In this document: positions 1-45,309 of the stretch, one piece after another
Layout of the letters: each line of letters begins with the position of its first letter
How positions within the stretch are numbered: position 1 is the first letter of the stretch
NCBI GenBank assembly: GCA_964453345.1
Contig: CAYVOC010000009.1
Coordinates: 1-45,309, forward strand
Length of the DNA: 45,309 nucleotides
Direction of reading: 5' to 3'
From: an uncultured Aquificales bacterium
Lineage (GTDB): Bacteria > Thermosulfidibacterota > Thermosulfidibacteria > Thermosulfidibacterales > Thermosulfidibacteraceae
Made by a program: the position numbers and the translations under genes
The notes under the pieces: generated by a model
Told to the model about the DNA's origin: nothing
Database searches by the model: none
Seen by the model: the letters and a program-made list of their open reading frames with translations, nothing else

Positions 1-1451
1 CCCTTGACCACGCCGAGGGGGCGCATTCGGGCCACAAGTTTCGCTATGCCCGCCTTGTGGACGACCTCTACAACCTCTGACACATCCTTGTAGGCCTCGG
101 GGATTTCTTCATAGAGGGTTCTCTTGCTGGATGAGCGAACGATTATCCCCCTTTTCTCCATGGCGGCCACTATATCCTTACCCTTGGCCATCTTCTTTGC
201 CTGGTTTCTGCTCATCAATCTTCCGGCGCCGTGGCAGGTGCTTCCGAAGGTCTCCTCCATGGCCCGTTCCGTTCCGCAAAGGACGAAGGACGCCCTTCCC
301 ATGTCCCCCGGTATTATCACAGGCTGGCCGGTCTGCTTGAACCTTTCGGGAAGCTCCGGATGACCGGGGGGAAAGGCCCTTGTAGCCCCCTTTCTGTGGA
401 CAGCAAGAAGCTTCTCTTTGCCATCTATCATGTGCCTTTCAAGCTTCACTATGTTGTGGGCCACATCGTATACAAGCTCCAGACCGAGACGCTCGTATTT
501 CGCCCCGAAGACCTTTTCAAAGGCCCTTCTCACAAGGTGGGTTATTATCTGTCTGTTTGCCCAGGCGTAGTTGGCGCCACAGGCCATTGCGGCAAGGTAA
601 TCCTGCCCCTCCTTGGAGTTGAAGGGCGCGCAGGCGAGCTGTCTGTCGGGCAAGTGTATCTGATATTTTTTTACCGCCGCCTCCATGATCTTGAGGTAGT
701 CGGTGCATATCTGATGCCCGAAGCCTCTGGAACCCGTGTGGATCATAACGGTTATCTGGCCCTCAAACAGCCCAAGGGCCTCGGCAAGCCTCCCGTTGAA
801 GATCTGATCAACAACCTGTATCTCCAGAAAATGGTTGCCGGATCCCAAGGTCCCGAGCTGATCCCTTCCCCTTTCGAAGGCCTTTTTGCTGACAAGGGAA
901 GGGTCTGCCTGGGGAACGCATCCACCCGACTCTATGCGCTCAAGATCCGCCTGCTCTCCGTATCCCTCCTCAACCGCCCACGCAGCCCCCCTCCTGCACG
1001 CTCTGATGAAATCCTGCTTGGTGAGGGATATGTCTCCCTCTGAACCCACCCCTGAGGGAACCATGTAGAAGATCATGTTCACCAGATCCTCAAGCCTTTC
1101 TTCTACATCCTCGTATGTGAGATCGCTCCTGAGTAGCCTCACCCCGCAGTTTATGTCAAAACCCACCCCTCCGGGGGTTATGACCCCGTCTGCATTTACA
1201 TCCGTTGCAACAACTCCCCCTATGGGAAGCCCGTATCCGTAATGTATGTCGGGCATGGCAAGGGAAGCCCTGACTATGCCGGGTAGAAAGGCTGCATTCG
1301 CCACCTGCTCGTGGGCACCGTCCTCCACTATTTTGGGAAGCATCTTCTCCTTGGCGTAGATTATCCCGGGAACCTTCATGCCGGGCTTATAGCTCTTTGG
1401 AAGCATCCACCTATACTCATCTATCTTCTCGAATATGCTCTTCTTTCCCAT
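1..1451 (-). CDS. rtcB: RtcB-family RNA ligase; stop codon lies just outside the window
   Basis: Translated by hand (absent from ORF track): MGKKSIFEKIDEYRW...MPDIHYGYGLPIGGV...GFDINCG...STCHGAGR...RPLGVVKG; GGAGG at 1458-1462; about 484 codons, no room for an intein. Confidence 0.96.
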   Translation of the reverse strand, partial: MGKKSIFEKIDEYRWMLPKSYKPGMKVPGIIYAKEKMLPKIVEDGAHEQVANAAFLPGIVRASLAMPDIHYGYGLPIGGVVATDVNADGVITPGGVGFDINCGVRLLRSDLTYEDVEERLEDLVNMIFYMVPSGVGSEGDISLTKQDFIRACRRGAAWAVEEGYGEQADLERIESGGCVPQADPSLVSKKAFERGRDQLGTLGSGNHFLEIQVVDQIFNGRLAEALGLFEGQITVMIHTGSRGFGHQICTDYLKIMEAAVKKYQIHLPDRQLACAPFNSKEGQDYLAAMACGANYAWANRQIITHLVRRAFEKVFGAKYERLGLELVYDVAHNIVKLERHMIDGKEKLLAVHRKGATRAFPPGHPELPERFKQTGQPVIIPGDMGRASFVLCGTERAMEETFGSTCHGAGRLMSRNQAKKMAKGKDIVAAMEKRGIIVRSSSKRTLYEEIPEAYKDVSEVVEVVHKAGIAKLVARMRPLGVVK

Positions 1452-1463
1452 GGCCATCCTCCA

Positions 1464-1877
1464 TCAGAGGTCAAAGACAACCCTTACCCGATAGGTGTCA
1501 CCCTCCTTGGCGATCCTGATGTTGTGATAGGTTGCCGCCTTGACCTCGGTGTTAAGCTCGTGCTTTCGAAGATCTATTTTTTCGCCCCTCAGCCTGAACC
1601 TCACCCTTCCGGGGGAAAGATCAAGTATCTCTATGTCGGAAAAGAGCATCTTTCGGGTTTCGTGCAGGTATATTATCTCGTTCAGCATGGTCACCAAGGT
1701 GTCCTCGTAATCCACACCCTCAACCTCCGCCTCCACCTCCTCCACGGGATCCACCTTTGACAGATCGGCCATCAAATGCAGCAGGCCCCTTGCCGTCTCC
1801 TCAAACAGCTCCTTCAGACTCTCTCCCCAGGCCTCTATCCCGGTATCGGCCGTTGTATCAACTACCCTGTAGCCCAT
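1464..1877 (-). CDS. Archease (RtcB activator)
   Basis: TADTGIEAWG, EVKAATYH and C-terminal VVFDL; directly upstream of rtcB; start moved to ATG 1877. Confidence 0.93.
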   Translation of the reverse strand: MGYRVVDTTADTGIEAWGESLKELFEETARGLLHLMADLSKVDPVEEVEAEVEGVDYEDTLVTMLNEIIYLHETRKMLFSDIEILDLSPGRVRFRLRGEKIDLRKHELNTEVKAATYHNIRIAKEGDTYRVRVVFDL

Positions 1878-1887
1878 GGCAACTATT

Positions 1888-1926
1888 AATTTAAGTGTTG
1901 CAAAGGAGGCTTGCAAATATTAATCT
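1888..1926. promoter_or_regulatory. Overlapping divergent sigma70-type promoters for archease-rtcB and VKOR
   Basis: Plus: TTGCAA(1898-1903)-N17-TAATCT(1921-1926). Minus: TTGCAA(1916-1911)-N17-TAAATT(1893-1888). Confidence 0.6.
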
Positions 1927-1933
1927 ATGGGCC

Positions 1934-2875
1934 ATGAGAATCTTTAGATGGCTTCTTGCGCTTGTTGCCCTGGCTGTTCTCGGGCTGGACCTCTACATGT
2001 CCTCTAAGGGCATTCACCTGTGCCCCTACGAGGGCTGCAGGGTGGTATCAAGCACCCCCTTCGCCACCCTGCTCGGATACCCCCTTGTTTTATGGGGAAT
2101 TGTCTTCTTCGCCGTGGCCTTTCTTCTGGCGCCTTCAAACGCCCTGTTCGCCCTGTGGTCCTCCATCGGCATGGGCTTTTCCCTCTACATGATCTATCTA
2201 CAGGTCTTCGTTGTTGGAAAGCTGTGCCAGCTATGCCTGTTCGTGGAGGCGGTCGTCTTTGTGATGTTCCTATCCTCCCTCAGATGGAAACGGGGCTTGT
2301 TGCCCCTGATTGTGATTGTGGGCTTTTTGTCAACCCACGCCCTATACACTTTCCCGCCAGCCTACGCCGACGGCTCTCTCGAGAAGGCGGCCACCTGGAA
2401 GGGAACAGGTAAATACAGGATTATGTTCTTCTTCGATCCCCTATGTCCTGCGTGTGAGAGAAGCTTTAAACTTCTCCAAGGGCAAAAGGAGAAGCTTGCA
2501 GAGGTTCAGTTTAAAAGCACCGCTATACACACCGGCTCCATGAGGCGTGCAGCGGTCTTCTACGGACTCTGCATGTCGGGCAAGGATCCCTGGGAAGCCT
2601 TCAGGCTCGTCCACGGGGAGAGGCCTCCCCAACCGTCCCGCACGCCAACCTACGCCAAGGTCAAGGGGATAGTGGAGCAGAATCTGTCCGCCATCAAGGC
2701 GTTGGGGATAGACGCCGTTCCCGTCATTGTGGTCTTAGACGGAGAAAGCAGAAGGATCCTTGTGGGATACAGGGAGCTTGAGGAGTGGCTGAGGTCCGTA
2801 AGCTCCAATGCCCCAAGCCCCCCGCTCTTTCTCCCCCTTGAGCAGGGGATCTGCACCCCCAAGCACTGCGACTAA
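1934..2875 (+). CDS. Vitamin K epoxide reductase (VKOR) domain fused to a thioredoxin/DsbA-like domain
   Basis: TM helices with loop cysteines CPYEGC and active site CQLC; C-terminal FFDPLCPAC and GIDAVP cis-Pro loop. Confidence 0.88.
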   Translation: MRIFRWLLALVALAVLGLDLYMSSKGIHLCPYEGCRVVSSTPFATLLGYPLVLWGIVFFAVAFLLAPSNALFALWSSIGMGFSLYMIYLQVFVVGKLCQLCLFVEAVVFVMFLSSLRWKRGLLPLIVIVGFLSTHALYTFPPAYADGSLEKAATWKGTGKYRIMFFFDPLCPACERSFKLLQGQKEKLAEVQFKSTAIHTGSMRRAAVFYGLCMSGKDPWEAFRLVHGERPPQPSRTPTYAKVKGIVEQNLSAIKALGIDAVPVIVVLDGESRRILVGYRELEEWLRSVSSNAPSPPLFLPLEQGICTPKHCD

Positions 2876-3093
2876 AGGTAATCTATCTCCACCAGATTCA
2901 CGGCCTTGCAGGAGGGGCAGTGCATCTGCTCTATTCTGGCGTAGGGGTTGGAGGTGGGGTGCTTTCTGAGAACCCTTCCGCACTTCCAGCACCGCTCCTC
3001 AACCCAGGCCTTCCCCTCGGCGGATATCACCTTCACCTTGTAAGCGCTCTGGATCTTGGGACGCCTACCCCTTCTGGTAGTGGTGCCAACCAT
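2872..3093 (-). CDS. Small zinc-ribbon protein, Mu Com-like
   Basis: RCWKCGRVL...MHCPSCKAVN; strong SD GGGAGGTG upstream; follows the helicase gene. Confidence 0.75.
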   Translation of the reverse strand: MVGTTTRRGRRPKIQSAYKVKVISAEGKAWVEERCWKCGRVLRKHPTSNPYARIEQMHCPSCKAVNLVEIDYL

Positions 3094-3111
3094 TCCGCTT
3101 CACCTCCCGAC

Positions 3112-5406
3112 CTATGGTGAAAACTCCCTAAGTATGGGCTTTTCCATGCCCCTGTAGGTCTCCACTATTGTCTCGTAGGCGGGCATCTCCCTGAATCCCG
3201 GAACCTCCGCATAAACCCTCTTAAGCTGTTTGCACAGATCAAGCCCCTGTCTCAGGGCAGAGATTATGTCACCCTCATACATGGAGGTTTTCTTAACTAT
3301 GGTGGAAAGCTCCTCTCCCTCTATCCACAAAAAAGCTGCATCCGCAAACCCCCAGTTTATCTGACAGGATACGGGAGAACCCAGATGTCTGTCCTCTATC
3401 TCCCTTATGAAGTCGGCAAGCTCCTCTATCTCCCTTCTTATGTGCTTTGGCAAAAGCTTGCTCTTTGCGCTCTTCAGCCTGTCCGGCTCCCTTCCTATGC
3501 AGGTAAGGATTGCACCGGTGAGTGCGGGATCAAGCCTGTCAAAGAAACCCTCAAGGATAAGTTCTGTTACCAGAAGCTCCTCTATGTGAAGCCTCCTGAC
3601 GATCTCAGCCCCGAACTTCAGCTCAAGGTTCTCGTCGCAGTGCCCCAGCTCCTGAAGGACCCTGCACTTGCCCTCAAACTCGCGCAGCAGATAGCTGTCG
3701 ATAAACCTGAGCTTTTTCTCAATACCCTGTATCTTCTTCTCCAGATAGCGGCGCTTTCTCTCGGTGGCCCTGCACTGGACCTTGTGGATGCAGAACTCAC
3801 AGCTCTCAAGCCTTAAGGATTTCAGTGCGTATTCCGATCTTATGATCTCCTCAACCGCAGCCTTTTTCTTTTCCAAGAGGCGCCTTCTCTTTCTGTTGGA
3901 AAGCCCGTCCTGTTTCAGGGTCTCCTCTATGGACTCTATGATCCTCTTATCCCTCTCTATTATCGCCTCAAGCTCGGCTCTTCTGTTCTCCATGTAATCT
4001 GCACTGTATTCACACTCAAAGCTTGGTAGCGCAGACAACCTCCTTTTGTATGTGGCAAGGGCGTTTTTGAGCTCCTCCTTCTCCTGCTCGTGCTGGAAGG
4101 ACCAGAGGGACGAGTTCAGGAACTGAACGATTCTTTCATAAGGTTCCCTTGCCAGAAGGTTCACCACCGAATTGTAGGAGAGCCTGAAGGCACTCTCAAC
4201 GGGCTCCAGGTTTCTCTCGTCGTATACCGGTATCTCTTCGTGATCCTTGGGATCGAAGCGAACGATCACATACCCTTCGGTATCTATACCCCTTCTGCCC
4301 GCTCTACCGGCCTTCTGGAAAAACTCTATGTTCTTGAGGGGTCTAAAGGTGCTACCGTCAAACTTCACTACAGAATCGAAGCAGACAGTTTTTGCAGGCA
4401 TATTCACGCCCAAGGCAAAGGTGGAGGTGCAGTAAACCACCTTCAGCAATCTTTTTTCGAACAGCAGCTCCACCAGTCTTTTGGCATGGGGAACGAGCCC
4501 GGCGTGATGATAACCTATACCCTTCACAAGCAGGGGACGCATCTTCTCTATGAAGGGAACCGCATCCTCGGGCACGGTGTTGAGGTAGGAGTTTATGAAC
4601 TGCCTGATGGCCCTCTTTTCGGCGTTTGTTGAGAAGTTCTTATAGCCACCCAGCTCCCTCGCAAAGGCCTCAACTTTTCTGCGGTTGAAAAGGAAATAGA
4701 GAGCCGGAAGCAGCCCCCTCTCCTCAAGCTCGGTTATAATCTGGGTATGGGGAACGGCCTTAAAAAGCTTCTTCCTCGCCCTGCTTCTTTCAACGATCCT
4801 GCGAACCTTCTTCAAAGGGGCAATACCCGTCTCCTTTATAACCCCGAACATCTTGAGGGGAACCGCCCTCTCATGATGCCTTATAACCACGGTCTCCCTG
4901 CCCTTTATCACCTCTATCCACATGGCCAGCTCGTCCGCATTGGGCACCGTTGCAGACAGCCCCAGAATCAGGGTTTCGGAGGGTAGCAGAACTATGCTCT
5001 CCTCCCACGCAGCCCCCCTCTGCTCGTCGGCTATGTAATGTATCTCGTCAAAGACCACCATCCTGGGCAGGGGATAGAGGGTATCCTCCTGAAGCATGTT
5101 TCTCAAAACCTCTGTGGTCATCACAAGCATGGGAGCGGTCTCATTCACCACCTCATCACCCGTTATGAGACCCACTCTATCCTCACCCAGAAGCCTGCCA
5201 AAATCCCTGAACTTCTGGTTGCACAGGGCCTTCAAGGGTCCCGTGTATATAACCCTCTCACCCTGATCTATCCAGTCAACGATCACATGATCTATTATGG
5301 CAGTCTTTCCCGTGCCCGTGGGGGCAGACACAATCACATTGTATCCGGCCCTGAGCCTTTCTATTGCCTCCACCTGAAACTTGTCTAACTTTTCAAAGGG
5401 TATCAT
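3112..5406 (-). CDS. Ski2/HelY-like DExH-box helicase
   Basis: APTGTGKT, PLKALCNQK, DEIH, SAT, HHAG, GVNMPA, QKAGRAGRRG; DSHCT-like C-terminus (EGDII). Confidence 0.92.
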   Translation of the reverse strand: MIPFEKLDKFQVEAIERLRAGYNVIVSAPTGTGKTAIIDHVIVDWIDQGERVIYTGPLKALCNQKFRDFGRLLGEDRVGLITGDEVVNETAPMLVMTTEVLRNMLQEDTLYPLPRMVVFDEIHYIADEQRGAAWEESIVLLPSETLILGLSATVPNADELAMWIEVIKGRETVVIRHHERAVPLKMFGVIKETGIAPLKKVRRIVERSRARKKLFKAVPHTQIITELEERGLLPALYFLFNRRKVEAFARELGGYKNFSTNAEKRAIRQFINSYLNTVPEDAVPFIEKMRPLLVKGIGYHHAGLVPHAKRLVELLFEKRLLKVVYCTSTFALGVNMPAKTVCFDSVVKFDGSTFRPLKNIEFFQKAGRAGRRGIDTEGYVIVRFDPKDHEEIPVYDERNLEPVESAFRLSYNSVVNLLAREPYERIVQFLNSSLWSFQHEQEKEELKNALATYKRRLSALPSFECEYSADYMENRRAELEAIIERDKRIIESIEETLKQDGLSNRKRRRLLEKKKAAVEEIIRSEYALKSLRLESCEFCIHKVQCRATERKRRYLEKKIQGIEKKLRFIDSYLLREFEGKCRVLQELGHCDENLELKFGAEIVRRLHIEELLVTELILEGFFDRLDPALTGAILTCIGREPDRLKSAKSKLLPKHIRREIEELADFIREIEDRHLGSPVSCQINWGFADAAFLWIEGEELSTIVKKTSMYEGDIISALRQGLDLCKQLKRVYAEVPGFREMPAYETIVETYRGMEKPILREFSP

Positions 5407-5452
5407 AGCTGTTCTCCTACCATCCTCCCGAATGTTTTCTCAAAATATAGGG

Positions 5453-5481
5453 TTGAGCACTATAAAATCAAGCGTTAATAT
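5453..5481 (+). promoter_or_regulatory. polX promoter, probably leaderless
   Basis: TTGAGC-N17-TAATAT, then 7 nt (AAAAAAC) and ATG 5489; no SD. Confidence 0.55.
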
Positions 5482-5488
5482 AAAAAAC

Positions 5489-7207
5489 ATGAACAGAAAC
5501 AAGGAGCTCGCCAAAATATTAAATCGCATAGCCGATTTCTTAGAGCTGAAAGGAGAACTGGTTTACAAGATAAACGCCTACCGCAGAGCGGCAAGGGCGA
5601 TAGAATCCATATCCACGGATATTGAAGAGATATACCGCCAGGGCAGGCTCTACGAGATACCGGGGGTTGGGGAACGCATCGCCAAAAAGATAGAGGAGTT
5701 TATAAAGACAGGAACCATAAGAAAATACGAAGAGCTAAAAAGGGAATTCCCCGAGGAGCTGGCCGAACTCCTTGATGTGCCCTATCTCGGGCCAAAGACC
5801 CTCAAGCTCGCCTATGAGAAGCTCGGGGTAAAGTCCCTCAGGGATCTCCAGAGGGTGCTCGAGGACGGTTCCTTAGAGAAACTTCCCGGCATGGGACCCA
5901 AAAAGGTGGAGAACATAAAAAAAGGTCTGCAACTGTATCTAAAGGGCAACGACAGAATGCTTCTCGGAGAGGCCCTTGAGGTGGCGGAATACGTGATCTC
6001 TCAGCTTGAGAAACTATGCTCAAAGATAGCCTATGCGGGATCCCTCAGGAGAATGAAGGAGACCATAGGGGACATAGACATTCTTGCCGTGGGGAACCCC
6101 GGGGAAATCATGGATGCATTTACGGGCATGAACAGAGTCACGGAGATAATAGCCAAGGGCGACACCAAATCGAGCGTTCTTATAGGCACAACCCAGGTGG
6201 ATCTGAGGGTGGTTGAGGAGCATCAGTGGGGAGCAGCCCTCCAGTATTTCACCGGCTCAAAGGAGCACAACATCAAGCTGAGGGAGATCGCCAAGGAGAA
6301 GGGGCTTAAGATAAACGAATACGGCGTCTTTGAGGTTGCCACAGGGCGCAGAATAGCAGGAGAAACCGAGGAAGAGGTCTATCAAACCCTCGGCCTGTGC
6401 TTTATTCCGCCGGAGTTGAGGGAAGACAGGGGAGAGATAGAAGCCGCCCTGGAGGGTAAACTCCCCGATCTTGTGCCCTACGAAGGGATAAAAGGGGATC
6501 TGCACGTGCACTCAAACTGGAGCGATGGTGGTTTCAGCATAGAAAGGATAGCTCTCGAAGCCAAAAGCTTAGGGTATAAATACATTGCCATCACTGATCA
6601 CTCCAAAAGCGTCAAGATAGCCCACGGGCTGGACGAGGAAAGGCTCCTCAAGCAGATGGAGGAGATAGAAAGCTTAAACGAAAGGCTTAAGGGGATAAGG
6701 ATACTGAAGGGTATAGAGGTTGACATTCTTCCCGATGGAAGCCTTGATCTTTCAGATGAGGTTCTCAGCAAGCTCGACTGGGTGGTGGCCTCCATCCACT
6801 CGAGGTTCAACGAGGATGCAACGGAAAGGCTGATAGCCGCCATTCGTAATCCCTATGTCTGCTGCATAGGGCATCCCTCAGGCAGGATGCTATTTCAAAG
6901 GGACGGGTATCCTGTTGACTGGGACAGGGTCTTTGAGGAAGCGGCCAAAACCGGCACCTGTCTGGAGATAAACGCCCACCAGGACAGACTCGACCTCAAC
7001 GATCTGCTTGTGAAAAGAGCCAAGGAATTTGGCGTTAAATTTGCCATAGGAACGGACGCCCACCACATAGGCCAGTTCTGGATGATGAAGCTGGGAATAG
7101 GGGTGGCGAGAAGGGGCTGGCTGACAGTGGATGATGTGGTGAATTACTGGAGCTACAGGAAGCTCAAAAGCTTTGTAAATAAAAAGAGGAGGGAGCTATG
7201 CCGGTAA
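5489..7207 (+). CDS. polX: DNA polymerase X with C-terminal PHP domain
   Basis: AYRRAA, HhH motifs, AGSLRR-ETIGDID, QVDLR, YFTGSK; PHP motifs DLHVHS, TDHS, GHP, TDAH. Confidence 0.96.
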   Translation: MNRNKELAKILNRIADFLELKGELVYKINAYRRAARAIESISTDIEEIYRQGRLYEIPGVGERIAKKIEEFIKTGTIRKYEELKREFPEELAELLDVPYLGPKTLKLAYEKLGVKSLRDLQRVLEDGSLEKLPGMGPKKVENIKKGLQLYLKGNDRMLLGEALEVAEYVISQLEKLCSKIAYAGSLRRMKETIGDIDILAVGNPGEIMDAFTGMNRVTEIIAKGDTKSSVLIGTTQVDLRVVEEHQWGAALQYFTGSKEHNIKLREIAKEKGLKINEYGVFEVATGRRIAGETEEEVYQTLGLCFIPPELREDRGEIEAALEGKLPDLVPYEGIKGDLHVHSNWSDGGFSIERIALEAKSLGYKYIAITDHSKSVKIAHGLDEERLLKQMEEIESLNERLKGIRILKGIEVDILPDGSLDLSDEVLSKLDWVVASIHSRFNEDATERLIAAIRNPYVCCIGHPSGRMLFQRDGYPVDWDRVFEEAAKTGTCLEINAHQDRLDLNDLLVKRAKEFGVKFAIGTDAHHIGQFWMMKLGIGVARRGWLTVDDVVNYWSYRKLKSFVNKKRRELCR

Positions 7208-7644
7208 AGATCGAAAGGATACTGTGCGCTGTTGCCCTGAGGGACTGCACGGAAAAGGTGGTCAGATACGCAGCTTCCTTGGCCAAACGCTTCAACTCCA
7301 TGCTCTACATAATTACGGTGGTTGAGGAGCCCGTATGGGTCCAGAGGGGATTCGATCAGGACCTTGAAGCCCTCATGAGCACCCTTGAGGAAAGGGACAG
7401 GCTCGCCCTGAGGGACATAGCCGTAAAGGCAGAAGAGCTATCAAAGGCACAGGTTGAACCCGTGGTTCTTAGGGGTAAACCCGCAAAGGAGATAATCAGG
7501 TTTGCAGAAGAGAACAAGGTGGATCTCATAGTTATAGGCTCGCACTCGGTCCCATCCATTCAGAAGGTTATGCTCGGCAGCACAGCTTTGAAGATAATCA
7601 ACAGCTCCAAGGTGCCGGTTCTTGTGGTCCCCCTCGAGGATTAA
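7198..7644 (+). CDS. Universal stress protein
   Basis: ERILCAV, GKPAKEI, DLIVIGSH, LGSTA, PVLVVP. Confidence 0.93.
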   Translation: MPVKIERILCAVALRDCTEKVVRYAASLAKRFNSMLYIITVVEEPVWVQRGFDQDLEALMSTLEERDRLALRDIAVKAEELSKAQVEPVVLRGKPAKEIIRFAEENKVDLIVIGSHSVPSIQKVMLGSTALKIINSSKVPVLVVPLED

Positions 7645-7652
7645 ATAAGCAG

Positions 7653-7678
7653 GGAGGGCCTGGATTCGCAGGCCCTCC
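7653..7678. terminator. Hairpin between convergent usp and OMP genes
   Basis: GGAGGGCCTG-GATTCG-CAGGCCCTCC, perfect 10-bp stem. Confidence 0.75.
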
Positions 7679-8437
7679 TTAAAACTGCAAGCCCACTCCG
7701 AAAACCCAGCCCTTTATCTTAACATTGCTGGACACATCGCTTATATCGTCCAGCTGCAGGGCCTCATACCTGTAGCCAGCCATCACAAACAGAAGCTGCC
7801 ACTTTATCCTCGTGCCCACATAAAGATCGTAGAACTGGTTGCCACCGTAGCCCACGTATTTGCCCTCCGCCTCCAGATAGACAAGATTGAGGGGACTCAC
7901 CTCCACCCTTCCGTAGAGCATGGGAACAACCACCCTGAAGTCCTTGTCCTCTGTATGCTCCACCGAACCGCTTTTCCCTTTGAGCTTCACGTATCCGTCA
8001 ATATACTTTGCATCAACACCCACGGAGACCTTGACGGAGGTGAGCTTCTCCGCAATCCAGGGCAGAGGATTAAAGTAGAGTATCGCATCCAGCTGATCCG
8101 CCTTTAATCTTGACTCAACATCCATACCCGCAGAGTAAACGTAATCCCCAAAGGTGAAGGTTCGGCTTATGACGTTATCCGAATACATATCAAAGGGTGC
8201 ATACTCGAGCTTCACATTGGGGATGAAGGGTATGGGGTGCTCAAATCTTATCCAGTAGTAGGGACTCTTGAGGGTGCCGGCGGTCAAATCGTCCCTGAGA
8301 TCCACATGGCTTCCCTTATACTCAACCCATCCATCAAGCTGCTTGACCCATACCGCAGCACCACCCTCAATAACCATGGCTCCGGCAGTTGCGCTCAAAA
8401 GGAAAAGCGCAACGACAACACCAAACAGTCTTCTCAT
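7679..8437 (-). CDS. Outer-membrane beta-barrel protein (TIGR04219-like)
   Basis: Signal peptide, FEHPIPFIPNVKL, VVPMLYG, AGYRYE, terminal Phe. Confidence 0.85.
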   Translation of the reverse strand: MRRLFGVVVALFLLSATAGAMVIEGGAAVWVKQLDGWVEYKGSHVDLRDDLTAGTLKSPYYWIRFEHPIPFIPNVKLEYAPFDMYSDNVISRTFTFGDYVYSAGMDVESRLKADQLDAILYFNPLPWIAEKLTSVKVSVGVDAKYIDGYVKLKGKSGSVEHTEDKDFRVVVPMLYGRVEVSPLNLVYLEAEGKYVGYGGNQFYDLYVGTRIKWQLLFVMAGYRYEALQLDDISDVSSNVKIKGWVFGVGLQF

Positions 8438-8507
8438 CCCTCCCCTCCTTCTGTTTTCGGGAATCTTCTGCTAAAGGTATCTCATCCTGAGAGGGGGAGT
8501 CAACCAA

Positions 8508-9155
8508 ATGGATATGACCGAGATACTGGAAAGGATAAGGGAAAAATACCTTGAATGGAAAAAGCCCGTTGTCACCGAGATGGCCCAAAGAAGAAGGGAC
8601 CCCTTTAGGGTTCTTATCTCATGCATTCTGAGTCTGAGAACGAAGGATGAGGTAACCAAGGAGGCAAGCAAAAGGCTGTTTGAAGCGGCCTCAACCCCGG
8701 AAGAGATGCTAAAACTCAGCGAGGAAGAGATAGCAAAGCTCATCTACCCTGTGGGCTTCTACAACACCAAGGCGAAAAACATAAAGGAGATCTGCCGCAC
8801 ACTGGTTGAAAAGTATAACGGCAGGGTGCCCGATACAATGGACGAGCTTTTGAAGCTAAAGGGGGTCGGCAGGAAAACCGCCAACTTGGTTCTTGTTGAG
8901 GGATACGACAAACCCGGAATATGTGTGGACACCCATGTGCACAGGATATGCAACAGGCTCGGATGGGTTCAAACGAAGACCCCGGAGGAGACGGAAAGGG
9001 AACTGAGAAGAATCCTTCCCCGGAAATACTGGAAGGAGATCAACAGGTGGTTCGTCGCCTTCGGCAAAACCATCTGCAGGCCCATTTCTCCCCTGTGCTC
9101 GAAGTGTCCCGTGGAGGAACTATGCCCGAAGATAGGCGTAGAGAAACATCGCTGA
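8508..9155 (+). CDS. nth: Endonuclease III
   Basis: HhH GVGRKTA, VDTHV, 4Fe-4S motif C-x6-C-x2-C-x5-C. Confidence 0.95.
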
Positions 9156-10261
9156 GGATCCTTTTCATACAGGGAGTTGCAAGATACGGAGGGGCCCTGA
9201 GATCCCTGTTGCACACCATGAGACTGCTGAAAAGGGCGGGCGGATACCCCATACTTGTAACATCCAGAGAGGGAAGGCTCACCGAAGAGTGCAGGGCCCA
9301 CAAAATAGCCTATGAGACCGTCCCCATGGGAATGTGGAGAAAGGTAAAGAGCTGGCCCCTTTTTCCCGTGGTCTTTTTTAGGCTCACCAGGCTGATCCTT
9401 GACAACAGGGTAGATCTCATCCACTGCAACACCCTGTGGGATGCCCCTTACGGGATACTGCTCGGCTGGATAACCAGAAGGCCCGTTACGGTTCACCTAC
9501 GCAATGTCCACAGCGAAAATCTTGTCTCAAAATACCACATAAACTTAGCAAGATCCGTCGTGGGGGTCTCCTTTGAATGTCTAAAGCACCTGAATCCCGA
9601 AATCAGAAGACGATCCCACACCATATACAACCCCTGGGAGGAATCACCCCAAATCACGCCCGCAGGCGACTTCTCCATATCCCTCATCGGAAGGCTCGAC
9701 ACCACCAAGGGACAGCGGGAATTTGTGGAAAGGGTATATCTCCCAATAACCGGCATATTGAATCTGGGACTGGACATGGTAGGGGGTGCATCTGCAAAGG
9801 AGAAGTTTTTGGAGGAAGAGGCCAAGGGCTGGGAAAGGACCCTCCCGCTGCTGAAATACCGGGGGCAGGTTAAGGAGATCCACAGGTTTTACAAAAAGGC
9901 CATGTTCATCGTTATCCCCTCGCTGCCCTCGGCCCTCGAGGGGGTGCCCCGGGTGGCCATAGAGGCCTTCTCCTTCGGCAGATGCGCCGTCGCAACGGAC
10001 AGCGGCGGGACGAAGGAGGCCGTTTTTGAAAAGACAGGGGTTCTTGTAGGGCAGGTGGAGGAGATGAAAAGACCGGTCGTTACGCTGTCCATGATCCCCC
10101 GCCTGAGAAGGAAGCTTGGGGTGAACGCCCAAAGGTTCGTGGAAAAGAAGATGAATCCTCAAGGGCACATAGAGAGCCTAATCAGGATCTGGCAGGCTTT
10201 CTCTCAAGGAGAGCCACCGTCTCAAGGTGAAAGGTATGGGGAAACATGTCGAAGGGGGTAA
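9152..10261 (+). CDS. Glycosyltransferase family 4; start uncertain (CTG 9152 or ATG 9122)
   Basis: [32 protein letters not shown] (E-x7-E), ATDSGG. Confidence 0.85.
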
Positions 10262-11417
10262 TCTCAACAACCCTGTAATTGTCAAGCCTCTTTATATCCC
10301 TGGCGAGGGTGGTGGGATTGCAGGAAACATAGACCACAAGGGAGGCTCTGCCTTCGTTGATCCACCTGGAAACCCCCGCCGTAAGCCCCGTTCTCGGAGG
10401 ATCCACCAGGACAACATCGTGGTCGCACAAAGCCCCCTCAACAAAGGCCTCCACATCCCGCCTGACAACCTCCACGTTATCCCCTGTGTGCTCCTCCAAA
10501 AGCCCAACCGAAACCGGATTTATCTCAACTGCGGTGATGCGCCCAGCCTTCCTTGATAGGGGGATGGTGAAGGTGCCGCACCCGGCGTATAGCTCAAGAA
10601 CCCTGCTCCCATGGGGAACCGCATTCACAACATGCTCCACAAGATCCGGGGTAAGGTATCTATTGGCCTGAAAGAAGGTGTCGTAGGTGTAAAAGACCTT
10701 GGCCCCGCACAGATCCTCAAAGATAAACTGCCTTCCCAGGGTGCTTCTCTTTCCCCGATAGTTTATCCTGAGCCCCACCTCCAGGCCCGTTCTATCCTCA
10801 AGTTCGTGGTATATCTGATGAATCTCCCTGATCTTCCTTGAAGCCTTCACGCTTACAAGGAGCATTCCCTCCTTCAAATCCTCCCCCATCCAGATCTCCT
10901 GCCCGTATTTAAGGAGGCTCTGGAACCTGTATAGGACCAGAAGAGCCCTCTCCATGCTCTCGGTTATCAGTCTGCATGCACCAACCCCGCAGATCCTGTG
11001 GCTTCTGAAGCCCCTGAAGCCTATAAGCTTTCTTTCCACAACCAGCTTGACCCTTCGCCTGTATCTGTCAGGTTCTTTGAAGACCATGGGCTTCACAAGG
11101 GACGGAAGATCCCTGTCAACCCTTGCAAGCTCCCTTTCCAGTATCATCCCCTTATGCTCAAGCTGCACACGGTAATCCACGTGCAGCCACTGGCAGGCAC
11201 CGCACACGCCAAAGTGGGGGCATCCCGGTTCAACCCTGCAAGAAGAGGGTTCAAGCAGCTCCACAACCTCGCCAAAGGCAAAGTCCCTCCTTTGCTCAAC
11301 GATCCTCACCCTTACCCTGTCGCCGGGAGCCGTGTAGGGAACAAAAACCACGAGCCCCTCGGAGGTTCGACCCATGCCGTATCCGTTGTAGACGAGTTTT
11401 TCGATGGTCAGAATCAC
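10182..11417 (-). CDS. rlmD: RlmD/TrmA-family RNA (uracil-5)-methyltransferase
   Basis: TRAM domain, [42 protein letters not shown]. Confidence 0.88.
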   Translation of the reverse strand: MILTIEKLVYNGYGMGRTSEGLVVFVPYTAPGDRVRVRIVEQRRDFAFGEVVELLEPSSCRVEPGCPHFGVCGACQWLHVDYRVQLEHKGMILERELARVDRDLPSLVKPMVFKEPDRYRRRVKLVVERKLIGFRGFRSHRICGVGACRLITESMERALLVLYRFQSLLKYGQEIWMGEDLKEGMLLVSVKASRKIREIHQIYHELEDRTGLEVGLRINYRGKRSTLGRQFIFEDLCGAKVFYTYDTFFQANRYLTPDLVEHVVNAVPHGSRVLELYAGCGTFTIPLSRKAGRITAVEINPVSVGLLEEHTGDNVEVVRRDVEAFVEGALCDHDVVLVDPPRTGLTAGVSRWINEGRASLVVYVSCNPTTLARDIKRLDNYRVVEITPFDMFPHTFHLETVALLERKPARS

Positions 11418-11728
11418 CGCTTCTCTTCCATAAGGCGGGTTATCTCTATACCCTTTAGTGCAGCCCTTCTCAAAATCTGATAGAGCCTTTCACAATCCTC
11501 AGGGTTGTCAGAGCAAAGAACGGGTGAAAGCTCTATCTCACGGTTCACAGCTTCCCACAGATCGGGATTGCTCTTCTGAAGCCCGTATTTTTGCATAACA
11601 AACCTTATATCCTCAAACCTCTTGGGAATACGCCCTTCAGGGGTTTTCGGGGACACCTTCGCCCCATTGGTTCCACGCAAACCACAGCCCAGAAGCAAAA
11701 TCAGGGCTACTGCAACAAAAAACCTCAT
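11414..11728 (-). CDS. Hypothetical lipoprotein
   Basis: Signal peptide with lipobox LLGC; ATGA overlap with aspS and GTGA overlap with rlmD. Confidence 0.7.
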   Translation of the reverse strand: MRFFVAVALILLLGCGLRGTNGAKVSPKTPEGRIPKRFEDIRFVMQKYGLQKSNPDLWEAVNREIELSPVLCSDNPEDCERLYQILRRAALKGIEITRLMEEKR

Positions 11729-13494
11729 TGTTTTTTCACCGGAAGAACCCTTATGAAGAGCTCATCAAGCTGCTTTTTGGACACCTCCGAGGGCGCTCCC
11801 GTCATAAGGCACTGGGCTTTCTGGGTTTTGGGGAAGGGGATAACCTCCCTTATGGAGTTCGACCCCGTTATTATGGCCATTATCCTGTCAAAGCCCAAGG
11901 CCAGACCGCCGTGGGGCGGTGCACCGTATTGAAGGGCCTCAAGCAGAAAGCCGAATTTTTGCTGGGCCTCCTCCTCGGTTATGTTCAGCAACTTAAAGAT
12001 CTTTTCCTGCACGTCCTTTCTGTGAATCCTGATGCTTCCACCCCCTATCTCCTGGCCGTTGAGCACCACATCGTAGGCCTTGGCCCTAACCTTCAGCGGG
12101 TCCTCGTCCAAGAGGGGCATATCCTCATCCATGGGCGAGGTGAAGGGATGGTGAACGGCCACATAGCGCTTCTCCTCATCGTCCCACTCCAGCAGGGGGA
12201 AATCCACAACCCACAGGAAACTGTATCTGCCCTCATCTATCAGGTTGAGCTTTTTCCCCAAGTGCAGCCTTATCTGGCCAAGTATCTCACAGGCCTTCTC
12301 CCACTCCTCAGCCACTATGAGGACAACATCCCCCTCCTTCGCCCCAAGATGCCCGAGCAGGGACTCCACCTCTGCATCCTTCAGGAACTTGGCGACGGGA
12401 GACTGGAGCTTCCCGCCCTCCTTAACCCTCATCCAGACCAGACCGGAAGCCCCAAGGGATATGGCCATGTTAACCAGATCATCCAGATCCTTCCTCGAAA
12501 GTTTTTCACCATCCGGGACCCTCAGGGCCTTGAGGGTCTTGCCCTCCTCAAGGGCCGCCCTGAAAACCCTGAACTCCGTATCCCCAAAGACCCCGTTAAC
12601 CGTCTCCATCTCGAGCCCGAACCTCAGATCGGGCTTATCACTCCCGTATCTATCCATGGCCTCCCGGTAGGGTATCCTGGGGAAGGGGGTCTCTATCTCC
12701 ACATCTATTACCCTGAAGATGGCCTTAAGGATCCCCTCTGTAACCTCCATAACATCCTCACGCTCAACAAAGGCCATCTCCAGATCTATCTGGGTGAACT
12801 CCGGTTGCCTGTCAGCCCTTAGGTCCTCGTCCCTGAAGCACTTCACAATCTGGAAATACCTGTCGTAGCCGGCAATCATAAAGATCTGTTTAAAAAGCTG
12901 CGGAGACTGGGGAAGGGCGTAAAACTTGCCCGGATTCAACCTGCTGGGAACGAGAAAATCCCTGGCACCTTCCGGGGTTGACTTGGTCAAGAAGGGTGTC
13001 TCAAGCTCAAGAAAGCCCTGCTCGTCAAGGTATCTTCTCACCGCCTGGGCAACCCTGTGCCTCAGAATGAGCTTACGCTGCATGCACGGCCGCCTGAGAT
13101 CCAGGAACCTGTATCTGAGCCTGACCTCCTCGCTGACCTCTATCTCATCCTCTATCTTAAAGGGAGGTGGACTTGAGGTGTTGAGTATTTCAATCTCCTT
13201 GCCCACAACCTCCACCATACCGGTCTTGAGTTTGGGATTTTCGGTTCCCTCCGGCCTTCTTCTGACAAAGCCTTTGACCCTCAAAACATACTCAGGCTTC
13301 GCCTTCTTTGCCACACCATGGGCAACCGGATCCGTCTGGGGATCGAAGACCACCTGGATGATCCCCTCCCTATCCCTCAGATCTATAAAGGTGAGTCCAC
13401 CGTGATCCCTGTTTCTGTGAACCCATCCCTCAAGAACCACCTCTTCACCGATCATGGACTCGTTCACTTCTCCGCAGTAGCAGGTCCTCCTCAT
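11725..13494 (-). CDS. aspS: Aspartate-tRNA ligase, probably non-discriminating
   Basis: RDHGGLTFIDLRD, LPQSPQ, FRDEDLRADRQPEF, GGGSIR, PPHGG. Confidence 0.98.
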   Translation of the reverse strand: MRRTCYCGEVNESMIGEEVVLEGWVHRNRDHGGLTFIDLRDREGIIQVVFDPQTDPVAHGVAKKAKPEYVLRVKGFVRRRPEGTENPKLKTGMVEVVGKEIEILNTSSPPPFKIEDEIEVSEEVRLRYRFLDLRRPCMQRKLILRHRVAQAVRRYLDEQGFLELETPFLTKSTPEGARDFLVPSRLNPGKFYALPQSPQLFKQIFMIAGYDRYFQIVKCFRDEDLRADRQPEFTQIDLEMAFVEREDVMEVTEGILKAIFRVIDVEIETPFPRIPYREAMDRYGSDKPDLRFGLEMETVNGVFGDTEFRVFRAALEEGKTLKALRVPDGEKLSRKDLDDLVNMAISLGASGLVWMRVKEGGKLQSPVAKFLKDAEVESLLGHLGAKEGDVVLIVAEEWEKACEILGQIRLHLGKKLNLIDEGRYSFLWVVDFPLLEWDDEEKRYVAVHHPFTSPMDEDMPLLDEDPLKVRAKAYDVVLNGQEIGGGSIRIHRKDVQEKIFKLLNITEEEAQQKFGFLLEALQYGAPPHGGLALGFDRIMAIITGSNSIREVIPFPKTQKAQCLMTGAPSEVSKKQLDELFIRVLPVKKQ

Positions 13495-14750
13495 GCTCCT
13501 TCCTCCAGCAGCTGCTTGAGGCGAAGGGCCTTGGCCTCCACCTCAAACTGTCTTTTCTGTTCCATGTCCCTTACGGTCAAAACCCCTTTGTTCCTCTCAT
13601 CCTCACCCACCAGAACCACAAACCTGACCCCCAACTTATTCGCCTTTCTCATCTGACTCTTCAGGCTTCTTCCGGTATGCTCCATCTCGCACTTTATCCC
13701 GTCCATCCTCAGCTCAGAAACTATGGGGATAACAAACCTCTTGGACTCCTCATCGAGAGGGGCAAAAAAGAACACAGGCGGCTCGTTCTTCAGGGTGTAG
13801 CGCTTCTTCATGAGGGCAACCGTCCTCTCCACCCCGACGGCAAAGCCTATTCCTGGAATGTCAGGTCCCCCCAGCTCCCTGACCAGATTATCGTATCGGC
13901 CACCGGCCGCCACCGCATTCTGGGCGCCCAGCTCCGTTGTGGTCAGCTCAAAGACCACCCCGGTATAGTAATCGAGTCCCCTCACTATCATGGGATTAAG
14001 AACGAAGGGAACCTCCGCTATCTTCAGATACTCTAAGGTCTCGTCGAAGTAGCTTCTGCACTCATCGCACAGGTAATCAACAATGAGGGGAGCGCCGGAT
14101 GCCACATCTCTACACTCCTCCCTCTTGCAATCCAGCACCCTCAGGGGATTCCTTTCAAGCCTCCTTCTGCAATCTCTGCACAGCCTATCCCTCTGGCTGT
14201 TCAAAAAGTTTATCAGAATATCCCTGTATATGGGCCTGCATTCAGGGCAGCCTATGTGGTTTATCTCCAAGGAAACCCCGTCATCAATCTTCAACCTCTT
14301 GAAGAGGGCAAAGAGCATGCCGATAATCTCGGCGTCAAAGGAGGGACTCTTCACCCCATAGGCCTCAACATTCAGCTGATGGAACTGCCTCAGACGCCCC
14401 GCCTGGGGCCTTTCGTGTCTGAACATGGGACCGAAAAAATAGTATTTATTCACAGGATCCTTAAGGTAAAGGGCGTTCTCTATGAGGGCGCGGGTCATAC
14501 CGGCGGTGGCCTCAGGCCTCAGGGCAAGCATCTCCCCGCCCTTGTCCTCAAAGACATACATCTCCTTCTCAACAATATCCGTGGTGGTCCCTATCCCCCT
14601 CTGAAACACCTCTATCTTCTCAAGGACGGGAATCCTGAGCTCTTTAAAGTTGTAGGTTTCAAAAAGACTCCTCGCCTCCTCCTCAAGGAGGCGCCAGTAG
14701 GGCATATCCTCAGGAAGCGTATCCTTAAAGCCTCTTACCGCCTTAATCAT
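13491..14750 (-). CDS. hisS: Histidine-tRNA ligase
   Basis: LRPEATA, FRHERPQAGRLRQF, RGLDYY, GGRYD; start 14750 or 14759. Confidence 0.98.
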   Translation of the reverse strand: MIKAVRGFKDTLPEDMPYWRLLEEEARSLFETYNFKELRIPVLEKIEVFQRGIGTTTDIVEKEMYVFEDKGGEMLALRPEATAGMTRALIENALYLKDPVNKYYFFGPMFRHERPQAGRLRQFHQLNVEAYGVKSPSFDAEIIGMLFALFKRLKIDDGVSLEINHIGCPECRPIYRDILINFLNSQRDRLCRDCRRRLERNPLRVLDCKREECRDVASGAPLIVDYLCDECRSYFDETLEYLKIAEVPFVLNPMIVRGLDYYTGVVFELTTTELGAQNAVAAGGRYDNLVRELGGPDIPGIGFAVGVERTVALMKKRYTLKNEPPVFFFAPLDEESKRFVIPIVSELRMDGIKCEMEHTGRSLKSQMRKANKLGVRFVVLVGEDERNKGVLTVRDMEQKRQFEVEAKALRLKQLLEEGA

Positions 14751-14770
14751 CTTGACCATCCCCTCAATAA

Positions 14771-15828
<1,058 letters not shown>

Positions 15829-15829
<1 letters not shown>

Positions 15830-17025
15830 TGGACAAGCTCTCCATAAGAGACCTGGATCTGAAGGGCAAAAGGGTCTTTATAAGGGTTGACTTCAATGTT
15901 CCCATAGATGCCAAGGGCAATATACTGGACGATTCCCGCATAAGGGCAAGCCTGAAAACCATCAACTACGCCATAGACAAGGGAGCCAAGGTAATCCTCG
16001 CCTCCCACCTCGACAGGCCCAAGGGAAGGGATCCCAAATACAGCCTGAAGCCCGTTGCTGAGAGACTCTCACGCCTCCTCGGCAAGGAGGTAATCTTTGT
16101 TGATGACTGCATCGGGGAGAAGGTGAAAGAGGCAGTCAGCAAAATGAAGCCCGGCGACGTTATCCTGCTTGAGAACCTGAGATTCTATTCTGAAGAGACC
16201 AAAAACGACCCGGAGTTTGCCAGAAAGCTGGTTGAATACGCAGATTACTACGTGAACGACGCCTTCGGAACGGCCCACAGAAAGCACGCCTCCACCTACG
16301 GAGCGGCCCAGTTCGCAAAGGTTGCGGCCATGGGCTTTCTGATGGAGGAGGAGATCGAATACTTCAAGCGCGCCCTTGAGAACCCCACCAGGCCCTTGGT
16401 GGCCATAATAGGCGGGGCCAAGGTCTCCACAAAGATAGGGCTTTTAAAGAGCCTCATAGATAAGGTTGACAAGATGCTGATAGGCGGGGCCATGGCCTTC
16501 ACCTTCATCAGGGCTTTGGGATACCCCACGGGCAGATCCTTGGTTGAGCCAGACTACATTGAGACCGCCAAGGAGGTTATGCAGCACGCAAGGGATAGGG
16601 GCGTAAAGTTTTATCTGCCTGTGGATTTTGTGCTGGCCCCCGAAGCCTCGGATAAGGTGAAATCCGTGATAAAGCCCTACCAGGAGCATCCCGAGGATCT
16701 CATGGGGCTGGATATAGGCCCGGCAACGGTGGAGCTGTTCAAGGAGGTCCTTTCAGACGCTGAAACCGTTGTGTGGAACGGTCCCTTAGGCATGTTTGAG
16801 CTTGAGAAGTTCAAAGCGGGAACCGTGAGCATAGCAAGATACGTGGCATCCCTCAGTGCCCTGAGCATCGTGGGCGGCGGCGACACGGACGCTGCCATAG
16901 AGGTGGCAGGCGTTAAGGACAAAATATCCCACATATCTACAGGTGGCGGGGCCTTCCTGGAGCTATTGGAGAAGGGAACCCTCCCCTGCGTTGAGGTGCT
17001 CACAGACAAGGAGGCTGTATCATGA
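15829..17025 (+). CDS. pgk: Phosphoglycerate kinase
   Basis: [31 protein letters not shown]. Confidence 0.98.
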
Positions 17026-17786
17026 GAAAGCCCTTTATCTGCGGCAACTGGAAGATGCATAAAAGACTCGATGAGGCCCTTGAGCTTGTGAAGGGCATCA
17101 TGATGAAGCTGGACTACAACTGCTACGAAAGGGCCGATGTGGCGGTGGCTCCCCCCTTCGTCTATCTTTCTGCCGTTTCTCTTCTGGTAAAGGCCACCCC
17201 CCTGGACCTCTGCGCCCAGGATGTCTTCTGGGAAAAGGAGGGAGCCTACACGGGAGAGGTCTCCCCTGTCATGCTTAAGGATGTGGGGTGCGACTACTGC
17301 ATAGTGGGGCATTCGGAAAGGAGAACCTACTTCTGCGAAACCGATGAGACGGTGAACAAAAAGGTTAAAGCCCTTATCGAGCACGAAATCACCCCCATAG
17401 TATGCGTGGGAGAAAGGCTTGAGGAAAGGGAAGCGGGTAAAGTATTTGAAGTTGTGGGAAGACAGATCAGAGAGGGTCTTGCGGGTGTAAAGATAGATGC
17501 CCCCAACCAGCTTGTGATCGCCTACGAACCCGTGTGGGCGATAGGAACGGGAAAAGTCGCCACGCCGCAGCAGGCACAGGAGGTCCACTCCTTCATAAGG
17601 GAGTTGCTAAGGGAAATGTTCGGTGCTATGGCAGACTCCATCAGGATACTATACGGGGGAAGCGTGAAGCCGAACAACATAGCTTCCCTCATAGAACAAG
17701 AGGATATAGACGGCGCTCTTGTGGGTGGAGCAAGCCTTTCGGCTCCGGACTTCACCCAGATAGTAAAGATTGCAGGAGGGTGCTAA
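17022..17786 (+). CDS. tpiA: Triosephosphate isomerase
   Basis: [29 protein letters not shown]. Confidence 0.98.
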
Positions 17787-18161
17787 ATGGAAACGGCTCT
17801 TACGGTTCTGCATGTGATAGTCTGCTTGCTGCTCATTGTGGCCGTCATACTCCAGAGGGGCAAGGGAGCCGAAATGGGAGCCGCCTTTGGGGTCGGTTCC
17901 TCCTCAGCCGTATTCGGACCGAGGGGACCCACGCCCTTTCTGGCAAAGGTTACGGTCGTTCTGGCCGTGATATTCTTCGTCAACTCCATAGCCCTCACCA
18001 TACTGGTGGGCAAGCCCAAATATGTTAAGGCGGTTGAAAGGGCGATCCCCAAGGTGGAGGTGAAGGCCCAAAAGAGACAACCGCCGCTTCCACCTGCCAA
18101 CACAACGGCCCCAAAGGAGGAAGCCGCAAAGGAAGAACAGCCCCATGGAAAGGGTGAGTGA
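17787..18161 (+). CDS. secG: Preprotein translocase subunit SecG
   Basis: ILQRGKGAEMGAAFG between two TM helices; follows tpiA. Confidence 0.95.
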   Translation: METALTVLHVIVCLLLIVAVILQRGKGAEMGAAFGVGSSSAVFGPRGPTPFLAKVTVVLAVIFFVNSIALTILVGKPKYVKAVERAIPKVEVKAQKRQPPLPPANTTAPKEEAAKEEQPHGKGE

Positions 18162-19227
18162 ACTCGATCTCCTCAGAAAAGAGATAGACCGGATAGACGA
18201 GGAAATCCTGAAGCTGTTGAATAAGAGGGCGGAAGTTGCCCTCAAAATAGGCGAAATAAAGAAGGCTCACAACGCACCGGTATATGTGCCGGGAAGGGAA
18301 AGGGCCGTTCTCGACAGGCTCGTGGAGCTGAACAGGGGCCCCTTCCCCAATGAGGCCCTGAGATACATTTTCAGGGAGATCATTGCGGCCTGCGTCGCCA
18401 TACAGCAGCAGACAACGGTGGCATATCTGGGCCCCGAGGCCACCTTCACCCATCAGGCGGGGGTTGAATACTTCGGGCTATCCGCAAGGTTCGTGCCCGT
18501 GAAGTTCGTTGAAGGGATATTTGAAGTTGTTGAGAGAGAACACGTTGATTACGGAGTGGTTCCCTTTGAAAACTCCACAGAGGGAGTGGTCAACAGAACC
18601 CTTGATGCGTTCATGGAGTTTGAGGACGTGAGAATAGTGGGAGAGGTTTATTTAAGGGTTTCCCATCACCTCCTCACCAGAAGCGGAGACACCCAGGAAA
18701 TAGAAAAGATCTACAGCCATCCCCACGCCATAGCCCAGTGCCGCAGATGGCTGGCATCCGTCATGCCCGAGGCAAAGATAGTATACGTCTCAAGCACGGC
18801 CGAAGCCGCCAAAATAGCCGCAAGGGAGGAAGGAGCGGCGGCCATAGCCAGCGAGATGGCGGCAACCCTATACGGCCTGAAGGTGGCCGTAAGGGACATA
18901 GAGGATCAGAAGGACAACTACACAAGGTTCCTTATCGTGGGGAAGGAGCATCCCCGGCCCACAGGAGACGACAAAACCTCCATCATCTTCAGCATCTCGG
19001 ATGAGGTGGGTGCCCTGAAAGAGATACTCTCCTGCTTCTCGGACAGGGGAATAAACCTGACCAAGATAGAATCGCGCCCTTCAAAGAAAAAACCCTGGGA
19101 TTACATCTTCTACATCGACTTCAAAGGGCACATAGACGAAGAAAGGGTAAAAGATGCGGTGGAGTGTTTGGAAAAAAGATGCGTTTTCGTAAAATTTCTG
19201 GGGTCATATCCGGCCTACAGAATGTAA
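18145..19227 (+). CDS. pheA: Chorismate mutase/prephenate dehydratase (P-protein)
   Basis: LRKEIDRID, YLGPEATF, PFENSTEG, NYTRF, ACT domain with IESRP. Confidence 0.96.
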   Translation: MERVSELDLLRKEIDRIDEEILKLLNKRAEVALKIGEIKKAHNAPVYVPGRERAVLDRLVELNRGPFPNEALRYIFREIIAACVAIQQQTTVAYLGPEATFTHQAGVEYFGLSARFVPVKFVEGIFEVVEREHVDYGVVPFENSTEGVVNRTLDAFMEFEDVRIVGEVYLRVSHHLLTRSGDTQEIEKIYSHPHAIAQCRRWLASVMPEAKIVYVSSTAEAAKIAAREEGAAAIASEMAATLYGLKVAVRDIEDQKDNYTRFLIVGKEHPRPTGDDKTSIIFSISDEVGALKEILSCFSDRGINLTKIESRPSKKKPWDYIFYIDFKGHIDEERVKDAVECLEKRCVFVKFLGSYPAYRM

Positions 19228-19242
19228 AAGGGGGATAGAGCG

Positions 19243-20520
19243 GTGAAAAAAAGGATTAGACTTTCCATACTAATACTTGTTTTACTTATGGGCATCAGCG
19301 CAGGAAGCTACTCCGCATCTAAGAAGGCGGAGGAGTCTCCCTATCAATACCTGCAGGTGTTTACCGAGGCCCTTAGATACATAAAGAAGTTCTACGTAAA
19401 GGATGTCTCCTATAAGGATCTGATCTACAACGCCATCAGGGGGATGACCTCCCAGCTTGATCCCCACACCACCTTCCTTGATCCGGACATGCTAAAGGAG
19501 ATGCAGATAGAGACAAAGGGCGAGTTCGGCGGTGTGGGAATGATCGTCACCATGAAGGATGGCGTGCTCACGGTGGTTTCGCCCATTGAGGATACCCCCG
19601 CATGGAAGGCCGGCGTAAAGGCGGGGGACAAGATCATAAAAATAGACGGAGTCCCCACCAAAGGAATGAGCCTTATGGAGGCGGTAAAGCGCCTCAGAGG
19701 TCCCAAGGGAACCAAGGTGACCATAACCATTCTCAGAGAAGGTGTGGACAAGCCCTTCGACATAACCATCACAAGAGACATCATCAAGATAAAGAGTGTT
19801 ACCTATAAGATGCTGGATAAGAAGGACAAAATAGGCTACATAAAGATCAAGCAGTTCCAGGAGAAGACCACCAGCGAACTCACCAAGGCCTTCTACGACC
19901 TCTACAACCAGGGCATGAAGGCCCTCATCCTCGATCTAAGAAACGATCCGGGTGGGCTTTTGGTCCAGGCCGTATCCGTTGCCGATAGGTTTCTCAAGGG
20001 AGGAAAGCTCATCGTATACACCAAGGGGAAGGGCAGCACAGAAAACCTGAAATACATGTCCCACGACAGCGGAACCTTCCCCTACGTGCCCATGGTGGTT
20101 CTGGTAAATTCCGGATCCGCCAGCGCTTCTGAAATCGTAACGGGAGCGCTAAAAGCCCACAGAAGGGCTGTAGTGATAGGAGAAAGGACCTTCGGAAAGG
20201 GCTCGGTCCAGACAATATACCAGCTTTCTGATGGCTCCGCCCTCAAACTCACCACAGCCTACTACTACACCCCCGATCATGTATGCATAGAGGAGAAGGG
20301 GATAGAACCCGACATTGTTGTGCCCGAAAATGTGGTTGTCAAAAGAAGCCATCCTGTAATAAGGGAAAAACAGCTGGTGGAGCTAAAGAAGGGCAAGTCC
20401 TTAAAAAAGAAGGAGAAAAAGCAGGAAAAACAGGACTTCCAGCTTCAGTTTGCAGAAGACTTCCTGAGGCTGTGGCTCAAGCTGGGGCTATCCTTTAATG
20501 GGCAGAAAAAGGCGCACTAA
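19243..20520 (+). CDS. S41 carboxyl-terminal protease with PDZ domain
   Basis: LDPHT, DLRNDPGG, SASASE, TFGKGSVQ. Confidence 0.94.
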   Translation: MKKRIRLSILILVLLMGISAGSYSASKKAEESPYQYLQVFTEALRYIKKFYVKDVSYKDLIYNAIRGMTSQLDPHTTFLDPDMLKEMQIETKGEFGGVGMIVTMKDGVLTVVSPIEDTPAWKAGVKAGDKIIKIDGVPTKGMSLMEAVKRLRGPKGTKVTITILREGVDKPFDITITRDIIKIKSVTYKMLDKKDKIGYIKIKQFQEKTTSELTKAFYDLYNQGMKALILDLRNDPGGLLVQAVSVADRFLKGGKLIVYTKGKGSTENLKYMSHDSGTFPYVPMVVLVNSGSASASEIVTGALKAHRRAVVIGERTFGKGSVQTIYQLSDGSALKLTTAYYYTPDHVCIEEKGIEPDIVVPENVVVKRSHPVIREKQLVELKKGKSLKKKEKKQEKQDFQLQFAEDFLRLWLKLGLSFNGQKKAH

Positions 20521-21445
20521 AGGGAAGGGGAAGGCAAAATCAATCCTTCCCCTTCTTGTCGCCGTAATCTTCTTCTGCTTGGGGGTTTTATCCGCCTATC
20601 TATGGGACAGGTTCAGGGAGGGGACTGAACCCATAGTTCCCGAACCCATCCCCGCAGAAGCCCCAACCCCCGAAGGCAGGGGGCAGAAACCTCTTCCAAT
20701 ACCGGTCCACCCACCGAAACCTGAAAAGAGCTGGAAGGCCGCTATAGCCATCATAATTGACGATATAGGTTACAAAAAGAAAGACGTTGAAAGGTTCTCA
20801 TCCCTCCCCTACCCCCTGGCCCTCTCCATCATACCCTATACCCCCTTTGATGTGTTCAGCGCCAGATACGCCAAAAAGCACGGTAAAAGCGTCATGCTCC
20901 ACATCCCCATGGAACCCAACCACACAAGCGAAATAATAGAAAAGCTCGAAAAAAAGACCTTCGGAATGCTTCTAACCAGAATGCCGGACTCCACCATAAG
21001 AGCAATGCTCAAAAAAGAACTTTCAAGGGTCCCCTTCGCCGTTGCCGCAAACAACCACATGGGGTCCAGATTCACCCAGAATCGCCACAAGATGCGCATC
21101 GTGCTGAACTTTTTAAGGGAACATTCGCTCTTTTTCGTTGACAGCAGAACCTCCCCTAAAAGCGTGGCCTGCTCAGTGGGAAAGAGCGTAGGGGTGGTGG
21201 TCCTGAAAAGGAACATATTCTTGGACAACTCAAAGAGCAAAGACTACATAAAAAGGCAGTTGGATATCCTTGCCCAAAGGGCCCTGAAGCGGGGCTATGC
21301 CATAGCCATAGGCCACCCTCATCTTGCAACCTATCAGGCCCTGATGGAAAAGCTTCCCGAACTTGAAAAAAGGGGCGTGAAGGTGATACCAATAGAGCGC
21401 ATATACCAGAAGGTTGTGGAGGGCGAATATGAAGCCTGTCTTTAA
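20498..21445 (+). CDS. Divergent polysaccharide deacetylase family protein
   Basis: IIIDDIG, HIPMEP, NNHMGS, FVDSRT, IFLDN, AIGHPH; usual neighbour of ctpA. Confidence 0.92.
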
Positions 21446-22169
21446 GCGGCCTGAAGCGCTCAGCGACAAGGTTTTTCACTTCTGTCCGGGCTGTCACCAC
21501 GGCATAATCCACAGACTGGTTGCAGAGGTCATAGACGATCTGGGAATCCGGGAAAAGACCATAGGGATAGCGCCGGTGGGATGCGCCGTCTTTCTATACG
21601 AGTATATGAGATGCGACGTGACAGAGTCGCCCCACGGGAGGGCGCCCGCCGTTGCAACAGGCATAAAAAGGTGCCTGCCCGATAGAGTGGTCTTCTGCTA
21701 CCAGGGAGACGGCGAGATAGCGGCCATAGGAACCGCAGAGATCATACATGCAGCCAACAGGGGAGAACACATAACGGTGATCTATGTAAACAACGCGGTT
21801 TACGGAATGACAGGGGGACAGATGGCTCCCACCACCGTTTTAGGGCAAAGGGCCACAACATGCCCCTACGGAAGGGATCCAAGGAACTCCGGATACCCCA
21901 TGCGGATGGTGGAGCTTCTCAACACCTTGGATGCACCCGCCTTTCTGGCAAGGGTCAAGGTCAACTCCCCCAAGGCGGTCAAAAACGCCAGAAGGATAAT
22001 AAAAAAGGCCTTTGAAGCGCAGCTCAACGGACTGGGCTTCGCCATGGTTGAAGTGCTTTCCGCCTGCCCCACCGGCTGGAAGATGGATCCGGTGGAGGCG
22101 TGCAGATGGATAGACGAAGAGATGGAAAGCTACTACCCTGTGGGAGTCGTCAGGGACAGGGGGGTGTAA
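21429..22169 (+). CDS. 2-oxoacid:ferredoxin oxidoreductase beta subunit (TPP-binding)
   Basis: [25 protein letters not shown]...[18 protein letters not shown]. Confidence 0.92.
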
Positions 22170-22170
22170 G

Positions 22171-22695
22171 GTGAAGGAAGTGGACGTATTTATAGCGGGC
22201 ATAGGTGGACAGGGATCCCTCCTCATAGGGCAGTTTCTGGCGGAAGCGGCCATAAGAGAGGGGCTGCACACAACCTGGGTGCCCATATACGGCGTTGAGA
22301 AGAGGGGAGGAGACGCAACCGTAACCGTAATCGTATCAGAAAAGGAAGTGGAATCCCCGGTTCTGGCAAGGGTGAACAACATGATTGTCATGCACCAGAG
22401 GATGTGGGAGAAATACAGATCAAGGATCAAACCCTCGGGGCTTCTCATAGTAAACTCCTCCATAGTCGATGTTGAAGATGAGGGCTACAGACTCGTAAGG
22501 GTCCCGGCAACCGACATAGCCATATCCTTGGGAAGCGAGAGGGCAGCCAATGTGGTTCTGCTCGGAACCTTTCTTAAGTTGAGGCCCGTGGTATCCCTTG
22601 ACACAGTGGCCTCCGTGATAAGGGAAAAGAGCAAAAAGCAAAAGATAGCCGATCTTAACATAAAGGCACTGCACAGGGGATACGAGTATGAATAA
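22171..22695 (+). CDS. 2-oxoacid:ferredoxin oxidoreductase gamma subunit
   Basis: GIGGQG, YGVEKRGG, ANVVLLG. Confidence 0.9.
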   Translation: MKEVDVFIAGIGGQGSLLIGQFLAEAAIREGLHTTWVPIYGVEKRGGDATVTVIVSEKEVESPVLARVNNMIVMHQRMWEKYRSRIKPSGLLIVNSSIVDVEDEGYRLVRVPATDIAISLGSERAANVVLLGTFLKLRPVVSLDTVASVIREKSKKQKIADLNIKALHRGYEYE

Positions 22696-23440
22696 GCTGA
22701 TCAGCGGGGCCCTGCTGGGCCTCGTCCAGGGACTGACGGAGTTTCTGCCGGTCTCAAGCTCGGGCCATCTTGCAATACTTCAGCACTACCTTAAGTTCCC
22801 CGGAGACAGGCTTTTTTTCGATGTAATGCTCCACTTCGCCACGCTCCTTTCCGTCTTGGTATACTTCAGACGGCGCATCGTGGAATACCTGAGAAGCCCA
22901 AGGATTTTGAGCTACATTGTGCTGGTCACCATCCCCACCGGGATAGTGGGGCTGCTGCTGAAGGAAAAGGTCGAAGTGCTCATAAGGGCCCCCAAAATCA
23001 TCGCCATCATGCTGCTGATAACAGCTTTTATAACCTTTCTGGTTGACAAAATAGAAGGCACCAAGAAAATCGAAGAGCTGGGAAGCACAGGCGCCCTTTT
23101 TGTGGGAGTGTTTCAGGGGCTTGCCGTGATCCCCGGCATATCAAGATCGGGATCAACCATCTTTGCATCTGTAATAGCGGGCGTTGACAAGGAGGAAGCG
23201 GCTCCCTTTTCCTTCATCGTCTCCATCCCCGCCATAGCGGGAGCCACCCTTCTGGAAACCCTGAAGCTGGGCAATCATACAGCCCAGCTGGACGCAGCAA
23301 CCCTCGTGGGAATGACCGTTGCCTTTGCAACGGGACTGGCGGCCATAAAGATCTTCGTGGAAACCCTGAGAACCAGAAGATTCAGATTGTTCTCCGCCTA
23401 CCTGATTGCGGCAGCCCTTGCAGTGCTCTTAGCAGGGTAA
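22688..23440 (+). CDS. uppP: Undecaprenyl-diphosphate phosphatase
   Basis: QGLTEFLPVSSSGH, PGISRSGST. Confidence 0.96.
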   Translation: MNKLISGALLGLVQGLTEFLPVSSSGHLAILQHYLKFPGDRLFFDVMLHFATLLSVLVYFRRRIVEYLRSPRILSYIVLVTIPTGIVGLLLKEKVEVLIRAPKIIAIMLLITAFITFLVDKIEGTKKIEELGSTGALFVGVFQGLAVIPGISRSGSTIFASVIAGVDKEEAAPFSFIVSIPAIAGATLLETLKLGNHTAQLDAATLVGMTVAFATGLAAIKIFVETLRTRRFRLFSAYLIAAALAVLLAG

Positions 23441-23484
23441 AAACAAAAAGGGCCCGGATCGAACATCAGAATCCGATCCGGGCC
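23441..23484 (-). terminator. Rho-independent terminator of the por operon, possibly bidirectional
   Basis: 11-bp stem GGCCCGGATCG/CGATCCGGGCC (23451-23484), T-rich tail on minus strand. Confidence 0.8.
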
Positions 23485-23496
23485 GCCCAAAAGACC

Positions 23497-24507
23497 CTAA
23501 TTTTCCTGATCGAGTTCCTTTATTATCTTCTGATACTTCTCTTCCCACTCTCCCTGGCTTGTAACCTCTTCCATCAGCTTGAGCCATCTCCAGTGCTCGT
23601 CGATCCTCTCCTGTATCTGATCTATTATCTGCTTGGGCAGATGCCTGAACCTCTTCTGGGTCTTGAGATACTCCTCAACGGGCTTTAACCCCTTGGGAGG
23701 CTCGTAGGATATCCTGTAGATCTTGCCCTCAAATATCTCATAGAGCGGGAACATGCCCGTCTCAACGGCAAGCCTTCCTATCTCCACCGTCTTGCTGGGA
23801 GGGCATCCCCATCCCGTGGGGCACACAGAGAACATGTGGATGTAGGAAGCGCCGTTGCTGTTCAGCGCCCTTCTGACCTTCTGCATCAGATCCAGAGGAT
23901 AGCTGGGACAGGCAGTGGCAACATACTTTACCTCATGGGCCGCCGCAATGGCAGCCACATTCTTCTTCCAGTATCCCTGCCCAAACTTAACCTTGCCGGC
24001 GGGAGTGGTTGTGGTGTGGGCACCGTAGGGAGTGGCGGACGATCCCTGCACTCCGGTGTTCATGTAGGCCTCATTGTCATAGCAGACATACAGCACATTG
24101 TGATTTCTGGCAAGCATTCCGGAAAGGGCCTGCAGACCTATATCCGCCGTTCCACCATCTCCTGCAAGGGCGATTATGTTTATCTTCTCGTCCGGGTTTA
24201 TACGCCCCTTCCTCTTGAGCACCTTGATTGCAGCATCAATTCCGCTTGCCACCGCAGCCGTGTTCTCAAAGGCAGTGTGAATCCAGGGAACAGCCCAAGA
24301 AGTATAGGGGAAGGGTGAGGATATGATCTCCATACAACCGGTGGCATTCACCACTATGGTGTTGGGACCGGCCGCCTTCAGAATATACCTTATACCAAGG
24401 GCCGGACCACAACCCTGGCACGCCCTGTGCCCCCTTACAAAATACTCCTCCTTGGGAGCGTTCTTGTAAACAAGCGCCTTTGCAAAATTCTTCATATCCC
24501 TCTTCAT
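23497..24507 (-). CDS. porB: Pyruvate/2-oxoacid:ferredoxin oxidoreductase beta subunit
   Basis: GHRACQGCG, ATGC, AFEN, GDGG, DNEAYMNTG. Confidence 0.92.
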   Translation of the reverse strand: MKRDMKNFAKALVYKNAPKEEYFVRGHRACQGCGPALGIRYILKAAGPNTIVVNATGCMEIISSPFPYTSWAVPWIHTAFENTAAVASGIDAAIKVLKRKGRINPDEKINIIALAGDGGTADIGLQALSGMLARNHNVLYVCYDNEAYMNTGVQGSSATPYGAHTTTTPAGKVKFGQGYWKKNVAAIAAAHEVKYVATACPSYPLDLMQKVRRALNSNGASYIHMFSVCPTGWGCPPSKTVEIGRLAVETGMFPLYEIFEGKIYRISYEPPKGLKPVEEYLKTQKRFRHLPKQIIDQIQERIDEHWRWLKLMEEVTSQGEWEEKYQKIIKELDQEN

Positions 24508-25688
24508 TCTCTCAACCCCACTATGATTACTTCTTCGGGTTCTTTACCAGTTCTGTATGCCTCTTCACCAATTTCAAACATCCTGACATACTCATCAAAC
24601 TTGATGTCCCTGCCGCCAAGACCGGAGGTGACCCCCACGACCATCGGGCGATTGGACTCATGATACAGGGCGGATCTCACCTCCGACATCACTATGCCAA
24701 GCTGACCACCGAAGGAGATAGCCCTGTCCAGAACAACCACACACTTCACATTGTCCCGGCACAGAACATCCTTCAGATCCTCAAAGGGGAAGGGTCTCCA
24801 CAACCTCAGCTCAACCACACCCCACTTTTTGCCCTGCTTCCTCATCTCATCAACCACAACCTGGGCAGCCTCCGTCACGGATCCCTGGGTAAGAAGTATT
24901 ATCTCGGCGTCATCCGCATAGTAGGTCTCAACAGCCTGATACCTTCTTCCGAAGTTCTCCTCAAACTCCTTCCACACCTGATCTATGATCCTGCGGGAAT
25001 TCCTTATGGCCACATCCTGCTGCTTCTTCACTTCGGTGTATATCTCCGGAAGCCCAACAGGCCCCATGGTTACGGGATTCTTGGGGTCAAGCCTGTAGGG
25101 ATGGTTGTAAGGAGGGATAAAGCCTTTCACCTCATCCTTTTCAAACATCCAGATGGGCTCTATCACATGGGTCAGCAGGAATCCGTCAAAGTTTATCATA
25201 ACGGGAAGCAGCACATCGGGGTGTTCTCCTATCTTGAAGGCCATAAAGGTGAGATCATAGGCCTCCTGACCGTTGTTGGCGAAGATGGAGATCCAGCCCG
25301 TGTCCCTCTCGTTCATCACATCCGAGTGATCGTTCCAGATGTTGATGGGTGCAGACAGTGCCCTGTTTGCAAGGGCCATAACCACAGGCGCCCTCATACT
25401 GCTGGTGATATACACAATCTCGTTCATGAGGGCCAAACCCTGCGAGGATGTGGAGGTAAAGGCCCTTGCACCTGTGAGAGATGCCCCGAGAGCGGCGCTC
25501 ATGGCGGTATGCTCGGACTCAACGGTTATAAACTCAGCATTCAGCTCCCCATCAGCAACCAGCTCCGCCAAATGCTCAACTATGTGGGTCTGGGGCGTGA
25601 TGGGATACGCCGAAACCACCTCCACCTCAGCCAAGGCGGCGGCCTCGGCAATGGCTATTGCAACCTCTATTCCGACCCTCTTGGCCAT
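24504..25688 (-). CDS. porA: Pyruvate/2-oxoacid:ferredoxin oxidoreductase alpha subunit
   Basis: AYPITPQT, ESEH, TSSQGL, WNDHSD, WRPFP. Confidence 0.93.
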   Translation of the reverse strand: MAKRVGIEVAIAIAEAAALAEVEVVSAYPITPQTHIVEHLAELVADGELNAEFITVESEHTAMSAALGASLTGARAFTSTSSQGLALMNEIVYITSSMRAPVVMALANRALSAPINIWNDHSDVMNERDTGWISIFANNGQEAYDLTFMAFKIGEHPDVLLPVMINFDGFLLTHVIEPIWMFEKDEVKGFIPPYNHPYRLDPKNPVTMGPVGLPEIYTEVKKQQDVAIRNSRRIIDQVWKEFEENFGRRYQAVETYYADDAEIILLTQGSVTEAAQVVVDEMRKQGKKWGVVELRLWRPFPFEDLKDVLCRDNVKCVVVLDRAISFGGQLGIVMSEVRSALYHESNRPMVVGVTSGLGGRDIKFDEYVRMFEIGEEAYRTGKEPEEVIIVGLRE

Positions 25689-25975
25689 TACTCCACCTCT
25701 TCTTCAACCATGGTTATACATTTTCTGGGACACTCCTCAGCACATATACCGCAACCCTTACAGTAATCCCTGTTGGCGACAAACCTGCCCTCTTCGTCCA
25801 CCTCAAAGGCATACTCCGGACAGAAGGCCCAGCAGGTTCCGCACTTTATACACCTTTCGTGATCCACCACAGGGTAGAAGGTCTTCCAGTCTCCAGTTTT
25901 ATACTCCACACTGTTACCGGGCTCCGTTATGATTGCGGCTAAGGTTAACTCCTTCCAGCTCGGAAACCCTCTCAT
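25688..25975 (-). CDS. porD: POR delta subunit, 2x[4Fe-4S]
   Basis: KTGDW, CIKCGTCWAFCP, CKGCGICAEECP. Confidence 0.94.
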   Translation of the reverse strand: MRGFPSWKELTLAAIITEPGNSVEYKTGDWKTFYPVVDHERCIKCGTCWAFCPEYAFEVDEEGRFVANRDYCKGCGICAEECPRKCITMVEEEVE

Positions 25976-26520
25976 CCTATCACCGCCTCCTCATAGGCCC
26001 TCTTAAAGGCCCGTATTTCTTTGTCTTTTATAGCAGGGAACCTTTCTGCAATCTCCTTTTCCACATCTTCGGGATCCGCAAGCCCCGGATAGGCCTTGAG
26101 CAGAGCGCCAAGCATAACCACATTGGTTATGGGAACCCCAAGCTCCTGTATCGCTATCTCCGTGGCGTTAACCGCAACAGTTTTACCCGTCCAGTTGAGC
26201 CTCTTTTTGACCTCCTCGGGCCCCACCTTGGTGTTTATGACAAGCACCCCGTCCTCCTTGAGCCCATCAAGCACGGGAACAGAAGCTAAAAGAGTGGGGT
26301 CAAGGACAACCACAATGTCAGGCTCATAAACACCTATGCGGATCTTTATCGGCTCATCGGAGATCCTGGTAAAGGCAAGAACCGGAGCTCCCCTTCTCTC
26401 AGCGCCAAAGGCGGGGAAAGCCTGGGCGTATTTGCCCTCGGCTATGGCTGCCTTGGCCAAAAGCTCCGCCGAAGTAACAGCTCCCTGTCCACCCCTTCCG
26501 TGAAACCTTATCTCTATCAT
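25972..26520 (-). CDS. porC: POR gamma subunit
   Basis: [19 protein letters not shown]; start set at MIEIRF. Confidence 0.94.
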
Positions 26521-26569
26521 CCGCCTACCCCAATCCAAATTTTAGTGATCCCAAATCGCCTTTAGCAGG

Positions 26570-29383
26570 CTACTCCAAAAGGGAACCTTTGTCAACCGCT
26601 ACACCGACAACCTCCCTTAGAAACTTCCCTGTGTAGGATTCAGAACTTTGAGCAACCTCCTCAGGAGAACCCTTGGCCACTATGTAACCTCCCCTATCAC
26701 CCCCCTCCGGGCCGAGATCAATTATGTAATCTGCATTCTTTATAACATCCATATTGTGCTCAATAACAATGACTGTATTGCCTTTATCAACGAGCCTTTG
26801 CAAAATTTTTACGAGCTTATCCACATCATCCATGTGCAATCCAACAGTCGGCTCATCAAGTATGTAAACGGTTCTCCCAGAGCTTCTTTTGGTTAACTCT
26901 CTGGCAAGCTTTATCCTCTGGGCCTCTCCCCCGGACAGGGTTGTTGCAGGCTGCCCAAGCTTTATGTAACCCAGCCCCACATCCCTGAGAAGCTCCAGCT
27001 TGGACTTCAAGGAGGGGATATTCTCAAAGAACTCACAGGCCTCATCCACGGTCATGTTCAGAACATCCGCTATATTTTTGCCCTTGTATAGTATTTCAAG
27101 AGTCTCCCTGTTGTATCTTGTCCCCTTGCACAGATCGCACTTCACGTAAACATCGGGCAGAAAAAGCATCTCCACCTTTATGTATCCCTCCCCCTGGCAC
27201 TTCTCACACCTGCCTCCCTTAACATTGAAGGAAAACCTGCCCGGCCTGTATCCCCTCGCCCTCGCCTCGGGGGTGCTGGCGAAAAGCTCCCTTATCTGGG
27301 TAAAAAATCCCACGTAGGTTGCGGGATTCGATCTGGGCGTTCTCCCTATGGGGGACTGATCCACACAGACCACCCTGTCCACATTCTCCCATCCCTCCAA
27401 GCCATCGTATGCCCCAACATGGAGTCTTGTTCTGTTCAACCTGTTGTGCAGAGCCGGATATATAACCTCCATGAGCAGACTGCTTTTCCCGGAACCGGAA
27501 ACCCCCGTTATGCAGACAAAACAGCCCAAGGGGATCTCCACATCGATGTTTTTAAGGTTTCTATGCCTGACTCCCCTGAAAACCAGCTTGGGACGTTTCT
27601 TGTAATCCCTGCGCTTTGCTCCCCCCACAGAAAGTTTACCGGCCAGATACAAACCTGTAAGGGAGTTCTCACACCTCTTAAGCCCCTCAACAGGCCCCGC
27701 ATAAACAATCTCTCCCCCCTTCTGCCCTCCACCGGGGCCCAGATCCACAACATAATCGGCCTTCTCTATAACCAGCTGGTCGTGCTCAACAACTATGACC
27801 GTATTCCCGAGGTCCCTGAGCTTTTTTAGGTTCTCCACGAGTCTTGCCGTATCCTTGGGATGAAGCCCCACCGTCGGCTCATCGAGAACATAGGTGACGC
27901 CGGAAAGGGTGGATCCTATTTGCGTCGCAAGTCTTATCCTCTGGGCCTCCCCTCCCGAAAGGGTGGAGGCCTCCCTGTCGAGGGTGATGTAGTCGAGCCC
28001 AACTTCAACCAGAAATCCCAGCCTGGATTTTATCTCCCTGAGGATCTTGTCCGCCACAACGGCTTTGCTGCCTCCAAAGGAGACTCCGTTAAAGAAATCG
28101 TAAGCCTCCTTGACGGTCATCCTCACAACATCCCAGATGTTTTTTCCGGCCACCTTTACCGCAAGGGCCTCCCTTCTTAGCCTGCTTCCTCCACACTCGG
28201 CGCAGGGAACCTTCACCTTCATGTTCTCAAGGTTCTCTTCCAGAGACAGAGACCTTAGCATCCTTTTGATACCGTCGTAGCGGAAAAGTTCCCTCTTAAT
28301 CCTTCCCCTGATGTCCCTATACACCATGGGAACAGGCTCGCCATAACCCTCAATTATGATCCTTTTGTGCTCATCAGGCAGATCCCTAAAGGGAACATCC
28401 TTGGGGATGCCCACAAGATCGCAGAGGGCCATAAGAAGCCTTTTGTAGAATCTGGAGTAGTTGGCGGGAATCACCGCCCCTTCCGCTATGCTAAGATCCT
28501 CGATTATGGCCATCTCCGGATCTACCACCTCATCGTATCCCAGCCCCTTGCAGACAGGGCAGGCACCATAGGGGGAGTTGAAGGAGAAGAGCTTGGGGTC
28601 CAGCTCACCGATGGAAAAACCGCAGTAGGGGCAGGAAAAGCTCTCGCTAAAGAGCCTCTCACCCTCGGGGGTCCAGAGAACAACAATCCCTCCAGAAAGC
28701 TTCAGGGCCAGCTCCACAGAGTCTGCTATTCTAACCCTCTCGGAAGGAGAGATCTTTATTCTGTCCACGACCACCTCAATATCGTGCCGCCTGTTTTTCT
28801 CCAGATCTATCGGCTCATCAAGCCTGAAAACCCTTCCGTCCACCCGAACCCTCGCGAAGCCCTCCCTCCTGAGATAATCCAACAGATCCCTGTGCTCCCC
28901 CTTCCGACCCCTCACCACAGGGGCGAGGATCATGGCCTTGGTTCCCTCAGGATAGGAGAGGATGGCATCAACCATCTCCTGAACGCTCAGGCCCTGCACG
29001 GGGATATTGCAGTTGGGACACACAACCTCACCGACTCTGGCAAACAGAAGCCTCAGGTAATCGTATATTTCCGTGACCGTGGCGACGGTGGACCTCGGGT
29101 TCTTCGACACGCTCTTCTGGTCAATGGCTATGGAGGGGGTAAGACCGTATATAAAGTCCACATCCGGCTTTTCCAGAACCTCCAGAAATTGCCTGGCGTA
29201 GCTTGAGAGGGACTCCACATACCTTCTATAGCCTTCCGCATATATGGTATCAAAGGCAAGGCTGCTTTTGCCCGATCCGGAAACCCCGGTTACAACCACT
29301 ATGCAGTTCTTCGGTATGTCCACATCCACATTCTTCAGATTGTGGACCCGCGCACCCCTTACGATTATCCTATCCCTGTCCAA
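26570..29383 (-). CDS. uvrA: Excinuclease ABC subunit A
   Basis: Two GVSGSGKSS Walker A motifs, two LSGGEAQR signatures, zinc fingers; TTG start inferred at 29383. Confidence 0.97.
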
Positions 29384-30152
29384 GCTCCCTCGACCTCCTG
29401 GCCGCAGCCTCCACAGCATCTATCAGAATACCCTTAAACCCCTCCCTTTCAAGAAGGCTCAGGGCGGCTATGGTGGTGCCTCCGGGAGAGGTGACAGCGT
29501 TTATCAGCTCCCTGGGAACAGCTCTGCCCTTCTCCATCAGCACAGCCGCTCCCTTCACCGTCTGAAGGGCCAGAAGCCTGGATGTTTCCCTGTCAAGCCC
29601 CAGCTTGACCCCCGCATCCTCAAGGGCCTCTATAAACAGAAAAACATAGGCCGGACCGGAACCGGAAAGCCCCGTCACCGCATCCATAAGATCTTCCTTA
29701 ACGCACACAACCCTGCCAAGTCCCCTCAGCATATCAAGCACCCTCTCCCTGTCATCCTCATCCAGGGAACCAGAGAAGGAACAGGCTATGGCGCCTTCGG
29801 CCACCAGAGCCGGGGTGTTGGGCATAACCCTCACGATCCTGTCCCACCCTAACTCATCCCTCAGTCTGGAAATGCTTACGCCGGCCATAACGGAAACAAC
29901 GATCTGATCCCCCTCAAACCTTCCCCTTATGCAATCCGCCACATCGGAAAAGGACTGGGGCTTAACGGCTATAAAGATCTCACGGCTTCTGGCCACAAGA
30001 TCCTCCAAGGATTCACACACGGTCAAGCCCATCTTCCGCGCAAGCTCAACCCTTGCAGGAGAAACATCATACACGCACACCTCAAAGGACTTTTGCTTCA
30101 ATCCCTTAGCAATGGCCTCCCCCATCCTTCCAAAACCTATGATTCCCGTCAT
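29370..30152 (-). CDS. proC: Pyrroline-5-carboxylate reductase
   Basis: GFGRMG, AVKPQ, RVMPNTP, SGSGPAY, TSPGGTT. Confidence 0.97.
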
Positions 30153-30187
30153 CGCCCTTCCCTCCGCAATTTAAGCTGCAAAGTCTC

Positions 30188-30217
30188 TTGACAAGCCATT
30201 TTGCTTACCCATATCAT
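30188..30217 (+). promoter_or_regulatory. Putative sigma70 promoter of HU gene
   Basis: TTGACA-N18-TATCAT. Confidence 0.55.
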
Positions 30218-30254
30218 TTTTCCCAGGAATAAAAAACCCTTACAGGAGGTCGCC

Positions 30255-30527
30255 ATGACCAAGGCGGAGCTGGTAACCTACATAGCAAAAGAGGCCGGGT
30301 TGACCAAGGCCAACGCTGAGAAGGCCTTGGATGCCTTTATGAAAGCCGTTATGGAAGCGCTCTCCAAGGGCGAAAAGGTAACGCTGGTGGGATTTGGAAC
30401 CTTCTATGTGGCAGAAAGGGCAGAGAGAAGGGGCAGAAACCCGCAGACCAAGGAGGAGATCATAATTCCCGCCTGCAAGGTGCCCAAGTTCAAGCCCGGT
30501 AAGCTCCTGAAAGAAAAGGTAAAATAA
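30255..30527 (+). CDS. hup: DNA-binding protein HU
   Basis: MTKAELV, GFGTF, GRNPQT, PKFKPGK; SD AGGAGG. Confidence 0.96.
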
Positions 30528-30537
30528 GAAGCTTAGC

Positions 30538-30554
30538 GGGGGCCTTGCGCCCCC
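30538..30554. terminator. Hairpin between convergent hup and peptidase genes
   Basis: GGGGGC-CTTGC-GCCCCC. Confidence 0.55.
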
Positions 30555-30556
30555 TC

Positions 30557-31627
30557 TTAAACCTCCACAATCTCAAGCTGGGTTCTGTTCAAACAGCGAA
30601 TCCCGGATTTATCCAAATGATACATGTTTTCAAGTCTTATTCCAAAGCCATCCGGTATGTATATTCCCGGCTCGATGGTGAAAACGTTTCCCTCCTCAAG
30701 GGTGTCCTCGGACAGGGCGCTCAAGGAGGGTTTTTCATGTATCTCAAGCCCCACCCCATGGCCGAGCCCATGCCCGAAATAGCCGCCGAAACCGGCCTCC
30801 TCTATTAGCCCTTCTGCGACCATATGGATGTCCCTGCAATCCCGCTCACCCCTCTCTATGGCCTCAACCGCCTTCATATGGGCATCATACACGATTGTCC
30901 AAACCCGCCTCTCTTCCCCGGTAACCCTTCCCACCTTCACCACCCTGGTTACATCCGAGCAGTAGCCGTCGAAAAGGCAACCGAAATCCAAAACCACAAT
31001 ATCCCCCTTTTCTATGAGCTTGTCGGAAGCAACCCCATGGGGAAGGGCCGAGCGCTTCCCGGAGGCAACGATTATATCGAAGGAAACACCTTCGGCCCCC
31101 TTCCTCCTCATCAGGAACTCAAGCTCAAGGGCAATTTCCTTTTCAGATATTCCCGGCTTCAGGATTCCGAGAACCTCAAGGAAGCTCTCCTCAGCAATAG
31201 AGAGGGCCTTCTCTATCCTCTCCACCTCCTCCGGCTCCTTCTTCGCCCTCGCCCCCTCAACCGCTCCGAAGACCACTACAAACTGAACCCCCTTCAGAAC
31301 CTCCTTCATCCTCTCCAGGCTTCCCACCTGAAGCCACTCCTCAATCCCTATCCTTTTCACATCCGGATATCTCTCCAGTATCCACTGGGAAAGCCTCATT
31401 CCCCTCAACTCCTCAACCTTCCAGCCGGAACACTGTCGGGAAGCCTGCAGAGTATATCTGGGATCCGTAACAAACAGCACCTCCACAGGGGTGGCCACAA
31501 CCACACCGAAGGTCCCGGTGAATCCGGTAAGGTAACGCACATTCTCCCTTTTGGTCACAAGAAGAAGGTCAAGCTCCCTCTCGCGTATTTTCTTTTTCAA
31601 GATCTCAAAGGCCCTTTCCGGACTCAA
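30557..31627 (-). CDS. Xaa-Pro aminopeptidase (M24 family)
   Basis: YLTGFTG, SALPHG, YCSDVTR, HGLGHGVGLEIHE, TIEPGIY. Confidence 0.94.
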   Translation of the reverse strand: MSPERAFEILKKKIRERELDLLLVTKRENVRYLTGFTGTFGVVVATPVEVLFVTDPRYTLQASRQCSGWKVEELRGMRLSQWILERYPDVKRIGIEEWLQVGSLERMKEVLKGVQFVVVFGAVEGARAKKEPEEVERIEKALSIAEESFLEVLGILKPGISEKEIALELEFLMRRKGAEGVSFDIIVASGKRSALPHGVASDKLIEKGDIVVLDFGCLFDGYCSDVTRVVKVGRVTGEERRVWTIVYDAHMKAVEAIERGERDCRDIHMVAEGLIEEAGFGGYFGHGLGHGVGLEIHEKPSLSALSEDTLEEGNVFTIEPGIYIPDGFGIRLENMYHLDKSGIRCLNRTQLEIVEV

Positions 31628-32054
31628 GCCCCACCTCTCTTATGTAGTTAAGAGCGAGAATATAGGAGTGTATGCCAAGACCCGATATAACCCCAACGGC
31701 GATATCAGAAAGAAAGGAACGCTTCCTGAAGTCCTCCCTTGCGTAAACATTGGTGATGTGAACCTCTATAAAGGGGATCTCAGCTGCGAGCAGGGCATCC
31801 CTCAAGGCAACGCTTGTGTGGGTAAGGGCACCGGGATTTATAACGATCCAATCCACCCTGCCTCTTGCCCCGTGAATAGCCTCAAGAATCTGGGCCTCGC
31901 TGTTGCTCTGAAAGGTAATCACCTCCAGCCCCAGCTCCTCCCCCGTCTTCACCAAGATCCTGTGAAGCTCATACAGGGAGACCGAACCGTAAAGTCCACG
32001 CTCCCTCTTACCGAGCATATTGAGATTCGGTCCGTTCACCACAAGCACCCTCAT
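31605..32054 (-). CDS. aroQ: Type II 3-dehydroquinate dehydratase
   Basis: NGPNLNMLG-RE, QSNSE, INPGALTHTS, EVHITN. Confidence 0.97.
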   Translation of the reverse strand: MRVLVVNGPNLNMLGKRERGLYGSVSLYELHRILVKTGEELGLEVITFQSNSEAQILEAIHGARGRVDWIVINPGALTHTSVALRDALLAAEIPFIEVHITNVYAREDFRKRSFLSDIAVGVISGLGIHSYILALNYIREVGLESGKGL

Positions 32055-32662
32055 GAAGGCTCCTCCGGCTCCAGCAAACTTAAATAACGCTCTATCCTCT
32101 CCTTCAGCTCAAGGGCCCTCTGATTGTCAGGCTCCTTCTCAAGCAGCTTTTCCACCTGCTCAAGGGCCTCCTCAAAGAGACACTGCTGGACATAGGTCTC
32201 CACCATCTCCACCGTCAAAAAGTCATCCTCGTCAAGGACAAGGAGATCCTCCTCCGGGGTCTCCGCCTCCTCAACGACCTCCTCAACCTCCGCAACCGCA
32301 TCCATAAGTTCCTCTTTTTCCCAGAAGGCGTGGGCGTTTATGAAGGCGTAAGTCTGCGCCGCCACATCCTCCATGCCCAGCTCCAAGGCAAGCTCCACCA
32401 CCCTTCTTCTCACGCCGAGGAGGGTGGGATCGGACGAAGCCACCTGCATAAGCAGCTCCAGAGCCTCTTCTTTGAGGCCCTCCTCAAGCATGCAAAGTCC
32501 AAGCACATAGGCAAGATCGGGGTCATCCTTGTGGCAGAGGCCCTTGGCCTCCTTTATCCTGCCCTTCCTCAACAGAAGCCATGCGTAGGCGGCCCTGGCC
32601 CTTGATGATCCCTTCGCCCTCTTCTTTAGCCTATCTTCCCTGGAGAGCTTAAATTTAAGCAG
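32051..32662 (-). CDS. TPR-like protein; start probably CTG 32662 (track gives TTG 32572)
   Basis: Helical repeats, acidic linker, C-terminal TPR (ETYVQQ..EEAL..LLEKEPDN); typical position between aroK and aroQ. Confidence 0.75.
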   Translation of the reverse strand: MLKFKLSREDRLKKRAKGSSRARAAYAWLLLRKGRIKEAKGLCHKDDPDLAYVLGLCMLEEGLKEEALELLMQVASSDPTLLGVRRRVVELALELGMEDVAAQTYAFINAHAFWEKEELMDAVAEVEEVVEEAETPEEDLLVLDEDDFLTVEMVETYVQQCLFEEALEQVEKLLEKEPDNQRALELKERIERYLSLLEPEEPS

Positions 32663-33165
32663 CGCAGCACCTCCTCAACCACCTCCCGGACTCCCCTGCC
32701 GTCCACCTTCACGGTAAAGTGGGCAGCCCGGCTGTAGAGGGGCATCCTCCTGAAGAACAGGTCCCTCACCCTCTCCACCGATCCGCTGAGAAGAGGCCTT
32801 CCATCCCTCAAGGCGTCCATCCTCTCAAGAAAGGCCTCGAAGGAGATATCCAGAAAGATCACCACTCCCGTTTCCCTCATAACCTCCACATTTTCTTCCC
32901 TTACCACAACTCCCCCGCCTGTTGCCACAACCCCCCTTTCCCTTAAAGAAACCTCCCTGAGAACCTCAGACTCCAATTTTCTGAAGAAGTCCTCACCGAA
33001 AAGGGAAAATATCTCCGGTATGCTCAAACCCGCCCGTTCAACTATAAGATCATCGGTATCCAGAAAGGGAAGGGACAGCCTTTCAGCCAACGCCCTGCCG
33101 ACCGTGCTCTTCCCGGAACCCATAAACCCGATGAGGTATATCTTAGAAACGGGAGATCCTCTCAA
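32626..33165 (-). CDS. aroK: Shikimate kinase; start uncertain
   Basis: IYLIGFMGSGKST, DTD, GEDFFRKLE, ATGGG, RPLL. Confidence 0.95.
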   Translation of the reverse strand: MRGSPVSKIYLIGFMGSGKSTVGRALAERLSLPFLDTDDLIVERAGLSIPEIFSLFGEDFFRKLESEVLREVSLRERGVVATGGGVVVREENVEVMRETGVVIFLDISFEAFLERMDALRDGRPLLSGSVERVRDLFFRRMPLYSRAAHFTVKVDGRGVREVVEEVLRCLNLSSPGKIG

Positions 33166-34285
33166 GGTAAGCCTTAAAGGATTTTTCCGTATCCCCAATG
33201 TGGTCTCCGCCAAACTTCTCCTTAAAGGCCTTGGCTATAACAAAGGCAAGCATGGACTCTGCAACAACCGCCGCCGCAGGAACGGCGCAGACATCGCTCC
33301 TCTCAAAACCCGAGGGAACCCCCTCCTTGGTCTCTATGTGGAAGCTCGAGAGGGGCCTTTTAAGGGTTGGGATGGGCTTCATAAAGCACCTCACCACAAT
33401 CTCCTCCCCGTTGCTTATGCCCCCCTCTATACCACCGGCCCTGTTGGTTTCTCTCCTTATTCCCCCATCCCAGAAGAGCTGATCGTGAAACTCCGATCCC
33501 CTGAGCGAAGAACAATCCCAGCCGCAACCAACAGAGACCGCCTTCACAGCCTGTATGCTCATCATGGCCTGGGCTATCATCCCATCAAGGCGCAGATCCC
33601 ACTGGGTATGGCTTCCAAGCCCCGGAGGAACGCCCCTCGCCCTCACCTCAAAAACGCCACCTAAGGTATCCCCTTCAGCAGCCGCCCTCTCTATCTCCTC
33701 AACCATCCTGGATGTGGCCTCAGGATCGGGACACCTTACAGGAGAATCATCGGAAAGCAGCATCTCGTCAAAGGAAAAAGCCCTCTCCACCCGCTCCCTC
33801 CCTATGGAGAGAACGGCGGAGGCGATCTCTATGCCAAAATGCCTCAAGAAAAGCTTAAAAACAGCACCTGCAGCCACCCTGCCGGCCGTTTCCCTCGCAC
33901 TTGAGCGCTCTATGGAAGGGCGCATCTCTTCATACCCAAACTTCAGAAGGGCCGGAAGATCCGCATGGCCGGGCCTCGGGACCTTAAAAAACCTCTCCTC
34001 GGTGGGATTCAAAGGATCCATGACCCGCTTCCAGTTCTCCCAGTCCCTGTTCCACACGGCAAGAAGTATGGGGGCACCCGTGGTTTTTCCCCTGTATACC
34101 CCGGAAAGTATCTCCGCCCTGTCCCTCTCTATCTTCATACGGGCCCCGCGACCGTAGCCCAGCTGCCTTCTCGCAAGCTCCCGGTTCACAAAGTCAAGGT
34201 CAAAAACAAGACCCGAAGGGATCCCTTCAACAAGGGCAAAGATTCCCTTACCGTGGGACTCACCCGCCGTAAAGAATCTCATCAC
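33143..34285 (-). CDS. aroC: Chorismate synthase
   Basis: TAGESHG, PRPGHAD, ERSSARET, GGIEGG, ERSDVC. Confidence 0.98.
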   Translation of the reverse strand: MMRFFTAGESHGKGIFALVEGIPSGLVFDLDFVNRELARRQLGYGRGARMKIERDRAEILSGVYRGKTTGAPILLAVWNRDWENWKRVMDPLNPTEERFFKVPRPGHADLPALLKFGYEEMRPSIERSSARETAGRVAAGAVFKLFLRHFGIEIASAVLSIGRERVERAFSFDEMLLSDDSPVRCPDPEATSRMVEEIERAAAEGDTLGGVFEVRARGVPPGLGSHTQWDLRLDGMIAQAMMSIQAVKAVSVGCGWDCSSLRGSEFHDQLFWDGGIRRETNRAGGIEGGISNGEEIVVRCFMKPIPTLKRPLSSFHIETKEGVPSGFERSDVCAVPAAAVVAESMLAFVIAKAFKEKFGGDHIGDTEKSFKAYLERISRF

Positions 34286-36171
34286 TTGCCGGTCTCTTCC
34301 GCGCTCTTTTCGTATCTGACTATCTGCGGAGTGATAAAGATAAGAAGCTCCTTCTTATCCACATTCCTGTATTCCTTACCGAACAACCACTTAACAAGGG
34401 GAACCCTGTCCAGATAGGGAACTCCCCTCTTTGTATTCTGTTCTGTCATCTCATAAACACCGCCTATAACCAAGGTTTCGCCGCTCTGCAATCTGACCCT
34501 GGTCTTAACCGATCTGGTCTGTATGGGAACACCATCTGGCGTCATGTGGGTGAAATCGGGGCTGTCCTTATCCACCTCTATGTCCAGTATTATGTCCCCC
34601 TTGGAGGTTATGTGGGGAGTTACCTTCAGCTTGAGCTTGGCCTCCTTAAACTCAACGTTGGTTCCCTGATCAGAATAGGTGGAATAGGGCACCTCGTATC
34701 CCTGGGAGATCTCCGCTTCTCTGTTATCCATGGTTATGACCTTTGGATTCGATATGACCTTGGCCAGCCCCGTGGACTCAAGGGAAGAGAGCTGTATATT
34801 CAGGCTAAAGGTGGCGCTGCGGTTCAAAAGGGTGGCTATGAGGGTTCCCGCCGGGGTCTCACCAACATTGGGGTTAAAGCCGAGATCAAAGTTGGCGTTT
34901 GCAGTATAGGTGTAGGGGAAATTGTAGGGGGTGTTCTGCTGCTTGAAGCCAATGCCCCACACTATTCCCAGATCCTTGACCTTGGTGGTTGCAACCTCAA
35001 CTATGCGCGCGCTTATCTGAACCTGGGGGATGGGCTTGTCGATCCTCTTCAGAAAGTTCTCTATCTTCTTCAACTCCTCCCTTGTCCCCTTAACAAGCAG
35101 CGCATTCAGCCTCTCTATAACATCAACCCCCTTCCCCTTGCCCGTAAGCATGGACTTCACCAGATCCTTAACTTCCGAAGCCTTGGCGTAATCCAGCTCA
35201 AAGATCTTGGTAAAGACAGGGGCCGTCTCCTCCACCACCTGCTTCATTCTGGCCCTTTTAGCAAGCTCCCGGTTGATCTTATCCACAGGCCCTATCCTGA
35301 TTATGTTGTGCCCCTCGTCTATCATCCCCAAACCACTAACCTTCAGTATAACATCCAGGGCCTTGCGCCAGGGAACATTCCTCAGCTTTATGGTGACGGT
35401 CCCCTTCACCTCCGGATCTATCACGAAGTTTATCCCGCTGACCTCGCTCAGGATATTTATGACGTCCCGCACATCCGCATCCTTGAACTCAAGGCTCACA
35501 AGCTTGTTGGTTCCAACCTGAACCCCTGCAGGCTCAGGGGCTATCTGCTCGGGGATGACCTTCAAAAGCTTTCCGAGTTTCAGGATCTTCACGGCAACCT
35601 TCCCCTCAGGATAAAGCACCACATCTGTCTCCAGATCCTTGGGATAATAAAGGATCTTCAACCTTCTGACCGAGGGGATGGGGGTGACGAGCATCTCACT
35701 TACACCAGAGGCGTTTTTAGCGTTAAAGAGCCTCACAACAACCCTCTCGGGATCCTCAAGCCTTGCCGTCTCAACATACTCCCAGGGCATACTTCCGAAG
35801 AGCTTTATGCCGTCTTTTCCCACCTTCACAGCCACAAGCCGGTTCACCACCTTGGAAAGGGGAATTCTCTTCTTGCGCAAAAGGGCAACGGGCCTGAATC
35901 CCTCCTTCAGCAACTTGTCCTCATCAACCTGAATGGCGTGGTATCTGCTCTTCAAAAGGGGCACCCGGCTCTCATCCACCTCAACCACAACCTTCTTCAT
36001 CTCACCCTTCTGATAGATCTTCAGTTTGAATCCCTGATCTATGAGAGGCTGATAGCTTTTCTCTATGTCAGAAAGGGATCTGTGCTTAAAAGCCCCCACC
36101 TGTAAGGAGACAGCTCCGGCCGCCACACACAACATAAGAAAACAGGAAAGCCCCAGTGCGAGCCTTCTCAT
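34282..36171 (-). CDS. pilQ: Type IV pilus secretin
   Basis: SLEFKDADVRDV, VPWRKALD, QVQISARIVE, VTPHIT, ELLIFITP. Confidence 0.94.
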   Translation of the reverse strand: MRRLALGLSCFLMLCVAAGAVSLQVGAFKHRSLSDIEKSYQPLIDQGFKLKIYQKGEMKKVVVEVDESRVPLLKSRYHAIQVDEDKLLKEGFRPVALLRKKRIPLSKVVNRLVAVKVGKDGIKLFGSMPWEYVETARLEDPERVVVRLFNAKNASGVSEMLVTPIPSVRRLKILYYPKDLETDVVLYPEGKVAVKILKLGKLLKVIPEQIAPEPAGVQVGTNKLVSLEFKDADVRDVINILSEVSGINFVIDPEVKGTVTIKLRNVPWRKALDVILKVSGLGMIDEGHNIIRIGPVDKINRELAKRARMKQVVEETAPVFTKIFELDYAKASEVKDLVKSMLTGKGKGVDVIERLNALLVKGTREELKKIENFLKRIDKPIPQVQISARIVEVATTKVKDLGIVWGIGFKQQNTPYNFPYTYTANANFDLGFNPNVGETPAGTLIATLLNRSATFSLNIQLSSLESTGLAKVISNPKVITMDNREAEISQGYEVPYSTYSDQGTNVEFKEAKLKLKVTPHITSKGDIILDIEVDKDSPDFTHMTPDGVPIQTRSVKTRVRLQSGETLVIGGVYEMTEQNTKRGVPYLDRVPLVKWLFGKEYRNVDKKELLIFITPQIVRYEKSAEETGK

Positions 36172-36539
36172 ATACCACCCTCCCCCTTTTTCTTGCTGAT
36201 CCTTATCTCAATCCTTTTGCCCTTTAGAACAAGAACGATCCTATCCGGCTCTATATCAACAATCCTCTCCCCCCTGTTGCCCAGATAATCCCCCACCTTT
36301 ACCAGATAGGTCTTTCTGTCGGGGGCAACCACTATAGCCTTCTTAAATCCTTCGGCAACAACAACGCCCGTTATCCTGTAGGCGTCAAGCCTGAACTTCT
36401 GCAGGGGATTGTTGGTGTGGAGAATCACCCTCTCCATCCGCGGTTTCTTCACCACCACGGGAGGAGGAGCAAACATATTCTCCTTGCCCAGAAGAACCGA
36501 TGGAAAACATAATATTAACAATAACAAAACAGGCATCAT
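36168..36539 (-). CDS. pilP: PilP-like pilus assembly protein
   Basis: NPLQKFRL, AIVVAPD, VKVGDYLG; synteny. Confidence 0.85.
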   Translation of the reverse strand: MMPVLLLLILCFPSVLLGKENMFAPPPVVVKKPRMERVILHTNNPLQKFRLDAYRITGVVVAEGFKKAIVVAPDRKTYLVKVGDYLGNRGERIVDIEPDRIVLVLKGKRIEIRISKKKGEGGI

Positions 36540-37105
36540 CTTCCCTTACCCTTTTCCATCCCTTCAATGTATCTGTAGGTCTGAAGAAGGCCGGATACGG
36601 TAAGAAGCGGATTATCGCTCATCTGTTTCGTTCTGACATTGAGCTTCTCAGGCTTAACCAGCCTGTCTAAGGAATCCACCCTCTCCAGAAACTCCACAAG
36701 CTGAGGATACGTGGATGTAAAAGAAACCTTTATGTTCACCGCAGCGTAGTGCTTCTCCGGATACGCCACTTCCCTTCCCATCTCCACCCTGTTGAGGTCC
36801 ACCCCGCTCATCTCGGCCAAAGCAGCGATGGCCCTGATAAGACCCGGAAGATCCTTCTCCTTGGGCAGCAGTCTCTTTAGCCTCTCTATCTCTTTCTTGA
36901 CCGACTCCCTCTTCGCCCTTATCTGCTTCATCCTGCGCAACAGAGAAAGAGCCGCTCTCTTTTTGTTTTCTATATCGACTATTTCCTCCCTCAACCTCCT
37001 TATTTCAAATCTGATGCTCCTGGCAAAGAGCATGTAATTGCACACAAGAATGGCAGCAGCCAGAAACACAACGGCGGCTATGTTTTTCTTCTCCTCCGGC
37101 TTCAC
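36536..37105 (-). CDS. pilO: PilO-like pilus assembly protein
   Basis: TM, coiled coil, LLPKEKDLPGLI, terminal TYRY; synteny. Confidence 0.87.
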   Translation of the reverse strand: MKPEEKKNIAAVVFLAAAILVCNYMLFARSIRFEIRRLREEIVDIENKKRAALSLLRRMKQIRAKRESVKKEIERLKRLLPKEKDLPGLIRAIAALAEMSGVDLNRVEMGREVAYPEKHYAAVNIKVSFTSTYPQLVEFLERVDSLDRLVKPEKLNVRTKQMSDNPLLTVSGLLQTYRYIEGMEKGKGR

Positions 37106-37674
37106 TTCAGCTTCACTCCTCCCACAAACCTTCTGACCCTTACCCCATTGACCTCCTTCTTCTCATACCTTGAAACCTGCACGGAGGCCACAAATTCACT
37201 CTTCTGAAGGTTCTCAACAAAGTCCGCCAAGGCGTCATCGTTCAAGGCGTATCCGTTCATCTTTATATTCTTACCGTTCATATCAAAGCTGGTGAGCCAG
37301 ACATCCTCCGGCATGGCCTCCTGTATCGCCTTGATAACCTTGAGAGGCAAATGGGCTTCCTTTATGATTTGCTTAATTATCCTCTTTCTGTCCTCAAGCT
37401 CAACAAGTTCCCTTTTCATCTTCTTCAAAAGCTTTGTCTTCTTCTCAAGAAGGGTCAGCTCCATCTTCTTGCGATTCCTGACAGCGGAAAGCTCCCCTTT
37501 TTGCTTGAGAAGTGTGTAATCCCAGACGAGGGAGATCAGAAGGGCAGCCACAATGGGAAGGGCGTAAACCACGTTGGGTATGGCTTTAGGCTCCCTTTTT
37601 GGAGAAGGCTTCCCCTTTTCAGAGGGGGCCTTTCTGTCCATAAGATTGATTCTTATGATCCTGCGCTGCCTCAT
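37102..37674 (-). CDS. pilN: PilN-like pilus assembly protein
   Basis: IRINL motif, TM, coiled coil, PEDVWL. Confidence 0.88.
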   Translation of the reverse strand: MRQRRIIRINLMDRKAPSEKGKPSPKREPKAIPNVVYALPIVAALLISLVWDYTLLKQKGELSAVRNRKKMELTLLEKKTKLLKKMKRELVELEDRKRIIKQIIKEAHLPLKVIKAIQEAMPEDVWLTSFDMNGKNIKMNGYALNDDALADFVENLQKSEFVASVQVSRYEKKEVNGVRVRRFVGGVKLK

Positions 37675-38393
37675 CCCAACCTATGCATTCCCCTTATGAC
37701 ACCGCTTATATCATCGGTTATCTCAAACTTTTCAAGATCAAGCTCAGAAGATAAAAGCTCCAGGAATCGCTCTAAGGGTTCCCTATCCCCGCCCGCTACA
37801 AGCTTAATCCCCTTTTTGGAAAAACCGGACCGCTTCAATCTTAAAGCAAGGGTATTGACAGCCTCACTCGCCTCCACAGGGGAAAGATCCACCTCCCCCA
37901 GATCCCGCACTCCGCCCGAAGAAGTGAAGCACCAGGTCAAAAGATCATCCTCCATCTCAACAAGCAGAGACGATTCCGCCGGAGCAGATCCACACAGAAA
38001 AAGGGGTCTTGAGGACACAAAAAGCTCCTCAAGATTCCGCAGCGGCTCCAGAAAATCCTCTCCCCTTTGGGTAAGCTCTGTAAGTATAAGAAGACTTCCC
38101 CCGTCTGCCTCCACAACCTCAACATGGATCACATCATCCAGATCAACAACCGTTTTTTCAATCTCAAAGTCCAGTATCTCCTCAAGGAATTCTTTGCCGA
38201 TTCCGTAAAACCTTGAGCAGGTGAAGACCAGCGGAGCGGGAAGGGCCACAACCACCCTGGTTTCTTTCCCTTCAAAGGAAGCCCAGAAGGAATCCCATTC
38301 CTCAAGGGGATGGGTTGAAACCTCGGAAATCTCCCCCTCCTGAGTCTCTGCCACTCTGAAAAAGTTTTTTAGAACATCAACCAGAATGGGCAT
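37671..38393 (-). CDS. Divergent, short PilM-position protein
   Basis: First gene of pilNOPQ; VVVALP and KLVAGG resemble actin-fold elements; otherwise weak similarity. Confidence 0.6.
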   Translation of the reverse strand: MPILVDVLKNFFRVAETQEGEISEVSTHPLEEWDSFWASFEGKETRVVVALPAPLVFTCSRFYGIGKEFLEEILDFEIEKTVVDLDDVIHVEVVEADGGSLLILTELTQRGEDFLEPLRNLEELFVSSRPLFLCGSAPAESSLLVEMEDDLLTWCFTSSGGVRDLGEVDLSPVEASEAVNTLALRLKRSGFSKKGIKLVAGGDREPLERFLELLSSELDLEKFEITDDISGVIRGMHRLG

Positions 38394-38399
38394 GGATTG

Positions 38400-38451
38400 A
38401 GTATAACAGCCCCCTCTGCTATTGACAATAGGAGTGGGGCTTACCTAAAAC
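38400..38451. promoter_or_regulatory. Divergent promoters: pil operon (minus) and antiporter (plus)
   Basis: Minus: TTGTCA(38428-38423)-N17-TATACT(38405-38400) with extended TG. Plus: TTGACA(38422-38427)-N18-TAAAAC, weaker. Confidence 0.6.
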
Positions 38452-38483
38452 AGAAGACAAACTGTTTTTAAGAGGGGTTGGTG

Positions 38484-39905
38484 ATGGGAAGAAAGGGCTG
38501 GTTGCTGGTAGCACTCATCATCCTGATAACGGCCGGAATGGCCTATGCTGGAGAAGCAGCGGAAACCATGGAACTCGGGGAAAAGCTTCCCCTGTGGAGC
38601 TCTATTCCCTTTGCGGGGATACTTTTATCAATCGCCATATTTCCTCTCGTAGCCCCGGAATTCTGGCACCACCACTACCCGAAGGTGTCCGCCTTCTGGG
38701 CCATAGTGGTGGCAGTGCCCCTTATATACGTTTTTAAGGGCGTCGCCATACACGAGATACTCCACATCTACATCACCGACTACATACCCTTCATCATCCT
38801 TCTGTGGTCCCTATACACCGTTGCGGGAGGAATCCTGCTCAGAGGCACCCTCAGAGGAACACCTGTGATCAACACACTTATGCTGGCCTTTGGAACCCTC
38901 ATTGCCTCCTGGGTGGGAACCACAGGAGCAGCCATGATAATGATAAGACCCTTCTTAAGGGCAAACGCCCACAGAAAATACAGGACCTATCAGGTGGTCT
39001 TTTTTATCTTTTTAATCTGTAACATAGGAGGTATCTTGACTCCCTTAGGCGACCCTCCCCTCTTTCTCGGTTTCCTGCACGGAGTTCCCTTCTTCTGGAC
39101 CATGAAGCTCTTTCCTATTCTCCTTCTGGCAGGAGGAGTTGTCCTCGGCCTCTTCTTCCTTATAGATCTTTACTACTACAGAAAGGAGCAGACCGAGCAG
39201 CCCAAGGATGAAACCAAACTGAAGATAGAAGGACTCCACAACCTGCTCTTTCTGGCTGGGATAGTGGGAGCCGTGCTCTTCAGCGGCGTGGTCCATCTTG
39301 GACATGTGAGCATTCTGGGAGTCCACAGGGAAATCTCCACCCTGATAAGGGATGCGGTGCTCATAATAATGGGGTTGCTTTCCTTGAAGACCACCTCCTG
39401 GGAGATCAGAAGGGACAACGACTTCACCTGGTTCCCCATACTTGAGGTGGCCTATCTTTTCGCCGGCATCTTCATGACCATGATACCTCCCATCGCCATT
39501 CTCAGAGCCGGAGAAAAGGGAGCGCTTGCATGGCTCATAGAAGCAGTGAGGGAACCCGCCCACTTCTTCTGGGCCACAGGAACCCTGTCAAGTTTTCTTG
39601 ACAACGCTCCCACATACCTGACCTTCCTCAATACAGCCCTTGGAAGGTTCTTCCCCGGCATGCCCGAACACCAGGCGGTCCACATGCTTATACAGCACAA
39701 ATCTCTCTTCCTTGAGGCCATATCCGCCGGAGCCGTGCTTATGGGCGCCAACACCTACATAGGCAACGCCCCCAACTTCATGGTGAGATCCATTGCAGAA
39801 GAGGCGGGTGTCCCCATGCCCAGCTTTTTCGGATACATTCTCAAATACTCTCTGCCGATACTCATACCAACCTTTATACTTGTCACCTTAGTCTTCTTCG
39901 CATAA
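38484..39905 (+). CDS. Ion-transporter superfamily membrane protein (putative Na+/H+ antiporter or carboxylate transporter)
   Basis: Many TM helices; GTTGA, NIGGILTPLGDPP, SSFLDNAPTY, TYIGNAPNFM. Confidence 0.85.
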   Translation: MGRKGWLLVALIILITAGMAYAGEAAETMELGEKLPLWSSIPFAGILLSIAIFPLVAPEFWHHHYPKVSAFWAIVVAVPLIYVFKGVAIHEILHIYITDYIPFIILLWSLYTVAGGILLRGTLRGTPVINTLMLAFGTLIASWVGTTGAAMIMIRPFLRANAHRKYRTYQVVFFIFLICNIGGILTPLGDPPLFLGFLHGVPFFWTMKLFPILLLAGGVVLGLFFLIDLYYYRKEQTEQPKDETKLKIEGLHNLLFLAGIVGAVLFSGVVHLGHVSILGVHREISTLIRDAVLIIMGLLSLKTTSWEIRRDNDFTWFPILEVAYLFAGIFMTMIPPIAILRAGEKGALAWLIEAVREPAHFFWATGTLSSFLDNAPTYLTFLNTALGRFFPGMPEHQAVHMLIQHKSLFLEAISAGAVLMGANTYIGNAPNFMVRSIAEEAGVPMPSFFGYILKYSLPILIPTFILVTLVFFA

Positions 39906-39941
39906 ATTCAGTGTAAAAGAAGTCGCCAAGGGAGGAGTATT

Positions 39942-40175
39942 TTGAAAGGATTTGCAGAGGTTGTAAAGGAAAAGAGGCAGAAGTTAGGATTAACCACCTC
40001 AGAGCTTGCCAGAAACTTAGGGGTTCCGGAAGAGATCGTCCTGGCCATAGAGAAAGGGGCCTTTCTCCCCCCTTCCTTCTTTCTACCCGTTCTCGTAAAG
40101 GTCCTGAAGGACGATGACGGACAGTTGAGGAAGGCCTATCAAAACGAAGCCATGCGCTGCTTCAGCTTCGGCTGA
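39942..40175 (+). CDS. XRE-family helix-turn-helix protein
   Basis: KEKRQKLGLTTSELARNLGV...IEKG; SD GGGAGG before TTG. Confidence 0.82.
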   Translation: MKGFAEVVKEKRQKLGLTTSELARNLGVPEEIVLAIEKGAFLPPSFFLPVLVKVLKDDDGQLRKAYQNEAMRCFSFG

Positions 40176-40184
40176 GGCTAAAGT

Positions 40185-40598
40185 TCAGGGGCGGGTCCCG
40201 CCCCTTTCCTCCATACACCTGATAACATCTCTGTCCATGCTTTCAACCTCTTCCGTCTGGGCATAGGCACACAGAAGACAGTCAACAAAGTCTATTTTCT
40301 TGTGCGAAAATATGTGCAAAGCTTCTATTACCGTTTCTTCATCTTGAGTGTCTACGTAGGGATTTTCTAAAAGCTTTATCAGAGCTTCTGAAATCTTGGG
40401 GCGTTCTATTTTGTAGAGTTTAGCCAAAACATATACCGCTTCTGCTATAACTGACTGGAGTATAAATACGTGTTTGTTATGTTCAAAAGCTTGTAAAAAA
40501 GTATTCAGGGCTTTCTCATAAAGTTCTTGATGGTCTTTAAGAAGTATTCTTAGAATAATGTTGGTATCAACTATGATCCTTCGCCTTTGAAAAGGCAT
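40185..40598 (-). CDS. PIN-domain (VapC-like) toxin
   Basis: IVDTNIILR, VIAEAVYVL, DFVDCLL, SMDRD acidic residues; AT-rich. Confidence 0.9.
   Translation of the reverse strand: MPFQRRRIIVDTNIILRILLKDHQELYEKALNTFLQAFEHNKHVFILQSVIAEAVYVLAKLYKIERPKISEALIKLLENPYVDTQDEETVIEALHIFSHKKIDFVDCLLCAYAQTEEVESMDRDVIRCMEERGGTRP
40187..40208. terminator. GC-rich hairpin between convergent xre and nrd/TA transcripts
   Basis: AGGGGCGGG-T-CCCGCCCCT followed by TTC. Confidence 0.65.
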
Positions 40599-40755
40599 CT
40601 TTTAAAACTTCCTTTTCAAGCAGTAGAATTTTCTCCGCATCAGCATCTTTAAATCCATAATCTTCGAGGATTCCCGCCACTTCCTCTAAGAAATGTTTTG
40701 CAGCTTTTGAAGCATTAGTATTATTTTTTTCTTTTATGGACTGAACCTTCACCAC
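40567..40755 (-). CDS. Putative antitoxin, possibly N-terminally truncated
   Basis: Small AT-rich ORF overlapping the PIN gene start; LEEVAGIL segment; purine-rich SD before GTG. Confidence 0.65.
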   Translation of the reverse strand: MVKVQSIKEKNNTNASKAAKHFLEEVAGILEDYGFKDADAEKILLLEKEVLKDAFSKAKDHS

Positions 40756-40767
40756 TCTCTCCCCCTT

Positions 40768-41451
40768 TCACCTAATAATAACCTCTCCCACCCTACCCTT
40801 CAAAATACGGGCGAGTTTTTCCATTTCTTCTCGGGTATAGGGATGGATGGTCCCGTAGGATGGATCAAGGGTTCCCCAGTTGGGGATAAATTTCTGTATC
40901 GCCACCCTCTTTACACCGTCAAGCACAGGCAGAAGAGCAAGCAAGCTATCTTCGTCCACCAGCGGGGGAACAGCCGTTATCCTTATCTCATACTCGCCGC
41001 TCCAGCTCTTCAGCAGGTCTATGCTTTCCTCTACGGGTTCCCAGCTTCCCCTTAGCAAATGATACCTGTCCGGAGAGGTCTTCACATCCAAGGCCACATA
41101 ATCCACCACACCCAAAAGCTCCTTCAGCCTTTCAGGGTAGCTTCCGTTCGTGTCCACCTTTGCAAGAAGCCCCAAGGCCCTCGCCTCAAGGCACAACCTT
41201 TTAGTCAGATCAGGATGTAGAAGAGGCTCCCCTCCGGTTACGACGATGGCGTCTATAAATCCTCGTCTTTTGTTCAACTCCTTAACCACATCCTCAACTG
41301 CTATGTCCGGAAGGGCTTTAACCCTATCTGGCAGAACCAGATCAACATTGTAGCAGTAGGGGCAGCGGAGGTTGCAACCGCCTAAGTAAACAACGGCCGC
41401 AACCCTGCCCGGATAATCCACAAGGCTTGTGCCGCGAAAACCCTTTATCAA
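40768..41451 (-). CDS. nrdG: Anaerobic RNR activating enzyme (radical SAM)
   Basis: SLVDYPG, GCNLRCPYCYN, TGGEP, DTNG, DVK. Confidence 0.95.
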   Translation of the reverse strand: MIKGFRGTSLVDYPGRVAAVVYLGGCNLRCPYCYNVDLVLPDRVKALPDIAVEDVVKELNKRRGFIDAIVVTGGEPLLHPDLTKRLCLEARALGLLAKVDTNGSYPERLKELLGVVDYVALDVKTSPDRYHLLRGSWEPVEESIDLLKSWSGEYEIRITAVPPLVDEDSLLALLPVLDGVKRVAIQKFIPNWGTLDPSYGTIHPYTREEMEKLARILKGRVGEVIIR

Positions 41452-41612
41452 AGGCTGTTTATCCTAACGTAGCGTCTCTCTTTGAATTCCTGCTTTTTGC
41501 CAATATTCCAGTTGCTCACAGGCCTGTAATAGCCCACCACCCTCGAATACACCTCGCAGGGAACAGCTATCGCCCGGACCTTGCGCCCTTCCCTTTCCTT
41601 AACTGCCCGCAT
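41448..41612 (-). CDS. Stand-alone glycyl-radical domain of class III RNR (54 aa; absent from ORF track)
   Basis: MRAVKEREGRKVRAIAVPCEVYSRVVGYYRPVSNWNIGKKQEFKERRYVRINSL; SD GAGGAGG 6 nt before ATG; stop overlaps the nrdG start (TTGA). Confidence 0.92.
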   Translation of the reverse strand: MRAVKEREGRKVRAIAVPCEVYSRVVGYYRPVSNWNIGKKQEFKERRYVRINSL

Positions 41613-43692
41613 TTTCAACCTCCTCTATTATCTTTATTGCCCCTTCTTCATAACGGGACAAGCTCTCCGCATCTATTTCAGCCTCCACCCCATAGCGCTT
41701 CAGATCCTCCTCCGTGTGCCTGTAGGGACAGAACTGATACTCTCCCGGAATATACCCGTGCACAGGGCACACGGAAAAGGTGGGGGTTATGGAAAAGTAT
41801 GGTATCCGGAAGTTGGTAACGATTTTCCTCACAAGGGTCTTGACCACCTCTCCACTGGGTATCTCTTCCCCCACAAAGAGATGCACCACCGTGCCCCCGG
41901 TAAAGAGTATCTGCAAATCGTCCTGATGACTCAAAAGCTCGTATATATCGTCTGTCCAGTTGACAGGCGGATGGACGGAGTTGGTGTAATAGGGGGCATC
42001 GTCCGTTCCCGCAGTTCTTATGCGCGGGAACCTCTCCTTGTCCTTCCTCGCCAGCCTGTAGGAGGCGCCCTCCGCCGGGGTTGCCTCCAGGTTATACATG
42101 TTGCCGGTCTCCTCCTGGAAGTCGGCTATCCTTTCCCTCATGAAGTTGAGCACCTTTATGGCAAATTCCTTGCCTTCGGGGTCTGTTATGGGAACCCCCA
42201 AGTAGTTGAGGCACATCTCGTTCATCCCCAGAACCCCTATGGTGGAGAAGTGGTTGGTCCAGTAGGCGCCTGTTGCCTCCTTTATCCTTGACAGATACAC
42301 CTTGGAGTAGGGATAGAGTCCCTTCTCCGTGAAGTCCTCTATAACCTTGCGCTTTATCTCCAGGGAGACCTTTGCAAGCTCCATGAGGTGGGAGAGTCTG
42401 TCAAAGAAGTCCTCCTCGCATGTGGCAAGATAACCAATTCTTGCCATGTTTATGGTGACCACTCCCAGGGAGCCTGTGAGGGGCGCTGCACCGAACAGCC
42501 CTCCCTGGCGCTTTTTGAGCTCTCTGTTGTCCAAGCGGAGCCTGCAGCACATGCTCCTTGCGTCTTCCGGGGACATATCCGAGTTCACGTAGTTGGCAAA
42601 GTAGGGGATTCCGTATCTTCTTGTCATCTCCCACAGGGGCTCCAGGGCTGGATTGTCCCAGTCAAAGTCCCGCGTGATGTTGTAGGTGGGTATGGGGAAG
42701 GTGAAGATTCTTCCCTTGGCGTCTCCCTCTATCATGAGTTCGCAGAAAGCCCGGTTTATCATGTTCATCTCTTCCTGGAAGTCGCCGTAGGTTTCGTCCT
42801 GAAGCTCTCCGCCCACCACCACGTTGGCGTTTTTGAGGTTCTCCGGTGGCGAAAGGTCCATGGTGATGTTGGTGAAGGGGGTCTGGAAGCCAACTCTTGT
42901 GGGCACATTCAGGTTGAATAGAAACTCCTGAAGGGCCTGCTTCACCTCCTTATAGGAAAGTCCATCCGCTCTAACAAAGGGGGCAAGGAGGGTGTCAAAG
43001 TTGCTGAAGGCCTGGGCACCCGCCGCTTCCCCCTGGAGGGTGTAGAAGAAGTTCACTATCTGTCCCAAAGCGGTTCTGAAGTGCTTTGCGGGTTTGCTCT
43101 CTATTTTGCCGGGAACCCCCCCGAAGCCCCTGAGAAGCAGGTCATACAGATCCCAGCCCACGCAGTAGGGTCCTAAAATTCCCAGATCGTGGATGTGGAA
43201 GTCCCCGGACTCGTGAGCCTCGCCTATCTCAGGGGGATAAAGCTTGGTGAGCCAGTATTTGGCTACTATGCTTGAGGATATGTGAAAGTTCAATCCCTGC
43301 AGAGAATAGGTCATGTTGGAGTTTTCGTTCACCCTCCAGTCGGCCTTTTTGAGGTAATCTTCCACTATGTTGACGCCGTTTACTATGGCCTTGCTTATCT
43401 CCCTCGCCTGCCTTCTGCGCTCTCTATACAGGATGTAGGCCTTTGCTACTTTAGCGTGGCCGTGCTCTATGAGCACCTTCTCCACTATGTCCTGTATCTC
43501 TTCCACATGGGGGATGTTGCCCTTTTTGAAGAAGGTTCTGTAAAGGATCAAAGCCACCTCATCCGCCAGCTCCTCAGCCCTTTTCCTGTCAGAGCCACCA
43601 ACGGCCTTGGCAGCCTTGAAGATGGCTTCAACTATCCTGTTTCTGTCAAAGGGAACAATTTTACCGTCTCTTTTCCTTACCAAGGGTTCCAT
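41599..43692 (-). CDS. nrdD: Class III ribonucleoside-triphosphate reductase, catalytic chain lacking the glycyl-radical motif
   Basis: ATP cone (VRKRDG), HIHDLG, PYCVGW, SMCCRL, EATPAE, YYTNS, TGGTVVH, CPVHGY. Confidence 0.96.
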   Translation of the reverse strand: MEPLVRKRDGKIVPFDRNRIVEAIFKAAKAVGGSDRKRAEELADEVALILYRTFFKKGNIPHVEEIQDIVEKVLIEHGHAKVAKAYILYRERRRQAREISKAIVNGVNIVEDYLKKADWRVNENSNMTYSLQGLNFHISSSIVAKYWLTKLYPPEIGEAHESGDFHIHDLGILGPYCVGWDLYDLLLRGFGGVPGKIESKPAKHFRTALGQIVNFFYTLQGEAAGAQAFSNFDTLLAPFVRADGLSYKEVKQALQEFLFNLNVPTRVGFQTPFTNITMDLSPPENLKNANVVVGGELQDETYGDFQEEMNMINRAFCELMIEGDAKGRIFTFPIPTYNITRDFDWDNPALEPLWEMTRRYGIPYFANYVNSDMSPEDARSMCCRLRLDNRELKKRQGGLFGAAPLTGSLGVVTINMARIGYLATCEEDFFDRLSHLMELAKVSLEIKRKVIEDFTEKGLYPYSKVYLSRIKEATGAYWTNHFSTIGVLGMNEMCLNYLGVPITDPEGKEFAIKVLNFMRERIADFQEETGNMYNLEATPAEGASYRLARKDKERFPRIRTAGTDDAPYYTNSVHPPVNWTDDIYELLSHQDDLQILFTGGTVVHLFVGEEIPSGEVVKTLVRKIVTNFRIPYFSITPTFSVCPVHGYIPGEYQFCPYRHTEEDLKRYGVEAEIDAESLSRYEEGAIKIIEEVENAGS

Positions 43693-43753
43693 TTTCTGAC
43701 CTCCAAGGTCATATTTACACTGAAAGTAATAGCACAGCCGTATTGACCGGTCA

Positions 43754-43801
43754 ACACTAAATATAGTGTTGAAACCACCAGCGAAACACTACATTTAGTG
43801 T
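43754..43801. promoter_or_regulatory. Tandem NrdR boxes
   Basis: ACACTAAATATAGTGT (43754-43769) and ACACTACATTTAGTGT (43786-43801), 32 bp apart, upstream of nrdD. Confidence 0.9.
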
Positions 43802-43811
43802 TAATAGACCC

Positions 43812-44162
43812 TTAGCGACCCCTATAGATCTTTTTTACTTTTAAGGGGTCCACCTCGCCGTGATCCAAGAGCCTTGGAGGGGAGTCTTTGCTGAAGATAA
43901 CGTAGGTGAGATCGTAGGCAGAGGTGTGGAAGCGCTTGTGGGTTGTGGCCCTGCAGGGATACTTTGCCCTTTTTCCGCAGCGCCCCTTGTATACACGACC
44001 ATCTGGGGAGACAAAGTAGACTAACCTATCGCCTGAGATTCTGACAAACGGTTTGTAAAAACAACTCTTAGAAGAGCAAATATACAGCCAGCCGCTTTCC
44101 CCTGCAAAGGCTGAAGAAAAGAGGAACAGGAGGCAGCACAAAAGTATGCGCCGCCTCCCGAT
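43812..44162 (-). CDS. Hypothetical secreted protein; start uncertain
   Basis: Fills the gap downstream of rpsI; signal-peptide-like RRRILLCCLLFLFSSAFA; four Cys in the mature part. Confidence 0.55.
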   Translation of the reverse strand: MGRRRILLCCLLFLFSSAFAGESGWLYICSSKSCFYKPFVRISGDRLVYFVSPDGRVYKGRCGKRAKYPCRATTHKRFHTSAYDLTYVIFSKDSPPRLLDHGEVDPLKVKKIYRGR

Positions 44163-44169
44163 GAATACC

Positions 44170-44562
44170 CTATCTCTTCCTCCACTGGAATCCTCTTCTT
44201 GCCTTGTGGCGCCCATACTTCTTTCTCTCAACGATACGGGCGTCCCTGGTGAGAAGCCCGGCCTTCTTAAGCACAGGCCTCAAGCTTTCGTCGTAGGCGA
44301 GCAGAGCCTTGGCGATCCCATACCTTATGGCGTCAGCCTGGCTGGAAACGCCGCCACCCTTCACGTTCACCTTGATGTCAAATTCTCCCACCTTGTTCAC
44401 CAGCTCTAAGGGCTCAAAGATGAGCTTTCTGAGGGATTCCCTGGGAATATACTCCTCAAGGGTGCGCTTGTTTATAATTATCTGGCCGCTTCCGGGCTTC
44501 ATCCAGATCCTTGCTATGGAGGTCTTCCTCTTTCCAACACCGTGATAAATCACATCCGCCAT
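44170..44562 (-). CDS. rpsI: 30S ribosomal protein S9
   Basis: [30 protein letters not shown]. Confidence 0.98.
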
Positions 44563-44577
44563 CTGACTCACCTCTCC

Positions 44578-45024
44578 TTAGCAGCCTTCTATATCTATTG
44601 GCTCAGGCTTCTGAGCCTGGTGGGGATGGGTCTCCCCGGCATATACCTTTAACTTTTTCAGCATTCTTCTTGCAAGATTATTCTTGGGAAGCATGCCCTT
44701 TACCGCATGCCAGATGAGGAACTCAGGTTTCCTTTCCAGCATCTGCCTTGCCGTTCTGGATTTCAGCCCGCCAAGGTAGCCTGAGTGCCAGTAGTAGACC
44801 TTCTTATCCCACTTGGCGCCTGTGAGCCTCACCTTGTCGGCGTTTATAACCACCACAAAGTCCCCGCAGTCCACATGGGGAGTATATTGAGGCTTGTGCT
44901 TGCCCATGAGAATCACCGCTATTTTGGACGCAAGCCTTCCGAGGGTTTTATCCTTGGCGTCCACAAGATACCACTTTCTCTCAACCTCACCCTTCTTGGC
45001 CATATACGTCTTTTTCCCCAACAT
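44578..45024 (-). CDS. rplM: 50S ribosomal protein L13
   Basis: [30 protein letters not shown]. Confidence 0.98.
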
Positions 45025-45267
45025 TTCCGCCTCTCCCGGACAGTATTATCCCTGTGAGTGTTCAGCCTCTATAGTAAAGCTTTTGGATGTTGTCAATAAT
45101 ACCAGAAAAAATGGGACATGGAGGGCAACCTGCGGAAACCACCCGGGGAGTTGAAATATTGCGTGCATGCATAATTTATGTGCACTTCATTTGACAAGGA
45201 TTGCCCCTTGATCTAAGAAAACCAAACCCTGCAGTTGCAAGCACTTAAGTTTTGAGGGAGGCTTTGA

Positions 45268-45309
45268 ATGCTGTATAAGCCGCTTTCGTCCTTTCCCGTT
45301 TTTGAGGTG
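45268..45309 (+). CDS. 5' end of an unidentified gene, cut by the window edge
   Basis: SD GAGGGAGG then ATG CTG TAT AAG (MLYKPLSSFPVFEV...), open to the end. Confidence 0.5.
   Translation, partial: MLYKPLSSFPVFEV

Follow-up and report, generated by a model that had tools for sequence, protein, structure and literature searches.

A probable two-subunit class III ribonucleotide reductase carrying its radical glycine on a separate 54-residue peptide in a heat-vent bacterium

Here, we describe a heat-vent bacterium whose sole enzyme for making DNA building blocks is, as read from its genes, encoded in two pieces, a catalytic body and a 54-aa peptide that bears the radical glycine. Glycyl-radical enzymes are regarded as single chains, permanently lost when oxygen cleaves them at the radical glycine, and, to our knowledge, the only remedy for such cleavage is GrcA, which serves pyruvate formate-lyase. 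We consider it very probable that the window, by which we mean the whole stretch of 45,309 nucleotides that was analysed, encodes a genuine and functional two-subunit class III (anaerobic) ribonucleotide reductase (RNR), because gene structure, conservation, purifying selection, its status as the only RNR found in the genome and a passing model of the complex all point in this direction. The last four of these also support the claim of an earlier note on this DNA that the radical glycine is carried by a subunit of its own that is translated independently. No description of a two-gene NrdD was found in the literature searched; subscription journals, RNRdb notes and supplementary files were outside the scope of that search and may hold one.

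The locus consists of three genes on the minus strand, assigned by direct reading of the sequence together with profile matches, and of ribosome-binding sites that were read directly. The nrdD gene for the large subunit (41599..43692, 697 aa) begins with an ATG at 43692, with a GGAGG ribosome-binding site (43700..43704) 7 nt ahead of it, and its product ends in EEVENAGS, without an R-x-x-G-Y motif. This bears out the earlier note, which had read a 697-aa NrdD ending without that motif: the gene, running from 43692 to 41599, stops after the zinc ribbon. The glycyl-radical small subunit (41448..41612, 54 aa) runs from an ATG at 41612 to a TGA at 41450-41448, in frame +1 relative to nrdD and with 14 nt common to both genes (41612-41599), and has a GAGGAGG ribosome-binding site (41619..41625) of its own within the end of nrdD, 6 nt ahead of its ATG. 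Its TGA and the TTG start (41451) of nrdG, the gene for a 227-aa radical SAM activase of the NrdG2 type (40768..41451), share the letters TTGA, and the same 4-nt overlap between small subunit and nrdG is seen at the loci L001-L004, L006 and L007. The position of the small ORF (41612-41448) in another frame, its Gly27 codon at 41534-41532, its strong ribosome-binding site, the 14-nt overlap and the TTGA coupling had likewise been claimed from the sequence, and all agree with our reading. Six stop codons lie in the frame of the small ORF within the 60 codons ahead of its start, so that the two ORFs could be fused only by an indel within about 30 nt. A check on the split region found contigs of four runs from four studies that cover 41300-41900 with no listed indels, although one of these runs may be the source of the window.

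The large chain comprises an ATP-cone, a catalytic barrel with the MCCR motif of the finger loop (M381 C382 C383), a predicted zinc ribbon and a 38-residue tail of acidic character. It matches Pfam NRDD (PF13597) over positions 1-528 of 562 (E 4.5e-180, 600.4 bits, cut-off 26.2), TIGR02487 with 508.5 bits (cut-off 326.35) and NF006126 over positions 5-655 of 684 (1055.8 bits, cut-off 548). A glycyl-radical motif was not found on this barrel polypeptide, which ends at position 655 of the 684 of NF006126, and about 31 residues at the NrdD end have no counterpart in the family profile. Residues M381, C382 and C383, taken as the finger-loop MCCR motif after PMC9669993, are unchanged throughout an alignment of 30 sequences. 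The zinc-ribbon residues are C642-x2-H645 and C655-x3-H659, the fourth ligand position being histidine here and cysteine in fused relatives; this C-x3-H form stands in place of C-x2-C in 30 of the 31 split loci, the split at L019 being of the C-x2-C type. In an AF2 model of the large chain alone the mean pLDDT is 83.2, with the finger loop (382-402), the tail (680-697) and the tail helix (675-696) below 50.

The peptide matches the end of the same profiles, covering positions 533-560 of 562 in NRDD (36.9 bits, cut-off 26.2) and 650-682 of 684 in NF006126, and about 17 residues at its start lack a counterpart in the family profile. It is built of a basic head (residues 1-18, net +4) followed by a conserved loop bearing Gly27, and the residues invariant in 30 sequences are E20, R24, G27, Y28, R30, P31, V32, N36, G38, K39, E42, F43 and R46. 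When the 33-codon core was compared with three relatives, there were 12 to 15 nucleotide changes and 0 to 2 residue changes, giving dN/dS of 0 to 0.025; the peptide is under purifying selection. Of the 31 split loci, 30 have a large-chain tail with a net negative charge and 28 a peptide head with a net positive one, so that the charges of the two extra pieces are complementary.

Directly downstream of the peptide gene, nrdG matches TIGR02495 (NrdG2) with 156.4 bits (cut-off 131.15). Upstream of nrdD there are two NrdR-box-like palindromes, a distal one at 43786..43801, found as an exact match to a 16-nt palindromic pattern, and a proximal one at 43754..43769, also a pattern match, 32 bp apart from centre to centre. 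The pattern, which we take to be the NrdR box consensus, has these two matches within the window and gave two in none of 100 shuffles, and an nrdR gene is located elsewhere in the genome (TIGR00244, 199.4 bits, above cut-off). The genome is 99.92% complete; a profile search of it found no other NRDD match, and neither the class I/II catalytic domain (PF02867) nor the PFL-type glycyl-radical domain (PF01228) was found in it. The split NrdD is thus the only RNR found in this genome, which holds a single copy of the peptide.

Modelled as a complex, the large chain and the peptide scored 0.87 in each of three runs, the best of three controls scoring 0.00, against a pass mark reached by 58 of 80 solved complexes and by 2 of 110 mismatched pairs. 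Between runs, at least 89% of contacts agree, the partner pLDDT is at least 78 and the interface has 221-242 contacts, a pass that may stem from solved structures of one-chain NrdD (4COI, 4U3E, 1H78, 8P23, 9D3X) already known to the model and thereby reflect likeness rather than binding. The finger-loop cysteines 382-383 are absent from the confident contact list of the model. In a two-subunit enzyme of this kind, the 697-aa chain would give the ATP-cone, the zinc ribbon and the barrel whose finger loop bears the cysteine, and the glycyl-radical loop would come from the 54-aa peptide. The model predicts that the peptide adds a strand of its own to those of the zinc ribbon (residues 639-642 and 652-655 of the large chain) and pairs with them, that the Gly27 loop sits in the barrel and that the basic head rests on the acidic tail. 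NrdG, made by coupling straight after the peptide, would take the hydrogen of Gly27, and transfer of the radical to the cysteine of the finger loop would drive the reduction of NTP in the manner of one-chain NrdD. An oxygen cut at the radical glycine would, in such a scheme, cost only the peptide, and a new copy could restore the 80-kDa body to use.

The caution in the earlier note that split nrdD genes may not be unique was right, as the split is widespread. In the phylum of this bacterium it is found in 18 of 18 genomes, the 19 matches all falling in open reading frames 53-158 aa long, and no fused gene turned up among these close relatives, where one could have spoken against the split. For the order that includes Thermodesulfobacterium hveragerdense, matches came from 52 of 61 genomes and numbered 58, every one in a frame of 57-195 aa; the phylum and this order together gave 0 long-frame (fused) matches out of 77. 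The split is also present in the cultured isolates T. hveragerdense DSM 12571 and T. thermophilum DSM 1276 (L027, L031), and the 53-aa counterpart in Thermosulfidibacter takaii ABI70S6 is annotated as 'conserved hypothetical protein'. Of 31 distinct split loci, 19 have the two ORFs in relative frame +1, 4 in +2 and 8 in 0, the stop is TAA, TGA or TAG and the spacing ranges from -26 to +49 nt, while the start is ATG in 30 and a GGAG or GAGG word lies at most 15 nt from the start in 27 (table read by eye). Conservation of the ribosome-binding site, which the earlier note had raised as a check, is therefore seen: it persists with the start codon while frame, stop and spacing vary. The extra residues at the break also vary, from 9 to 49 in the tail and from 7 to 26 in the head, with no conserved junction residues. 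Fused relatives have 53-60% identity to the large chain and 3-5 residues between C-x2-C and the loop. A tree of 87 rows, made with a quick method after one of 88 rows had been removed as a duplicate, has at least four changes between fused and split on well-supported branches; its full count of six is unreliable owing to the long branches L041, L099, L044, L051, L039 and L019. Some long branches probably come from inteins in the 440-residue stretch of the tree, and L051 is almost certainly misplaced. Judged from this tree, the splits have more than one origin.

One explanation to which we give slightly less than an even chance is neutral gene fission, whereby the two chains form a permanent heterodimer acting like one-chain NrdD, the split, having arisen through a hinge insertion between zinc ribbon and glycine loop, is kept without benefit and the peptide is never exchanged. 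Such a history would fit the one peptide copy in the window's genome and the large modelled interface (221-242 contacts), and the overlap or close spacing of the genes and the coupling to nrdG suggest roughly equal synthesis. It would also fit the fused locus L039, which has the same C-P-x-x-H motif and a 14-residue linker and is sister to the split L086 (SH-aLRT 99), a pairing expected if linker growth preceded simple fission. Several patterns nevertheless argue against neutrality: the split is retained lineage-wide (18/18 and 52/61 genomes, with none of the 77 matches there in a long frame), it has repeated origins (well-supported branches of the tree carry at least four changes, and L019 has a split of the C-x2-C type), the acidic tail and the basic head are recurring features, and orphan copies of the peptide occur apart from nrdD, including one within a phage packaging module.

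That phage-associated copy (L103) is a second, orphan copy in a relative, lying between terminase and portal. In the Thermodesulfobacterium order 6 of 61 genomes have two matches, among which are orphan copies at three loci (L109, L110, L111) and, at L107, a complete split locus present for the second time, and Patescibacteria have a one-chain NrdD together with an extra stand-alone radical domain. The orphan copies, the second locus and the extra domain of Patescibacteria lend circumstantial support to a plausible spare-part reading in which the peptide would be a cheap, replaceable radical carrier that limits oxygen damage to itself. A fuller version appears to us rather unlikely, namely that the 54-aa peptide is a diffusible, exchangeable radical cartridge, charged off-enzyme by NrdG and docking to switch on the large subunit, that its fragments leave after an oxygen cut at Gly27 so that fresh peptide re-arms the 80-kDa body, and that phages use the same socket with their own copy. 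As the large chain has no glycine of its own, the peptide would be an obligate subunit rather than a spare, which speaks against a strict GrcA analogy. The single peptide copy in the window's genome likewise counts against that strict analogy. When the peptide was searched for by tblastn in 50,697 phage records, three weak partial matches were all that came up, and no PHROG family matched it; curated phage collections add little.

Programmed +1 frameshifting or stop-codon readthrough, joining both ORFs into a conventional NrdD, is highly improbable. All seven loci of the window's family overlap in the +1 frame, and eight of the 31 loci have both ORFs in the same frame with one stop between them, as this explanation would have it. 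The relative frame is, however, 0, 1 or 2 by lineage, the spacing varies between -26 and +49 nt, the stops at the same-frame loci are TAA (4), TAG (3) and TGA (1), the overlaps share no common sequence, six stops lie upstream in the small frame of the window, and the conserved part is the start codon and the ribosome-binding site. We rejected programmed frameshifting because frame, stop and spacing vary over the 31 loci while start and ribosome-binding site persist; for the window's own family the exclusion comes only from the lack of a shared slippery sequence and from analogy to other families. The chance of a sequencing or assembly error or a decaying pseudogene is negligible: the genome is a 64-contig assembly of metagenomic type, yet this explanation is refuted by the agreeing, indel-free contigs of four runs from four studies, by splits in complete genomes and cultured strains, by dN/dS of at most 0.025 and by the sole-RNR status. 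Equally remote is post-translational ligation of both chains by a split intein or other trans-splicing, for which one could cite the extra sequence at the break on both chains (38 and 18 residues) and several relatives with large ORFs of about 980-1040 aa that presumably hold inteins elsewhere in the gene, and which we rejected because NRDD and ATP-cone are the only Pfam domains of the large chain and NRDD is the only one of the small, the extra pieces vary (9 to 49 and 7 to 26 residues) and the junction has no conserved residues.

If the peptide were an exchangeable cartridge, the enzyme would be the first class III RNR open to repair, and the spare-part principle would for the first time extend beyond pyruvate formate-lyase. 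A separate radical loop of about 50 residues in the sole deoxyribonucleotide source of whole thermophilic lineages also makes several questions directly testable, such as the action of the activase on a free loop, the departure of the radical domain from the barrel for activation and the exchange of the carrier. The 54-residue subunit is within reach of chemical synthesis with isotope labels at chosen atoms, and thus offers a handle for EPR and for the mechanism of NrdD. For genome annotation, such peptides go under the label of hypothetical proteins, and the large genes might pass for truncated ones.

Compared with the one-chain NrdD/NrdG systems (phage T4, 1H78; Thermotoga maritima, 4COI and 4U3E; 8P23 and 9D3X), the two-gene form agrees in its barrel, its ATP-cone, the cysteines of the finger loop, the sequence of the glycine loop and the NrdG partner, and has a predicted zinc ribbon as well, but is broken between zinc ribbon and glycine loop, which are set apart by an acidic tail of 38 residues, a stop codon, a second start codon and a basic head of 18 residues. 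YfiD (GrcA) is the autonomous glycyl-radical spare part of pyruvate formate-lyase, and the likeness lies in a small stand-alone protein with a radical glycine that would be activated by the activase of the parent enzyme, which is how the 2026 review PMC13450708 portrays YfiD. GrcA, however, belongs to the PFL-type Gly_radical family (PF01228) and coexists with a full-length pyruvate formate-lyase having its own glycine, whereas the peptide here matches only NRDD (PF13597) and the genome's only NrdD body is without the motif. The class II enzyme NrdJa/NrdJb of Pseudomonas aeruginosa, according to PMC4520616, is similarly an RNR made as two polypeptides from adjacent genes; it differs in RNR class and break point, and neither of its pieces has a stored protein radical. 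In the alpha/beta enzymes of class I, as outlined in PMC9669993, a stable radical on a separate small subunit is passed to the catalytic subunit, so that the likeness to a two-piece NrdD, a separate radical-bearing small subunit, is one of concept only: the class I small subunit is unrelated, being ferritin-like with a metal or tyrosyl radical, and works with oxygen dependence and long-range radical transfer.

On the minus strand of the window, the class III ribonucleotide reductase is laid out in two overlapping frames: nrdD (43692-41599) encodes a 697-residue large chain ending in ...EEVENAGS, and a 54-residue small ORF, in frame +1 relative to nrdD and overlapping it by 14 nt, runs from an ATG at 41612 to a TGA at 41450-41448. 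The small ORF has a GAGGAGG word with a 6-nt spacer to its ATG, is preceded in its own frame by six stops within 60 codons, and carries the V-V-G-Y radical glycine as residue 27 (codon 41534-41532). Its stop overlaps, as TTGA, the TTG start of nrdG (41451-40768, minus strand), whose product belongs to the NrdG2 type, with 156.4 bits on TIGR02495 (cut-off 131.15). The positions that the earlier note had assigned to nrdD, the 54-residue ORF and Gly27 were all correct on re-reading, and the indel that it had considered at the junction is absent: assembled contigs from four studies, one public run each, span 41300-41900 without a single inserted or deleted letter; one of the runs may be that from which the window itself comes. 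Substitutions are the sole differences between the window and contigs X5, X2 and X6. The split is not a sequence error. Downstream, nrdG adjoins a PIN-domain gene (137 aa, PF01850, E 3.1e-12) that is overlapped by an upstream 62-aa ORF, and the two (40185-40755, minus strand) look like a VapBC-type toxin-antitoxin pair. Upstream, the promoter region of nrdD is separated from rpsI (44170-44571) by a 139-aa ORF (43812-44231, minus strand) without a match in a Pfam search.

The two products complement each other in family profiles, as the large chain covers positions 1-528 of 562 in Pfam NRDD and 5-655 of 684 in NF006126, and the peptide covers 533-560 and 650-682, respectively; about 31 residues at the large-chain end and 17 at the peptide start have no profile counterpart. 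In fused relatives, a C-P-x-H-G-Y ... C-P-x-C ribbon is followed by 3-5 residues and then the C/T-E-V-Y-S-R-V-V-G-Y loop. Split forms retain the first three putative zinc ligands, the fourth being replaced by C-P-x-x-H in 30 of 31 loci. The large-chain tail beyond the ribbon carries a net negative charge in 30 of 31 (-8 in the window), and the peptide head a net positive one in 28 of 31 (+4 in the window). Two families have V or T where the window's peptide has C19, the cysteine directly before the loop, so this residue is not a zinc ligand. Many small subunits of Thermodesulfobacteriales and of some Thermosulfidibacter relatives (loci L046, L051, L015, L028, L030, L108, L110 and L111) have C-x-C as their C-terminal tail, a possible redox-active pair of cysteines that is missing from the peptide of the window.

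The split is widely conserved. The peptide is present in all 18 genomes examined of the window's phylum (one order, three families, seven genera; the lineage includes Thermosulfidibacter), with 19 of 19 matches in open frames of 53-158 residues. Its counterpart in the isolate T. takaii ABI70S6, whose genome is complete, has 53 residues, is 73% identical and is annotated as a 'conserved hypothetical protein'. Of 61 genomes sampled from the order of Thermodesulfobacterium hveragerdense, 52 have a match, and all 58 matches lie within frames of 57-195 residues, with no long frames. Further carriers of the split include Caldimicrobium, WOR-3, Hydrothermota, Hippea, one Anaerolineales genome and one Woesearchaeota genome, and a short-protein search gave 119 clusters of 29-95 residues, all with the NRDD Pfam label. 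Small-subunit genes remote from any nrdD also occur in the Thermodesulfobacterium order (L109, L110 and L111 in genomes G082, G091 and G089); one adjoins genes resembling 2-oxoacid:ferredoxin oxidoreductase by residue motifs alone, and two are on short contigs.

For the locus comparison, we used the best 80 of 543 confirmed species-collection hits and a further 19 loci taken from relatives. An NrdD core could be recognised in 88 of them, 53 with a fused and 35 with a split gene, and the split loci yield 31 distinct small sequences. Among these 31, the small ORF is in frame +1 in 19, +2 in four and the same frame in eight, the large-gene stop may be TAA, TGA or TAG (TAA in four, TAG in three and TGA in one of the in-frame cases), and between that stop and the small-ORF start there is anything from 26 nt of overlap to 49 nt of spacing. 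The start is ATG in 30, and a GGAG or GAGG word lies at most 15 nt upstream in 27 (table read by eye), the remaining four having G-runs. Since frames, stops and spacing vary while start and Shine-Dalgarno-type word persist, what is conserved is a start site and not a recoding signal, which indicates that the two ORFs are translated separately. Against three relatives, the peptide's 33-codon core has 12-15 nucleotide changes and 0-2 residue changes (dN/dS 0 to 0.025; more distant pairs are saturated).

Judged by gene content, the two-piece enzyme must work in this organism: the genome is 99.92% complete and holds no other NRDD match, no PFL-type glycyl-radical domain and no match to the class I/II catalytic domain PF02867, which was detected in 12 of 14 control genomes. 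Two exact 16-nt palindromes upstream of nrdD (43786-43801 and 43754-43769, 32 bp apart centre to centre; no two-match case in 100 shuffles) presumably fit the NrdR box consensus and look like tandem NrdR boxes, and the genome has an nrdR gene elsewhere, on a separate contig (L106).

NrdD splits arose more than once, judging by the sequences compared. A quick tree has at least four fused/split changes on well-supported branches, a count weakened by long branches, and unrelated genomes have other kinds of split, in which the radical subunit is about 126 residues long (L104 of G021, L020 of G025) or the break comes after a C-x2-C ribbon (L019 of G034, L105 of G040). The fused Anaerolineae gene L039 has C-P-x-x-H and a 14-residue linker and is sister to the split form L086 in the unrooted tree, which suggests that the linker grew before fission. 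Large ORFs of about 980-1040 residues (L026, L031, L037, L038, L039, L044 and L051) distort the tree and probably contain inteins.

Very probably, the nrdD-nrdG system depends on the peptide as its obligate third component: the peptide would dock into the large chain, NrdG would generate the radical on Gly27, and catalysis would follow as in one-chain NrdD enzymes. The complex prediction suggested in the earlier note passes, scoring 0.87 in three runs with 0.00 for the best of three controls, at a mark that 58 of 80 solved complexes attained, as did 2 of 110 mismatched pairs; as solved one-chain NrdD structures exist, this indicates likeness to them and not binding. At least 89% of contacts are shared between the runs (partner pLDDT at least 78). 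Peptide residues 17-22 are predicted to pair with residues 639-642 and 652-655 of the large chain, and peptide residues 9-30 and 34-54 to contact segments of the barrel as well as the tail (663-690). In a model of the large chain by itself, the fold is good (mean pLDDT 83.2), but confidence is low for the finger loop (382-402) and for the tail.

For the split itself, neutral fission, giving a fixed heterodimer whose peptide is never exchanged, has a little under an even chance. Exchange is counted against by the single peptide copy in the window's genome, by translation apparently coupled to that of the neighbours and by the large modelled interface. According to PMC12288474, O2 cuts glycyl-radical enzymes at the radical glycine; a cut at Gly27 would cost the peptide alone, so the earlier note's idea of a replaceable radical carrier is reasonable, and we hold it as a tentative, rather doubtful reading. 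Circumstantial support comes from three sources. Genome G015, from a relative within the order, has an additional, orphan copy (L103:3051-3224, G015:C117) which, flanked by genes for the large subunit of a terminase (phrog_38, E 4.7e-93) and for a portal protein (phrog_113, E 3.9e-82), is phage- or prophage-borne; six of the 61 Thermodesulfobacterium-order genomes have two matches, some of them orphans away from nrdD; and the third source is an extra radical domain in Patescibacteria. In full-text searches of the main texts of openly accessible papers, we found no description of a two-gene NrdD, and a 2026 review (PMC13450708) gives formate lyases as the only glycyl-radical enzyme class with spare-part proteins. 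The Patescibacteria loci (L036:1018-4215; also L034, L042, L048, L050, L052 and L057) encode a one-chain NrdD that retains its own glycine motif and, between nrdD and nrdG, an additional ORF of 95-105 residues comprising a zinc ribbon and glycine loop (PF13597 positions 510-562, E 8.4e-13), an extra radical domain for NrdD in the style of GrcA.
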